Part shown: in pieces, positions 1-64,000 of the stretch
Position numbering within the stretch: the first letter of the stretch is position 1
Layout: each line of letters begins with the position of its first letter
DNA from: Longimicrobiales bacterium
GTDB taxonomy: Bacteria > Gemmatimonadota > Gemmatimonadetes > Longimicrobiales > Gaopeijiaceae
Assembly: GCA_965218295.1 (NCBI GenBank)
Contig: CBDCKN010000013.1
Span: 160,001-224,000, forward strand
DNA: 64,000 bases
Reading direction: 5' to 3'
Notes under the pieces: generated by a model
Seen by the model: the letters and a program-made list of their open reading frames with translations, nothing else
Databases searched by the model: none
What the model was told of the DNA's origin: nothing
Made by a program: the position numbers and the translations under genes

Positions 1-58
1 GGGGGGTGGAGTGATCGCCAGAAGGCCCGTGAGAAGTACGGTGATCATCGTCGCTCCC

Positions 59-769
59 TCAGCCTGTCACCCACCCGGAGATGGCCGAAGCGTCTCGGAG
101 GTAGTCGACCTTCCGCTGGAAGGTGCGCCCCAGGTGCTCGAGTAGGTACTCGTTTCCGGGATCGGCGGCCAACGCCTCGCTCGATTCCTCGATGGCCCGG
201 TCGATGATGGCCAGGTTCTTCTCGAGGATGCGCACCGTATTGGGGGTCAGCTCATCGCGATGCTCGGCCATGAGGGCCTCCAGCTGCGCCACCTCCTGTG
301 TGTAGCCGGCCAGAGTCGGTTGGTCGGCCAGCGAAGCCGGGAGCACCACCGTGGCCTGCGGATCACCGAGGGACCCGGTCCCCAGAGCCATGGGCCGCAG
401 CGACCAGGCCATGGCGCCCGAGGCCATCATCATGATGACGCTCGCCGCAACCAGCTGAGGCACGGTGAGCCTGACCCGGCGGTCGACCTCCACCGGACCC
501 GAGCCGGCCAGCCGGGTGGACAGGTCGATAACCCGATCGTCTTCCTGCGGTGCGATCCCGATGGCTTGCGCGATGCCGACCCAGAGGTCGCTCTCAGGAG
601 GAGACTCCTGGAGGTTGCCGGCTCGGGCGATCACGGCCTTCAGATCCTCCAGCACGGCCCGGCACTCCACACATCCGGAGAGGTGTGCCTCGACCGCCAA
701 GCGCTCGGCCTGGGGCAAGTCACGGTTCAGATAGTCCGACAGCTCGTCGGTCCAGTGTCTTTCCGTCAT
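59..769 (-). CDS. Anti-sigma factor with zf-HC2 zinc finger and TM helix
   Basis: HLSGCVEC (HxxxCxxC) motif near the N-terminus, one TM segment, directly downstream of the ECF sigma. Confidence 0.85.
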   Translation of the reverse strand: MTERHWTDELSDYLNRDLPQAERLAVEAHLSGCVECRAVLEDLKAVIARAGNLQESPPESDLWVGIAQAIGIAPQEDDRVIDLSTRLAGSGPVEVDRRVRLTVPQLVAASVIMMMASGAMAWSLRPMALGTGSLGDPQATVVLPASLADQPTLAGYTQEVAQLEALMAEHRDELTPNTVRILEKNLAIIDRAIEESSEALAADPGNEYLLEHLGRTFQRKVDYLRDASAISGWVTG

Positions 770-815
770 GTCTTTTTCCTTGCGTCGGCCTAGCGTGCCC
801 TCATCCCCGTGTCAC

Positions 816-1349
816 TCAATTCAAGAACGTCCTGAGCATCATGCGAGCGCGGTGGAGTTGGGATTTCGAGGTTCCCGTACTGATCCCCATTCGCTCCGCG
901 ATCTCCTGATGGCTGTATCCTTCCACGTCGTAGAGCACGAACACCTCTCGCGCCCCATCCGGGAGCACCTTGACGGCCTTCTCGAAATCCAGGCCGAAGC
1001 CGGGTAACCCAGGCCGTCCCGGCATGCTCTCCAGTATCTCCCGTCCACCGAGGTGCCGTGCCTCCCGCTTCCGGAGGCTCTCTCTCCGGGTCAGGATCAG
1101 GTTCACCGCTAGGCGGTGCAGCCAGGTCCCGAAGGCCGATTCACCCCGGAAAGTGGGCAACTTATGCCAGGCCCGGATGAAGACCTCTTGGGTCAGGTCG
1201 TCCGCGGCGTCGTCACCCGCCATTCGCCGCGCGAGGCTGTGAACTCTGGACACACTCGCGCGATACAGCCGCTCGAAAGCGACCGAATCTCCATTTGCGG
1301 CCAGGGCGACGTCCCTGCCCTCAGCCTCCATGGCGGCTCGGGCAGCCAA
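816..1349 (-). CDS. ECF RNA polymerase sigma factor
   Basis: DDLTQEVFIRAW, FGTWLHRLAVN and region-4 YSHQEIAERMGISTGTSKSQLHRAR; start may be the ATG at 1331. Confidence 0.92.
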   Translation of the reverse strand: MAARAAMEAEGRDVALAANGDSVAFERLYRASVSRVHSLARRMAGDDAADDLTQEVFIRAWHKLPTFRGESAFGTWLHRLAVNLILTRRESLRKREARHLGGREILESMPGRPGLPGFGLDFEKAVKVLPDGAREVFVLYDVEGYSHQEIAERMGISTGTSKSQLHRARMMLRTFLN

Positions 1350-1510
1350 ATTGCTCAGCTCTCACTGCCGGTTCGAGGTTTCCTCTTTCAGACACTTTGA
1401 CATCTCCCGCGCCTCGGGGGTTGGAATCGCGCGCGCCTTGCGGAACGAGGTCGGCAGGCGCATCCATTCGGCACACGCTGATATTACCCCCAATCGCGTG
1501 GAGGTCACGC

Positions 1511-1861
1511 ATGCCTTTCGCCGCGCTCGCGCTTCTCCAGGCCCCGCCGATGATGCCCATCGACGTGACGGCGCTCCTTGCCGTGTTCGTGGGAATCTCC
1601 ATCGTGCTAATCCCCGTGTTGGGGATCACCGCCCGGTTCGCGCTCAAGCCGACCGTGGAGGCCTTGAGTCGCTTCTTCGACCGGCGCGGAAGCGAGGAGG
1701 TGATTTCCATCCTGGAGCGCAGGATGGGACTCATGGAGCAACAGATCGAGTCCATCGAAGCCAACGTCGACCGGCTGGTGGAGATGAGCGAGTTTCATCA
1801 TGAGCTGCGGTCACCGGCGAAGGATCAAGCCCAGCTTCCCCCTGCCGCGGCGGGAGAGTAG
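1511..1861 (+). CDS. Small membrane protein with coiled coil
   Basis: GGAGG RBS before ATG 1511; TM helix followed by a heptad-like segment. Confidence 0.6.
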   Translation: MPFAALALLQAPPMMPIDVTALLAVFVGISIVLIPVLGITARFALKPTVEALSRFFDRRGSEEVISILERRMGLMEQQIESIEANVDRLVEMSEFHHELRSPAKDQAQLPPAAAGE

Positions 1862-1919
1862 AGGGAGCGCAGGGCGCGTCTCTCACGATCGCTAAACACT
1901 ACCACACACGGGAGAGCAC

Positions 1920-2732
1920 ATGTTCGAAGGCCCCTTCGAGCTTGATCCGAGACCCTCAGAAGCGCCCTACGACACCGGACCGGGTGACCCGGCCCCGGCT
2001 CCGGAGCTGGAGATCATCGGCCACAGAGGCTACGCGGCAGTGGCACCCGAGAACACCCTAGCCTCCCTCGAAGCCGCGCTGGCGGCAGGCGTCCGGGCAG
2101 TTGAGTTCGACTTGCACGTGGCGTCGTGCGGGACCCCCGTTCTCTTCCACGACGTGAACCTCGGCCGCACTACAAACGGCGTTGGACCGGTGCGACGCCG
2201 GACCCTGGGACAGCTCCAGGCCCTGGACGCCGGCAAGTGGTTCTCGGCCGCATTCGCCGGAGAGAAGGTCCCCTCCCTGACCGAGGCCCTCGACGCGCTC
2301 AATGGCCGGGTCGATCGCATCTACCCGGAGGTGAAGGGGTTCCGAGAGCTGGAGGATCTGGACCGCATGGTCCGCCTGGTTCGTGAGGCCGACCTCGTAG
2401 ATAGGACGACCTTCATCGGCATGGACTGGAACATCCTGGACCGCATTCGTGGTCAGGAGCCGGGCTTGGGCATCGGCTTCATCGTCGAGACCGCCGATCG
2501 GTTCGACGAAGCCTTGGAGCGTGCCGAGAAGGACTCGAAGGCCATTCTCGACCTGAGCTACAGCCTCGCCCTCGAGGACCCGTCCATGGTCGAGCGGACG
2601 CGAGAGGCGGGGATCGATGTGGCCGTATGGACCGTCAACGATCCCGACGAGGCGACACGCCTCGGGGAGGTCGGGGTCACACGTTTCACCACCGACCACG
2701 TCGAGCGACTCCTCGAATGGGTCGATTCCTGA
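1920..2732 (+). CDS. Glycerophosphodiester phosphodiesterase
   Basis: IGHRG..APENT, VEFDLH, HD..LGRTT, WTVND motifs. Confidence 0.92.
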   Translation: MFEGPFELDPRPSEAPYDTGPGDPAPAPELEIIGHRGYAAVAPENTLASLEAALAAGVRAVEFDLHVASCGTPVLFHDVNLGRTTNGVGPVRRRTLGQLQALDAGKWFSAAFAGEKVPSLTEALDALNGRVDRIYPEVKGFRELEDLDRMVRLVREADLVDRTTFIGMDWNILDRIRGQEPGLGIGFIVETADRFDEALERAEKDSKAILDLSYSLALEDPSMVERTREAGIDVAVWTVNDPDEATRLGEVGVTRFTTDHVERLLEWVDS

Positions 2733-2745
2733 TCCGCGACACGTG

Positions 2746-4395
2746 ATGTCTTCGTCCCCCTTTGCGGGCTCTGCGGGTCGTTGGGAGGCCCTGGGAAAAC
2801 TGGGCAAGCAGCGTCTCGACCTCCTGATCATCGGCGGCGGCATCACAGGGTGCGGGGTCGCTCGTGACGCGGCTCTCCGGGGCTGGACCGTCGGCCTCGT
2901 GGAGAAGGAGGATTTCGGGTTCGGCACATCCAGCCGCTCGTCGAAGATCGTGCACGGTGGGCTCCGGTACCTGGAGTACGGGCACTTCCTCCTTGTGAGG
3001 GAGGCGGCTCAGGAACGGGAGATTCTGCGCGCCATCGCCCCTCACCTCGTGCATCCCCTGGCATTCATGTACCCGGTCTTCGAAGGTGAGAGCCTCATGA
3101 AGATTCGAGCCGGGCTGACCGTCTTCGATTACCTGGCCAGCACCGACGGAAAGGACAAGCACACGAACCTCTCTCCCGAAGAGGTCCGCGAGCAGCTCCC
3201 GGGACTCCGCGAGCGGCTCAAGGGAGGGGTCCGTTACCTCGAGTACATCACCGACGACGCCCGTCTCACCCTGGAGAACGCCCAGTCTGCGGCTCAGCAT
3301 GGAGCGCTGGTGGTTAACCACGCCCGGGCCGGCAAGCTGAGGATGCAAAAGGGTCGAGTGGTCGGGTGCCAGGTGACCGACACTCTCGAGGGGACTGTGG
3401 TGGACGTGACAGCAAGCGTCACGGTGAATGCCACCGGGGCCTGGTGCGGGGAAGTTCTGGCCGAGGGGGCGATAGCGACGGAGCACCCTGTCATCCCCAG
3501 CAAGGGCATCCACATTCTGCTGCGGGCCGAGCGGCTCCCCATAACCGGGGCGACGTTCCTGCGGGCCACCAACGGCAAGCGCGGACTCGCCATGCGACGG
3601 CTTAACTACGTGTACGTGGGCACGACGGACACCGAGTACGATGGGCCATTGGACCGGCCTCGTGCCACCAGGGCCGAGGTCGACGAGGTCCTCGAGATGG
3701 TCCAGGACTGTTTTCCCGCCCAGAATCTCACCCATGGCGACGTTCTGGCCACCTGGGCCGGTGTACGACCTCTCATCCGCGCAGAGGGGAAGAGCACGAG
3801 AGATACATCCCGCGAGGATGCGGTGTGGCACTCGCCTCCGGGCTTGATCAGCATCGCGGGAGGGAAGCTCACCACGTACCGGCAGATGGCGCAGAGGGTC
3901 CTCGAGATCGCCGATGCCGACTTGGGGCCGGCTCCTGGTCTTCCGGAGCGCACGGCCACGGTGCCGCTCCCGGGAGGCGACGTGGGGCCCGACGGGATGG
4001 ACCAGTTCCACGCGGACAGGGGCCGGAGTCTCTCGGAGATGGGCGTCGCGCCGACCATCGTCGATCGCCTCTGTTGGCTCTACGGCAAGCAGTTGGACGA
4101 CTTCATCGCCCTCGCCGCCGAAGACCCGTCCTGGCTCGAGCCGCTCCATCCCGACGTACCGGCTCTGAGAGCTGAAGTCCGGAACGCGGTGACCCACGAG
4201 ATGGCCTGCACGCTCACAGACTTCATGGACCGGCGAGCGGCCCTCCTCCTCTTCAGCGACAACTTCGGGCTCGCGGCAGCCGCAGCCGCAGCCGACATCA
4301 TGGCCGACGCGTTGGGGTGGCCTGGGGACCGCAAGACGCAGGAGGTCGAGGACTACTACGCCCTGGCGGCCGAGCACGGCCTCCCCTCCGATTGA
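2746..4395 (+). CDS. glpD: FAD-dependent glycerol-3-phosphate dehydrogenase/oxidase
   Basis: IIGGGITG, GTSSRSSKIVHGGLRYL, GGKLTTYR; start ATG 2746. Confidence 0.88.
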   Translation: MSSSPFAGSAGRWEALGKLGKQRLDLLIIGGGITGCGVARDAALRGWTVGLVEKEDFGFGTSSRSSKIVHGGLRYLEYGHFLLVREAAQEREILRAIAPHLVHPLAFMYPVFEGESLMKIRAGLTVFDYLASTDGKDKHTNLSPEEVREQLPGLRERLKGGVRYLEYITDDARLTLENAQSAAQHGALVVNHARAGKLRMQKGRVVGCQVTDTLEGTVVDVTASVTVNATGAWCGEVLAEGAIATEHPVIPSKGIHILLRAERLPITGATFLRATNGKRGLAMRRLNYVYVGTTDTEYDGPLDRPRATRAEVDEVLEMVQDCFPAQNLTHGDVLATWAGVRPLIRAEGKSTRDTSREDAVWHSPPGLISIAGGKLTTYRQMAQRVLEIADADLGPAPGLPERTATVPLPGGDVGPDGMDQFHADRGRSLSEMGVAPTIVDRLCWLYGKQLDDFIALAAEDPSWLEPLHPDVPALRAEVRNAVTHEMACTLTDFMDRRAALLLFSDNFGLAAAAAAADIMADALGWPGDRKTQEVEDYYALAAEHGLPSD

Positions 4396-4506
4396 GCTGC
4401 GGGAGCACGACCCGGGCGGCCCCGACCTCGTCCCGCGTCGCTCGCGCGTCTTCCGCGCCCCGCCTCGTTGAACTTCGACCACCGATACGCTACCATCGAT
4501 GGGGTA

Positions 4507-4525
4507 GTTGAAAACGATTCTCAAC
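4507..4525 (+). promoter_or_regulatory. Fur-box-like 19-bp palindrome GTTGAAAACGATTCTCAAC
   Basis: Near-perfect inverted repeat 12 bp upstream of the Fe-type ABC ATPase start. Confidence 0.6.
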
Positions 4526-4537
4526 CTCGTTCACAAC

Positions 4538-5653
4538 ATGTCGGTCATCGATCTGGATAAGGTAGAAAAGCGCTATTGGCCCGGGCCCGTCGAGGCTCTG
4601 GCCAATGTGTCGATGGACGTTCGGCAGGGCGAGATCCTCACGCTCCTGGGCCCCAGCGGGTGCGGCAAGACCACCACGCTCCGGCTCATCGCCGGCTTCG
4701 AGGCGCCTGACGAGGGTGAGATTAGGATTCTGGATAGCTCCGTAGCAGGCAACGGAGACTGGGTGCCGCCGGAAGATCGCGGCGTCGGGATGGTCTTTCA
4801 GGATTACGCCCTCTTCCCCCACCTCACCGTGGGCAAGAACGTCATGTTTGGGCTCCACGACCGGCGGGCGTCCGACCGGCCTCGCCGAGCCCGGGAAGTG
4901 CTCGATCTTCTGGACCTGTCCCATCACTTCGACCGTTACCCACACGAACTCTCTGGCGGGCAACAGCAGCGCGTGGCTCTGGCGAGAGCCATCGCCCCGG
5001 AGCCCGTCGTCGTCCTCATGGACGAGCCCTTCAGCAATCTGGACGCCCACCTGCGCGACAACGTGCGGGATGAGGTGGTGGGGAGCCTTCGGTCGGCCGG
5101 CGTTACCTGCGTGCTGGTGAGCCACGACCAGCGCGACGCCCTGGCCATCTCGGATCGGGTAGCGGTCATGAACCAGGGGAGGATTGAGCAGATCGGGACG
5201 CCACAGGAGATCTACAAGCACCCGGAGTCCATCTTCGTGGCGACCTTCGTGGGCCGGACGAACCTCCTGCAGGGCCTGATCCAGGGCGTCGACGGGTGCG
5301 TGCTCACCGACTTCGGATCCTTCTGCCGTGTGGACCGATCCGGCCTGCCGGACGGTGCGCCGGTCATGGTGGCCGTGAGGCCCGAGGGTTTCGAGCCTTC
5401 CGAGCACGGAATGCTCCGGGGCGCGATCACCTCCACGACGTATACCGGGAGCAACGTCGAGGCCGAGGTGGAGATTCCCACGAACGCCGGAGGCCACCGG
5501 ACGCTCACGGTGCATTTGCCCACCAACCAGTCCTACTCAACCGGTGACACCATCCGCCTGGCCCTCGATCCGGACTATGCCTCCGTGGTGCGCAACTCGT
5601 GCGACGCCTTGGGTTTCAGCCGGGTTCCAGCGTCGCCACCGCCGCCGGTCTGA
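4538..5653 (+). CDS. ABC transporter ATP-binding protein (FbpC/PotA-like)
   Basis: GPSGCGKTT, LSGGQQQR, MDEPFSNLD, C-terminal TOBE-like region. Confidence 0.88.
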   Translation: MSVIDLDKVEKRYWPGPVEALANVSMDVRQGEILTLLGPSGCGKTTTLRLIAGFEAPDEGEIRILDSSVAGNGDWVPPEDRGVGMVFQDYALFPHLTVGKNVMFGLHDRRASDRPRRAREVLDLLDLSHHFDRYPHELSGGQQQRVALARAIAPEPVVVLMDEPFSNLDAHLRDNVRDEVVGSLRSAGVTCVLVSHDQRDALAISDRVAVMNQGRIEQIGTPQEIYKHPESIFVATFVGRTNLLQGLIQGVDGCVLTDFGSFCRVDRSGLPDGAPVMVAVRPEGFEPSEHGMLRGAITSTTYTGSNVEAEVEIPTNAGGHRTLTVHLPTNQSYSTGDTIRLALDPDYASVVRNSCDALGFSRVPASPPPPV

Positions 5654-5679
5654 TTCTCAGGTCGATCCCCAGAGGATCG

Positions 5680-7455
5680 TCAGGCAGTCCTCGTCTCTCG
5701 ATGAAGAGGTAGCACGAAGGAGAACGTGCTCCCTCCTCCCACCTCGGTGTCCACCTGGACCTGGGCGCCATGGGCCGCCAGGATCCCCTCAACGATAGCG
5801 AGGCCCAGACCGGCACCGCCCCCTCCGGAGCGGTGGCCCTTCCAGAAACGGTCGAAGAGGTGCTCGCGCATCTCGGGCTCGATACCGGGGCCCGTATCCT
5901 TCACGGCCACGAGAACGCCTCCCTCGGCGCCAGAAGCGGAGACCATGACCTCCCCCCCGTCGGGCGTGAACTTCAGAGCGTTCACGATGAGGTTCGACAT
6001 AACTTGAAGGATGCGGTCGCGATCCGCCTCCACCCGCGGTAGGTCCGGATCGATCTCCCCGCACAGACGGACGGCCTCCTCATCGGCTCGCGAGCGGGCC
6101 GACGCCACGGCTTCCTCGAGCATCTCGGTCGTCTCTACCGGCTTCTGCCAGACAGAGAGCCGTCCGGCCTCGATCTGCGCCACATCCAAGAGGTCCTGGA
6201 TCATGCGGTTGATCCGGTCCGCGGCTCGCTGGATGATGTGGAGGTGCTCGCTCCGCCGCTCCGACGGAAGCGGCACGTCGGCGAGGAGCTCGGCAGCGGC
6301 CGTAATCGTTCCCACGGGATTCCTGAGGTCGTGCGAAACCACGGCCAGCACCTCGTCCCGGGCCCGGACGGCTTCACGCAACGCCTGCTCGGCTTCGTGA
6401 ATCTCGGTCATGTCGGTGATCGTCAACACGACCCCTCGGACCTCCAGCCCGTCCGTCATGGGGCTGACGCTGAGCTGCACGGGGAAGGACGACCCGTCCT
6501 TGCGCCAGATGACGTCATCCAGGACGCGGACAGTTTCGCCCGTCGCCAGAGATGTCCGGACGGGGCATTCCTCTTCGGGGTGAGGGGTCCCGTCTGGCCG
6601 CGTGTGGTGGATCAGCGAGTGGACCGGCCGACCCCGCAGCTCCCTCGGCGTATATCCCAGCAGCTCGGTGCCGGCCTCGTTCAGGAACGTGCAGCGGCCA
6701 TCCAGGTCGAGGCCTACAAGCACATCGCCTGTCCCTCTCAGGACCGCACGGAGCTCTCGACGGGCCGCCACCGTCTCCCGGCGTCGTCGGATCTCGTTCC
6801 GAACCAGCTCCTGCAGCCGAAACCCCACGATCCCCATGGCCGCCGCCCCCACGATGGCCAGGGCGATGGTGCCGATGGTGACCCAGACCTGAATGAGGGC
6901 CTGCCGATCCAATCTGATAGCCGTCGATGCGGCGTCACGGATCAGACGGTCCTCGAATGCCCGCGTGTCCGCGCGGACGGCCTCGTAACGGGCCCTATCG
7001 TCGTCCAGCCTCTCACCGAAGTCCTGTGGACGGATGCCGATTGCCCCACCCTCCATGAGAGGCGCGTGAAGCACTTGCCATTCGCTGATGCGCATCTCGA
7101 GCTGACTGAGCTCACGGAGGTAGGAGAACGATGAGGGCATCTCTTCGATCACCTGCTGCAGCTCGCCCAGCCACGCGGTCTCCCTTTCGAGATCCTCCTG
7201 ATAGACGCTCAGGTACGTCGAATCACCCGTGGCCACATACTGCTCCACGCGCATCATCTGATTGGAGTGGGCGAGGGCGATCTCGGGGATCAAGGGCCGG
7301 GCCTCGGCGAAGACGTCGATGTCCCGTCTGAGATCGGCCTGCTGGCGCTCGAGGAACCACGGAATCAAGGCCAGGGAGAGCAGGGCAGCGAAGGACACTC
7401 CCAGAGAGAGGATCCATCCTGACCGCGCTACCCGCGGCTCGCTGCTAGAGGCCAT
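5680..7455 (-). CDS. Membrane PAS sensor histidine kinase
   Basis: Two TM helices, PAS, SHDLRNP H-box, N/G1/F/G2 boxes. Confidence 0.92.
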   Translation of the reverse strand: MASSSEPRVARSGWILSLGVSFAALLSLALIPWFLERQQADLRRDIDVFAEARPLIPEIALAHSNQMMRVEQYVATGDSTYLSVYQEDLERETAWLGELQQVIEEMPSSFSYLRELSQLEMRISEWQVLHAPLMEGGAIGIRPQDFGERLDDDRARYEAVRADTRAFEDRLIRDAASTAIRLDRQALIQVWVTIGTIALAIVGAAAMGIVGFRLQELVRNEIRRRRETVAARRELRAVLRGTGDVLVGLDLDGRCTFLNEAGTELLGYTPRELRGRPVHSLIHHTRPDGTPHPEEECPVRTSLATGETVRVLDDVIWRKDGSSFPVQLSVSPMTDGLEVRGVVLTITDMTEIHEAEQALREAVRARDEVLAVVSHDLRNPVGTITAAAELLADVPLPSERRSEHLHIIQRAADRINRMIQDLLDVAQIEAGRLSVWQKPVETTEMLEEAVASARSRADEEAVRLCGEIDPDLPRVEADRDRILQVMSNLIVNALKFTPDGGEVMVSASGAEGGVLVAVKDTGPGIEPEMREHLFDRFWKGHRSGGGGAGLGLAIVEGILAAHGAQVQVDTEVGGGSTFSFVLPLHRETRTA

Positions 7456-7589
7456 CGATGCCTTTCCTCACGGAGTTGGGCCCTCTCCGTCAATCTCGAG
7501 GGCACACGAAACCTGTTCGCTACCCTAGTGTCCCGTTACCAAAGTGTCTCGGACAGTCGAGGGCACGGTGCATCCGTAACGGAACCCTA

Positions 7590-7692
7590 GACGAGTGCAC
7601 GAACCTACGCCGCTTGCACTACGTGAGCACCTGTTATGTGAGTGGTAGACACCCCGGAGTGTTCCACGGGACGGATCTGGACGTCGGCCACC
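7590..7692 (+). pseudogene. Fragment of an SDR/male-sterility-type reductase
   Basis: LRRLHYVSTCYVSG motif without the rest of the gene. Confidence 0.4.
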
Positions 7693-7774
7693 CTCAGAGA
7701 AGAGCATCCTCGGCCAGGTCCGCCAGCCGCTTCGAGAGGTCCAGCGCGTTCAGGTCCAGCACGGGGAAGATCGT

Positions 7775-8599
7775 TCAGGATCCGCCCGAAGCGGAGGGAA
7801 CGAACGCCACAATCCGCAGCGGTCCGCCGCTTCCACCGGCGATCTTCATGGGCAAGGCGACCACGAACGCCCCCGACTCGGGGACCGCGCCGAGGTTGGC
7901 CATGTTCTCGAAACCGGGAGTGTCGGACGAGTACAGGATCCGGTGCGTCTCGAAGCCGGCAGACTGGCCATAGTCGATGCTGGGCGTGTCGATGCCCACC
8001 GCCGCGACCTCACGCTGCTCGATGATCCAACGGGCCGCGTCCGGGTGGATCCCGGGAAAGTGGAGCTCGGGGACCGCGTCGGGGCCCGTGCGCTCCGTGC
8101 CCAGGTAGCTCAGCCGGTCGGGCCAGCGATCTCCCCAGCCTGTGCGGAAGAGCAGGATGGAGCCGTCGGGGATCCGTCCATGCCGGGCCTCCCAGGCTTC
8201 TAGATCGCCGGCGGAGATCAGGTAGTCCGGCGTGGCGTGGGCGGACACGTCCACGACGACGGCCGGAGCGATCAACCGGTCCAGAGGAATCTCCTCCGCC
8301 GTCATGCCACCACGGAAGAAATGGAAGGGCGCATCCAGATGGGTTCCGCCGTGCTCAGCGGTGAAGACGTTGTAGGCACTGTAGAAGTATCCGGCGTCGG
8401 TCTCGCCGTAGGCCACTTCATCCAGTCGGAAGCCCTCGGCCGTGGGCCAATAGATGGTCTCTTCCGAGTAGGCGTAGCTGAGGTCGACCCAGCGACCACC
8501 CGATCCGTCGAACACGGCTGAGAAATCCGGCTGCCCGGTAGGTGCCTGACAACCCAGGAGCGCCAACAAAGCCCCGCCGCATACCAGTGATCCACGCAT
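7775..8599 (-). CDS. Cyclase family (kynurenine formamidase-like) lipoprotein
   Basis: EHGGTHLDAP, GIDTPSID, LPMKIAGGSGGPLR; lipobox LLGC. Confidence 0.88.
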   Translation of the reverse strand: MRGSLVCGGALLALLGCQAPTGQPDFSAVFDGSGGRWVDLSYAYSEETIYWPTAEGFRLDEVAYGETDAGYFYSAYNVFTAEHGGTHLDAPFHFFRGGMTAEEIPLDRLIAPAVVVDVSAHATPDYLISAGDLEAWEARHGRIPDGSILLFRTGWGDRWPDRLSYLGTERTGPDAVPELHFPGIHPDAARWIIEQREVAAVGIDTPSIDYGQSAGFETHRILYSSDTPGFENMANLGAVPESGAFVVALPMKIAGGSGGPLRIVAFVPSASGGS

Positions 8600-8865
8600 G
8601 ACGATCTCCTCTCTGCTGAGTCGGCCACGGGTCTCTTCACGGAAGCAGTCCTTGTGACGGAGATCGGTGCGCTGGCCCCGTCGAATCCGGTCTCGATCTC
8701 CAGAATCCGCCCGAAGCTTCTGATGGTCCGTCCGACCCCGCAACGCTGGTGGGAGTAGTGGCACTACTACTCGGGGCGGCCTGGTTGGCGAGCTACGTTC
8801 CGGCGAAGCGGACCTCACGGATCGACCCCATCCTCACCATGAAGGCGGAGTAATACGGCGAATGG

Positions 8866-9150
8866 TCAGTCTTCCAGCAAGGGCCTCTTGGCGTCCTTCG
8901 CTCCGAGAGCGACTCCGGTCCCAACACCGGCTCCCACCGCGATGGCGGTCCCCACACCCACGAGCGGAAGTACAGCCACCAACGGAGAAGCAACGATGGT
9001 CGCGGCCACCCCAGCGGCCAAGGCGAGGCCCGGCTTCTCCACGATGCTCGTGAAACGCAGACGACGACCGACGAACTTCCGGCTCTTCACGTGTCCGAAG
9101 ACGCCCGCTGCAGTCGCCAAGCCTAAGCTGATCAGCCCGAACATCATCAA
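8866..9150 (-). CDS. Small membrane protein
   Basis: Hydrophobic Gly/Ala-rich ORF with AGGA RBS. Confidence 0.6.
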   Translation of the reverse strand: MMMFGLISLGLATAAGVFGHVKSRKFVGRRLRFTSIVEKPGLALAAGVAATIVASPLVAVLPLVGVGTAIAVGAGVGTGVALGAKDAKRPLLED

Positions 9151-9254
9151 GTCCTAACCCAAGAGTTCTCTTGGCCGAGATCACCGACCCACATCCTTTA
9201 TACCCCTACGGACCCCCGCCAGGATCCGTTTCGATAGGCCCGAAGGGAGCCAAG

Positions 9255-9329
9255 TGGGCGGTGGCAGATTCGAACTGCCGACCTCCTGGGTGTAAACCAG
9301 GCGCTCTGAACCAACTGAGCTAACCGCCC
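9255..9329 (-). tRNA. tRNA-Val(TAC)
   Basis: Complete cloverleaf; anticodon arm CCTGG-TT-TAC-AC-CCAGG; TTCGAAT T-loop. Confidence 0.95.
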
Positions 9330-9802
9330 TACGGTACTTCTTCCAGTAAATAAGCGGCTTTCCGGGCTTAGTGCTCGGGAGACCGTTTTGGTTTGTGTAC
9401 GTTCGTTGTGTACGGAGGGACCAAGCATCTGCTTACTGCGCCTCTCTGAGCGTGCCGCCTTCCAACACAACCCGGAGCATGGTCTCTTGGTCCGCCTGCT
9501 GATAAACCTGGCGAAGCGTGTTGGAGTTCGTCCACCCCCCTTACGACTCGGTGTCGGCCGTCCCGGTAAGCGGGAGGGCTACTTCCTGCTTCCGAGTTCC
9601 TCTTCGGAGAAGTATACGTATCTTTATATCGTGACTATACGTACGGACGTAGGCATCCTCGGGCTGAGTGTAATACGCCGCGCTGTCTGCGGGATCGTCC
9701 AGGGTGCGCCAAGAATCTTACCCCCTAAAGTAGGTCTGGGATCGGGGCTCAGCCGCGACGAGAACTGACAAAGGCATCCACGAGCACAACACGAGATCTG
9801 TC

Positions 9803-9982
9803 ATGGAAACTCTGAAGTCCTACAACCCGGCCAACGGCGAGCTGTTCGGCGAAGTCCCAGTCACTTCTCCGGACGGGATCCCCGCATTCGTGGACCGCGC
9901 GCGTGCAGCCCAGCCGGCGTGGGAGGCCCTGGGCCACGACGGGAGGGCCCGCCTATTGGCAAAGGCCGCCGAGGCGGAGTAG
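9803..9982 (+). pseudogene. N-terminal fragment of an aldehyde dehydrogenase
   Basis: METLKSYNPANGE...ARAAQPAW...RARLL, stops after 59 aa. Confidence 0.7.
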
Positions 9983-10453
9983 CGGTGGCCTGAATCACGG
10001 CAAGGAATCGTCTAAAGTCAACCGAGACTGCACGATCTGCCATTCTTGCCGTTAGCGCAAGTCCGAGTCCGGCGTCCGGGAATACCCGGAAAGTCGGCTT
10101 CGAATGGCGGGACTCTCGCCCAGTTCGGCGGAAGCCTGAATGCATGTTCTCGCCGCCCCAGCTTCCCCTTGACGATCGCCGAAGTCCCGGGGACGGGCGG
10201 CCCCGGCAGAAGGCCACCAAAGGTACACCACCGCTCCCTCAGCACCCGTCCCGGTGACGGGTCGTTGGACTGCCGGGTTGCGGCCGGCTGGGTTCAGCTG
10301 GAAGCCGTCCTCGGCCGCCCTGCCAAAGGAGTCTGCTACCTACCGCCAACCGGCCCAGCCCCGACTGTGAGTGTGCCTTCGCGGCCGCGCTTCATCGGTC
10401 CGATCCTGCACTACAGGCCGCCACCTGGTAGGCGTCGTGGTTTTCGATTCCGT

Positions 10454-11433
10454 TCAGCCACGCGGTGAACGCGGCGGTTCCCGGTACGCACAGCGAGTTG
10501 CCCCCGATGTAGAGAGCGACGAGCCGCGCGAGTTGAAGGAAGCTCTGCGGGATCGGATCGGGCCGGTGAGCGCGTTCGTGTGAAGCGACAGCGCCGTCAG
10601 GTTGGCGAGGCCGCCGAGTTCCGCGGGGATCGAACCATTCAGGTTGTTCTTGGCAAGATTCAGGCCCGTGACCCTTCCGGATTCGTCCGTCGTCACTCCG
10701 AACCAGTCTCCGAGGGCGGCGCTCGTCAGCCAGCCGTTGTTCGCTACCCAGCCGGATCCACCCGTGGCTTCATACAAGGCGACCAGAACCGCGCGGTCCG
10801 GGTTGACCACCGTGATCCGGATGTCCCGCCAACGCCTCCGGCCGCCATGACGACGCTGGCCATGATATCCGCCTCCCCCTCCGCGAGCGCAATCGCCAGT
10901 CCCGAGTCGTTAACCGTGACCACCATCGTGTCGCTCGTTGTCCAGGCGAACTCCGTCTGCCCGGCCACCACGCTGCCGTTCCTGTCGATCGCTTCCGGGG
11001 AGAGGCGCAGGGTATCGCCGATCAACATTGTGTGTGCGCCGGGTGTGACCGAGACCGCGCTGACGACCTGCGCCACAGTCACCGTCGCGCTCCCGGAGGC
11101 GGATCCGGACGTGGCCATGATGGGTGCCGTACCGTTGCCGACGGCCATCGCCATCCCCGATCCGTCAACGGTAGCGACCGATGTGTTTCCGCTCGACCAG
11201 TTGACCATGGCACCCGCTATCACCTGCTGGTTCTGGTCACGCACCTGCGCCGAGAACTGGATGTTTTCCCCGAGCGCCGTAAGCTGGGCGGTAGCCGGCG
11301 TGACGGTCACTTCCGTTGCCTGCGGCCGGTCGACGGGAGCCGGGGGGTCCGTAGTCCCATCACCGCAAGCACTGACCCCCAACGCCAATACAGATAGTGT
11401 CAGAGTTCGAAGACGCATGGACAAGCTCCCCAT
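10454..11433 (-). pseudogene. Ig-like (Big_2) repeat + plant-type LRR lipoprotein, frameshifted/truncated
   Basis: Lipobox VSAC, WSSGNTSVATVD repeats; second frame DRAVLVALYEAT...LAKNNLNGSIPAELGGL. Confidence 0.75.
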
Positions 11434-11634
11434 GAGTAGGCAGGAGACGATGGAACCGCGGGTCGGAACAGTTTATCAAGAGTCGTGACGGTCGGCAGCG
11501 TATCTCGAACGCCGAATCCGTCACGAACCACTCAGGATGGGGATCTGTAGTGGTCGGGTCAACCACGACGACGGTGCGGCGATCAGCCATCAGGACGCGC
11601 TGGCGAGACGGAAGGGCGGCGAGCCCCCCGCCCG

Positions 11635-11773
11635 CGCCCAGCGTCCATGATGTGCCGTTGCCGTTGGGGGGGTCAGAGGGGGCACAGCCCCCCGCCAGCC
11701 CCTGCCGGGGACCCGCGAAGCGTGGCCCCAAAGGGTAGGCTGGCTTGACCACCTTAGAGTGGCTCAAGCCAGC
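11635..11773 (-). repeat. oriT-like element copy A with hairpin
   Basis: Reverse complement nearly identical to 53431-53535; IR arms GCTGGCT/AGCCAGC 21 nt apart. Confidence 0.7.
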
Positions 11774-12122
11774 GCTGACGGACCTCCGTCACGCACCTCC
11801 GGGCACCGCCCGGAACAGCGTCCACCGGGCCGTTGCGGGCAAGCTCCTCCGCCTCGTTGCCACCAGTCTCGCGGGCGGCGAGGGCGAGTCCGTTCGCCTT
11901 GGCGATGGCGGCGACCTCTCCCGCGCCCCGCTTTCCACCCTACCCGCGTACCCCTCAGGGACGGGAGTTCGTCGATCCTGGGCGATCCTACGGCCCGGCA
12001 AGGCGCTTTGAAGGGCGAGGAGCAGCGCTATTCGCCCGAAAAGCAACGCAGAACGCAGCGTCCCGGCCCGGATGCATCGCCGGTCGAATGCCGAGAGGGT
12101 TTCTTCCACGGGCTGCCAGGAT

Positions 12123-12596
12123 TCATGACCCATGCACATGCGCGTGGACGGGAGTCGTCACGAAGTCGGGATGTCCGGACCCGATGGTACCATGCATGAG
12201 CTTGAAAGTCACTCCCGTTTCACCCTCCGCGACGCCGTGTAGATGGCCACCGAACTCTCCCGGCGTATCCTGTTCGAACTCGGCAATCGATTCATCTTCG
12301 ATATCCACCTCCAGGTAGAGCTCCTGGCCGAGAGTGATCGCATCGCCGTCAGGATCGACAAATCGCACCGCGATGTGGGGCGTCTCCTCACCTGCATCGA
12401 CCTCCATCTCGCCGACCCATCTCTGAGTCTCCCCATCGTAGGTGGCGATCACGAGGCCGCCCATGACCAGCTCGACTCCCTCGGGTTCCGCATGTTCCTC
12501 TTCGACCTCGGTCATCGACTCGCTGCAGCCGGCAAGCGTCAGGGCGAGAATGGCCGCCAATGCGGCCAGCGGGCTTCTGTAGCTCTTCGTGTTCAT
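12123..12596 (-). CDS. His-rich lipoprotein, putative metal-binding
   Basis: Lipobox LAGC; EEEHAE, GHLHG and HAHVH motifs; follows the TonB receptor. Confidence 0.65.
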   Translation of the reverse strand: MNTKSYRSPLAALAAILALTLAGCSESMTEVEEEHAEPEGVELVMGGLVIATYDGETQRWVGEMEVDAGEETPHIAVRFVDPDGDAITLGQELYLEVDIEDESIAEFEQDTPGEFGGHLHGVAEGETGVTFKLMHGTIGSGHPDFVTTPVHAHVHGS

Positions 12597-12667
12597 CTGT
12601 ATTCTCCTTCGATAGCTCTTGAGTTTTTCATTGTGTCGGTCAGTCGAAGTCGTGCGCCGGAACATTC

Positions 12668-14932
12668 CTAGAACACGACTCGGTATGTCACACTCAGGCC
12701 CCTCCCGGCCTCGGGCATGATCTCCTTTACCCGGGAGAGGTGGTTGCGGTATTCCGCGTCCGTGGCGTTGTCGAGGCTCGCCGTGAGCACATTCAGACGA
12801 CCTCCCAGAGTGACCCTCGCACCGGCTGAGAGATTCAGGACCGTGTAGCCGCCGGTCGGCGTCTCGAACTCGCCGATTTGGTCCTGGCGGCTCGCCATCT
12901 CGGTCTCCGCGCGGATGAACCACAGCGGTCGCTCGTACTTCAGAGCCAAATGCCCTTTGAGCGGAGGTACGAGTGGGAGGGGTTGCTCGGTCGCCTTCAG
13001 ACTCCCCTTCACCGACGACGCAACCGCCTCCAGGGCCATTCCGCGCCCCACGGCCAGGTCCGCGGCGGCTTCGAAACCGCTGAAGACAGCGTCGTTGCCC
13101 CGGAACTGATAGATGGGGAGGAGCACCCGGCTCAGGCGGCCCGTGTCCTCTCCGTAGACGTAGTCCTCGATGTCGTTGTAGAAGCCGGTCACTTCGGCCC
13201 TTACCCGGTCGGACTCGAAGCGGAGGAAGACGTCGAGCCCTCTACCGATCTCGCCCTCCAGGGACGGGTTTCCGACTTCGAAAGAGTAGGCCGCCAGATG
13301 CGGCCCCTCCGAGTAGAGTTCGTTGATGTCGGGTGTCCGGAACGCACGGGTAAGACTGACCCCGAGCGTCAGACCCGAGCTGGCGGTGTACAGCACACCG
13401 AGCGAACCCGACAACGAATTGAACGTGCGGTTACGGATCTTGCCGATGTCCGAATCCCGATCACTCTCCACCGGATTGGCTCCGGTCCAGTCGTAGCGTA
13501 GCCCCCATTCGATCTGGACAGATCCCAGGTCGACCTCTTCCAGAAAGTACAGAGACGCCTTGCTGCGACGCGTGTCCGGCGTGTACAGGCTTCCGCCGTA
13601 CCCGAAGTCCTCCCAGGAAAAACGACCGCCCACCGCTCCTGCTGTGAAGGGTCCCAATTCTCCGTGTCGGCCCAGGAGTTCCCCACTGGCGGTCTGCCTC
13701 TCGTAGAGGGTTCCGAGGATTCCCGGTGGCTCCAGTTCACGGTGTCGATACCAGGTGTGGGTCGCGTCGAAACGGATGTCCTGGAAGAGACCGACGGGAT
13801 CGTCGACCAAAGTCCGGAATTTCGAAGCGGCGCGCTCCATCTCGATACGCACCCCTTCCTCGTGTCCCCCCACGAAACCGCCCGGGATGCCGTAGTGGTT
13901 TCGATAGCCACGGAAAGACGCCCCCAGGTGACCCCACTCCGCCACGTAGGCCGTGCCGACTCCGCCACTCCACAGATCGCCATCGGTGTTGGGCAGTGTG
14001 CCCAGCGGTGTCTTGAGGTCTCCACCCGTCCGCACCGCCCCCTCCACGCGCAAAGGCACGTGCTCGGCGACCGCGAAAACGGCCGTCGCGCTGCCACTCA
14101 GCGAGCCGGTCACCGTCTGGGTCTGAAGCGTTGCCGAGCCCGTCACGTGATGCGGGACCGCCGAGGGGATCTCATCGCGGATGACGTTAATGACCCCGCC
14201 AAGGGCGTTACCCCCGTAGAGGAGGGCCCCCGGGCCCCGCACCACCTCGATCCGTCGTGCGGACGCCGGGTCGAGCCCGGTAGTGTGGTCCGAGCCGGAG
14301 TTGGAGGCATCCCCCACAGCTGTCCCGTCCTCCAGCAAGAGCACCCTGTCCCCGCTCAACCCGCGGACAACCGGTTGCGAAACTGCCGGTCCCATGCTCG
14401 TGACGGCCATCCCCGGCATGGCGGCCAGGGTTGCCGCGATAGTCGCTTCCATCCGGCGTTGCAGCTCTTCGCCAGCCATGACGCTCACGGGCCGCAGCGC
14501 TTCCGCGGCACCCCGCTCGGTAAGGGTCGCGGTGACCACCATTCCCTGGAGTGCAATCGGAGACGTCACCAATTCGATTACGACTACCGCGGATTCGTCC
14601 CCCGCCGTCACCTCGGTGGTAGAGCCGCGGTACCCCAACCGGTCGACTCGTAGCGAGTAGTTCCCGTCGGCGATCCCGGTCAGGTGAAAGGTCCCGTCGC
14701 CGTGTGTCACGGCCCTCGTTCCCGTGCCGATGACCGAAACGAGCGCCCCCGCGAGAGGGGCTCCCGTCTCGGCGTCGCGCACCACGCCCTCGATCTCGCC
14801 TTCGTGCTCCGGCTCCTGCGATGATGCGGGTGCCGATAGCGCGGCGAGTCCGGCGATGGTTATGACGACGCCGGTACGGAGCAAGTCGAGCAGCGTTTTC
14901 TTCAATGGATGGCGGATTCGCTTTGGACGCAC
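12668..14932 (-). CDS. TonB-dependent receptor (ZnuD-like)
   Basis: Plug RIEVVRGPGALLYG, SDH motif, LYSEGPHLA, C-terminal Phe. Confidence 0.88.
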   Translation of the reverse strand: MRPKRIRHPLKKTLLDLLRTGVVITIAGLAALSAPASSQEPEHEGEIEGVVRDAETGAPLAGALVSVIGTGTRAVTHGDGTFHLTGIADGNYSLRVDRLGYRGSTTEVTAGDESAVVVIELVTSPIALQGMVVTATLTERGAAEALRPVSVMAGEELQRRMEATIAATLAAMPGMAVTSMGPAVSQPVVRGLSGDRVLLLEDGTAVGDASNSGSDHTTGLDPASARRIEVVRGPGALLYGGNALGGVINVIRDEIPSAVPHHVTGSATLQTQTVTGSLSGSATAVFAVAEHVPLRVEGAVRTGGDLKTPLGTLPNTDGDLWSGGVGTAYVAEWGHLGASFRGYRNHYGIPGGFVGGHEEGVRIEMERAASKFRTLVDDPVGLFQDIRFDATHTWYRHRELEPPGILGTLYERQTASGELLGRHGELGPFTAGAVGGRFSWEDFGYGGSLYTPDTRRSKASLYFLEEVDLGSVQIEWGLRYDWTGANPVESDRDSDIGKIRNRTFNSLSGSLGVLYTASSGLTLGVSLTRAFRTPDINELYSEGPHLAAYSFEVGNPSLEGEIGRGLDVFLRFESDRVRAEVTGFYNDIEDYVYGEDTGRLSRVLLPIYQFRGNDAVFSGFEAAADLAVGRGMALEAVASSVKGSLKATEQPLPLVPPLKGHLALKYERPLWFIRAETEMASRQDQIGEFETPTGGYTVLNLSAGARVTLGGRLNVLTASLDNATDAEYRNHLSRVKEIMPEAGRGLSVTYRVVF

Positions 14933-15016
14933 GGTTCACGGATACGGGCCACCCGCGATAGGGTGACCAGACCGTGAAAGGACGGAAGGAGCGGGGCGCG
15001 GGCGCTCCGAGGCGCG

Positions 15017-15379
15017 TCAAGCGATGGGCGGAGCCCTGGGAAAGACCGAACCGACCAGGACCCGCGTGATGGGGACTCGGTCAGCGTCTCGGTTCGCCTC
15101 GGGTAGTCGGAGGGGAGGCTCGCCTACCTGGGAAAGCGTGATCCCTTCCGAGACCCCGGCCTTGGAGAGCGATCGCACCACTTGGCAGAAGAAGTGCCCG
15201 TGATCGACGGCACAATCTGCATTTTCCGGCGATTCGATATGAACCGGTGACCCGAATCGCTCGATGTCGAGGATCGCATCGGCGGGACTCAGGCTGGCCG
15301 AAACGCCGATCTGAAGCGTGGCGATGCACGAAATGCCCACCCGGCGCAGGTCCCATCTGCTCGATTGCCGGAAGAACAA
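15017..15379 (-). CDS. Small His/Cys protein upstream of the TonB receptor
   Basis: HIES..C..DHGHFFC and terminal PRAPP; start uncertain. Confidence 0.5.
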   Translation of the reverse strand: MFFRQSSRWDLRRVGISCIATLQIGVSASLSPADAILDIERFGSPVHIESPENADCAVDHGHFFCQVVRSLSKAGVSEGITLSQVGEPPLRLPEANRDADRVPITRVLVGSVFPRAPPIA

Positions 15380-15482
15380 GTGCCGCCGCCTTCAGAGTTT
15401 GAGAAGCGCGAGAACCTACGAGAATTGAAGCCGCTTTTCCTCGGTCGTCAAGTGCTCGAAGGCCACAAAGCCCGCGCACTCA

Positions 15483-15556
15483 TGGGCCCAGAGGGACTTG
15501 AACCCCCGACCGTTGGATTATGAGTCCGCTGCTCTAACCGCCTGAGCTATGGGCCC
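15483..15556 (-). tRNA. tRNA with CAT anticodon, probably tRNA-Ile2
   Basis: GGGCCCATAGCTCAG..GGTTAGAGCAG.GGACTCATAA resembles ileX; two mismatches in the anticodon stem. Confidence 0.8.
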
Positions 15557-15588
15557 ATCTTAACGGTAACCGAAAGGTGAGCCGCCTG

Positions 15589-16209
15589 CTACAGGGTGCC
15601 GAACAGACGGTCGCCCCCGTCCCCGAGGCCTGGAAGGATGTAGCCACGCTTGTTGAGCCTGCGGTCGAGTGCCGCAGCGAATATGGGCACGTCAGGGTGC
15701 TCCATAGCCAGGCGGCCGGCTCCCTCGGGCGCCGCAATCAGACACATCAGTGCGATGTCGTGCGCCCCGCGTGCCTTCAGATCCGCGATAGAGGCACAGG
15801 CAGTGCCACCGGTTCCAAGCATCGGATCCACCAGCAGAAAGCTGCACCGTTCGGCGTCGGGGGGCAGTTTTCCGTAGTAGCGCACGGGCTGCAGCGTCTC
15901 TTCGTTCCGATAGAAGCCCAGATGGCCCACCCGCGCTCCCGGAATCAGCCGCAGCACTCCCTCGACCATGCCCAGCCCCGCCCTCAGGATCGGGACGACG
16001 ACGATCCGGTCTTCCATGGCCCGTACACCCGTCGCGTTGTACACATCGCGCACGTGAGGCGAGAGGGGGCCGTCGTCGTTGTATGCCGAGAACCGCAAAC
16101 CGGCCCGCCCCGCCCGCTGGCGGGCCGAACCGGGACCATTCAGGTCCGCCCACGCGCCCCTAATCGCTCGGAGGATGGCCTGAGCCTGCTTACGGACATC
16201 GTCATCCAT
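15589..16209 (-). CDS. upp: Uracil phosphoribosyltransferase with foreign N-terminus (possibly pseudogene)
   Basis: [37 protein letters not shown]; first ~55 aa not Upp-like. Confidence 0.75.
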
Positions 16210-16791
16210 GGGGTAAGATAACCCTCAACCGCCCGAGCCATCCGTGTGTAACTATTCAAACTGACCCACTACTTCGATCGTGTAGGTGGTCCCGTCGACC
16301 GCGAACGACGTCTGGCTGAGGCTCCCGTCGTCTGGACTGAAGCCGTAGACGCCCCAACCACCCCAGCCGCCGGACGGTTCCACCTGGCCAAGCGTCAGAC
16401 AGGCGGCCAGATGGCGTTAGCGCTCGGGCGCGTGGCGATCCGGGGGCCGACACGTCCGTTCAGTAAGCGTTCGGCGGGGTGACTAGAGGCGCCTCGCCAG
16501 TACGTTCCCGAACGCCCTCGCCGTCGCGACGAGATTCCAACCTTCGGGATCGCCACGTCGTCATCTGCCGGGTCTTTCTCAGCCCCGCGCGACGCCCGCG
16601 ACGCCCAAGGGAGCACCCGTCACGGGTTCCGCGAACGTACCGTAAGCTCCCGTGTAATCGCCCGCCAATTATACGGGATCACATACGATAGAAACGAGTC
16701 GGACCAGAAACTACTGCATACATAACTAACTACAGGTCATATACTTATGATGACATAGGGACAGGACAGACAGTAGATCAACCGTCCGGGC

Positions 16792-18612
16792 ATGATTTGG
16801 GACGGCGCGACGGGGAGCGGTATGAACTGGCGGCTCGCCCTCTCGGAGCTCGAGGCGGAGCGCTCTCACCTGCGGCTCGACGGCGAGCCCGTGATCCTCT
16901 ACTCGCTCCTCTCTCCGCCCGGCCAAGCCTACGCGAACCTGCTCCGGGAGCTCTACTGCCTGGACGCGGTGATGACCATGTCGCTCGAGTGGCGGCCCTG
17001 GGCGATGGAAGCGGCCCGGCGCCGGATCCGTGGCGCGCAGCGGCACTACTTCTCCAGGCGCTACTCGATGATGGCGCACGTGCAGGAGACGGAGGGCACC
17101 GCCGCCGCGATGGTCGACTCGGCCGCGGCGACCGAGTCCGACCGGCTAGGCGAGGCGCTGGTCGAGCTCGAAGCCGACGGCGTGAGCTACGGGGAGGCCA
17201 CGCTCACCGTGGCGCTCCACGGCGAGCTTGGAAGCATCGAACGCGTGGACGGCGACCTGCGTCGGCTGTTCGCCGCGCACGACGCGAAGGTGATCCGGGA
17301 GGGCTACGGCCAGCTGCCGGCCTGGTTCTCGCGGCTGCCGGCCCAGCCCCGTGGGCGGCAGGCGCGGAAGGTGTTCGTGTCGGCCGGAGTGGCCGCGTGC
17401 CTGGCGCCGCTCTTCGGGCCGCCCAAGGGCCGGGCTAAGAGCAAACACCTTGGCCGCGAGTCGCTCGCGGTCTTGGAGACCCCGTGGCGCACGGCGTACC
17501 ACTACGACCTGTTCGCCGGTGATGTCGGCCACACGCTGATGCTCGGCGCGACCGGCTCGGGCAAGAGCTTCACGCTCAACTTCCTCCTGGTCGAGGCGCT
17601 CAGGTACGACCCGCGCGTCCTGATTCTGGATCTGGGCGGCTCGTACCGCTGGCTGACCCGGTTTCTGGGAGGCCGCTACCTGGAGCTGTCGCCCGGCGAG
17701 GCGGAGCCGACGCTCCGGTTGCAGCCGTTCGCCCTCCCGGCGGGCACGCGGACGTTCCAGTTCCTGACCGGCTGGGTGCTCCGGCTCCTGAAGCTCGGCG
17801 GCTGGGAAGCGAGCGGGGCGGATACGAGCGAGATCCGCTCGCGCATCGAGGACCTGTATGCGTTCGAGCCGGAGCGGCGGACGCTGAGCGTCCTGGCTGG
17901 GTCGCTTCCGTCCGCGACGTGGCCGGCGTGGAGCCGCTGGACCCAAGGCGGTGCCTGGGGCGGCTACTTCGATAACCCGGTCGTCGGAGCGCCAGATCTC
18001 GAGTTCGCCGACTGGCAGGTGATCGATCTGGCCGGGGCGGTCGAGCATCCGGATCTCTGCGACGCGGCACTCTCCTACCTGCTCGAGCGGATGCGCTTGG
18101 AGGTGGAGGACCCGTCCGAGGCGGCGCGGCTGAAGCTGATGGTCGTGGACGAAGCCTGGCGCTACCTGCAGGACCCCGCCGTGCTGAATTACCTGGCCGA
18201 GGCGGCGAAGACGTGGAGGAAGAAGAACGCCGCGTTGATCCTCGCCACGCAGTCCGCGGTGGACGTCACGGCCACGCCCGGCGCGGCGGCGCTCCTCGAG
18301 TCGATCCCGACGAAGCTCTTCCTCGCGAACCCGGAGCTCCCTGACGAGGTCGGCGCGCTGTTCCGGCTGAACGAGTCGGAGCTGGCCCAGGTCCGGGGCC
18401 TGATCCCCAAACGCGAGCTCTATCTGCGCCGCCCGGACGGGGCGGCGGTGCTACGGCTCGAGGTCGATCCGGAGAGCTACTGGCTCTACACCTCGTCCGC
18501 ATTGGACGCCGAGGAGAGGGCCCGGGCCGTCGAGCGTCACGGGCTCGCCCGGGCCCTCGAGGTTCTCGCGAGCCGAGACGATCCCACCCCCACCCCCAAC
18601 GCAAGGAGCTGA
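16792..18612 (+). CDS. virB4: VirB4-type T4SS ATPase, N-terminally truncated
   Basis: GHTLMLGATGSGKS, VVDEAW, WRKKNA..ILATQS; begins at an AT-rich junction. Confidence 0.85.
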   Translation: MIWDGATGSGMNWRLALSELEAERSHLRLDGEPVILYSLLSPPGQAYANLLRELYCLDAVMTMSLEWRPWAMEAARRRIRGAQRHYFSRRYSMMAHVQETEGTAAAMVDSAAATESDRLGEALVELEADGVSYGEATLTVALHGELGSIERVDGDLRRLFAAHDAKVIREGYGQLPAWFSRLPAQPRGRQARKVFVSAGVAACLAPLFGPPKGRAKSKHLGRESLAVLETPWRTAYHYDLFAGDVGHTLMLGATGSGKSFTLNFLLVEALRYDPRVLILDLGGSYRWLTRFLGGRYLELSPGEAEPTLRLQPFALPAGTRTFQFLTGWVLRLLKLGGWEASGADTSEIRSRIEDLYAFEPERRTLSVLAGSLPSATWPAWSRWTQGGAWGGYFDNPVVGAPDLEFADWQVIDLAGAVEHPDLCDAALSYLLERMRLEVEDPSEAARLKLMVVDEAWRYLQDPAVLNYLAEAAKTWRKKNAALILATQSAVDVTATPGAAALLESIPTKLFLANPELPDEVGALFRLNESELAQVRGLIPKRELYLRRPDGAAVLRLEVDPESYWLYTSSALDAEERARAVERHGLARALEVLASRDDPTPTPNARS

Positions 18613-18618
18613 CACGCC

Positions 18619-19485
18619 ATGCGACCACCAATGACACCCCTCGTTCTAACCGCCCTTCTCTTGGCTGCCCTCCCGGCCGGGGCCGCCGCGCAGCAGGAGG
18701 ACGACCAAGCGTTCCTCCGGGTGCCGGTCCCGGAGGAGGGCGAGGACCGGATCCACCGGCTCCGCACCCGGGTCCGCCACACGACGGTGATCGTGCTCCC
18801 CGCCGATGAGAACATCCTGGACTTCGTCGTCGGCGACTCGGAGTACTGGCACCTGACGGGCGCCGCGAACGTCGCGTTCCTGAAGCCTCTCTCCCCGGAC
18901 GCGGCGACGAATATCGCGCTCGTCTGCGAGTCAGGGCGGATCTACTCGTTCCTGGTGGCCGAGCACAGCGACGGGCCACCCCATCTGGTCGTCCGCGTAG
19001 AGTCCGGAGCAGAGGCGGCGCGGCTCTCCGGCGGCGGCAGCGGCCGTCCCGCGTTCGTCGCGCGTAGCGAGGTCGCGGCCTACCAACAGATGGCCGCCGA
19101 GGCGGCCGAGGCGGCTCGCAGCGCCCGGGAGGCAGCGGAGGCCGGCATCCTGGAAGCCCGGACTCAGGCCGAAACGGAGATCGAGGAGTTCCGTGCGTGC
19201 TATCCGGAGCGTCTCGCCTTCGAGTACCGGCTCGACGGGGACGCGGCCGACCGGCCGTTCCTCGTCGAGGCGATGTGGCACGACGGGCAGTTCACCTATC
19301 TGAGGTCCCACGCACAGGAGTCGCCGGCGCTCTATGAGCTCCGGGACGGGGAACCGGCACTCGTGGCCTACGATCTGACGGATGACGGGCTTTACGTCGC
19401 CCGCCACGTACTGGCCGACGGGTGGCTGCAGATCGGCGACAAGCGGGCCAGCTGGCGGTTCACGCCGCGGGAAGCGCTCCGATGA
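18619..19485 (+). CDS. virB9: VirB9/TrbG-type T4SS protein
   Basis: Signal peptide, VGDSEYW..FLKP..TNI, WHDGQFTY motifs. Confidence 0.8.
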   Translation: MRPPMTPLVLTALLLAALPAGAAAQQEDDQAFLRVPVPEEGEDRIHRLRTRVRHTTVIVLPADENILDFVVGDSEYWHLTGAANVAFLKPLSPDAATNIALVCESGRIYSFLVAEHSDGPPHLVVRVESGAEAARLSGGGSGRPAFVARSEVAAYQQMAAEAAEAARSAREAAEAGILEARTQAETEIEEFRACYPERLAFEYRLDGDAADRPFLVEAMWHDGQFTYLRSHAQESPALYELRDGEPALVAYDLTDDGLYVARHVLADGWLQIGDKRASWRFTPREALR

Positions 19486-20756
19486 GCCGCTGGAAGCAGT
19501 GGGTCCGGCCCCCGGAAGGCGCGCTGCCGGGCGGCATCGTGACAAAGGCCGGCGTGGTGTTGATCGCGGTGCTCGTCGGTGGACTCCTCTTCTCGTGGGC
19601 GATGACGGGTTCCGAGGAAGCCGACGCTCCCGGGGCGCTGCCCGAGGCGCAGGCGGTCGACGACGGGATGGGGAGGTCGCTCCAGAACCGCATCCGCCAA
19701 GAGGCCGAGCGGCAGACTCTGGAGGCCGCCGCCCGGGCGCGCGCCGAGCTCGAGCGCCGGCAGGCCGCGGCCGCCGAAGAGATGGCCCGGCTCCAGACCG
19801 AGTCGGAGACGCCGAACACCGCAGCCTTGATCCCAGGCGTGAGCGCGGCCGAGTCGGAGCTTCGGGAGGCGCTTCGGCTGGAGGAGCTGGAGCGGAGAAC
19901 CCGCTCGCTCCGCGCCCTGCCGGTCGCCCATTCGTACCGGGCTCCCAACACGGCCGCGGAGTCGTCCGAAGCCGGCACCGGCGATGCGGCCGACGCGGAC
20001 GTGGCCCTCCTCGAGAACACGGTCCAAGCGGCTCTCGCCTCCTTCGAGCAGTCGGTCGGGGCGCTCGAGGGGGAGCTGGCGGCAGAGCAGCTTCTCCTCG
20101 GGTCCCCGGGCATCGCTGCTGCTGCGGCGCCCGCGTCCGGGCAGCAAGCCTCCCGTCCGGCACCGAGCCCGATTCAGCCAGGGCGTAGCGTCCGGCCCGC
20201 CGACCCGCCGGGCTGGGAGCGGATCTACGAGGGCTCGTTCCTCGAAGGGGTGCTCCTCACGCAGCTCACGGGCGATTTCCCGGGACCGGTGCTCGCGACC
20301 GTCTCGGTGCCGTTCTATTCGGCCGATCGCCAGCGGGTCCTGATTCCGCGCGGCGCACGCGTCGTCGGAACGGCTCGGGCCGTTCAGGACCCGGACCAGA
20401 GCCGGCTCGCAGTCGCGTTTCACCGGTTGCTGCTGCCCGACGGGAGCTGGATCGACCTCGAGTTCACGGGCCTGAACCAGGCGGGCGAGGGCGCGCTTCA
20501 GGACCAGGTCGATCGCCACTACTTCAGCACGTTCGCTGCCGCCGGAGCCGTCGGTGTCGTAAGCGGACTCGCCCTGGCCGGCGGTTCGCCGTTCGGCCTC
20601 AGGGCGGGCGTCGGCCAGGGACTCGGCCAGAGCGCGACCTCGACTCTCGACCGGTTCCTGAACCGGCTACCCACCCTCACGATCCGCGCCGGCCATCGCC
20701 TGCGCATCTGGTTCACCTCCGATGTCCTGGTCCCCAGGGCCGGGACACGGCAATAA
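19482..20756 (+). CDS. virB10: VirB10/TrbI-type T4SS protein
   Basis: LIPRGARVVG, G..GALQDQVDRH, PTLTIRAG; ATGA overlap with virB9. Confidence 0.85.
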   Translation: MSRWKQWVRPPEGALPGGIVTKAGVVLIAVLVGGLLFSWAMTGSEEADAPGALPEAQAVDDGMGRSLQNRIRQEAERQTLEAAARARAELERRQAAAAEEMARLQTESETPNTAALIPGVSAAESELREALRLEELERRTRSLRALPVAHSYRAPNTAAESSEAGTGDAADADVALLENTVQAALASFEQSVGALEGELAAEQLLLGSPGIAAAAAPASGQQASRPAPSPIQPGRSVRPADPPGWERIYEGSFLEGVLLTQLTGDFPGPVLATVSVPFYSADRQRVLIPRGARVVGTARAVQDPDQSRLAVAFHRLLLPDGSWIDLEFTGLNQAGEGALQDQVDRHYFSTFAAAGAVGVVSGLALAGGSPFGLRAGVGQGLGQSATSTLDRFLNRLPTLTIRAGHRLRIWFTSDVLVPRAGTRQ

Positions 20757-20773
20757 CAACAAAGGAGCTCATC

Positions 20774-21682
20774 ATGCGTCACCGCAGCCTCACCACCGTC
20801 CTCTTGGTCTCCATCCTGATGCTCGCGAGCGCTGGGCCGGCCAACGCCCTCTTCGACATCGGCGGCGTGATCCAGCGGGCCCAGATGATCGTGAACCAGG
20901 CGACCCAGATCGCGAACCAGATCCGCCAGATGCGGACGATGACCCGCCAACTCACCGAGCTCGAGGAGCAGCTCGACTACATGAAAGAGGCCGCGCGGGG
21001 CGAGGTGGACGCTTTGATCGAACCGTTCACCGAGCTGGCGGCCGGATCCATCGGCCTCGTCGGCGACGACCTCGACTGGGGCTCCGAGTTCACCGGAGCG
21101 GCCGGCGAGCTGGTCGAAGCGGTGCGGGGCATGGGGAGCGGCGACTCGTTCACCGACGTCTGGCGGAGCGCGCAGGGCGTGGCCGACCAGGTGAGCGAGG
21201 CGGACATCTTGGGGCTGTTCCGTAACCGCCCGGCCGAGGTGTCGTCGCGCGCGGTTGAGGACTACCGCCAGGCCCGAGAGACCGCCGACCGCCAGCGCGT
21301 GCTCGACTACGCGATGATGGACGCCGCGGCCTCGCTCGCCTCGACCGTCGAGAGCGCACAGGACTCGTTCGACGACCTGACCGCGAATGGGAATCTGTCG
21401 AACACGGCGCTCCAGCAGGCGCAAGTGGCTGCCGCGCTGACCCAGGGCCGGATCAACGCCGCCGTGGCGCAGGTGCTCGCCTATCAGGCCGTCGAGCAAG
21501 CGAACCGGATGCAGCAGGCCGAGATCGACCGGCTCGAGCGGCTCGCCGAGTGGAGGGACGCGCGCCTCCGTACGAACGCGATGGCCGATGCGATGCGCAC
21601 GGCCGCGTTCCAGAACCGCGACCGGCTCCGGGAGGGACTCCTGTTCAAGGTCCCGTCGTTCTACATGGGCGGCCAAGTTTAG
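20774..21682 (+). CDS. TrbJ/VirB5-like secreted protein
   Basis: Signal peptide, NQATQIANQIRQ coiled segment, position before virB6. Confidence 0.65.
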   Translation: MRHRSLTTVLLVSILMLASAGPANALFDIGGVIQRAQMIVNQATQIANQIRQMRTMTRQLTELEEQLDYMKEAARGEVDALIEPFTELAAGSIGLVGDDLDWGSEFTGAAGELVEAVRGMGSGDSFTDVWRSAQGVADQVSEADILGLFRNRPAEVSSRAVEDYRQARETADRQRVLDYAMMDAAASLASTVESAQDSFDDLTANGNLSNTALQQAQVAAALTQGRINAAVAQVLAYQAVEQANRMQQAEIDRLERLAEWRDARLRTNAMADAMRTAAFQNRDRLREGLLFKVPSFYMGGQV

Positions 21683-21700
21683 GCCCCGGGAGCGACCGCC

Positions 21701-22711
21701 ATGCAACTCCTGCCACCGCAGTCGATCGATCCGAACGTCCCGGCCCAGATCCCCGCCGACCAGCTCCAGGACTTCAAGGGGTTCCTGGACGTCGTGCTCG
21801 ACACCGTGGTAGGCGGCGCGGCGCCCGACGTGCTGACGCTCGGCCACCAGCTGTGGGGCGGCCTCGCGGCGATCGTCGTCGCCTGGAGCGGGCTCAAGAT
21901 CGCGTACAGCGGCACGCTCGAACCGTGGGCGCTCGTGCGTGTCGTGCTCGGGATCGCGATCCCCCGGACGCTGCTCCACTACTACAGCGTCCCGATCCCG
22001 GGCGTGGGCTTCACGTTTCCGGCCATGGTCGCGGCCGGAGGGATCTGGCTCCAGAACCTGTTCATCTCCGACGTCGTGTCCGTCGGCTACACGGAGATGA
22101 CCGCGCTCGTGCAGGCGTTCGCCGCACGGCTCGGCGCGGCATGGTCCGGCGGGAGCCTGATGACCCTCGTGACCGAGGGCGTGAGCGTGTTCTTCTCGTC
22201 CCTCGTCGCGCTGATGATGGGCGTGCCGCTCGTGCTCGGCTTGGTCGCGCTCTTCTGCCTGACCTACGCGCAGGTGATCTGGGCGCAGGTGGCGCTCGCG
22301 ATCGTGATCCTCTTGGGCCCGGTGTTCATCCCCTGGCTCCTCTTCGAGCCGCTCGCGTTCCTGTTCTGGGGATGGTTCCGCACGCTCATGGTCTACACGC
22401 TCTACGGCGTCGTGGCCGGAGCGATCCTCCGCGTGTTCATGGGCGTCGGCATGGGCTACGTCACGACCTATACCGGCGCCTTGATGGGCACCGGCTCCTC
22501 CGACCCGGCCGAGATCGGGCTCTGGGTCGTCGTCCTCCTCCCGCTCGTCGTCTCCGGCCTGATGGCCGGCATGAAGGTGGGCGAGCTCGCCGCGATGCTC
22601 GTCTCCGGGTCCGGATCCGTCGGATCGGGCATGATGGCGCTCGTGGTCCGCGGCGGCGGACGCCTCAGCGCTGCCGCGAACCCGGCCCGCCCCCCAATCC
22701 CCGGAGGCTGA
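21701..22711 (+). CDS. virB6: VirB6/TrbL-type membrane protein
   Basis: Polytopic, LGPVFIPW..F..W motif. Confidence 0.8.
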   Translation: MQLLPPQSIDPNVPAQIPADQLQDFKGFLDVVLDTVVGGAAPDVLTLGHQLWGGLAAIVVAWSGLKIAYSGTLEPWALVRVVLGIAIPRTLLHYYSVPIPGVGFTFPAMVAAGGIWLQNLFISDVVSVGYTEMTALVQAFAARLGAAWSGGSLMTLVTEGVSVFFSSLVALMMGVPLVLGLVALFCLTYAQVIWAQVALAIVILLGPVFIPWLLFEPLAFLFWGWFRTLMVYTLYGVVAGAILRVFMGVGMGYVTTYTGALMGTGSSDPAEIGLWVVVLLPLVVSGLMAGMKVGELAAMLVSGSGSVGSGMMALVVRGGGRLSAAANPARPPIPGG

Positions 22712-22722
22712 AGGAGACATCC

Positions 22723-23391
22723 ATGAACCGAGAACACGATGCCGGCCGCGAGTACGCGGAAATCTGGGGCGAGACCGTCGAGGCGAACCGGAAGCTCCGG
22801 ACGCTGGCGACCATCCTGGCCGCCACATGCCTCGCGCTCGGCGTGCTCCTCCTTCGTATCGCGACCGTCGAGCCGCCCAGGCCCATCGTCGTGCGGGTCG
22901 ACGAGGTCGGCCGCGCCGAGGCCGTGGCCTACGAGGCCGCAACGGCCCAGGCGGACCCGCTCGACCCCACGACCAAGTATTTCCTGAACCGGTTCATCTC
23001 CGACTTCTACTCCAGGCGCCAGGCGACGGTCGAGGAGCACTGGACCCGGAGCCTGCGGTTCCTCTCGACCGAGCTGGCGAACACCGCGTTCACGCGCGAC
23101 GGCGCCGAGGTCGCCGCCATGGCGGCCGGCACCGCCGACACCGAGATCCAGGTCGAGCAGGTCGTGCTCCGCATCCACCCCGCACCGGAGGCGCCGCACG
23201 GCGCGACCGCCGATTTCGACCTGGTCCACTTCAGGCAGGGGCAGGAGACCCTGAGGGAGCGGTGGTCGCTCACGCTCCGGTTCACCTTCCTCACCGTGAT
23301 CCCCTCCGAGCTCGTCGTCTACAACCCGATGGGCATCCTCATCACCTACCTCCAGGCCGACCGTGCCCTGGTCACGGAAGCCCCACGATGA
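22723..23391 (+). CDS. virB8: VirB8/TrbF-type protein
   Basis: TM, PIVVRVDEVG, NPMGILIT; AAGGAG RBS. Confidence 0.8.
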   Translation: MNREHDAGREYAEIWGETVEANRKLRTLATILAATCLALGVLLLRIATVEPPRPIVVRVDEVGRAEAVAYEAATAQADPLDPTTKYFLNRFISDFYSRRQATVEEHWTRSLRFLSTELANTAFTRDGAEVAAMAAGTADTEIQVEQVVLRIHPAPEAPHGATADFDLVHFRQGQETLRERWSLTLRFTFLTVIPSELVVYNPMGILITYLQADRALVTEAPR

Positions 23392-24323
23392 TCGCCCATC
23401 TCGCCGGGCGAGAGAGGGCGCTCGAGGCGTTCGGCTGGACGGACCGCGAGGCGGAGTGGGTCGCCCTGGTCTGTCTCCACAGCGGCGTGTTCACCCGAGA
23501 CCAGATCTCCGACTGGCTCGAGATCCACCGCCGCACCGCGCGCCGGTTCATCCGGGACATTTTGGACCAGAGGCTGGCGGCCATGGACAGGCTTGCGGGC
23601 CGGAGGGTCTGCCGGATCTCCGCGCGCGCAGTCTACCGGGCGCTCGGAGCCGAGGATGTCCGCCACCGCCGGATCGCGTCCGCCGAGGTGCTCGTTCGCC
23701 GCCTGCTCTCGCTCGACTACGTGATCGGGCACACCGGCCTGCCGTGGCTGCCCACCGAAGCGGAGAAGGTCGGCGCGTTCGAGGCGCTTGGGCTAGAGCG
23801 CAGCATCCTGCCCGTCCGGGTGTACCGGGGCGCCGCAGGCGAGACGCGGCGCTACTTCCCCCTCAAACTGCCCGTCGCGCTTGACGGCCAGGGCGCGGTG
23901 TTCGTCTACGCCGATCCGGGCCACGAGACCGCCGCGGGGCTCCGCTCCTGGGGCCGCGCCCACCGGGAACTCTGGGGTGCGCTCAGGGAGCGGGGCCGAC
24001 CGGTAGAGTCCGTCGCGGTCGTCCTGGGCGGCAGGGAGTTCGAGCGGGCGGAGAAGGTCCTCGGCAACTGGACCGCGCCGGCCCGGTCCCCCGGCCGGTC
24101 CAAAGCATCCGCGACCGGCCGTCGGATCCGCCGCGAAATCGACCGGATCGAACAGGCCATCCGCGGCATGGACGAGAGCGTGATCCAAGCGTACGGCAGT
24201 CTCCAGGGCTGCCTGGCGCGAATCGCCAAACTCAGGGCCGCGCTCCCGACCGCAACCGCGGAAGCGATGATCGACGGCTTCACGGTATGGCGTTCGACCC
24301 GGCTTTCGGGGGGTCTGTTTTGA
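23388..24323 (+). CDS. orfX: conserved unknown T4SS-associated protein (candidate relaxase)
   Basis: ATGA-coupled to virB8; homologous pieces at 27250-27740, 28600-28700 and 51544-52035. Confidence 0.7.
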   Translation: MIAHLAGRERALEAFGWTDREAEWVALVCLHSGVFTRDQISDWLEIHRRTARRFIRDILDQRLAAMDRLAGRRVCRISARAVYRALGAEDVRHRRIASAEVLVRRLLSLDYVIGHTGLPWLPTEAEKVGAFEALGLERSILPVRVYRGAAGETRRYFPLKLPVALDGQGAVFVYADPGHETAAGLRSWGRAHRELWGALRERGRPVESVAVVLGGREFERAEKVLGNWTAPARSPGRSKASATGRRIRREIDRIEQAIRGMDESVIQAYGSLQGCLARIAKLRAALPTATAEAMIDGFTVWRSTRLSGGLF

Positions 24324-24620
24324 CCGCCGGAAGCGGGTGCCGGTGCCGATCCACGAGTGCCCATGGCACTTTGGGGGTGGCCGGACACGAAATCGCGCCT
24401 GCGATGGGCACGCCGCCGATTCCGCATGTCGCTGGCGCTCTTGCGGTTGTGCCACGGCCAGCGGAGCGGCGTTGCCGATCCGCGTGCCTTGGCCGTGGCT
24501 GGGAGCGACCCCCCATCTCGGCATGCCTCGATCGGCATCGGGGAGGATGGCGATGTGCATCCCCATCGTCCCCTCCGCTGCGGGGTCGCTCCCAGCCAGC
24601 AGTCCCTCCGGGAAGGGTGT
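24324..24620 (+). repeat. ~300-bp structured non-coding element downstream of orfX
   Basis: Perfect 17-bp IR 24496-24512/24582-24598; homologues at ~26965-27230, ~27965-28230 and ~28485-28600 (minus). Confidence 0.7.
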
Positions 24621-24627
24621 TGGACCG

Positions 24628-25401
24628 ATGAGGCCCTGGACGCTGGTCATCATCGGGGTGGCCCTGACGGCGGCCACGGTCCGCGCGTTCCTGGCGCCGT
24701 TTCCGGGCATCGGCGGGAACCCCGTGCTGGACCTGATCGCCTACCACGATCCGGGCCTGCACACGGTGATCCACGTCTGGTACTACGCGGCGCCGGCCGT
24801 CGCCTTGCTGCTCGCCGGCAGCGTCTGCCTCTCGGTCTCGAAGGTTTGGCTCGAGCCGCGCACCCGGCGCGGCGCTCGCGGGAAGCTCCCCGCCTGGCCC
24901 ACCTCGGCCAGCGACGAGGCACCCTCGCTCGTGATCGGCGAACTGCACCATCCGACCGTGCCGCGCGAGAGCGAGCGGCCGTCGTGGCTCGTGATCCCGG
25001 AGAAGGGGCTCTACACCGGCATCCTCATCGTGGGTGCCGTCGGCACCGGCAAGACGACCGCCTGCATGTATCCGTTCGCGCAGCAGCTCCTCTCCTGGCG
25101 GGCCGACGATCCCGGCCGCCGCGCGGGCGCGCTCGTGCTCGAAGTCAAGGGCGATTTCTGCCACCAGGTCCGCGGCATCCTGGGCGACGCCGGCCGCGGC
25201 GAGGACTACCTCGAAATCGGGCTCGACGGCTCCTGGCAGTGGAATCCGCTCGACGATCCGCTCATCGACTCCTATTCGCTCGCCTACGGCGTCGCGTCCC
25301 TCATCAACCAGCTCTTCGGGAAGTCCCGAGAACCGTTTTGGCAGCAAGCCTATACCAATCTCGTGCGCTGGATCGTCGAACTGTACCGGCGCATCCATTG
25401 A
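24628..25401 (+). pseudogene. VirD4/TraD-like coupling protein, C-terminally truncated
   Basis: Two TMs, GAVGTGKT Walker A, VLEVKGD, WNPL, EPFW; cut at the integrase junction. Confidence 0.75.
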
Positions 25402-25560
25402 CGTGCAGTAATGCTCCTTAGTGTACACATAACCGGTGATATATAAGGGGTTATGATATTTACCATACTCCGGAACGTCCAGTACCACCCCTTGACAGCC
25501 ACGACTTTTATGGGGCACTTTTCTGGGGCAGATTCCTGAAACCTCAATCGGTGCCCCAAC

Positions 25561-26943
25561 ATGCCGCTGACCGACACCGCCATCCGAAAGGCCAAGCCCC
25601 GCGACAAGCCGCGCAAGCTCTACGACAGCCGCGGCCTGTACCTCGAGATCGCCCCGCGCGGCACCAAGGCTTGGCGCTTCAAGTACCGCTTCGCCGACAG
25701 AGAGAAGCGGATCTCCATGGGGATCTATCCCGAGGTCTCGCTGAAGCTCGCCCGCGAGCGGCGCGACGATTCCCGCAAGCTGCTGGCCCGGGACATCGAC
25801 CCGAGCGCCTACCGGAAGGCGCAGAAGCAGTCGAAGCGGCAATGGGCCAGGAACAGCTTCGAGGCCGTGGCCGCTGAATGGCTCGGCAAGCACTCGCCGA
25901 ACTGGTGCGCGAGCTACGCTCGGCGACTCGAGCGCGATCTGGGTAAGGATGTCTTCCCGTGGATCGGAGAGAAGCCGGTCGCGGAGCTCACGGCACCGGA
26001 GCTGCTGGCCGCGCTGCGCCGCATCGAAGCCCGCGGCACCCTGGACACGGCGCATCGCACGCTTCAGGTCTGTGGGCGGGTGCTGCGCTATGCGGTGGCA
26101 ACGGGCCGAGCGGAGCGGGACGTGTCGGGGGACCTGCGCGGAGCCTTCCCTCCGGTGAAGCGGAAGCACTTCCCGGTGATCACCGACCCGAAGGAGGTCG
26201 GCCCGCTTCTCCGGCTCCTCGACGGCTACCCGGGCACGCTGCCGGTGCGGTGCGCCCTGCGTCTGGTGCCGCTGCTCTTCGTGCGGCCCGGCGAATTGCG
26301 CAAGGCCGAATGGGCCGACATCGACCTCGATGGAGCCGAGTGGCGCTACACGGCGACCAAGACCGACACGCCGCATGTGGTCCCGCTGGCGCGTCAGGCG
26401 GTCGAGATCCTTCGCGAGTTGCATCCCGTGACGGGGCACCACCGCTACGTGTTCCCGAATGCGCGCTATCGGCAACGCGACCGGACGATGAGCAACACCA
26501 CCTTTTGGGGGGCGTTCCGGGCCTTGGACATCCCTCCGGAACGGATGACGCCGCATGGCTTCCGGGCGATGGCGCGCACCATCTTGGACGAGGTGCTGGG
26601 CTTCCGGCCCGACTTGATCGAGCACCAGCTGGCCCACCGGGTCAGGGACCCCAACGGCCGGGCCTACAACCGGACGGCGTTCCTGCCCGAGCGCCGCGTG
26701 ATGATGCAGGCCTGGGCCGACTATCTGGACCGGCTCAGGGCCGGGGAAGAGATCGAGGCGACTCACGGAACCGGGGCTTTCCGAAATACCAACGTCGCCG
26801 GGGATCCCGGAACACCAACTCACGGCCCGCCGGTCCCGGTAGCTGGAGCCGTGCCTCCCACGGTCGGCCCTGTCCCCAGCTCCCCGCCCGGGTCCTTCGC
26901 GGTAGCGCCGACACACCGGCTGGACGGTCGGCGAACTGGGTGA
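25561..26943 (+). CDS. P4-like tyrosine integrase
   Basis: MPLTDTAIR arm-binding domain, VRPGE, HGFR, QLAH, AYNR. Confidence 0.92.
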   Translation: MPLTDTAIRKAKPRDKPRKLYDSRGLYLEIAPRGTKAWRFKYRFADREKRISMGIYPEVSLKLARERRDDSRKLLARDIDPSAYRKAQKQSKRQWARNSFEAVAAEWLGKHSPNWCASYARRLERDLGKDVFPWIGEKPVAELTAPELLAALRRIEARGTLDTAHRTLQVCGRVLRYAVATGRAERDVSGDLRGAFPPVKRKHFPVITDPKEVGPLLRLLDGYPGTLPVRCALRLVPLLFVRPGELRKAEWADIDLDGAEWRYTATKTDTPHVVPLARQAVEILRELHPVTGHHRYVFPNARYRQRDRTMSNTTFWGAFRALDIPPERMTPHGFRAMARTILDEVLGFRPDLIEHQLAHRVRDPNGRAYNRTAFLPERRVMMQAWADYLDRLRAGEEIEATHGTGAFRNTNVAGDPGTPTHGPPVPVAGAVPPTVGPVPSSPPGSFAVAPTHRLDGRRTG

Positions 26944-26964
26944 TCCGCCGCCTGGCAGCGGCGT

Positions 26965-27230
26965 TGAAAACCCTTCCCGGAGGGATATCTGGCCGGGAGC
27001 GACCCCGCCGGGGAGGGTGGCAGGTGCGTGCACATGTCAACCCTCCCCGATGCCGTACCAGGCATCCCGAAGGGGGGGTCGCTCCCTTCTTCGGCCGAAA
27101 GCTCCGGAGCGGCGTCGCAGCTCCGGCGGCCGTGCCGCAACTGCAAGACAGCCAGGCACATAAGGGAGCGCTGGCGCGCACATGAAAATGGCGTTTCGGT
27201 GCACATGCACCCCGTTGTCTGATGTGCACT
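26965..27230 (-). repeat. Structured element copy
   Basis: IR GGGAGCGACCCC 26995-27006 / GGGGTCGCTCCC 27075-27086. Confidence 0.65.
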
Positions 27231-27249
27231 CCCCGATCAGCACCGACCC

Positions 27250-27740
27250 TCGCCGCTCCGCGTTCAAAGTCCGCCTCCAGGGAGCCGTCTCGAGCGCCAT
27301 GTCGTGAGGGGCCGGATGCAGTGGCCCAGTGCACGAGGATCGTGCGGGCCCGCTCCAGGTTGCCGCGGGTCCGGACGACCGCCACGACCTCGATGGACCG
27401 GCCACGCTCCCTCAGCGCCTTCCAAAGGCCGCGATGCACGTTGCTATCAGGAGCGGAGCGCCGTGGTGGTCTGGTGGCCCGGATCGACGTAGACGAACAC
27501 GGCGCGCTCGGCTTCCAACGCGACCGGCAGCTTGAGCGGGCAATAGCAGCGCGTGTTTCCGGCCGCCCCCTTCGGCGTCCCTCGGGGCACCGAGCGCCCG
27601 GTAGAACCCGCGCCCGTGGATCCGGCACCCGCGGCCGATACGGGTGATGCCCGGCGGATTCTCTTCGGCGGCCACGCCATGCGCGACGAGGGCACGGACA
27701 GCGCAGCGCACTTCTCGGTGTGTGGCAACCCAGAAAGCTG
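27250..27740 (-). pseudogene. Degenerate orfX homologue
   Basis: YCPLKLPVALE..AVFVYVDPGH; LWKALRERGRSIEVVAVV in shifting frames. Confidence 0.7.
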
Positions 27741-27757
27741 GTCCACTGCGCCCGGGA

Positions 27758-27942
27758 CCGACTTCATCGAGCACCAGCTGGCCCACGCGGTCAGGGATCC
27801 CAACGGCCGGGCCTACAACCGGACGGCGTTCCTGTCCGAACGCAGGGGAATGATGCAGGAGTGGGCAGACTACCTGGACCGGCTCAGGGCCGGGGAAGAG
27901 GCCGAGCCAGGGACACCGACTCGGCCGTTGGTGAATCGGTGA
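27758..27942 (+). pseudogene. Duplicated 3' end of the integrase
   Basis: IEHQLAHAVRDPNGRAYNRTAFL, near-identical to 26611-26750. Confidence 0.8.
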
Positions 27943-27964
27943 TCCGCCAGTTCGCATCGGTGCA

Positions 27965-28230
27965 GAACAGCCTTCCCGCACGGGACATCTGGTTGGGAGC
28001 GACCCACCGGGGAGGTCGGCAGGGGCGTGCCCATGCCAACTCTCCCCGATGCCGATCCAGGCATCCCAAAGGGGTGGGTCGCTCCCGACCACGGCCTCAA
28101 GGCTTGGATCGGCATCGCCGCTGCGGCCACCGTGACCCAACCGCAAGGCGACCAGCGACATAGGGAATCGTCGGCATGCCCATGGGAAGGGCAGTTTCCG
28201 TGCCCATGCACCCCGATGTCTCATGTGCAC
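27965..28230 (-). repeat. Structured element copy
   Basis: IR 27991-28008 / 28073-28090 with one mismatch. Confidence 0.65.
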
Positions 28231-28484
28231 GCACGGCTCGGCCCCGGGCCCCAAGCGATTTGCGGTCAACACCCCCTCCGGGGACACGGGCGCGAACCGC
28301 AAACCCTCGCTAATGGCTGTGATCACCCTTTCCGCATCGGGCAGTCGAACCACAGAGCCAAGCCCCCTGGCCGGTTTCCAACGCTCGACGAAACAATAGC
28401 GGACCAGTTCACCCACACAGGGTCAGCAGCACTTCCCAGCTTGCTCATCGGAGCTTCAGTGAACAACCTCCCTAGCGTTCACAG

Positions 28485-28700
28485 CTTGGCGACATGCGGA
28501 AGCGCCGGCGTGCCCATCGGAAAGGCGATTTCGTGTGCATCCCCCCCGAAGTCCGATGGGCACCGTTCGATCGGCATCGCCCTCCGGCGACCGGCGGTCA
28601 TAATCCATCTCCGGGAGCCGGCTCGATCGCCATACGATAAAGCCGTCGATCATAGCGCGGCGCATCAACGGGGTGCGCGCCGTGCGCCGGACCTCGAGAC
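28485..28700 (-). pseudogene. orfX 3' end plus start of the structured element
   Basis: AMIDGFIVWRSSRL matches the orfX C-terminus; followed by TGACCGCCGG as at 24321. Confidence 0.65.
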
Positions 28701-28780
28701 TCTCCGCTGTCTCCTGGTTGACCCACCCGCGCGCCATGCACGAGCCGGGACGCTGGCTGCTTCAAGGCTCTTGTCCGGGA

Positions 28781-31423
28781 TCAATGCCAGGAGATGGTCA
28801 CGGTCATGGATATCGTCCGGGGCGCGCCCAGCCAGGCAGCGTTCTCGGTGATCGCGGACAGATAGGGGCTGTCGAGTACGTTGTTCGCCACGATCGAGAA
28901 CTCCGTCGCCCGGAACAGATCGCTCAACGCTTCGCCGCTGAAGCTGACGTAGGCGTCTACCACCCAGTAGGCGTCGGTGTACCAGTCCGCCGTCAGACTG
29001 ACGCGGCGCGATGCCGTGTATTTCGCAGACAGCCCGCCACCCAGGGGTCCGGTGCGGTCGAGGGACACGACCCACAGCCGAGGCGGCACGCCCGTAACGT
29101 CGGTACCCGGGACAATGCCCTGGCTGGCGTCAACGAGCGGATCGTCGGTCCCGACGTATTTAGAGTCGTTGAGCGTGAGAGCGGTGTAGAGCGATGTCCG
29201 ACCCGGTATCGCCACCGTGGCGGCCAACTCGACACCACTCGTTTCGATGCCGCCCGCGTTGAAGTAGGCCCCTCCTCCGGGGATGAGGTAGTTGGGTCCT
29301 GCGGACGTCTGCGGGCCAAGGTAGAAGATCCGGTTGTCAAAATCGATGGAATACAGGGTGGCGCTCAAGGCGAGCCGCTTGCCGGAGTATTGAACCCCGA
29401 CATCGATGTTCGACGCGGTCTCGGGCTCGAGAAGGTCCAAACTGCGGCCCGGGACCTCGAGCAACGTGCTGCTGATCGCCCTGAAGTTCTCGGCGTAGCC
29501 CGCGAACAGGTCGAGGCCCTCGACCGGCGTCTCGTAGGTGACGCCACCGGAGAAGAGCAGCTCCGAATCGGAATCGACACCAAGGTCCCGATCAATGCCG
29601 AACTGGTCCTCGCGCGACACGGAGACAAGGTACTGCTTGACGCCGCCGGCCAATTCGAGCGGGCCGAAGTACAGCGTCTCCTCCACGTACCACTTGAACA
29701 CGTCCTGCGGAAAGTCCCACTCGTACTGGTGCCAATAGGCCTGCTCGTCCCACTTGAAGTTGAGCGCAGGGTCCAGCATCCGGTGCCAGTCCCGGCCGAG
29801 GTCGCGCCGCGAGTCCTCGTACCAGATGCCCGTGCGCAGTGCGCTGCCCGCTCCCCCGCCGAACGGAACGGACCACTCTGCGTCGATGTTCGCGCCGAGG
29901 CGATTCTTGCCGTAGTGGCTGTGGCGGTACGACTGTACCGCGGTCGCCCCCGGGTGGCATGCCGGGTCGACCTCCGGGCCGCCCGACCCATAGTAGTTGA
30001 AGATGTAGGACGACGTGCATCCCGGCACGGGTCCAACGGCGACGCCGTTGCCGTCTACGAAGCGGATTACTCCGAGTTGGCTGCCGCCCCGCACCGGCGC
30101 ACGGCCCGCCAGCTCCGACTCCGGTCCATCCCCGTCGTCCGCCACGTCCACGATGTAGGGGGGCAACCAGTCGCCGCGCCCCGAGTTGCGATGGTGGTAT
30201 GCGCCCGCGCTCAGGGAGACCAACTCGCTGACGGACCAGTCGGCCTTGAGGTAGGCGAGCGTGTTCTTGCGCCGCGTCTGCCAGCCGGGCCGGTAGAACT
30301 GGTTCAGGTAGGGCACGCCGGGCCAGTGGCCGACCAGCCGGTCCCAGCGCGGATCGGCCCTGAAGTCGGCCTCGCCGTAGAGCCTTTGGTAGACATCCTC
30401 GTGGATGTCGTCGTGCGAGATGTAGCCGGTGAGATCGAGAGGTCCGTGCGAAGACACGATCTTGGCGGCGAGGTGCTCCCGCTCGTTCCTTGCGGAGCCC
30501 TCCATCCAGTCGGTCGCCTCCTGCCGGACCGCGGCGACCCAGGCCCGCGTCGTGCCGCCGAACAACGATCCGGTCTCGATACGCGCGGCGAACCGCTGGC
30601 CCTCGTTCTCGCCGATCGTGACGGACGCCGTGTGGCTCTGCTCGACCGCCGGGTCGGCCGTCAAGAAATTGAGCGTGCCGCCCAGCGCCTCGACCGACCG
30701 GGAGGCGATGTCGGCGGTCCCCTGCGACACCTCGACCCCACCGAGGTTCATCGGGTCGACGAACCGGTTCGCCTTCGCGCCGCTCCAGTAGTCCGACGTG
30801 CCATTGGGGAATCCGTCGATGGTGGTACCGATCTGTGCATCGTTGATGGTCGATTGGAACCCGCGCATGACGACGCTGCTCGACCAGTCGTCAAAGGCGT
30901 ACGCGTCCCCCTCTTGGACGGACACGCCGGGAAGGTTGTCGATCACCGACGTCACAGAGGTCATGTTCGACTGCTGCCTGATCATCGGCTCCGCCACGAA
31001 ATTGCGCGCGAAGACCGTGGGCTCCTCCGCCACCACGCTGATTGGATCGAGCTGGAAAGCGGGCTCAAGAACGATCGGGACCGTTTCGACTGCACCCGCG
31101 CGGACGGTGACCCGAAGCTCCCGGGGCGCATAGCCGAACAGGGTAGCGGTTACGAGGTGGTCACCGGCCGCGAGACCGGTGAATTCGTATGTGCCGTCGG
31201 CTTCCGTGACGACTTCCGCGTCCACGCCGGAACCGGTCGCCGTCACCAGGACACCGGGCAAGGCGTCGCCGAACACGTCCACGACCGTGCCCCTGATCGT
31301 ACCGGTTGTCTGGGCGGTAGCGGTCGCCGTGGCCAATAGCCACAGCAGAAAGGTCGCGATCGAGAGTCGGACAACGCGGTGAGCGAGCGAAACCGTAACC
31401 TCCGGGTACATAGTACCTCCCAA
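28781..31423 (-). CDS. TonB-dependent receptor
   Basis: Signal peptide, carboxypeptidase-like N-domain, plug VEVSQG, barrel ending ..ISWH. Confidence 0.88.
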   Translation of the reverse strand: MGGTMYPEVTVSLAHRVVRLSIATFLLWLLATATATAQTTGTIRGTVVDVFGDALPGVLVTATGSGVDAEVVTEADGTYEFTGLAAGDHLVTATLFGYAPRELRVTVRAGAVETVPIVLEPAFQLDPISVVAEEPTVFARNFVAEPMIRQQSNMTSVTSVIDNLPGVSVQEGDAYAFDDWSSSVVMRGFQSTINDAQIGTTIDGFPNGTSDYWSGAKANRFVDPMNLGGVEVSQGTADIASRSVEALGGTLNFLTADPAVEQSHTASVTIGENEGQRFAARIETGSLFGGTTRAWVAAVRQEATDWMEGSARNEREHLAAKIVSSHGPLDLTGYISHDDIHEDVYQRLYGEADFRADPRWDRLVGHWPGVPYLNQFYRPGWQTRRKNTLAYLKADWSVSELVSLSAGAYHHRNSGRGDWLPPYIVDVADDGDGPESELAGRAPVRGGSQLGVIRFVDGNGVAVGPVPGCTSSYIFNYYGSGGPEVDPACHPGATAVQSYRHSHYGKNRLGANIDAEWSVPFGGGAGSALRTGIWYEDSRRDLGRDWHRMLDPALNFKWDEQAYWHQYEWDFPQDVFKWYVEETLYFGPLELAGGVKQYLVSVSREDQFGIDRDLGVDSDSELLFSGGVTYETPVEGLDLFAGYAENFRAISSTLLEVPGRSLDLLEPETASNIDVGVQYSGKRLALSATLYSIDFDNRIFYLGPQTSAGPNYLIPGGGAYFNAGGIETSGVELAATVAIPGRTSLYTALTLNDSKYVGTDDPLVDASQGIVPGTDVTGVPPRLWVVSLDRTGPLGGGLSAKYTASRRVSLTADWYTDAYWVVDAYVSFSGEALSDLFRATEFSIVANNVLDSPYLSAITENAAWLGAPRTISMTVTISWH

Positions 31424-32491
31424 CTAAGACCAGCTAGCAGCGCACGGTAAACCAATATAGGCAGCTTGCGAAACCTCCGCGCTCCCGCGCGCCGATCCCG
31501 GCGGCCCCGTGGGGCCGGTGATGCTCGGAACCGTGCCGCCCTTGCCTAACCGACCCGGTTGGGGCCCGCGCGGCCCAACCGGGCAGCAACGCCACTTGTT
31601 CGAGCATCGCCCGCGTCTTCTTCCCGACCGCAGGCGTTTGCTCCGCGCATATTCCCCGGGTAAGCCCGGTCAGTTCCCTCGACAGCCTGCGCTGGCTCGA
31701 CGGCCCGGTGGAAGCGGATGAGACCTAAAGTGGCGGACTTGGCCGGAACAACCACGAGAGCAAGAAGCTCCCGGCCTGGCCGGGGCCGATGCGGAAGACG
31801 ACGGCGGTCGGAGCGAAGGTGGGGAGACCAAGCAGGCGGAGGCGCGGGGCATCGAGCAGGGGTGGCCAGGCCATGAGCGCCTTCGGGACGACCACGCCCG
31901 CAGACGGCGCGATGGTCTACACGGACTGTTCCAGTGCCGTGTCGGGGCCGGGAGAACCACGAGGTGGCCACTCACAGCGTGGGCGGGTACGTCCGGGGAA
32001 CCGTTCGACCTGGGCCTATAGTCCTCCATTTTGGAACGGGTCCCGACCACCGTCCCCTTTCCATTCGCGCCGGAGACGTTTCGCAATGCGGCACCAAGTT
32101 GTTTCTCTACCAGCGCTTTCCTGCCTGTGTGCGGTCATGCCGTCGTGTTGCTTGTCGCCTGCGGCGACGACGCCAGCAAGCCGCCCAACCGGGCTCCGGT
32201 GGCTGTCGGCACCCCACCGGTACTGGAGATCATCGCCGAGCAGGCAGTCACCGTCGTCGATCATCAACTACAGGCTCTTGGTCTACGAGACCGTACGGGA
32301 CCGCTTCCCAGGTCTGCGTGGCGGTCAGCCCGTTCGGATCGGTCGCCGTGATGGTTTGCTGACGGGCATGGATGGGATCCGTGTTGCAAGTTGTGCGGGG
32401 GGTGAGTGAAGGTAGGGACGTCGGTTGCTAGCCCGTTTCGGTGCGGGTTGCCAAAGGAGGAGGCAGGCGTGAAGACCGGAGACAGAGGAGC

Positions 32492-34084
32492 ATGAGCGAC
32501 GGGCGGCAACGGCGGGCCAAGGCGAAGGACGGGTTGTGGAAGGGGCTGAATCCCACGATGGCGCTGGCAGCCAAGAGCTTCGTCCTGGCATTCGTCCTCT
32601 TCGCCGTCCGCGACGTGGAGGCTGCAGGCGCCGCGTTCGAGCGCATCCGCTCTTGGATTGAGGGAACGCTGGACTGGTATTATGTCTCAGTGGTCTGCGC
32701 CTGTCTCTTTGCCTGCTTGTTCCTGCCGTGCAGCCGGTTCGGAAGGATCCGGCTTGGCGACGACGCTTCCGAGCCGGAGTTCCGCACGTCCTCCTGGTTC
32801 GCCATGCTGTTTTCGGCAGGTGTGGGGATCGGGTTGCTCTTCTTCTCCATCGCCGAACCGATCTTCTACTTCGACAACAGCCAGAGCGCGGGTTACCCGA
32901 ACAACCCCCTGGCCGACCTCGCCGGCGCCGTGTCGCTGGACGAGGCGCGTGCCGTGCACGCTATGCGCGTGGTTTACTTCCACTGGGGCATGCACGGCTG
33001 GGCCGTCTACGCCCTGGTCGGGCTGTGCCTGGCCTACTTCGGATTCCGCAAGAAGCTGCCGCTGACGTTGCGCTCTGCTCTGTATCCGCTCATCGGCGAC
33101 CGAATCTACGGCCCCATCGGCGACATCGTGGACCTGCTGGCGGTATTCGGCACGGTCTTCGGCATCGCGACCACGCTGGGGCTCGGGGCCAGCCAGATGG
33201 CCACCGGACTCGACATCCTGCTCGGCGTCGATCCGGGGCTCGTCACGCAGGTCGCGCTGATCGCGGCAATCTCGGTCGCGGCCACTCTGTCGGCCGTATC
33301 GGGCGTGAGCCGCGGGATCCGCATCCTGTCGGAGTGGAACATCGGCCTGAGCGTTATCCTGTTGGGCTCCTTTCTCTTCCTCGGTCCCGGCACGTGGCTC
33401 GTGGGCTTTCTTGCAACCTCCATCGGCGAATACCTATGGCATGCGCTGCCCATGGGTTTCTGGATCGCTGATGATCCGGGGCAAGCTGTTTGGCAGAATC
33501 GCTGGACCATCTTCTACTGGGGATGGTGGATCTCCTGGGCGCCCTTCGTCGGCATGTTCATCGCCCGCATCTCGCGCGGGCGCACGCTGCGCGAATTCAT
33601 GCTGGGCGTGCTGGTTGTCCCGACTGCCCTGGGGCTGCTGTGGATCGGGGTTTTCGGTGGCAACGCCATCTACCTGGAGCTCAACGCGGCGGGCGGCGTC
33701 GGAACCGCCGGGATCATCGAGCTGGTGCGGGACGCGCACTACGAGGCCGCGCTCTACGGGACCATCGACAGGTTGAGCGACATCGGCTGGCTGACGTGGG
33801 CCATGTCCGCCCTGGCTACCCTTCTGCTGGGGACGTGGTTCATTACGTCCTCGGACTCCGGCACGCTGGTCATAACAACCCTGCTGAGCATGGGCGACCC
33901 CCACCCACCCCAGCGTTTCCGCATCGTCTGGGGACTCGGCATAGGAGTGGTGGCCGCCGTGCTGCTGCTCGCCGACGGCCTCCAGGCCTTGCAGACCGCC
34001 GCCATGGCCGCCGCCCTGCCGGTGAGCATCGTGCTGTTGCTTATGATCGCTGGGCTGATGAAGTCCCTGGCGCAGGATCCGTAG
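32492..34084 (+). CDS. BCCT family betaine/choline/carnitine transporter
   Basis: WFAMLFSAG, FHWGMHGW, WTIFYWGWWISWAPFVGMFIARISRGRT. Confidence 0.92.
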   Translation: MSDGRQRRAKAKDGLWKGLNPTMALAAKSFVLAFVLFAVRDVEAAGAAFERIRSWIEGTLDWYYVSVVCACLFACLFLPCSRFGRIRLGDDASEPEFRTSSWFAMLFSAGVGIGLLFFSIAEPIFYFDNSQSAGYPNNPLADLAGAVSLDEARAVHAMRVVYFHWGMHGWAVYALVGLCLAYFGFRKKLPLTLRSALYPLIGDRIYGPIGDIVDLLAVFGTVFGIATTLGLGASQMATGLDILLGVDPGLVTQVALIAAISVAATLSAVSGVSRGIRILSEWNIGLSVILLGSFLFLGPGTWLVGFLATSIGEYLWHALPMGFWIADDPGQAVWQNRWTIFYWGWWISWAPFVGMFIARISRGRTLREFMLGVLVVPTALGLLWIGVFGGNAIYLELNAAGGVGTAGIIELVRDAHYEAALYGTIDRLSDIGWLTWAMSALATLLLGTWFITSSDSGTLVITTLLSMGDPHPPQRFRIVWGLGIGVVAAVLLLADGLQALQTAAMAAALPVSIVLLLMIAGLMKSLAQDP

Positions 34085-34510
34085 TGATACGAAGGTGGCG
34101 AACTGCACCGTCTCCTTCCCACGCCTGACCTCGAGATCGGGTCCGTTGCTGTGGCATGAGGTCATCACCCCGATCTACCACACGATGGCTTCCACAGCCC
34201 GATCGGTGCATCAGCGTGTGCGCTGGGTGTTGTAATGGGCGGTCGCGATGAAGCTCCGTACCGACAACCCACAATCGACGCCCGCCGGATACAGGTTATT
34301 AACCTGACCGGATCTTTCGTCGTCAGCCACTGAAGCTGAACTCGGTCAGGGCCGGTTGAGGGCTATGCTGAGCGTAGCGTGCGGGTCTCCGAATAGGGTA
34401 TCTCGGCTGTGTAGACCACGGGCGGTCCGCGACCGACAACCGACATCCGGCTGCTTGCGCCGCCTTCCCGTCCAGGGATTCCGGGCGTGATGGACGCGAC
34501 CGCGGGAGGC

Positions 34511-34640
34511 CAGTTACGGTGTGAGAGCCAGCCTACCCAATGTTTAACATTGCGGTTTGGCCAAGGGGACGCTGCGCCCCCCTTTGAACCCCCAACTTCC
34601 CGCGCGGCGCTGCCCGAGCAGCGCGCTGGCGGGGTGCGCT
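34511..34640 (+). repeat. oriT-like element copy B (diverged, left arm missing)
   Basis: AGCCAGCCTACCC at 34526, GCTGCGCCCC..GAACCCCCAAC. Confidence 0.5.
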
Positions 34641-34865
34641 GCACCGTCGCCGCCGCCACCGGCGTGATTCCCGACCGGGCTCACCGACCGTCGGGCCAAG
34701 GTCGTGGCCGCCGTGCGTCGCCGCCCCAGGCCAGGGCTCCGCACGGGGACGCGGACCCGCCCCGGCGGCGGGGCAGTCCATCCCGAGGAGTCATCGCCGC
34801 GTCGGGCAGCCCGCTACCGTTGATCCTCAAGTCCGCGGCTCGCGGTCAGGGGGGCGAACGAACCT

Positions 34866-34880
34866 TTACGGAGTCCGTAA
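34866..34880 (+). promoter_or_regulatory. Putative HigA operator palindrome TTACGGA-G-TCCGTAA
   Basis: Perfect 7-1-7 IR just upstream of higB. Confidence 0.6.
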
Positions 34881-34901
34881 CAGGGCGTACATTCGGAGCA
34901 C

Positions 34902-35178
34902 ATGATACGAAGCTTTAAGGACCGGAGAACGAGACGTTTCTTCGAGGGGCGGCGTGTCGCGGCGTTTCACGGCTTTTCCGATCAGGCGGTGCGCCGGCTG
35001 ACCCTGCTGGACAGCGCGGAAACGCTCGGCGACCTGGCCGCGCTGCCGAGCAACCGGCTGGAAGCGCTTCGGCAGCCGCGCCGGTCAGCACAGCATTCGG
35101 ATCAACGCGCAGTGGCGTATCTGCTTTCGTTGGACCGACGACGGGCCGAGCGATGTCGAGATTGTGGATTATCACTGA
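34902..35178 (+). pseudogene. higB: HigB toxin, frameshifted near 35070
   Basis: MIRSFKD..PSNRLEAL in one frame, GQHSIRINAQWRICFRW..VEIVDYH* in another. Confidence 0.8.
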
Positions 35179-35189
35179 GGAGGCATGAC

Positions 35190-35495
35190 ATGAACGCGAA
35201 GAACGGGATGAGGCCGGTGCATCCGGGTGAAGTCCTGCGCGAGGAACTCGACGAGCTCGGGCTGTCGGCCAATGCGCTGTCGAAAGCGCTTGGCGTGCCG
35301 GTCAACCGGGTGACGATGATTCTCAACGGCCAGCGGGGCGTGAGCGCCGATACGGCGTTGCGGCTGGCCACCTATTTCGGGACGACTCCGCAACTCTGGT
35401 TGAATCTGCAGAAGACTTGGGAGCTTCGCCGAACGGAGATCGAGGCGGGTCGCGAGATCGCCGAGCAAGTCACGCCTCGGCACGCTGTGGTGTAG
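35190..35495 (+). CDS. higA: HigA antitoxin
   Basis: HPGEVLREE, ADTALRLATYFGTTPQLWLNLQ. Confidence 0.9.
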   Translation: MNAKNGMRPVHPGEVLREELDELGLSANALSKALGVPVNRVTMILNGQRGVSADTALRLATYFGTTPQLWLNLQKTWELRRTEIEAGREIAEQVTPRHAVV

Positions 35496-35685
35496 AGGAG
35501 GCGACCCACGCCGTCCCCGAGCTGCTGGCACCTATGGGGCAGGAGACGATGGCTCCGCGATGCCGGATCGCCATGGACGCCGGTGGCGGTCGCTGGATGC
35601 GGGTACGATTATGGGGCAACTCTGGGGGCATTATCTGATGCGTCCAAGCCAATTAGCCAATGGACACAATGACTTACGGACGCTT

Positions 35686-36035
35686 ATGACAGGTTGCCGT
35701 TCGTGGTCAGCGCATCGAACGAGCCCTGGGCGCTCTCGACGGTCGAGGCGAGCGAGGCCGCGGCGTCCATCATCGCGTAGTCGAGCACGCGCTGGCGGTC
35801 GGCGGTCTCCTTGGCCTGGCGGTAGTCCTCAACCGCGCGCGACGACGCCTCGGGCGGGCGGTTACGGTAGAGATCGAGGATGTCCGCCTCGCTGACCTGG
35901 TCGGCCACACCCTGCGCGCTCCGCCAGACATCGGTGAACGAGCTGCCGCTCCCCATGTCACGGACCGCGTCGACCAGCTCGCCGGCCGCGCCGCTGAACT
36001 CGGAGCCCCAGTCGAGGCCGTCGCCGACTAGGCCG
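35686..36035 (-). pseudogene. Internal fragment of a TrbJ/VirB5-like paralogue
   Basis: Highly similar to 21050-21400, truncated at both ends. Confidence 0.8.
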
Positions 36036-36142
36036 ATCGGAAGGGGCACGTCCGGGTGTCGATCCGGCGTAGAGTCTGGATCAGGTTGTTCCCCTCAAGC
36101 AAGGACGTGGGCGATGATTGGAACCTGCGGGGATCTTAACCA

Positions 36143-36595
36143 ATGGTCATCGTAGGACAAGTTGAGTCGCGAAGTTCATCCGCATCTTCCCGGGACGGCC
36201 CACCCGGTGAATCGGAGATCCACCGACTCAACCCGCAGCGTGAACTGAAAATACGGAAGGCGATGGATTGGGATTCCTTGGAACCGGGAAGTCTCAATCT
36301 CCGTGTCGACGGTAATGCGGTAGCAAGCCTTGCGGAACTGGAGGCGCTCATTTGCGAGCGTCCTGATGAAATCGACTATCCGGAGGAATACGAGCATATT
36401 TCCAAATATCGTGGGGGTTACAAGTACTATTCCGCTACCGCAACTGTAGGTCACGAAACCGAAAAAATTCTTGTTCGGAGGGCTGCTGTTAAGCCAGTGC
36501 CACGGCGCATTGAGCTATTTGCCGCAGTTAATTTGCGGTGTCGTTTCCAATTAGAGGATGGCGACGACGTTCGTTTTACAGAGATAGGTTCGTGA
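36143..36595 (+). CDS. CTP-dependent riboflavin kinase-like (DUF120-like) protein
   Basis: PGSLNL and IELFAAVNLR..FQLEDGDDV motifs; lower GC. Confidence 0.5.
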   Translation: MVIVGQVESRSSSASSRDGPPGESEIHRLNPQRELKIRKAMDWDSLEPGSLNLRVDGNAVASLAELEALICERPDEIDYPEEYEHISKYRGGYKYYSATATVGHETEKILVRRAAVKPVPRRIELFAAVNLRCRFQLEDGDDVRFTEIGS

Positions 36596-36764
36596 GAGGC
36601 CCCGCTAGGGTCTCCGGTCTAGGTCACTCCACCGGGGAGGTTGGCCGGGGGGCATGTTGGGGGGCTCGCTCCTATTGGTCACTCCTGGCCTCAAAATCCC
36701 TTGCGGAAGGGCACCTGGGCCGCCGATGGAGAGCACAGCGTATTGCCGGATCGGGACGACCTCC

Positions 36765-36905
36765 TAGTCGGCCAGATAGGCAACCCAATCGTTCATGAGC
36801 CGACGCCGGCGCTCGAACAGGTCTGTGCGCCGATAGGCTGCCTCGACCCTGTCTTGGACCACATGCGCCAAGGCCGCCTCGATGACCTCGCGGGGATGAT
36901 CCGTC
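36765..36905 (-). pseudogene. Integrase C-terminal remnant
   Basis: PREVIEAALAHVVQDRVEAAYRRTDLFERRR..DW. Confidence 0.75.
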
Positions 36906-37067
36906 TCCTGCGTATGGGTTCCGATACGTTCCATAAACGTCCAATGAGAATCTATAACAAGAATAATGACAGTGATTTATAGAATATCCTAAGGGTTGCG
37001 AGGTCCCACTGCGTCCGCTAGATTCCCGTACATAACATACGATGTTTTATACGGGGACTACTACGAC

Positions 37068-38273
37068 GTGGATTTGCCCAAACACCGAGGTAGGCGCCCG
37101 CACAACGCACTCAGCGCGGCCTTCGTGCGCACTGCGAAACCCGGCTACTACTGTGACGGCAACGGCCTCTATCTGCGTGTGGACCGCTCCGGCGCGCGTC
37201 GATGGGAGCAGCGTCTGCGGATCCAGGGTCGAAACCGCACGCTGGGGCTGGGGGGCTGCCAGCTGGTATCGCTGGCCGAGGCGCGCGAGAAGGCGTTCAC
37301 GAACCGCAAGATTGCGCGCTCGGGCGGTGATCCGCGGACCGAGCGGCACAAGGTCCGGGACATACCCACGTTCGCCGAGGCGGCCGCCCGCGTTCTGGAA
37401 CAGAAGCGGCCCGGCTGGCGCAGCGGCAAGCATCCGGAGGACTGGATCTCCAGCCTGCGTGCCTATGCGTTCCCGGAACTCGGCCATCGGCCGGTCGGCG
37501 AGATAACGACAGCCGACATTCTGGCAGTTCTGACGCCGATCTGGCACGGCAAGCACGTGACCGCCCGACGGGTGCGCCAGCGCATCGGGGCGGTGATGAA
37601 GTGGGCGGTGGCGATGGGACTTCGACCGGACAACCCCGCCGGCGACGTGCTCGATCAAGCGCTTGGCCGGCATCGGGTTGTCGTCCGACACATGAGAGCA
37701 TTGCCTCACTCGGAGGTCGCGGGCGCGATCGAGGCGGTGCGGACTTCGGCGGCGAGCGTCGCGACCAGGCTCGCCTTCGAGTTCATGGTGCTGACGGCGT
37801 GCCGTTCCGGCGAGGTTCGCTTGGCGGGCTGGGATGAAATCGATCTCGAGGCGGGCGAGTGGACCATCCCCGGCGAGCGAATGAAGGCCCAGCGCCCGCA
37901 CAGGGTGCCGCTGTCCGGGCGCGCCGTGGAGATACTGGGCGAGGCGCGGACGCTCGGGGACGGCGGCGGTCTGGTCTTCCCGTCGTCGGAGGGCCGTCCA
38001 TTGTCCGGCAGCACCCTCTCCACCCTGCTTCGGGGACTGCGTATCGCGGCCGTGCCGCACGGCTTCCGGTCCAGCTTCAGGGATTGGTGCGGCGAGTGCT
38101 TCACCGCCCCCCGTGAAGTCGCCGAGGCCGCGTTGGCCCACGTGGTCCGCGACAAGGTGGAAGCGGCCTATGCGCGTTCGGACCTGTTCGAGCGCAGGCG
38201 CGTCCTGATGGACAATTGGGCTGCGTATCTGGCGGGCGAGCGTCTGGACCCGGAGGCCGAACCGGCTCGCTGA
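37068..38273 (+). CDS. P4-like tyrosine integrase
   Basis: DGNGLYL, CRSGE, HGFRSSFRDW, LAH, AAYARSD; start uncertain. Confidence 0.92.
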   Translation: MDLPKHRGRRPHNALSAAFVRTAKPGYYCDGNGLYLRVDRSGARRWEQRLRIQGRNRTLGLGGCQLVSLAEAREKAFTNRKIARSGGDPRTERHKVRDIPTFAEAAARVLEQKRPGWRSGKHPEDWISSLRAYAFPELGHRPVGEITTADILAVLTPIWHGKHVTARRVRQRIGAVMKWAVAMGLRPDNPAGDVLDQALGRHRVVVRHMRALPHSEVAGAIEAVRTSAASVATRLAFEFMVLTACRSGEVRLAGWDEIDLEAGEWTIPGERMKAQRPHRVPLSGRAVEILGEARTLGDGGGLVFPSSEGRPLSGSTLSTLLRGLRIAAVPHGFRSSFRDWCGECFTAPREVAEAALAHVVRDKVEAAYARSDLFERRRVLMDNWAAYLAGERLDPEAEPAR

Positions 38274-38351
38274 TCCGCCGCGCTCGCAGTGTCGGCGGAC
38301 GAGTCCGTCAGGCGCTGAAGAGCAGGGGCGCGAAGGCTGGCTCACGACCCG

Positions 38352-38643
38352 TATGTGGACGCCCCCCGGGTTGGCAAGCCTGACTTCGAACCGAGGTTGG
38401 TGGCAATCAGGTCCGGTACTGTCGTATGTCCGGCCTCTTGATGCAGCCCTCGTTGGCTGCGGGCCCGTATGGTGTTCGTGAGATCGGATCCAAATCGTTA
38501 GGTCGGGCTCGGTGGCCCTTCGGGTCATCCTGGTGTTTCCGATCCCGTCTTCCAGACCGTTTGCCCTTACTCGTTCTTGCGTCCTGCTGCCCACATCTCC
38601 CAGCAGCTTTCTCTGTTTGCGCTTCTCTCCTTTCATTGGCCGG
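38352..38643 (-). ncRNA. Putative bridge/seek RNA in the IS1111-type right end
   Basis: Guide segments match the target and donor junctions (see findings); exact RNA ends unknown. Confidence 0.7.
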
Positions 38644-39666
38644 TCAGGCGGCAGCGCGAACCCGATGGATCTCCTTCTTCGTGGTCAGCGCCCAGACCAT
38701 CCGCGCCGTCCTGTTGGCGAGCGCCACCGCGACCAGCATCTTCGGCTTGCGTGCCAGCATCCTGGCCAGCCACGGATCCGTGATCTCGCCGCGCCGGATC
38801 GCGTTTTGGACGACCGCCATGGCTCCCGTGATCAAGAGCCGCCGGAGATCGCGCTGGCCCATCTTCGATATCCTGCCCAGCCTCGGCTTGCCGCCGGTGG
38901 TGTGCTGCCGCGGCACAAGGCCGAGCCAGGCCGAGAAGTCGCGCCCGCGCCGGAAGCTCTCCATCGGCGGTGCGAAGGCCTGCAGTGCCATCGCGGTGAT
39001 CGGTCCGATTCCGGGGATTGTCATCAGCCGCGCCGTCTCTTCGCGCTCCCGTGCGCTCGCCCGGAGCTTCCTGTCGAATCCATCGATCTTCTCATCGAGC
39101 TCGTCGATCCGCCCGAGCAGCAGCCATCCCAGCTCGACGACCGCCTCCGGCAGGCCGACGTCCCCGTCTTCCAGCACCCAGGCCAGTTGCCCGATCCGGG
39201 CCCTGCCCTGCGGAGCAACAACTCCGAACTCGGCGAGGTGACCCCGAAGGGCATTGATCGTCTGTGTGCGCTGGCGCACCAGCAGGTCACGCGTGCGAAA
39301 GAGCATCCCCTGACCCTGCTGCGCTTCGGTCTTGACCGCCACGAAGCGCATGGTCGGACGCTGTGCGGCTTCCGAGATCGCCTCCGCGTCCGCCGCGTCG
39401 TTCTTCTGCCTCTTGACGAAGGGCTTCACGTAGATCGGGGGAACCAGCTTCACCTCGTGACCGAGGGCCACGATCTCCCGGCCCCAGTAGTGGGCGCCGG
39501 CGCATGCCTCCATCGCCACCGTGCAAGGCGGCTGCGCGGCGAGAAAACTCAGCAGCTTCCCGCGGCTCAGCTTCCTGCGGTACGCTACCGACCCGTTCGC
39601 CTTCGCCCCGTGTACCTGAAAGCTGCGCTTTGCCAGATCGATCCCGATGATGCTAACCTCCTCCAT
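38644..39666 (-). CDS. IS110 DEDD recombinase/transposase
   Basis: GIDLAK, MEAC, KNDAADA, GLVPRQHTTGG. Confidence 0.93.
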   Translation of the reverse strand: MEEVSIIGIDLAKRSFQVHGAKANGSVAYRRKLSRGKLLSFLAAQPPCTVAMEACAGAHYWGREIVALGHEVKLVPPIYVKPFVKRQKNDAADAEAISEAAQRPTMRFVAVKTEAQQGQGMLFRTRDLLVRQRTQTINALRGHLAEFGVVAPQGRARIGQLAWVLEDGDVGLPEAVVELGWLLLGRIDELDEKIDGFDRKLRASAREREETARLMTIPGIGPITAMALQAFAPPMESFRRGRDFSAWLGLVPRQHTTGGKPRLGRISKMGQRDLRRLLITGAMAVVQNAIRRGEITDPWLARMLARKPKMLVAVALANRTARMVWALTTKKEIHRVRAAA

Positions 39667-39754
39667 TGGATGCCTCCTCCCTCAGATGGTCGATATCGCT
39701 CAGTACCATCTTGGCACATTGCGATGCCGCCGGGAGGGGGCGTCCACCCCATCG

Positions 39755-39900
39755 TTAGCAGTCATGAGCCAGCCTACCCCTTGGGGCCACGCTTCGCGGG
39801 TCCCCGGCAGGGGCTGGCGAGGGGTGGCTCCGCTTCCCCTTCGAACCCCCAGCTTCCCGCGCCGCTGCCGGGGCAGCGGTCGCGCGGCCGGTGCGGCCCC
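39755..39900 (+). repeat. oriT-like element copy C (left arm at 38336-38349)
   Basis: GTCATGAGCCAGCCTACCCCTTGGGGCCACGCTTCGCGGGTCCCCGGCAGGGGCTGGCG shared with 53425. Confidence 0.75.
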
Positions 39901-40410
39901 CCGAAACCCGCCGCCGGTGCGCCGATGGCTGACCCACCGCACCGCCATGGTCGCCGCTCGCGCCACGTCGGCCGAGCTCGCCAGCGGGCGGGCCAAGGCC
40001 GTGGCCATCGATAGCCGCATGATTGAGATGGCCGCGATCTTGCTGTTCACCGGGATTGGGACGAAGTCCGCCAACCTGTAAGAGGCCGCGGGCGATATCG
40101 CCGACGTTGGACTGCCGGCGCCCGCACCGCTCGTGCGGCGTGCCCGTCACCGTCAGCCAATTGAAGGCGCGGCTGCGGGTCACCTCGATGTCACGCCGGA
40201 CGGCGAGGAGCCGGCCAAGCGTATGGGCCGAAGCCGGGGAGGCCCCGACCGACCGGCAGCCCGGCCCTCGACGCCTGGCATGAGGGAAGTTCGCTGGGCG
40301 GAAGTGGTGGGATCCGAACCGGCGGTTTAACATTAGTGATGCGCGGCTGTCCACGCCGGTGGATAGACCGTCACCCCACGACACATGACAGAAAAGAAGG
40401 AGTCGGTCTC

Positions 40411-41698
40411 ATGCGAAAGCGCATCGTTTTTTCTGTCGCGGCACTGATCGCCGTTCTTGCGACGCCGGGATGCAAAGAAAGTCCAACCACACCAAGTACA
40501 ACCACACCGCCGGAATTCGAGCCCGGGCCGCTGGGTGCAGTCACTTTGGAGGCAGGCGAGGCCGTGCGGATCCGCATGCTGCTTTCGGTCACGGTCGCGC
40601 CGTCGCTGGGGGCCGTGTCCCGGCACGGGGCCGAGTTCGCCGTCGAGGACATGGGTCCCGTTCACGGGCGCCAGGTCGACCTGGGCGATCCGGTTGACAC
40701 CAGTTGTTCGCTGGAAGGCGGCCGCGAAGGTGCGCTTGGAATCATCGGGGACCCGCAGGTGGCCGGCGTCATCGGAACAAACTGCTCGGCCGCGGCCGTG
40801 GCGGCGTCGCCCGTCATCAGCGACGCGGGCTTGGTCATGATTTCGCCGAGCAACACCTCGCCGCGGCTCACCTCCGACCTGGCCGGCAACGCGAACCCCG
40901 CCTATCACGCCGGTTACTTTCGCGTGTCGTCCAACGACCTCCACCAGGCACGCGCCCTCTCGGACTTCGTCTACAACCAGTCTGGAGCTGCAGAGCGTGG
41001 CCACCGTTCACGACGGCGACCCCTACACGTCCGCCCTCGTGGCGGCGTTCGCCGACGCGTTTTCGGCCCTCGGGGGCAAAGTGCCGGCCCAGGCAGAAAT
41101 CGAGAAGGGTGACACCGACATGACGGAGGTTCTGGAGCAGTTCGCGGTCGCCGGCCCGGACGCCATCTTCTTCCCGCTGTTCGAGACGGAGGGATCCGCC
41201 TTTGCCGCGCAGGCCCTGGCCTTCGACGGGCTTGAAGGGACGACCCTGATTTCAGCGGCCGCGCTGCTGGTCTCCGCGTTCCTGGAAACGCCGCAGTCGG
41301 AGGGGATCTACTTCGCGGGGCCGGAATCGGACTTTCGCTCAAACGTCAACGAGGTGACAGGACGGAGCGGGGAGCAGGTTCTCGCCGCGTTCGAGGCCAG
41401 GCACGGCGGGTTCCCCGGGTCACCCTATTGGGCGCACACCTACGATGCGACCACCATCCTCCTCTCGGCCATTGAGGCCGTTGCCGTGGAGGACGGTGAC
41501 AGGCTGCACATAGACCGGGCGGCACTGCGCGAGCAGGTGGGGGCAACCGCTATGAGCGGCCTGGTCGGGACGCTATCCTGCGACCCGTTCGGCGACTGCG
41601 GCACGGGACGGATGAACATCTACCACCACACGGACAGGAGCGTCACCGACGTTTCCAAGCTGCCGGTGGTCTACGTATACAGCCCCCCGAGCCGGTAG
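40411..41698 (+). pseudogene. Branched-chain amino acid ABC substrate-binding lipoprotein, frameshift ~40985
   Basis: GVIGTNCS, MISPSNTSP, HDGDPY, YDAT across two frames. Confidence 0.8.
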
Positions 41699-41924
41699 GC
41701 GGGCCGGTTTCCGGGGATCGTCCCGGCGATCCGACGGCCACCGGGGCTACGTGGCGGGTTCGAGCGGATGCCGGTGTCCGGTCACCCGGAACTTGAAGTT
41801 CTTGTCGGGGCAGACCTTGGCCAGCGAACTCAGCTTGAGCCGGTAGTTTTCGGGCGCCAGTTCAAGCTCCAGGTGTTCGGGGGTTTTGGGGGGATTCCGC
41901 AACCCGAAGCGTAAAGGGTGATCA

Positions 41925-42703
41925 CACGGGGCTCGACGGCGAACTTGATGGTCCCCGCCACCAGCACACCGAAGAGGGTGGGCACGGCGACCCCGCCCCC
42001 CCACGTGAACAGATGGGACGTCTCCGGAGCCTGGCGGATCGCTCCAAGGGCCCCGAGCCCGCCGGCTGCGGTCACCGTTCCGGTGAACAGCAGGATGGCC
42101 GCTACCGACATGACGATGCCTTGTACCGCATCGGTCTTCGCCACCGAGATGAAGCCGCCAATCGCCGTGTACAGCATGACCACCACGAAGACCCAGCGCG
42201 ATGGCCACCTTGTAGGGGATGTCCATGAAGGTCTCGAGGAGGTTGCCGATCCCCTTGAAGACGGCGGTCATATAGAGGAGGCTGGCGAAGATCACGATGA
42301 TGGCCGCCAGGAAGCGTGCCGCCGTGCTCTCGAAACGGAATCCGATGAAGTCCGGAACCGTCAGAGAATCCAGTGAGCGGGTGAATTCCCGGAGCCGAGG
42401 GGCGACGACGGTCCACGCGAAGACGGAGAAGCCCACGATGAACGGCACAAGGAGGAGCCAGGGCGCTCCCCACCCGTAGGCCTGACCCGAGAACCCCACG
42501 AAGCTGTTGGTGCTCGAATAGGTGGCGAAGAAGGAGAGGCCCAAGACCACCCCTCCCATCACCCGGCCCCCGACGTAGTAGTCGGCCAGCCCCGTGGTCT
42601 CCCTGTTACCTGCGTAGGCGTGGTAGGCCATGAGCGCCGTATAGAGGACCAGCAGCAGGTGGACGAGCCAGAACTCCCGGAGGTTGTCGAGGACGGCGCT
42701 CAT
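41925..42703 (-). pseudogene. Sodium:solute symporter, frameshifted and 3'-truncated
   Basis: DYYVGGR, ATYSSTNSFVG, YTAIGGFISVAKTDAVQG. Confidence 0.8.
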
Positions 42704-44352
42704 GTGGGATTCTCGGTCTCGAAGAGAGTCTTCACGTCCTGTTTCTGCACCTTTCCCATGGCGTTCCGTGGGAGCTCGGCCACGATCCTGAACTCTCGTG
42801 GGACCTTGTATGGGGCGAGCCGTTGTTTGGCCCACGCGAGCACGGCGTCGATGTCGATGGTCGCGATGCCGTGGTCGACTGTCGCCTCGCCTGGGGCGAC
42901 GAGGGCCACGCAAAGGCGTTCCCCCAACTCGGGGTCGGGCACGCCCACAACGGCGCAGTCCTCGACGTCTTGGTGCTCCCTCAGGGTCTCCTCCACATCG
43001 AGGGCCGACACCTTGTAACCGCCCGTCTTGATGATATCCACAGACATCCGGCCGAGGAGACGGTAGTAACCGTTCTCCTCGGTTGCCACATCGCCCGTTC
43101 GGAACCAGCCGTCCCTGAATACGTCAACCGTCTCTTCCGGACGCCGCCAATACTCGGCGAAGACCCCCGGGCCCCGGACCTCCAGCTCGCCGGGGGCTCC
43201 TGGATCGGAGAGCACGTTGCCGGTGTCGTCCACCCGGCGTACGTCCACTCCCGGAAGGGGCTGGCCCACGTAGCCGGGCCGTCGCTCTCCTCGGAGGGGA
43301 TTCGAGAGGCCCATGCCGATCTCGGTCATCCCATACCGCTCCAGGAGCACCTGGCCCGTGAGCTCTCGCCAGCGTTCGAGGACGTTGATCGGAAGGGCCG
43401 CCGAGCCCGAGACCATGAGGCGCATCTTGCGCGCCCCCTCGCTCCACCGCCCCCGATCCCCCTCGCTCGCCTCCTCCCAAGCCCGGATGAGCCGGACGTA
43501 GACGGTGGGCACGGCCATGAAGAGGGTGACGTCTCCGCGGGTGAAGCGCTCCCAGGTCTCGGCGGCGTCGAAGCGAGGCAGCATCTGGCAGCAGGCGCCG
43601 GCCCACAGCGCGCACGTGACGACGTTGATGATCCCGTGCACATGATGGAGTGGCAGCACGAGCAGGATGTGGTCCTCGGAGCTCCACTCCCACGCGGCGA
43701 CCAGGGAGGTGACCTGCGCCTCGACGTTCGCATGGGTCATGACCACCCCTTTGGGGCGGCCCGTGGTGCCGCTGGTGTAGATCACGAGGGCCTGCCGGTC
43801 CCCCGAGACACCGGGAAGGGCCGGCTGATCCGGGGGCACTTCAGGTGCCGATGCCGGGAGCTCCGCGGCATCGAGCGCCCTGCACAGCTCCCCCGCGTCC
43901 AGGACCGGCAGTCCTCTCTCCTCTGCCAGCGGAGTGATGCGATCGGTCAGCGACGGATGCACGACCACCGCGGCCGGCTCAGCGTCATCGAGGACGTGGG
44001 CCAGCTCGGGGGGTGGGTGCGACACGGCCAGCGGCACCGCCACACCCCCCGCTCGCCAGATCCCCCATTGAACGGCCACGTGATGGAAGCCCGGAGAGAT
44101 CAGAAATGCGATGCGTGCCTCCCCCAGATCGCCCGCGCCAGGCCGAATGCCCGTCCCCTCCGAAGCACGCACACCCGGGACGGCCGCCAGCAGCCGCCGA
44201 GCCACCCCCGTAGACGCCTCTAGCAGATCGCGGTACGTGAAGAGCCCTTCGGACCCGACCACGGCGATACGGTCCGCATGTGCGCGGGCCCGGCGAACGA
44301 GGGTTGGCTCCTCCGACGGTGGCGTCTCTGGTGCGTTCGAGCGTATGGACAT
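42700..44352 (-). CDS. Acyl-CoA synthetase (MatB/ACSF3-like)
   Basis: YTSGTTGRPKG, LPLHHVHG, ERYGMTE, GRMSVDIIKTGGYK, PRNAMGKV. Confidence 0.88.
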   Translation of the reverse strand: MSIRSNAPETPPSEEPTLVRRARAHADRIAVVGSEGLFTYRDLLEASTGVARRLLAAVPGVRASEGTGIRPGAGDLGEARIAFLISPGFHHVAVQWGIWRAGGVAVPLAVSHPPPELAHVLDDAEPAAVVVHPSLTDRITPLAEERGLPVLDAGELCRALDAAELPASAPEVPPDQPALPGVSGDRQALVIYTSGTTGRPKGVVMTHANVEAQVTSLVAAWEWSSEDHILLVLPLHHVHGIINVVTCALWAGACCQMLPRFDAAETWERFTRGDVTLFMAVPTVYVRLIRAWEEASEGDRGRWSEGARKMRLMVSGSAALPINVLERWRELTGQVLLERYGMTEIGMGLSNPLRGERRPGYVGQPLPGVDVRRVDDTGNVLSDPGAPGELEVRGPGVFAEYWRRPEETVDVFRDGWFRTGDVATEENGYYRLLGRMSVDIIKTGGYKVSALDVEETLREHQDVEDCAVVGVPDPELGERLCVALVAPGEATVDHGIATIDIDAVLAWAKQRLAPYKVPREFRIVAELPRNAMGKVQKQDVKTLFETENPT

Positions 44353-45213
44353 CGGAGACCGAAGCTAGAGGCCATGCTCCGGCGGGGCCACCGACAACCT
44401 CCCGTCTCACGAAATCCGCGTTAGGTCCGTGCCTGGCAATCTCTTGCAGGAATTTGGCAGTTTTTTCCCAAAGTGAGATGGTTGAGGCAGTCTAGAACCC
44501 AGTGCTCAGGCCGATGACCTGTGTGGCACAGCTGTTGCACAAAGTTCCGCGCGGAGGCTCCTTCAAAACGGTGAAGAACCATGAGCACCAGCGCAATCTC
44601 CTCTCGAAGTAGCAGTGGGGAGAGACGTTACAAAGCCTACCAAATGGCCATCCCCCGTAGCAGGGAACGGCGCCATTTCCGTCACGGACTCAAGGTCGCC
44701 TTCATCGGGATCCTGATCGGTGTGATCGGGGGTCTGATTGTGTCCGCCTGGCAGTTCCCGACATCGTCGCAGGAAGACGCCTCTGTTGGAAGTGTCATCA
44801 AGTAGAGCCGGGGCCCCGCCCATAGGGTAGCCCCTCCCCCTGTTCCCGGCGCCATGCATGGTGTTGTGGTTGGGGAAGGGCGGATCGAATCCACCGGCCC
44901 TGCCCGGCATCCGTCCCGATCGCCGAGATGCTCATCGGAGACGTGACGTATCTTTATATCGTACGTATAGCTGGCTGCATAGCTCCGTTTTGCTCGCAAC
45001 CGACCCCCATGACTGAACCGGAGATGCTGAGACCGGTCAGTTTCTGGGTGGAATAGCCACGGTGATGTTTGTAGTGACCACATACATGCTCGTGCTCTCA
45101 GTCGATCAATCCTTGCCTGACTGAGAGCACGCTCCGCGACGACGGGCCGTTCCAGGGGCAGTTCGAGAAGTTGGGTTTCGACCTCTGTGATTCGCATCGT
45201 CGCGATCACTAAA

Positions 45214-45994
45214 TTACGAAAAGAACACCCGCTCGGCCGTTTTGCGAAGGAGCCAGTCGCGGTCTCCGGCACTCAGGAAGTCGAGGCGTTTGCCGATCAG
45301 GTCGATCGATTCGCGGTACGCGTGACCGTTCATCACCTGAAACGGCCCGTCGCTGGCCCACATAAGACGCTCCGGTCCGAAGGCGTCCAGGACGCGGTGG
45401 ATCATCGGCCCCAGATCGAGGTACGGCGCTTTCTTCTTGCCGAGCGCGTAAAAGGCGGAGGCCTTGACGCAGACCTTCTTGTGTCGGGCCAGCGCGCAGA
45501 GGTTGTCGACATGCTCCTTGCGGATCCGGCCGTCGGCACCGATGCGCGCGAAGTGGTCAATGACTACCGGCGTGTCCGGGAACTTCCTGCACATCCGATC
45601 GACGGACGGCAGGGATTCCGGGTTCATCAACGGGCACATCTGCAGCCCCTCATCGCCTCCACACTTCCACATCGCCGCCATCCCCTCGCCGTCGAGCCAG
45701 CGGTCAGCCGGCCTCTTTCCGGGGCGAATACGGAATCCCCGCACACCGATTTTCGCCAGCTCCGTCATCCTCTCGCGCGGCTTGGCGTTCTCGTCGATCA
45801 CCGCGACGCCGGAAAACACACCCTTGTGTTTCCACATCGTGTCGAGCATGTAGGAGTTGTCGAATCCGTAGAGGCCCACCTGAATCAACACGATGCGTCT
45901 CACTCCGCAGGGCACGGAATGGGAAAACAGCTCGCTGGGGGTGAAGCTCGCCGGCTTCATATCCTCTTTGCGAAACGGGGCTTTGAGGGAATCT
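45214..45994 (-). pseudogene. Amidohydrolase_2 C-terminal part, 5' end cut by IS3
   Basis: DNSYM, VIDH, FGPERLMWASDGP. Confidence 0.8.
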
Positions 45995-47264
45995 TGACCT
46001 GCCCCCAAGAGTGGTACCACATCCTATGTTAGTCCCAGCACCTGTGGAAGGCCGTGAAGGACGGGCATCCTCAGGAACCAGGGCGACGGCTTAATCGCCT
46101 CAGGGGCCGGGGGAAAGCCGCCGCAGGCGCTGTGGGGTCGGACGGTATTGTACTCGCGCCTCCATTGCTCGACCAGCACGGCCGCCTCCGCCAACGAGTA
46201 GAAGATCTCCCCGTTCAACAGCTCGTCCCTGAGCTTGCCGTTGAAGCTCTCGTTGTAGCCGTTCTCCCACGGGCTGCCCGGCTCGATAAAGAGCGTCTCG
46301 ACGCCCACGCGCCCCAACCACCGCCGCACGAGCTTCGCGGTGAACTCCGGTCCGTTGTCCGACCTCAGATACTCGGGAGGCCCGTGTCGGACGAACAGAT
46401 CGGCCAGCACCTCGAGCACGTCGTGCGAGCGGATCTTGCGAGCCACCACGATCGCCAGGCACTCCCTCGTGTGCTCGTCCAGCACTGTCAGCAGCTTCAG
46501 CGCACGCCCGTCGTGCGTCCTCGAGGCCACGAAGTCGTACGACCAGACGTGGCCCCGATACAGCGGCCTCAGCCGGATGCACGATCCGTCGTTGAGCCAC
46601 AGCCGACCTCGCTTCGGCTGCCGCTGCGGGACCTTCAGCCCCTCCTGCCTCCAGATCCGCTCCACCCGCTTGTGGTTCACCCCCCAGCCCTCGATGCGGA
46701 GCATGTCCGTGACGCGTCGGTAGCCGTAGCGGCCGAATCGACTCGCAAGTCGCACGATATCACCTCGGAGCGCCCCCTCGTCACTCGCCACTTTCCTCGC
46801 CCGGCGCTGGGTCGTGCGTGGCTGCCCGAGCACCCGGCACGCTCTCCTCTCCGACGCCCCGAGCTGCTGACGTACACGCACCACACAACGTCGTCGGCGC
46901 TCGGGGCTCAGAAGTTTCCCTCGGCCGCTTCCTCCAGGATCAGCTTGTCCAGTGTCAAGTCCGCCACTGCTCGCTTCAGGCGCCCGTTCTCGCGCTCGAG
47001 CTCCTTCAGGCGCCGTGCCTGGCTCACCTTCATCCCGCCGTACTCCCGCCTCCACCGGTAGTACGTCTGCTCGGTGATGCCCAGCTCCCGGCTGATCAGC
47101 TTCACGGATTTGCCGCGGGCCAGACCCACCTCTGCCTCCCGCAGTGCAGTGATGATCTGCTCCGGAGTGTGTCGCTTCCTTCCCATCCTGACCTCCTCGC
47201 TGAAAAGCTTCAGACCAGGTCGATCCTAACATTGCACCTGGTCTCGTTTCAGGGGGTCAGGTCA
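45995..47264 (-). mobile_element. IS3-family element, apparently complete (orfA 46908-47186, orfB ending 46024)
   Basis: TGACCTG..CCCC terminal IRs; [25 protein letters not shown]; slippery GGGAAAC at 46914-46920. Confidence 0.92.
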
Positions 47265-47383
47265 ATAGGATAGAGATGCTGGCTGTTCTTAATTGGGGGT
47301 TTCTCCCATTCGTAGAGTTCGCTTTCAACTTTTGTGATTGCAAATCGATGAGCTCCCATAGTAATTCTATGCCAGAGTACCAC

Positions 47384-47595
47384 ATGCTCCTCGAGACGAG
47401 GCCGGGCGCTCCTTCGGGAGCGTCCCGACCTTTTTTATTGACACGACGGGACTTCCTCGGCGCCGGAGCGTTGGGATTCGGGGCGCTGGTGAGACCCGGA
47501 TCTGGTCCCCTGGCGTCAACGCGTGAATCCTCTCAGAAGGGCTATATCGACGCCCACGTGCACGTGTGGTCTGCCGATACGAATGCGTATCCATC
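47384..47595 (+). pseudogene. N-terminal fragment of a Tat-exported amidohydrolase
   Basis: TRRDFLG signal, YIDAHVHVW..YP. Confidence 0.65.
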
Positions 47596-47753
47596 ACGGC
47601 CTGACGGAACAGATACCGCCGTTGTATCGAACGGCAGCATGATCCATGAGAGGACGCCTCAACGTCGAGTTATATTGTACTCCGAAGTTCAAATTGTAAC
47701 GACGAGCAAATGTCGGTCTCGGCTATTGCGAGCCCTGGATCAGGATACCCAAC

Positions 47754-48000
47754 TTGGGATCCCACATCCTCGCACTCGTCCGCCGCCGCCTGCCCCGCGA
47801 CTTGACCCAACGCTACAACACCACCCCCGTCCTCATCGAAACCTTCGTCGAAACCCCGCGCTTCACCGGCTGCATCTACAGGGCCTCAGGTTGGATCCAC
47901 GTAGGAACTACCCGGGGACGCGGGCGCTACGACACCCACAGGCAGTACGGCAAACCCAGGAAGGACGTCTGGCTCCGGCCCCTTGCCAAACACTGGAACG
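47754..48000 (+). pseudogene. DUF4338-like fragment
   Basis: PVLIETFVE..FTGCIYRASGW..VGTTRGRGR. Confidence 0.65.
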
Positions 48001-48429
48001 CATCCGCAACCAGAAAATCCAACCGCCCCGCCACGGCTCGACCGAACGCTTACGCCCCACGGGACGACCGAACGGTTTCGGCGAACGGAGCCCGGTCATG
48101 GGGATTCCCCTACCAACGGAGCAAAGGGTGATCCCAGGGGTGATTGGGTAAATAGGCTAGAATTCGTAACATATTGTATAACATATAGTTAGCGCATTTA
48201 TTACGGCGGACTAGGCGGTGTGCCTCGCCGGCGAGACGAGAGAAGCAAAGGCCGCAACGCCAAGTTGACGGTCCATCGTGCTCAGATTGGCTCTCGACCG
48301 TCTTCTCGTAGAGCTATTCTCGACGAGAGCACTCCCCCGCGAAGGGTCGATCCCGTCCGCCCCGACAGGGGCTAGGCTGCAGCTGGGGGCGTAACCTGCA
48401 GTAGTCACGGTGACATGAGGATACAAGCA

Positions 48430-50814
48430 ATGCATCATCGAAAGCAGCTTCGAATTCACGGGACGAGCGCACGCCGAACGCTCGAAGCTCTGGTAGTCGC
48501 CGTCGCGCTCCTTGGAGGCGGAGATCTTTCCGCCCAGCAGACCGGGCAGATCGCCGGGCAAGTGACGAGCGAGGACGGCTCGCCCGTAGTCAGGGCCACG
48601 ATTCGTGTGCCGGGTGAGAACCTGCAGGGAACTACGGCGACCGACGGGCGCTTCGTCATTCCCCGCGTGCCTGCCGGCTCCTATGAGGTGGAGATCTACG
48701 CGCTGGGCTACGGGGACGCGACCCAGCAGGTGCAGGTATCCGCGGGCGGCGTGGGAACGTTGAACGTCCAGCTGGAGGTTCGTCCGGTGGAGGTGCTGGG
48801 TGTTCAGGTCCACGTTCTCCGCCCCGACCTGCGACACACGGCCCAGATCGAGGCGGACGCGGTTCGCGAGTCCAATCCACGGGACGTGGGCGATGCGCTG
48901 AGGGCGATCGCCGGCGTGGACGCGGTGCGGCGCGGACCCATCGGACTCGACCCGTCGATCCGGGCGCTCCGCGAAACCCAGGTGGGCACTTACATGAACG
49001 GCACGCGCCTCTTCCCGGCCGGCCCGGCCCGCATGGACTCCCCGCTGACCCACCTGGATCCGAGCGCGATCCAGCACATAGAAGTCGTGAAGGGTCCCTA
49101 CGCCCTCACCTGGGGGGCCGGGAACATGGCTGCAATCCGCATCGAGACCCGGTCCGTACCGCCCCAGATCCCGGGAGGGCTTCGCGGCACTCTGTCTGCC
49201 GGGTACGACACCAATCTGGAGGCTCAGGAGTATTCGGGAACCCTGTTCGGCAGTAGCGAGCGCGTGGCCTACTGGGGCCACGGCGTGTGGCGCACCGGGA
49301 CGGACTACGAGACAGGATCGGGCGACGTGATTCCGGCCGACTTCGACTCCTGGGAGGCCCGGGGACAGCTCGGCTACCGGACCGGCGACGCCTCCTGGCT
49401 GAGCTTCGACATGGGCTACCAGAAGCAGGGCCCGATCGACTATCCGGGCCGCCTTCTGAGCGCCAAGTCCTTCAAGACGAACAACCTCGCGGCCGAGTGG
49501 GAGCTGGCCCGCGCCCAAGGGCTCCTTCGCAACATCGATCTCCTGGTCTACCTGAACAGCGTGGACCACCAGATGGACAACACGGACAAGCCGACGCGCA
49601 TGGCCATGGAGGGACGGGTGCCCCCCTTCGCCCTGGACGTGCTGGTGGACTCCCATATCGACGTCACTGGGGGCCGGGCCGCCATCGAGTTGGTCTCGGA
49701 GGGCGGCTGGGACGTGGAGATCGGGGGTGACGCATACAGCGCGAAGCGGGACGCGGACCGCTTCATCGACGCCCTGGATCCCAACCAGATGACGCCGCCG
49801 CTGTTCCCCTTCCACGACCGGATGTGGCCGGACGCGACGATCACCGACGTAGGTCTATGGACCCGGGCGGACCGGCCCCTGGCCAACAGGCTGAGCCTTT
49901 CCGCGGCGGTGCGCCTCGACCTCGTCTCCGCGGACGCAAAGGACGTGTCCGACACCTTCCTCGACTATGCCGGGGCCACCCGGGCCGACGTGGACGCGTC
50001 GGAGACCAATTTCAACGCGGCCGCCACGCTCAGCGCCAACCTGGGCTCCAACTGGAGCCTTTCGACTGGAGCCGGCTCGGTAGTCCGGACCGCCGACGCC
50101 TCCGAGCGCTACGGAGACAGGATTCCGGGCACCAGGGCCCAGCTCAGCACCGAATTCCTGGGCAACCCCCACCTCGATCCCGAGCGAAGCACCCAGGGCG
50201 ACATCTGGCTCGAAGGCCGCTTTCCCAACCTGAGCCTGGACGCCAACGTCTTCGCCCGCCGGGTCAGCGACTACATCACCATCGTTCCGAGGGACCCGGT
50301 GGAGGTACCCTTCCTGCTCCCACTGACGGGCTCGCTCGGCAACACGAACGTCGTCCAGTATGTGAACGGAGAGGCCGACTTCTGGGGGGTGGAGGCATCC
50401 GTCGCCTACCGCTGGAGCGAACGGTTCTCGACAACCGTGGCCGGCGAGTATCTGCGGGGCGACGACACGGAGCTGGACGAGCCGGCCTTCGGGGTCGCCC
50501 CGGTGCAGGGTCGCCTCCGGCTCCGCTACGAAGAGTCGGGGGCCGGATACTTCCTCGAGAGCCTGGTGACCGCGGTAGGGAAGCAGGACCGCCTGGCTGT
50601 GAGCCGGGGCGAGGGCACCCCGACCCCCGGATACGCGACGGTCGATCTACAGGGCGGATTTCAGCCCTATGTAGGAGTGCAAGTCCGTGCCGGGGTAAAC
50701 AACGCGCTCGACAAGCAGTACTACGACCACCTGAACGCGAAGAACCCTTTCTCCCGGACGCCGATTGCCGAGCCGGGCCGCGTCTTCTTCATCCGTCTGA
50801 CCTATTCGTACTAG
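48430..50814 (+). CDS. TonB-dependent receptor, OprC-like
   Basis: DPSIR, GPARMDSP, IEVVKGPYA, DHQMDN, EPGRVF; start uncertain. Confidence 0.85.
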   Translation: MHHRKQLRIHGTSARRTLEALVVAVALLGGGDLSAQQTGQIAGQVTSEDGSPVVRATIRVPGENLQGTTATDGRFVIPRVPAGSYEVEIYALGYGDATQQVQVSAGGVGTLNVQLEVRPVEVLGVQVHVLRPDLRHTAQIEADAVRESNPRDVGDALRAIAGVDAVRRGPIGLDPSIRALRETQVGTYMNGTRLFPAGPARMDSPLTHLDPSAIQHIEVVKGPYALTWGAGNMAAIRIETRSVPPQIPGGLRGTLSAGYDTNLEAQEYSGTLFGSSERVAYWGHGVWRTGTDYETGSGDVIPADFDSWEARGQLGYRTGDASWLSFDMGYQKQGPIDYPGRLLSAKSFKTNNLAAEWELARAQGLLRNIDLLVYLNSVDHQMDNTDKPTRMAMEGRVPPFALDVLVDSHIDVTGGRAAIELVSEGGWDVEIGGDAYSAKRDADRFIDALDPNQMTPPLFPFHDRMWPDATITDVGLWTRADRPLANRLSLSAAVRLDLVSADAKDVSDTFLDYAGATRADVDASETNFNAAATLSANLGSNWSLSTGAGSVVRTADASERYGDRIPGTRAQLSTEFLGNPHLDPERSTQGDIWLEGRFPNLSLDANVFARRVSDYITIVPRDPVEVPFLLPLTGSLGNTNVVQYVNGEADFWGVEASVAYRWSERFSTTVAGEYLRGDDTELDEPAFGVAPVQGRLRLRYEESGAGYFLESLVTAVGKQDRLAVSRGEGTPTPGYATVDLQGGFQPYVGVQVRAGVNNALDKQYYDHLNAKNPFSRTPIAEPGRVFFIRLTYSY

Positions 50815-50947
50815 TCTGACCTATTCGTACTAGACGGGTCGACTCCCGTCGCACCGCGCGGGCGGAAGCAAGAGGAAAGCGAGACGGGCCCGGGGTCTCC
50901 CCGGGCCCGTCCCAAGGTTTCCGCAATCGTCCCCCTCGCCCCCAGCC

Positions 50948-51240
50948 TCAGTTGGCGATGGCGTCCGCCCCGGCCTGGGAGATCTGCTCGTCGTCGACCG
51001 CACGCACGCCGCTGGTCCCGATCGCCCCAATCAGCTGACCGCCGCGCAGGATCGGGACGCCGCCCGCGAAGGTCACGCCGTCGGGGACCTGCGGTACGGT
51101 ACCGGCCTCGAGGGCGCTGTCCGTACACCGGCACACCCTCGATGTCCGCGACGACGATCGTCACGTTCCATCCGTTACGGCGCGCCTCGGCTTCGGCCGC
51201 GTCGATCGCCGTCCGTGCCAGCTCGTATGTGAGGGCCCTC
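50948..51240 (-). pseudogene. GlcG/HbpS heme-binding family remnant
   Basis: AIDAAEAEARRNGWNVTIVVAD and GGVPI..LIGAIGTSG..DEQI with an internal deletion. Confidence 0.65.
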
Positions 51241-51543
51241 TGCGAGCGCGATCAGACCCGACGGCGACCAGTCGAAGCGCCAGTCCTGCTTGATGCCGAG
51301 AATGGAGAAGTCACGCCGGTTCGTCACTGCATAGATCGGAGCGGAGTCAACGATGTATTACTCCGTCCCATCCCGTCGCGAGGTCACGAGGCCGGCCGAC
51401 GTTATGGTGGTTACGCGGATCCGGTCGCCGAGCATTCCGTCAGCTCTCCTGGACCATGCCGTCGAACGCCACCCCACCGTTGGCGATCACCCGGATCGGA
51501 CGACTCAGGTTGAACGCCTCGGGCGCAGAAGGGACGCAGCAAC

Positions 51544-52035
51544 ATGATCGACCATCTCCGAGGACGCGAGAAGGCGCTGGAGCGCTTCGGCTGGACGGGA
51601 CGCCGTGCCGAGTGGATCGCCTTGGCCTGTCTCCATGGCGGCGTGTTCACTCGGGCTCAGTGGACGAGCTTTCTGGGTTGCCACCACGAAAAGGTGCGCC
51701 GCGCCGTCCGCGCCCTCGTCGCGCAGGGCGTGGCCGTCGAAGAGGATCCGCCCGGCATCGACGGCATCGGTCGAGTGTGCCGAATCCACGCGCGCCGGAT
51801 CTACCGGGCGCTCGGCGCCGGGAACCGCCGCCGCCGCCGGATCACCTCCACGGAAGTGCTGATGCGGCGCCTGCTCTCGCTCGACTATGTGCTTGATCAT
51901 TCCCGCCTGCCTTGGCTCCCGACCGAGCCGGAGAAGGTGGCCGCCTTCGAGGCGCTCGGCATCGAGCGCCCGCTCCTGCCCCAACGGGTCTACCGGGGAG
52001 CGGCCGGGAACCTCCGGCGCTACTTCCCGCTCAAG
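51544..52035 (+). pseudogene. orfX homologue truncated at YFPLK by the integrase junction
   Basis: MIDHLRGREKALERFGWT..LSLDYV..PWLPTE..YFPLK, colinear with 23388. Confidence 0.8.
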
Positions 52036-52214
52036 TACGGCAGTATGATCGCGACCATCGTCCCATGCGGTCCCGTAATATTCCGTAACGCGTTGTATTA
52101 CCAGGTGATACGGCATATCCGAGCCGTGTTTACAGGCTCCCTCTTGTGCCGGGTCGTACCGTATTGTACCATGGTGTATCCGTCGATATGTGATACACAG
52201 GTAGGATACACCAC

Positions 52215-53399
52215 ATGCGTAAACGACCCCTTACGGCCGCCTTCGTGGCGCGGGTGAAGACGCCGGGACGCTACGGCGACGGCGGGCTCGGCGGGCTCGG
52301 CCTGTACCTCCGCGTCCACCGGATGAAGTCCGGGCGCGTCTCCAAGTCCTGGGGCCAGCGCATTCGAGTGGCGGGGAAGCCCACCAACCTCGGACTGGGC
52401 TCGTACCCGGTCGTGACGCTCAGGGAGGCGAGGGAGAAGGCGCTGGAGTACAGGCGGGCAGTCCATTGGGGCCACGACCCGAGAGACGCGGGGGTTCCCA
52501 CCTTCGAGGCGGCCGTCGAGAATGTGATCGCGATCCACTCGCCGACCTGGAAGAACCCATCCCGCATGGCCGGGCAATGGCGGCAGACGCTGCGGGACTA
52601 CGCCGATCCGCGCATCGGCCGGAAACGCGTGAGCGAGATCGCGACGGCCGACGTGCTCGCCATCCTCAAGCCCATCTGGTCGAGCAAGCCCGCGACCGCG
52701 AGGGCCGTGCACCAGCGGATCGGCGCGGTGATGAAGTGGGCCGTCGCGAAGGGCTACCGGCCGGACAACCCGGCGGGGGACGCCATCGCCGCCGCACTGC
52801 CGCGCAACGGCAACGCCATCCGGCATCACAAGGCGCTCCCGCACGGCGAGGTGGCGGCGGCTCTGGCCGAGGTCCGCGACTCGGGGTCCCATGCCGGTGT
52901 CCGGCTGGCGCTCGAGTTCATGGTCCTGACGGCGACACGCTCGAACGAGGTCCGGGGCGCGACGTGGGACGAGTTCGATCACGATGTCTGGACCATTCCC
53001 GCCAGCCGCATGAAGGCGAAGCGCGAGCACCGGGTTCCCCTGTCGAGGCGGGCCTTGGAGATCCTTGAGGAAGCCCGGAAGCGCCACGACGAGGGCGGGA
53101 ACGTGTTCCGGGGCGCGAAGGGAGGGAGGATCAACGCCTCGATGTTCAGCGGCCTGCTCCGGCGTCTCGGCATCGGGGGAACGCCCCACGGGATGAGGTC
53201 CTCGTTCCGCGACTGGTGCTCGGAGACGGGCGTGGCGCGCGAGGTGGCCGAAGCGGCGCTGGCCCACGTCGTGAAGAACAAGGTCGAGGCCGCCTACGCC
53301 CGCTCGGACCTGCTGGACCGGAGGCGCGAGGTCATGGAGGCCTGGGCCGACTATCTCGCCAGCGAGCGTCGAGACACCAAGGCCGGACCGATCCGTTGA
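52215..53399 (+). CDS. P4-like tyrosine integrase
   Basis: PGRYGDG..GLYL, TRSNE, HGMRSSFRDW, LAH, AAYARSD. Confidence 0.92.
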   Translation: MRKRPLTAAFVARVKTPGRYGDGGLGGLGLYLRVHRMKSGRVSKSWGQRIRVAGKPTNLGLGSYPVVTLREAREKALEYRRAVHWGHDPRDAGVPTFEAAVENVIAIHSPTWKNPSRMAGQWRQTLRDYADPRIGRKRVSEIATADVLAILKPIWSSKPATARAVHQRIGAVMKWAVAKGYRPDNPAGDAIAAALPRNGNAIRHHKALPHGEVAAALAEVRDSGSHAGVRLALEFMVLTATRSNEVRGATWDEFDHDVWTIPASRMKAKREHRVPLSRRALEILEEARKRHDEGGNVFRGAKGGRINASMFSGLLRRLGIGGTPHGMRSSFRDWCSETGVAREVAEAALAHVVKNKVEAAYARSDLLDRRREVMEAWADYLASERRDTKAGPIR

Positions 53400-53402
53400 C
53401 GC

Positions 53403-53527
53403 GCTGGCTCATGACCCGTTACCTGTCATGAGCCAGCTTACCCTTTGGGGCCACGCTTCGCGGGTCCCCGGCAGGGGCTGGCGGGGGGCTGTGCCCCCTC
53501 TGACCCCCCCAACGGCAACGGCACATC
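53403..53527 (+). repeat. oriT-like element copy D with intact 13-bp hairpin
   Basis: GCTGGCTCATGAC-ccgttacct-GTCATGAGCCAGC followed by the shared ~100 bp. Confidence 0.75.
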
Positions 53528-53680
53528 ATGGGCGCTGGACGCGACGTGTGGGTGCAGATCCGCGCCAGCGAGGTGGAGCGCGCCGCGTGGCACGCCAAGG
53601 CACGCTCCGCAGGGTTGACGCTGTCGGATCTGGTGCGCCGGTCGGTTGGCCGGGGTAGCTGTGTTCTAGCGGGAACCTGA
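53528..53680 (+). pseudogene. MobC-like ribbon-helix-helix remnant
   Basis: RDVWVQIRASEVERAAWHAKARSAGLTLSDLVRRS. Confidence 0.6.
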
Positions 53681-53971
53681 ACGGAGTACCGGGCGACTCC
53701 GAGGTCCCGCAGAAGGGAGGATTCCAGATGCCCAGGGGGACGGGCAGGATTGGCAGCTACTTACGGCGATCTTGCGTCTCAACGTCGTATCTTCCGAGGA
53801 GGCGGTCCCACGATGATGATTCTCTGATACAGCCTTCAAGCGGCGAGAGGCCACCAGCATCCTGGGGCAACGTCAAGCCGTTGACACCGTTTAGCCTTTG
53901 TGCTAGCCCGTGTCACATTCGTCCGGACGGGGTGAGCGTGATCCCCCTGGGGGCGTTTGGGCCGTAGACCC

Positions 53972-54493
53972 TCAGTTCCCCGCCGACGAGGGCGGCACGA
54001 TCCCGTTGATGCGCATGTAGGTGACCAGGTTCCCGTAGTGCTCGTAGTTGTGCATCGAATTGAACGCGAGCACGCCGCCGACAGCCATGTCGCCGCCGAA
54101 GAAGCTGACTGTCATCGCCGCCTGCTCATCGGTCATGGAGGCGTACACGGCGTCGCAGTAGGCGAACGCGTCGGCGAGAGCGGCGGTGATCTGGGCCTTG
54201 GTGGTGGCGGTCTCTTCCAGGTTCTCCGACATCGGGTTGTCCTGGCTGGAAGCGGCCGAACAGAAGGCGTACTGGGAGTTGGCCACGTGAGCCAGAATCT
54301 GCCCGAGGGTGCGCACTTCGTCCGTGGGCCGGAAGTCGTAGAGGTCGGCCGGCACCTTATCCGCCGTCGCCTTCAGGTTGGTCACGGTGATGTCGTGGAG
54401 GCCGTTGAGGGAGCCCGTCAACTGCGCATGGGCTGGAGCGGACGCGGCGAGGACGAGCAACAGGACGGCTGCGGCTGTGGAAACGAGTTTCAT
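53972..54493 (-). CDS. DinB family protein, secreted
   Basis: RTLGQILAHVA, HNYEHYGNLVTYMR.NGIVPP. Confidence 0.85.
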   Translation of the reverse strand: MKLVSTAAAVLLLVLAASAPAHAQLTGSLNGLHDITVTNLKATADKVPADLYDFRPTDEVRTLGQILAHVANSQYAFCSAASSQDNPMSENLEETATTKAQITAALADAFAYCDAVYASMTDEQAAMTVSFFGGDMAVGGVLAFNSMHNYEHYGNLVTYMRINGIVPPSSAGN

Positions 54494-54604
54494 GCGGGTT
54501 CTCCTGAGTTGATTCGTGGTGAGTTGTGGATGGATGAATCCTGCATCGTTGTAGAAACGGGTCGGGCCCGGATCCGGGTCTCACCGAATCCGTTGCCCCG
54601 ACTG

Positions 54605-54854
54605 CTGCGGGCAGCACGTAGGCCGCCATGGTCGAGCGCCAGTCGCGTAGCGACTTCGAGTCGGCGCCGGCTCGCCAGGTCTCCGCCTTCTCCGCCAGCG
54701 CCCGCGGCTCGGCTTGAGCGAACGAGATCGTGCGCGCGCGGCGCGCGTCCGCCAGACTCACCAGCTCCGCGTTGCCGAGGCCGATGTCGACGCGCCGGCC
54801 GTGTACCATGAGTCGCTGGACCCACGAGCGGGAGCCGCTGTCGCGCACGCGCAC
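54605..54854 (-). pseudogene. Integrase N-terminal remnant
   Basis: SGSRSWVQRL..GRRVDIGLG..VSLADAR. Confidence 0.7.
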
Positions 54855-55279
54855 CTGTTGAGCGGAAAGGGTGATTGCAGGGGTGATAGACGAAGATCAT
54901 CTGAAGTCATAAGATGTGATGTAACATAGCGTTATGATCTATGCTATAGCGGACTGGGCGGCCTACCTGGCCGGCGAGACTCTAGACCCGGAGGCCGAGT
55001 TGTTCTAGGTGGAACCCGTAGCACCCGGTCATCATGCGGAGCAGGCTATGTCCAGACTCACCGTCCGATACGCCCTTCTCTCCCACGATCCCGTCCGCCG
55101 CGGTAACACTGCGTGGACGAACCGCATGGTCCATCTAGCGTTCGCTGCGGAAGGGCGGCAAGCGTCGTCCCGGCCGCGTCGACTCTAGATGTCAGCATCG
55201 AGCGCTGGGTGAACTCGAAACGGCAGGAATCCAGCTTGACGGACAGGTTCATCGAACTGAGGATTGTCTTCCCAATGGC

Positions 55280-56735
55280 GAAGCTGTCCCAACCGTAGTT
55301 GAAGGTTCCTGATAGGGGGAAAGAAAAGTGGTGGCTCCGGGGGTCCCGGGCCGATAGGCTCGGGTAGGCAAAAACCCCAACACGGAGCCACCACGATGAA
55401 GAGAACGTACGAGGTAAGGGATCGGGCGGACAAGCGCGCGATCAGGGAGTTCCTGAAGCGGGAGGGGCAGTTTCTGCTTCCGATGCTTGAGCTCGTGGAG
55501 CAGACGGAGGTCGTGATCGACGAAGTCATCCAGGTGATGGGACGAGCGACGATCGAAGCGGTGCTGGAGATGAGCGCCGAGGGTGTGGCAGGCGTGAAGC
55601 AGGCAGGTCGGTCACGAGCGGAAGACGACACGGTGTGGTATGGCCGGCAGGGTGGTGTGGTTTACCTGTCGGACCGGAAGGTGCGTGTGGAGCGGCCACG
55701 GCTCAGGCGCCGGGGCGCCGGGGAGGGTGGCGAGGTCGAGGTGCCGGCGTACGCAGCGATGCGGAGACCGGGCGCCGTGGCGGATCGGATGCTCGAGGTC
55801 CTGATGGCGGGGGTGAGCACGCGGAAGTACGGCCGTGTGATCGGTGAGATGGCCGACACGGTCGGGGTGAGCAAGTCGGCGGTGAGCCGTGAGACGGTCG
55901 AGGCCTCGGAGCGCGTGCTGAAGGAGCTGATGGAGCGCCGGCTGGATGCGTGGGACCTCCTGGTGATCTACCTGGACGGGATCCAGATGGGCTCGCACCA
56001 CGTGCTTGCTGCGGTAGGCGTGGACTCAGACGGAAAGAAGCACGTGCTGGGCGTGAGGGAAGGAGCGAGTGAGAACGCCGAGGTGACCGGGGCGCTCCTA
56101 GAGGATCTGGTCGAGCGCGGCCTGGACCCGGGCAGGCGGCGGCTGTTCGTGATCGATGGCTCGAAAGCGCTCAGGAAGGCGATCGAGAAGGTGTTCGGCC
56201 AACGTCACCCCATCCAGCGCTGCCGCAACCACAAGCTCCGCAACGTGCTGGGTCATCTGCCGAAGGATCAGCATCCTCAGGTGAAGGCGGCGTTCCGGGC
56301 GGCGATGAAGCTGGACGCGAAGCAGGGCGAGCAGAAGCTCGAGCAGCTCGCCCGATGGCTCGAGCGCGACCACCCCTCGGCCTCGGCCAGCCTACGCGAA
56401 GGCCTCAGCGAGATGTTCACGATCAACCGGCTCGGCCTCCCGCCGCGGCTGAGGAAGTGCCTGGGCTCGACCAACCTGATCGACAGCACCCACTCGGGCG
56501 TAAGACAGAAGACCCGCAGGGTGACCAACTGGAAGAACGGAGCGATGGCCTTGCGCTGGGCTGCGGCCTCGTTCGTGGAGACCGAGAAGAGCTACCGGAG
56601 GATCATCGGCTACGACCAGCTCTGGATGCTCAGGGCCCACCTCGACGACCATGAACCGGTTGCCGAAATGAGAAAGGCAGGCTAACAAGGAGACTCTCCG
56701 GAGCCACCACCTTCAACTGTCAGCGGGACACCATC
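55280..56735 (+). mobile_element. IS256-family element with 8-bp TSD CCAATGGC
   Basis: 26-bp imperfect IRs (..TGTCCC......AGTTGAAGG); TSD at 55272-55279 and 56736-56743. Confidence 0.9.
55396..56685 (+). CDS. IS256 transposase
   Basis: GVSTRK, IYLDG, VIDG, QRCRNHK, STNLID. Confidence 0.92.
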   Translation: MKRTYEVRDRADKRAIREFLKREGQFLLPMLELVEQTEVVIDEVIQVMGRATIEAVLEMSAEGVAGVKQAGRSRAEDDTVWYGRQGGVVYLSDRKVRVERPRLRRRGAGEGGEVEVPAYAAMRRPGAVADRMLEVLMAGVSTRKYGRVIGEMADTVGVSKSAVSRETVEASERVLKELMERRLDAWDLLVIYLDGIQMGSHHVLAAVGVDSDGKKHVLGVREGASENAEVTGALLEDLVERGLDPGRRRLFVIDGSKALRKAIEKVFGQRHPIQRCRNHKLRNVLGHLPKDQHPQVKAAFRAAMKLDAKQGEQKLEQLARWLERDHPSASASLREGLSEMFTINRLGLPPRLRKCLGSTNLIDSTHSGVRQKTRRVTNWKNGAMALRWAAASFVETEKSYRRIIGYDQLWMLRAHLDDHEPVAEMRKAG

Positions 56736-56762
56736 CCAATGGCTCCTGGCACCAACAGTACG

Positions 56763-57939
<1,177 letters not shown>

Positions 57940-58228
57940 ATGGTTAACATGGTCATAGATCCCATTATCACCACAGCCGTGGCAATCGCTTTTCGGGACA
58001 AGATATCGAACGCCGTTGGCATTTTGTTTGAGCCCCGACAGATTAGAAGAATCACCGCAGCGAAGGCCGAGGCCGCAAAGCTGGAGGCTCAGTCTGAAAT
58101 TGAGATAACCGAGTTACATCGCAGGGCCGCCCGTCGATGGATCGACGAAGAAGCACAGCGTCAGAAGAACATGGAAGAAATTGCTGCTAAAGCATTGCCG
58201 CACTTGAAGGAAGACGCGGATCCCGGTT
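57940..58228 (+). pseudogene. DUF2806-like protein N-terminus, interrupted by IS3
   Basis: KISNAVG..FEP..IRR..AKAEA..RA..RW..EE..RQ.NME. Confidence 0.6.
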
Positions 58229-59137
58229 TGACCTGCCCCGAAGAGCGGGACCACATTCTATGTTAGTCCCAGCACCTGTGGAGGGCCGAGAAGGACGGGC
58301 ATCCTCAGGAACCAGGGCGACGGCTTAATCGCCTCAGGGGCCGGGGGAAAGCCGCCGCAGGCGCTGTGGGGTCGGACGGTATCGTACTCGCGCCTCCATT
58401 GCTCGACCAGCACGGCCGCCTCCGCCAACGAGTAGAAGAGCTCCCCGTTCAACAGCTCGTCCCTGAGCTTGCCGTTGAAGCTCTCGTTGTAGCCGTTCTC
58501 CCACGGGCTGCCCGGCTCGATAAAGAGCGTCTCGACGCCCACGCGCCCCAACCACCGCCGCACGAGCTTCGCGGTGAACTCCGGTCCGTTGTCCGACCTC
58601 AGATACTCGGGAGGCCCGTGTCGGACGAACAGATCGGCCAGCACCTCGAGCACGTCGTGCGAGCGGATCTTGCGAGCCACCACGATCGCCAGGCACTCCC
58701 TCGTGTGCTCGTCCAGCACTGTCAGCAGCTTCAGGGCGCACGCCCGTCGTGCGTCCTCGAGGCCACGAAGTCGTACGACCAGACGTGGCCCCGATACAGC
58801 GGCCGGAGCCGGATGCACGATCCGTCGTTGAGCCACAGCCGACCTCGCTTCGGCTGCCGCTCCGGCACCTTCAGCCCCTCCTGCCTCCAGATCCGCTCCA
58901 CCCGCTTGTGCTTCACCCCCCAGCCCTCGATGCGGAGCATGTCCGTGACGCGTCGGTAGCCGTAGCGGCCGAATCGACTCGCGAGTCGCACGATATCACC
59001 TCGGAGCGCCCCCTCGTCACTCGCCACTTTCCTCGCCCGGCGCTGGGTCGTGCGTGGCTGCCCGAGCACCCGGCACGCTCTCCTCTCCGACGCCCCGAGC
59101 TGCTGACGTACACGCACCACACAACGTCGTCGGCGCT
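58229..59137 (-). mobile_element. IS3 partial copy (IRR + frameshifted orfB)
   Basis: Near-identical to 45995-46900; orfA/IRL missing. Confidence 0.85.
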
Positions 59138-59399
59138 CGCCCTCCGGCGAGCTTCGCTCCTCGCTATCTCCCCGGCAGCTCGCCAATCTGCGTCGACATC
59201 GGCGAGATGCGGAGTCGCCCGACAACCTGCGTCGATCGGGGTGCAATGGTGCTTTGCGAGGTCAGCGCGGTAGTAAACGTTCGATAAAGGCTCGGCCAGA
59301 CTGTGACGGGCCGGACGTACGTCCGGTTGCCGATCGTGCCTCATAAATTGAGCATTGCCATCGAGTGGCCCTTGCACATCGGAGATTAGCTCGCGCTAA

Positions 59400-61298
59400 A
59401 TGGTCGAACGTTGGCGCAAGACCCCTGGAGCCTGGTACATGAATATTGGTCAGATCGTCGACGCATTGGGCGGATGGTGTTACCGGTCCTCTGTCGCTCG
59501 GGAGCTTGAAAGACGATGGTACCGATCACGTTTCTGGCGCTTGGTCGGGGAATCGTGGAACCGTAAACGTGTCGGCCGCTATCGGCCGCATCATCTGTAT
59601 GAGACGGTCATCAGCAACGATCGTATGTGGTTCAAGCTGCAAGCTTCATGTTGGTCATCCAGACAAGCGGCGGCGTTCCTGGAGTCCAGATTCAACGGAA
59701 CCCTGTATGTCACCGCAGACGGTCACCGACCGGTTACACCCTTTCGGCTCTCCGATTGTTCAAGCCACGTAGCCAATTGGGAGTCGATCGTAGATCGACT
59801 CCCGAAAGAGTGGGACGACGGGGAATACAGGATCGAACGGTATCCGTACCCATGGTGCGAAACGTTGTCGGATAACTGCGACTGCCACGGAGCGAAAGGG
59901 AGACTGGACGCCGCGTATTGTTCTGACTTCGGCTTGCACGATGACACGGATAAGCGCACCAGCAAGTCTGAGAACGTCAGGCATCGCGAGTATATCCAAT
60001 CGATGGAGGAGAGGCTTACTGGCCTCGACGAGTCCCGAAGAAAGGAGAGGCTCGAAAGAGAGCGGCGATCACCGCCCCGGGGTGAGGTCATTTTCGAGGC
60101 GAATCCAGAAGAGCGAAGCGGAGAGCAGAGGGGTATAACTGGTCCACCGGCTGTTGCGATCGAAGGAGTCAACCGATTGGTTGCCCGGGGGTTGTATTGC
60201 TCGATCCACGAGAGTCATCACCTATACGACGACCAGGCCATACGGAAAACGATGGCGCGCCTTACCGCGGCTTACGCACAAATGGCGACTTTGAATGAGG
60301 CAAACCGCGCGGTTGCGATGTCGAACATGGGCGACATCGCAGCGCACTGGCTTCAAATCCTTCAATCGGAGGAGTGCGCGCAGAGGTCCGTGTGGGGTGA
60401 TTCGGACATCCCCGACATCCTATACAAGTACATCCCCAAAAAACTCATCGGCGAGGGACCACCGCGCAATCTGCGGGCGACTCAATTGTTGGCCCTGAAC
60501 GACGATATGGAATGCAATGTCATAACGATGAAGAGCCACAGGCAGGAGGATACGCTCGCTTTTCTGGCTATGGTGCAATCGAAACTGGAAGGGCACTTGG
60601 GTATTGCGATGCCATGGGAAGAACTATTGACACGGTCGCTCCGCTACGGCGACCTGCGGCTGTCCACATTCATCCAAGAATACTTGAATACGCTGGTGGG
60701 AGTGGTCTCGTTTAGCACAGACATACTCGTTCCCACGATGTGGGCGCATTATGCCCAGAATACTGGTATAGTCGTGGGCTACGATACGGAGGCATTGAGC
60801 GCTCTAGGCTTTGAATTAAGGCCGGTCATTTACTCGGAAATAGCCCCCATATACCAGCCATCGGTAGGCGAATCTATCCGGCTAGATTTTGTCGACCGAG
60901 AGAGCATGGAACGTGATTTGAGGATAGGACGGAATGCAGAAGGATTCCCGATTCTTACGAGTACAAATATCGCGGAGTTTGGAGCGACTTGGAAGTCACT
61001 GTCCAGGCTGTTGCTGGTGAAAGGGATATCGTGGGGGTACGAGAAGGAAGTCCGGCTATTGGTTGATCTGGAGCAGGCGCGCGACACCGGAAAGGAGGAC
61101 TGTAACGGCTGGCCCGTCAAAGTAATAGACCCTCCGCCGGAGGCAATAAAGGAAATCTACCGTGGGGCGAACACCCGGAAAGCGGACGTTGAACGAGCCG
61201 TTCAGGTCGCCCGTGGCGAGAACAAGAGCGGGCTATTCGTGGGCCATGTATCATCCCACGCTTTCAGGATACAGAAGACCGGCGGTGTAAACCATTGA
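59400..61298 (+). CDS. DUF2971-domain protein with long unknown N-terminus
   Basis: SFS....PTMWAHYA..GIVVGY and K..SWGYEKEVR; lower GC; start may be 59439. Confidence 0.65.
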   Translation: MVERWRKTPGAWYMNIGQIVDALGGWCYRSSVARELERRWYRSRFWRLVGESWNRKRVGRYRPHHLYETVISNDRMWFKLQASCWSSRQAAAFLESRFNGTLYVTADGHRPVTPFRLSDCSSHVANWESIVDRLPKEWDDGEYRIERYPYPWCETLSDNCDCHGAKGRLDAAYCSDFGLHDDTDKRTSKSENVRHREYIQSMEERLTGLDESRRKERLERERRSPPRGEVIFEANPEERSGEQRGITGPPAVAIEGVNRLVARGLYCSIHESHHLYDDQAIRKTMARLTAAYAQMATLNEANRAVAMSNMGDIAAHWLQILQSEECAQRSVWGDSDIPDILYKYIPKKLIGEGPPRNLRATQLLALNDDMECNVITMKSHRQEDTLAFLAMVQSKLEGHLGIAMPWEELLTRSLRYGDLRLSTFIQEYLNTLVGVVSFSTDILVPTMWAHYAQNTGIVVGYDTEALSALGFELRPVIYSEIAPIYQPSVGESIRLDFVDRESMERDLRIGRNAEGFPILTSTNIAEFGATWKSLSRLLLVKGISWGYEKEVRLLVDLEQARDTGKEDCNGWPVKVIDPPPEAIKEIYRGANTRKADVERAVQVARGENKSGLFVGHVSSHAFRIQKTGGVNH

Positions 61299-61349
61299 AC
61301 GTGGTGTTGCGCAGCTCTTCTCCTCTGAACGGAACATCCTAGCCAGAAA

Positions 61350-62541
61350 GGAACCAAGGCGATGGCTTGATCGCCTCCGGGGCGGCGGGTCGCCGACCCG
61401 AGGCGCTGTGGGGTCGGACAGTATTGTACAGCCGCCTCCACTGCTCGACGAGGATGACGGCCTCGGGGAGTGTGTAGAAGATCTCCCCGTTCAGGAACTC
61501 GTCCCTCAGCTTGCCGTTGAAGCTCTCGTTGTAGCCGTTCTCCCAGGGACTGCCGGGCTCGATGGAGAGCGTCTGGACGCCGAGCCTGGCTAGCCACTGC
61601 CGCACGAGCTTGGCCGTGAACTCCGGACCGTTGTCCGAACGTAGATGCTCGGGCGGCCCGTGCCGTGCGAAGAGATCGGCCAGCACCTCGAGCACGTCAT
61701 GGGCTCGGATCTTCCGAGCCACCTTGATCGCCATACACTGCCTCGTGGACTCGTCGAGTACGGTCAGCAGCTTCAGAGGCCGACCGTCGTGCGTCCGCGC
61801 GTTCACGAAGTCGTAGGACCAGACATGATTCTTATGCAGCGGTCTCAGCCGGATGCACGAGCCATCATTCAGCCACAGCCGACCCCGTTTCGGCTGCCTT
61901 CGGGGCACTTTTAGCCCCTCCTTACGCCAGATCCACTCCACCCGCTTGTGCTTCACCCGCCAGCCCTCGATCCGCAGCAGGTTCGTGATCTGGCGGTACC
62001 CGTAGCGGCCGAACCGGCTCGCTAACCGCATCACGTCCGAGCGAAGCGCCGCCTCGTCGGCCCGCACCTTCCGCCGACGATGCTGCGTCGACCGTGACTG
62101 GCCCAGCACCCGGCACGCATGCCGCTCACTCGCCCCGAGCCGCTGGCGCACATGCACCACCGCCCTGCGTCTTCGCTCGGGGCTCAGAAGTTTCCCTTCG
62201 CCGCTTCCTCCAGGATCAGCTTGTTCAGTGTCAAGTCCGCCACTGCTCGCTTCAGGCGCCCGTTCTCGCGCTCGAACTCCTTCAGGCGCCGTGCCCCTGG
62301 CTCACCTTCATCCCGCCGTACTCCCGCCTCCACCGGTAGTACGTCTGCTCGCTGATGCCGAGCTCCCGGCTCATCAGCTTCACGGATTTGCCGCGGGCCA
62401 GACCGACCTCTGCCTCCCGCAGTGCAGTGATGATCTGCTCCAGAGTGTGTCGCTTCCTTCCCATCCTGACCTCCTCGCTGAAAAGCTTCAGACCAACTCA
62501 TCCTAACATTGCACCTGGTCTCGTTTCAGGGGGGCAGGTCA
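61350..62541 (-). mobile_element. IS3 diverged copy (IRL, frameshifted orfA/orfB, IRR missing)
   Basis: MGRKRHT, SDNGPEF; IR ends at 62541. Confidence 0.85.
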
Positions 62542-62609
62542 GTGCGTCCACGCGGGCGTTCGCCGTATGCCGGGTTCCGTGCATCATTGAGTAGCTTCGT
62601 AGCGAGCCC

Positions 62610-63533
62610 ATGAATAACGCCCGACTTCAACACTACGTCCCTCAATTCCTGCTCCGGCGATTCACAGATGCCGACGGAGCCTTGGCCGTGTTTGATAAGT
62701 CGTCTGACCGATCCTTCACCACCGGGACGCGGGCCGTTGCGGCGGAAGCCTTCTTTTACGACGTAGAGAGCAACGAAGATGTCCTGACTCTGGAGCCTGG
62801 CCTCGCTGAAGTTGAAGCTCAGACCGCAGGGATCATCGAGAGCATCCATCAGGATGCGTCACTGCAAGGCCTGTCTGACATCGATCGTGCAAAGTTGTCT
62901 CTATTCATAGCGATTCAGGCCCTTCGCACACGGCATCAACGCACGAACATCTTGCACATGCACAAGCTCCTCATTGACAAGGTGAATCGCGTAGTCCCCG
63001 AGGACATGTCTGAAGCGCGGCTCCCAGCACCAACGGAAGAAGACGCCAAGCGCGTCTCCTTGGGGCTGATCGTAGACGGGGCCGAGGAGATCGCGCAGAT
63101 CATTGCCGCTAAACCGTGGGTGCTGGCCCGGGCGCCTGACGGGGACCTCTATATCGGTGACAACCCCGTTGCCATGTACAACGAGCGAGATTTCGGCTAC
63201 CACGGGAATACCGGCTTCGCTGTGCCCGGAGTGGAGATCCACTTTCCACTCGGCCCCTGCCTTACGCTGTACATTCCCTGCCCTTCCGACATAGAGCGGG
63301 TGAGGAAGATCTTCTCTGACTCGAGGGGGCGGTTCGGTGGAGCCCTTGTGAAGGCTGTTGACACAGGAGATCCCTTCGAGCTCGCACCGGAGAACGTAGA
63401 ACGGAAAAACTTCCTCCAGGTTCTCTATGCTGGCCGGTGGATCTTCTCAGCCACCGGGGCCTTCCCACTAGCTCGGCGCATAATCCGTGAGGTCCCCCGG
63501 TATCGATCCGGGCCCTTGGGTACGGTGTCATGA
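62610..63533 (+). CDS. DUF4238-domain protein
   Basis: QHYVPQFLLRRF, FY..LE, IGDNPV, FPLGP. Confidence 0.75.
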   Translation: MNNARLQHYVPQFLLRRFTDADGALAVFDKSSDRSFTTGTRAVAAEAFFYDVESNEDVLTLEPGLAEVEAQTAGIIESIHQDASLQGLSDIDRAKLSLFIAIQALRTRHQRTNILHMHKLLIDKVNRVVPEDMSEARLPAPTEEDAKRVSLGLIVDGAEEIAQIIAAKPWVLARAPDGDLYIGDNPVAMYNERDFGYHGNTGFAVPGVEIHFPLGPCLTLYIPCPSDIERVRKIFSDSRGRFGGALVKAVDTGDPFELAPENVERKNFLQVLYAGRWIFSATGAFPLARRIIREVPRYRSGPLGTVS

Positions 63534-63869
63534 TGGCGTGGCAAGGGGCGTGTTCCGTTCAGCGACCGCGTGATGCCCGTCGGTAACGGGGCTGCTCGGC
63601 AGGCTCCGCCCTGCCGTCCGGTCTGGATGTGTTCGGAACATCCTCCATCCGGCGATTCCCCCAGCCAGAACGGGACTCTGGCCCTAGCCGCTGAGTAAGG
63701 ATAAACGACCGCATGGTTTCCGTCGCCGTCGCTCCGAGCGCCATCCGGACGCTACGGCCCGCCACAAGTCCGGAGCGTGGGTCACGACTGCGGCCGTCGG
63801 TCCGATAGCCGAACGCCAGAGGCGTTCATCCCGAGCAAGAGCTGAAGAGGTGGGGGGAGTGTCTACGAA

Positions 63870-64000
63870 ATGGAGTTGTTAACGAGTCCGGTCGTCTGGA
63901 TCGTCGCCATCGTCTTGGCAGTGTTAAGGGGTTGGCTCAAGGGGTTCTTTACGCAATTCCTGCCGTCGCCTCAACGGACGCAGTTGGCCATCGCCAATGC
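63870..64000 (+). CDS. Partial hypothetical membrane protein
   Basis: GGAG RBS, MELLTSPVVWIVAIVLAVL, runs off the window. Confidence 0.4.
   Translation, partial: MELLTSPVVWIVAIVLAVLRGWLKGFFTQFLPSPQRTQLAIAN

Follow-up and report, generated by a model that had tools for sequence, protein, structure and literature searches.

A predicted bridge RNA of an IS1111-group insertion sequence that may aim it at a hairpin of a ColE1-like transfer origin

In the window, which is the whole 64-kb stretch of genome G000 analysed here, an IS1111-group insertion sequence interrupts a hairpin located 14 bases from an inferred ColE1-like nick, on islands that carry tyrosine integrases. We consider it just probable that the predicted bridge RNA of the element aims it at this hairpin, a position from which the element would lead the transferred DNA once the origin is nicked. 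As read from their predicted guides, three IS1111 lineages address this one origin at three positions. Since the guide of the window element spells an oriT hairpin and two other lineages are found on the same origin, these elements are likely carried on mobile islands and may ride their transfer.

The element and its recombinase

The element is made of the following features:
38352-39754, minus strand: IS1111-group insertion sequence of 1401 bp, together with one CG core; the second core stands at 38350-38351
38644-39666, minus strand: DEDD bridge recombinase of 340 aa, with Pfam domains PF01548 and PF02371
38355-38366, no strand: right sub-terminal inverted repeat of 12 bp, 3 nt from the end
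39736-39747, no strand: left sub-terminal inverted repeat of 12 bp, 7 nt from the end with the core counted

The preliminary description of this DNA had recognized an IS1111-type bridge recombinase element, and this identification was confirmed by the presence of both IS110 domains, the DEDD residues (D10, E53, D90 and D93, as read from the sequence), the spacing of the repeats and the non-coding region downstream of the gene. The recombinase scored 324 bits with the NCBIfam IS110 model NF033542 (cut-off 140), and its nearest named relatives belong to Longimicrobiales (Gemmatimonadota) assemblies. The IS1111 group is defined, in the part of PMC11187229 available, by sub-terminal repeats of 11-13 bp placed at distances of 7 nt (left end) and 3 nt (right end). 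The spacings of 3 and 7 nt given previously hold, while the repeats measured 12 bp and not the 11 bp first described. The long non-coding region downstream of the gene contains two matches to the target, with that to the complement of the top strand coming first, which is also the order given for IS1111 seekRNAs in the same partial source. On this sequence evidence, the element is a complete IS1111-group insertion sequence with a predicted 3′ non-coding bridge/seek RNA.

When the recombinase was aligned to the IS621 and ISCro4 chains, Thr257 fell at the position of the serine in the "ESG" loop of IS621, and it is possible that this residue would act as the nucleophile in place of that serine. 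The loop itself reads HTTGG, without serine, and Thr occupies the position of the IS621 serine in 100 of 120 aligned relatives (51 with TT and 49 with ST).

A second copy of the element, identical in sequence and with the same near flanks, was found on another contig of the same genome (C14:112040-113446). No sigma-70-like promoter was detected in 38250-39850, a range that leaves the circle junction outside, and an Rfam scan of the 64-kb window returned two tRNAs and nothing else; contigs of the RNA run X20 contained 5% of the words and gave no sign of expression. No circle junction was seen in the sequencing runs either, all of which consist of contigs. An unrelated second IS110-family transposase is found in the window at 56763-57746.

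Guides of the predicted RNA

The elements of the predicted RNA are located as follows:
38480-38546, minus strand: predicted target-binding hairpin of the bridge/seek RNA, with a scaffold conserved in relatives
38521-38528, minus strand: target guide 1 (AUGACCCG), covarying with the flanks
38496-38501, minus strand: target guide 2 (CUAACG), covarying with the flanks
38423-38429, minus strand: donor guide for the right end plus core (ACAUACG), matching the element's own end
38469-38472, minus strand: likely donor guide for the left end (CCAU), from its conservation, with an inferred role

The segment 38395-38560 folds with a z score of -2.48, and the entire right end with one of -1.54. Both target guides were found where they had been proposed, within an internal loop closed by GGGC/GCCC. 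To relate guides and flanks, 80 relatives were gathered from genome contigs, and 30 further loci were taken from the top matches of a search over 301 genomes of the order. The covariation set consisted of 65 elements for which both ends and no less than 8 nt of flank were available, and these yielded 51 distinct guide pairs; ten loci had been excluded by hand (right end miscalled or flank missing) and two as query duplicate or tandem copy, further loci were dropped by script (no end, or flank too short) and five were added from guide searches.

Guide 1 matched its own flank at 5.08 of 6 positions, compared with 3.08 (maximum 3.57) in 10,000 shuffled pairings, and guide 2 at 4.49 of 5 positions, compared with 1.37 (maximum 1.96) in as many; these relatives are not independent, yet their guides differ among close relatives on an unchanged scaffold. 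At least five of the six positions of guide 1 matched in 39 of the 51 pairs, and at least four of the five positions of guide 2 in 46. Tabulating the flanks of homologues was the check that the preliminary description had itself suggested, and the guides proved to follow the landing sites beyond the shuffled expectation over the 51 pairs. We therefore regard the predicted target guides as real, since they track each element's own flanks across relatives.

The donor guides match the joined ends of the element, as in IS621-type systems. The right-end guide, retained from the earlier proposal, matched the element's own end at all seven positions in 49 of the 51 cases and at six of seven in the remaining two. 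The second donor guide, initially placed at 38451-38456, was rejected: its sequence does not track the donor and falls in a hairpin loop that is hypervariable. It was replaced by the CCAU at 38469-38472, which matches the left end and is conserved in 55 of the 56 distinct segments.

Judging from the covariation and from the work on IS621 and ISEc11, it is very probable that the RNA is made, binds the recombinase and guides recombination between circle and target at the CG core. Specifically, the RNA encoded at the right end would load the recombinase, and the element would leave as a circle whose junction would be read by the donor guides. At the CG in the hairpin loop, the target loop would pair with the two target strands, and recombination with the joined ends of the circle would follow. 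As the predicted bridge RNA spells the loop of the hairpin, it likely steers the element there.

The interrupted hairpin and its empty counterparts

The occupied and empty sites in the window, with the integrases next to them, are these:
36996-38273, plus strand: Arm-type (P4-like) tyrosine integrase of the occupied island (Pfam)
38336-38351, no strand: left arm of the interrupted target hairpin, followed by the CG core (read from the sequence)
39753-39773, no strand: core and loop of the target hairpin followed by its right arm, which ends in the nick-like motif AGCCAG (39767-39772)
52215-53399, plus strand: Arm-type tyrosine integrase (Pfam), ending just before the empty hairpin
53403-53437, no strand: empty target hairpin, with the core CG at 53417-53418 and the nick-like motif at 53431-53436

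Deletion of 38352-39754 in silico was recomputed and, as had been reported, restores a 35-bp hairpin with CG at both junctions. An empty target had also been announced at 53403-53437; it is indeed present and is matched exactly by guide 1, whereas the match to guide 2 fails at one base (TTAC instead of TTAG). An empty site equal to the occupied one over the whole hairpin was located elsewhere in the genome (C3, about 555580-555610), and the empty joint (38349 to 39753) appeared in contigs of three of four sequencing runs. Contigs of runs X2 and X7, both from one study, contained the occupied junction behind the end of another integrase. The 12-nt address is not unique, given that eight genomic sites match it with one mismatch (four oriT hairpins and four sites outside origins), compared with seven in a reversed-genome control. 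The two copies in G000 share 184 identical bp upstream and 68 bp downstream, within a 2.8-kb region that is 94.7% alike, and because of these shared flanks they may derive from one insertion event.

Three empty hairpins of the genome (C13:236791, C3:266624 and C9:179417) have GG or CC instead of CG as the core and would be poor targets; this change may represent escape or plain variation.

The target block as a transfer origin

Two blocks that resemble a transfer origin adjoin the hairpins described above:
39767-39879, plus strand: oriT-like block of the ColE1/MOBP5 type (HMM match), followed by no intact mobC or relaxase over 1.8 kb
53431-53660, plus strand: oriT-like block and the 5′ part of mobC (start at 53528), with no relaxase within 1.8 kb

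An HMM built from 19 of the genome's own sites found 23 such blocks in the genome. An intact mobC-relaxase pair, as the position of a MOBP5 oriT implies, stands behind eight of them, and the other 15 lack intact mob genes; neither of the two hairpin copies in the window has such a pair. Two further oriT-like blocks of the window, at 11745 (C13:171745) and 34526, are also devoid of mob genes behind.

AGCCAG is taken here to be the nick motif of ColE1, with the bottom strand being cut. It is located 97-141 nt upstream of all nine mobC starts listed and 403 nt upstream of ColE1 mbeC, and it is oriented alike in the ColE1 record (L114); in three of four related plasmids it is found 101-136 nt upstream of mobC, and the fourth has a one-base variant. 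Pfam identified NikA-like/MobC and Relaxase domains in the one mob set tested. The island relaxase is 30% identical to the ColE1 relaxase frame over 285 positions (E 8e-24), although it reads AHVHV, with histidines, where the ColE1 frame reads LELNF; HEN motif III, typical of MOBHEN relaxases, is absent from this alignment and a histidine-type motif appears instead. The enzyme would work like MbeA, though it is no HEN member. The ColE1 MOBP5 region, as far as it is covered in NC_001371, PMC9282650 and PMC12857230, also resembles the island mob region in having mobC and an overlapping relaxase with an inner frame, and the islands differ from it in being chromosomal, in their Arm-type integrases, in the histidine relaxase and in the shorter distance from the motif to mobC.

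The predicted nick, placed from the ColE1 position, would fall on the bottom strand between 39768 and 39769, so that the core would lie 14 nt from it on the leading side. The conservation of the leading-side hairpin concerns its shape more than its sequence, with 14 of 26 distinct sites folding at a z score below -2. Its stem varies, and of the 26 distinct sites of G000 and relatives, 21 have a TA 11 nt ahead of the nick-like motif. Pairing of this motif is possible with the hairpin or, alternatively, with the mob-side repeat.

The association with oriT had already been proposed in the preliminary description, and the position and orientation of the motif relative to mobC and mbeC, together with the similarity of the relaxases, speak for it; it is further reinforced by the two additional lineages aimed at the same origin. 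It is highly likely that the target block is an oriT, either functional or decayed.

Lineages at the origin

The guide of the window element was found in three copies, which belong to two genera and to two of the 260 genomes of the family that are at least 85% complete, and all three occupy one hairpin position, 14 nt from the predicted nick. One of them, in genome G336, is 95.6% identical over the aligned region and has different flanks together with a perfect 12-nt match. Neither viral nor metagenome contigs matched the pattern of this guide.

A second lineage, whose best segments are 81-88% identical, carries guides that spell the nick motif itself. Its 13 copies were found in eight of 314 genomes; nine of these sites match the oriT HMM from the junction on, two contain the motif only and two lie elsewhere. 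One extra copy was detected among 80 metagenome loci (L153), and one copy of the lineage, L138, sits before an intact mobC-relaxase pair. The oriT HMM matched none of the insertion sites of 27 relatives with other guides, and the nick-junction pattern was absent from viral contigs. The window and second lineages stand apart in a tree of 33 recombinase genes built from DNA, and an AU test rejects a single clade (p 0.02), a separation that recombination between elements could blur.

The third lineage, about 62% identical, was recovered through eight matches to a junction pattern taken from reads, in seven of the 260 genomes. Six of these are complete elements with one guide, whose sequence corresponds to the mob-side arm at 8 nt from the predicted nick, and three of the six lie in a full oriT block; the remaining two matches are an element with a non-matching guide and a bare end. 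The guide sequence lies outside the junction pattern, and these copies, being selected by junction, do not test specificity. At the position used by this lineage, two origins (C3:551468 in G000 and L258) contain a short stub resembling an IS1111 right end, likely a deletion scar in both cases.

In the closest sister lineage (92-95% identity) the guide differs by a few bases, and none of the four copies is found at an origin. Because this lineage aims elsewhere, the guide of the window lineage could have reached the hairpin by drift. The notion that the sister guide, first noticed as a variant in reads, is aimed at the GG-core variant of the hairpin was discarded, as its four copies (three in G338 and one in G455) lie at matching sites that are not oriTs; the search returned five other matches without a visible recombinase. 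The site of this guide is near-identical in two genomes (L249 and L251), and in L251 it has an integrase on one side and the end of a relaxase gene on the other, which suggests that this site, too, may be island DNA. The idea that most sister guides are aimed at the ends of other insertion sequences was also abandoned, with transposase-type domains being found at two and tyrosine integrases at three of 21 loci (96 flanking frames).

Transfer and alternative explanations

Because the predicted bottom-strand nick falls between 39768 and 39769, an insertion of the window lineage would leave the nick motif and the mob-side repeat whole and would enter the recipient first, with its left end leading; the mob genes are transferred last. 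Since most occupied origins lack a relaxase of their own, transfer would need the relaxase of a sister island and a helper channel in trans. A candidate for the latter is found in the window:
16792-23391, plus strand: VirB-type mating-pair cluster, extending to 25421 with a weak VirD4-like frame, located after tRNA-Met and upp

This cluster, which comprises a VirB4 without its N-terminal part plus B9, B10, B6 and B8, is possibly a relic helper. A longer one, with VirB2, B3, B4, B9, B10, B6 and B8, lies on contig C15 (about 498000-506300). An initial impression that the genome had no secretion system, based on blanks for PF03135 and PF02534, was overturned when direct scans of reading frames found these clusters. 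Neither VirB11 nor an intact coupling protein was recognized in the two VirB clusters of this genome, which is 90.7% complete.

The original suggestion that the element hitchhikes on conjugation meets several objections. No intact mobC or relaxase follows the origin at the window copy, and intact mob genes are kept at one of 12 occupied origins compared with eight of 21 unoccupied ones in G000 (Fisher p 0.11), in a count that leaves the third lineage out and takes occupied origins from several genomes and unoccupied ones from one. Furthermore, the window element splits a structurally conserved hairpin that may be needed for the origin, and the missing VirB11 and coupling protein also count against the proposal. 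The second lineage, in turn, cuts the nick motif, and the third its mob-side inverted repeat. Even so, we lean slightly towards the view that the element would gain spread by transfer.

The same facts can be accommodated without any role for transfer, if the block were targeted as an abundant, conserved non-coding hairpin repeat that offers a safe harbour, as REP sequences do for ISPa11 and ISPpu10. The number of blocks in the genome, most of them without intact mob genes, the lack of such genes at 11 of 12 occupied origins and the different insertion positions of the lineages are consistent with this explanation, as is the finding that integration of ISPpu10 is raised by the target stem-loop itself (10.64898/2026.03.19.712850, in the part available). 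However, orphan copies of the origin were brought by mobile islands and, therefore, landing on them is still landing on island DNA; besides, the nick-motif copy L138 precedes an intact mobC-relaxase pair, and the same stretch of about 30 bp was chosen by three lineages. We judge this explanation somewhat unlikely. A separate explanation, landing-pad parasitism that disables transfer, holds that each incoming island is a fresh landing site, that the origin is broken by the insertion and that the island, thereby stranded, goes on to decay. It would agree with the replacement of bases around the predicted nick by the second lineage, with the splitting of the mob-side repeat by the third and of the leading hairpin by that of the window, and with the decay of mob genes at most occupied origins. 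It is an improbable reading, in view of the lack of significance of the deficit in intact mob genes, obtained by comparing several genomes with one, and of the fact that the window lineage leaves the nick motif whole.

It could finally be argued that targeting is real and that the label of oriT is wrong, the block being another cis element of the mob operon, such as an operator or promoter for MobC. The nick position, which is predicted from that of ColE1, and the limited identity of the relaxases, with AHVHV in place of LELNF, would allow for this. Against it, the motif, its orientation and its location on the mobC side are as in ColE1 and related plasmids, with an inverted repeat following, and oriTs are described as intergenic, close to the relaxase and flanked by hairpins in the portion of 10.1101/2024.01.30.577996 available, which makes this alternative very improbable.

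The reading that takes the block as a transfer origin can be extended further, tentatively and with more doubt than conviction: reprogramming of IS1111 bridge RNAs against one ColE1-like origin may have occurred three times or more, and the nick-sparing site of the window lineage may export it first, even from a stranded origin nicked in trans, thus making the element a mobilisable transposon without transfer genes of its own.

Relation to known systems

IS4321 and IS5075 are reportedly IS1111 elements aimed at the repeats of Tn21, and an IS1111-attC group is said to be aimed at attC sites. Judging from titles only, both resemble the window element in that they are aimed at cis-acting sites of other mobile elements, and they differ from it in that its site belongs to conjugative DNA processing and is used by three lineages at three positions. 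The hairpin described here lacks the attC core consensus as judged by eye, and the neighboring integrases have Arm-binding domains.

ISEc11, ISKpn4, ISPst6 and ISPa11, as presented in the available part of PMC11187229, share with the window element the 7- and 3-nt extensions, the downstream non-coding region and the order of target matches, and with its family the natural reprogramming among close relatives. Their targets are, in contrast, a short linear site, attC sites or REP sequences, and the term "oriT" does not occur in the main text of that work. Similarly, IS621 and the predicted IS1111 bridge RNAs treated in the accessible part of PMC11208160 have a DEDD recombinase, a target loop followed by a donor loop and a 2-nt core, and the placement of donor guides in a multi-loop, noted there for IS1111 bridge RNAs, is found here as well. 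The window element is unlike IS621 in its right-end RNA, its CG core, the Thr at the position of the loop serine and its transfer-origin target. ISPpu10 also has one half of its target in the stem of a DNA hairpin, although it is an IS110-group element that targets REP sequences (10.64898/2026.03.19.712850, from the part available).

In the part of 10.64898/2026.08.14.744561 at hand, oriT appears as captured cargo only. No IS110 or IS1111 element targeting oriT was found in the available portions of the literature, including PMC11187229 and PMC11208160 with supplements, 10.64898/2026.08.14.744561, 10.64898/2026.03.19.712850 and PMC3832669; subscription papers, ISfinder entries and preprint supplements could contain one. 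The mechanism, that of a seek/bridge RNA, is already known, and what would be new is the class of target, a transfer origin.

Implications

With this element, transfer origins would join the list of sites of RNA-guided insertion sequences. The three lineages constitute a natural trio of guide programmes on one 30-bp origin, located beside, inside and behind the predicted nick, and this set of three positions would provide a clean test of riding on conjugation versus switching conjugation off. They also supply compact CG-core recombinases with many natural guide swaps. Finally, these results suggest that IS1111 guides could serve to locate unannotated oriTs in uncultured bacteria.
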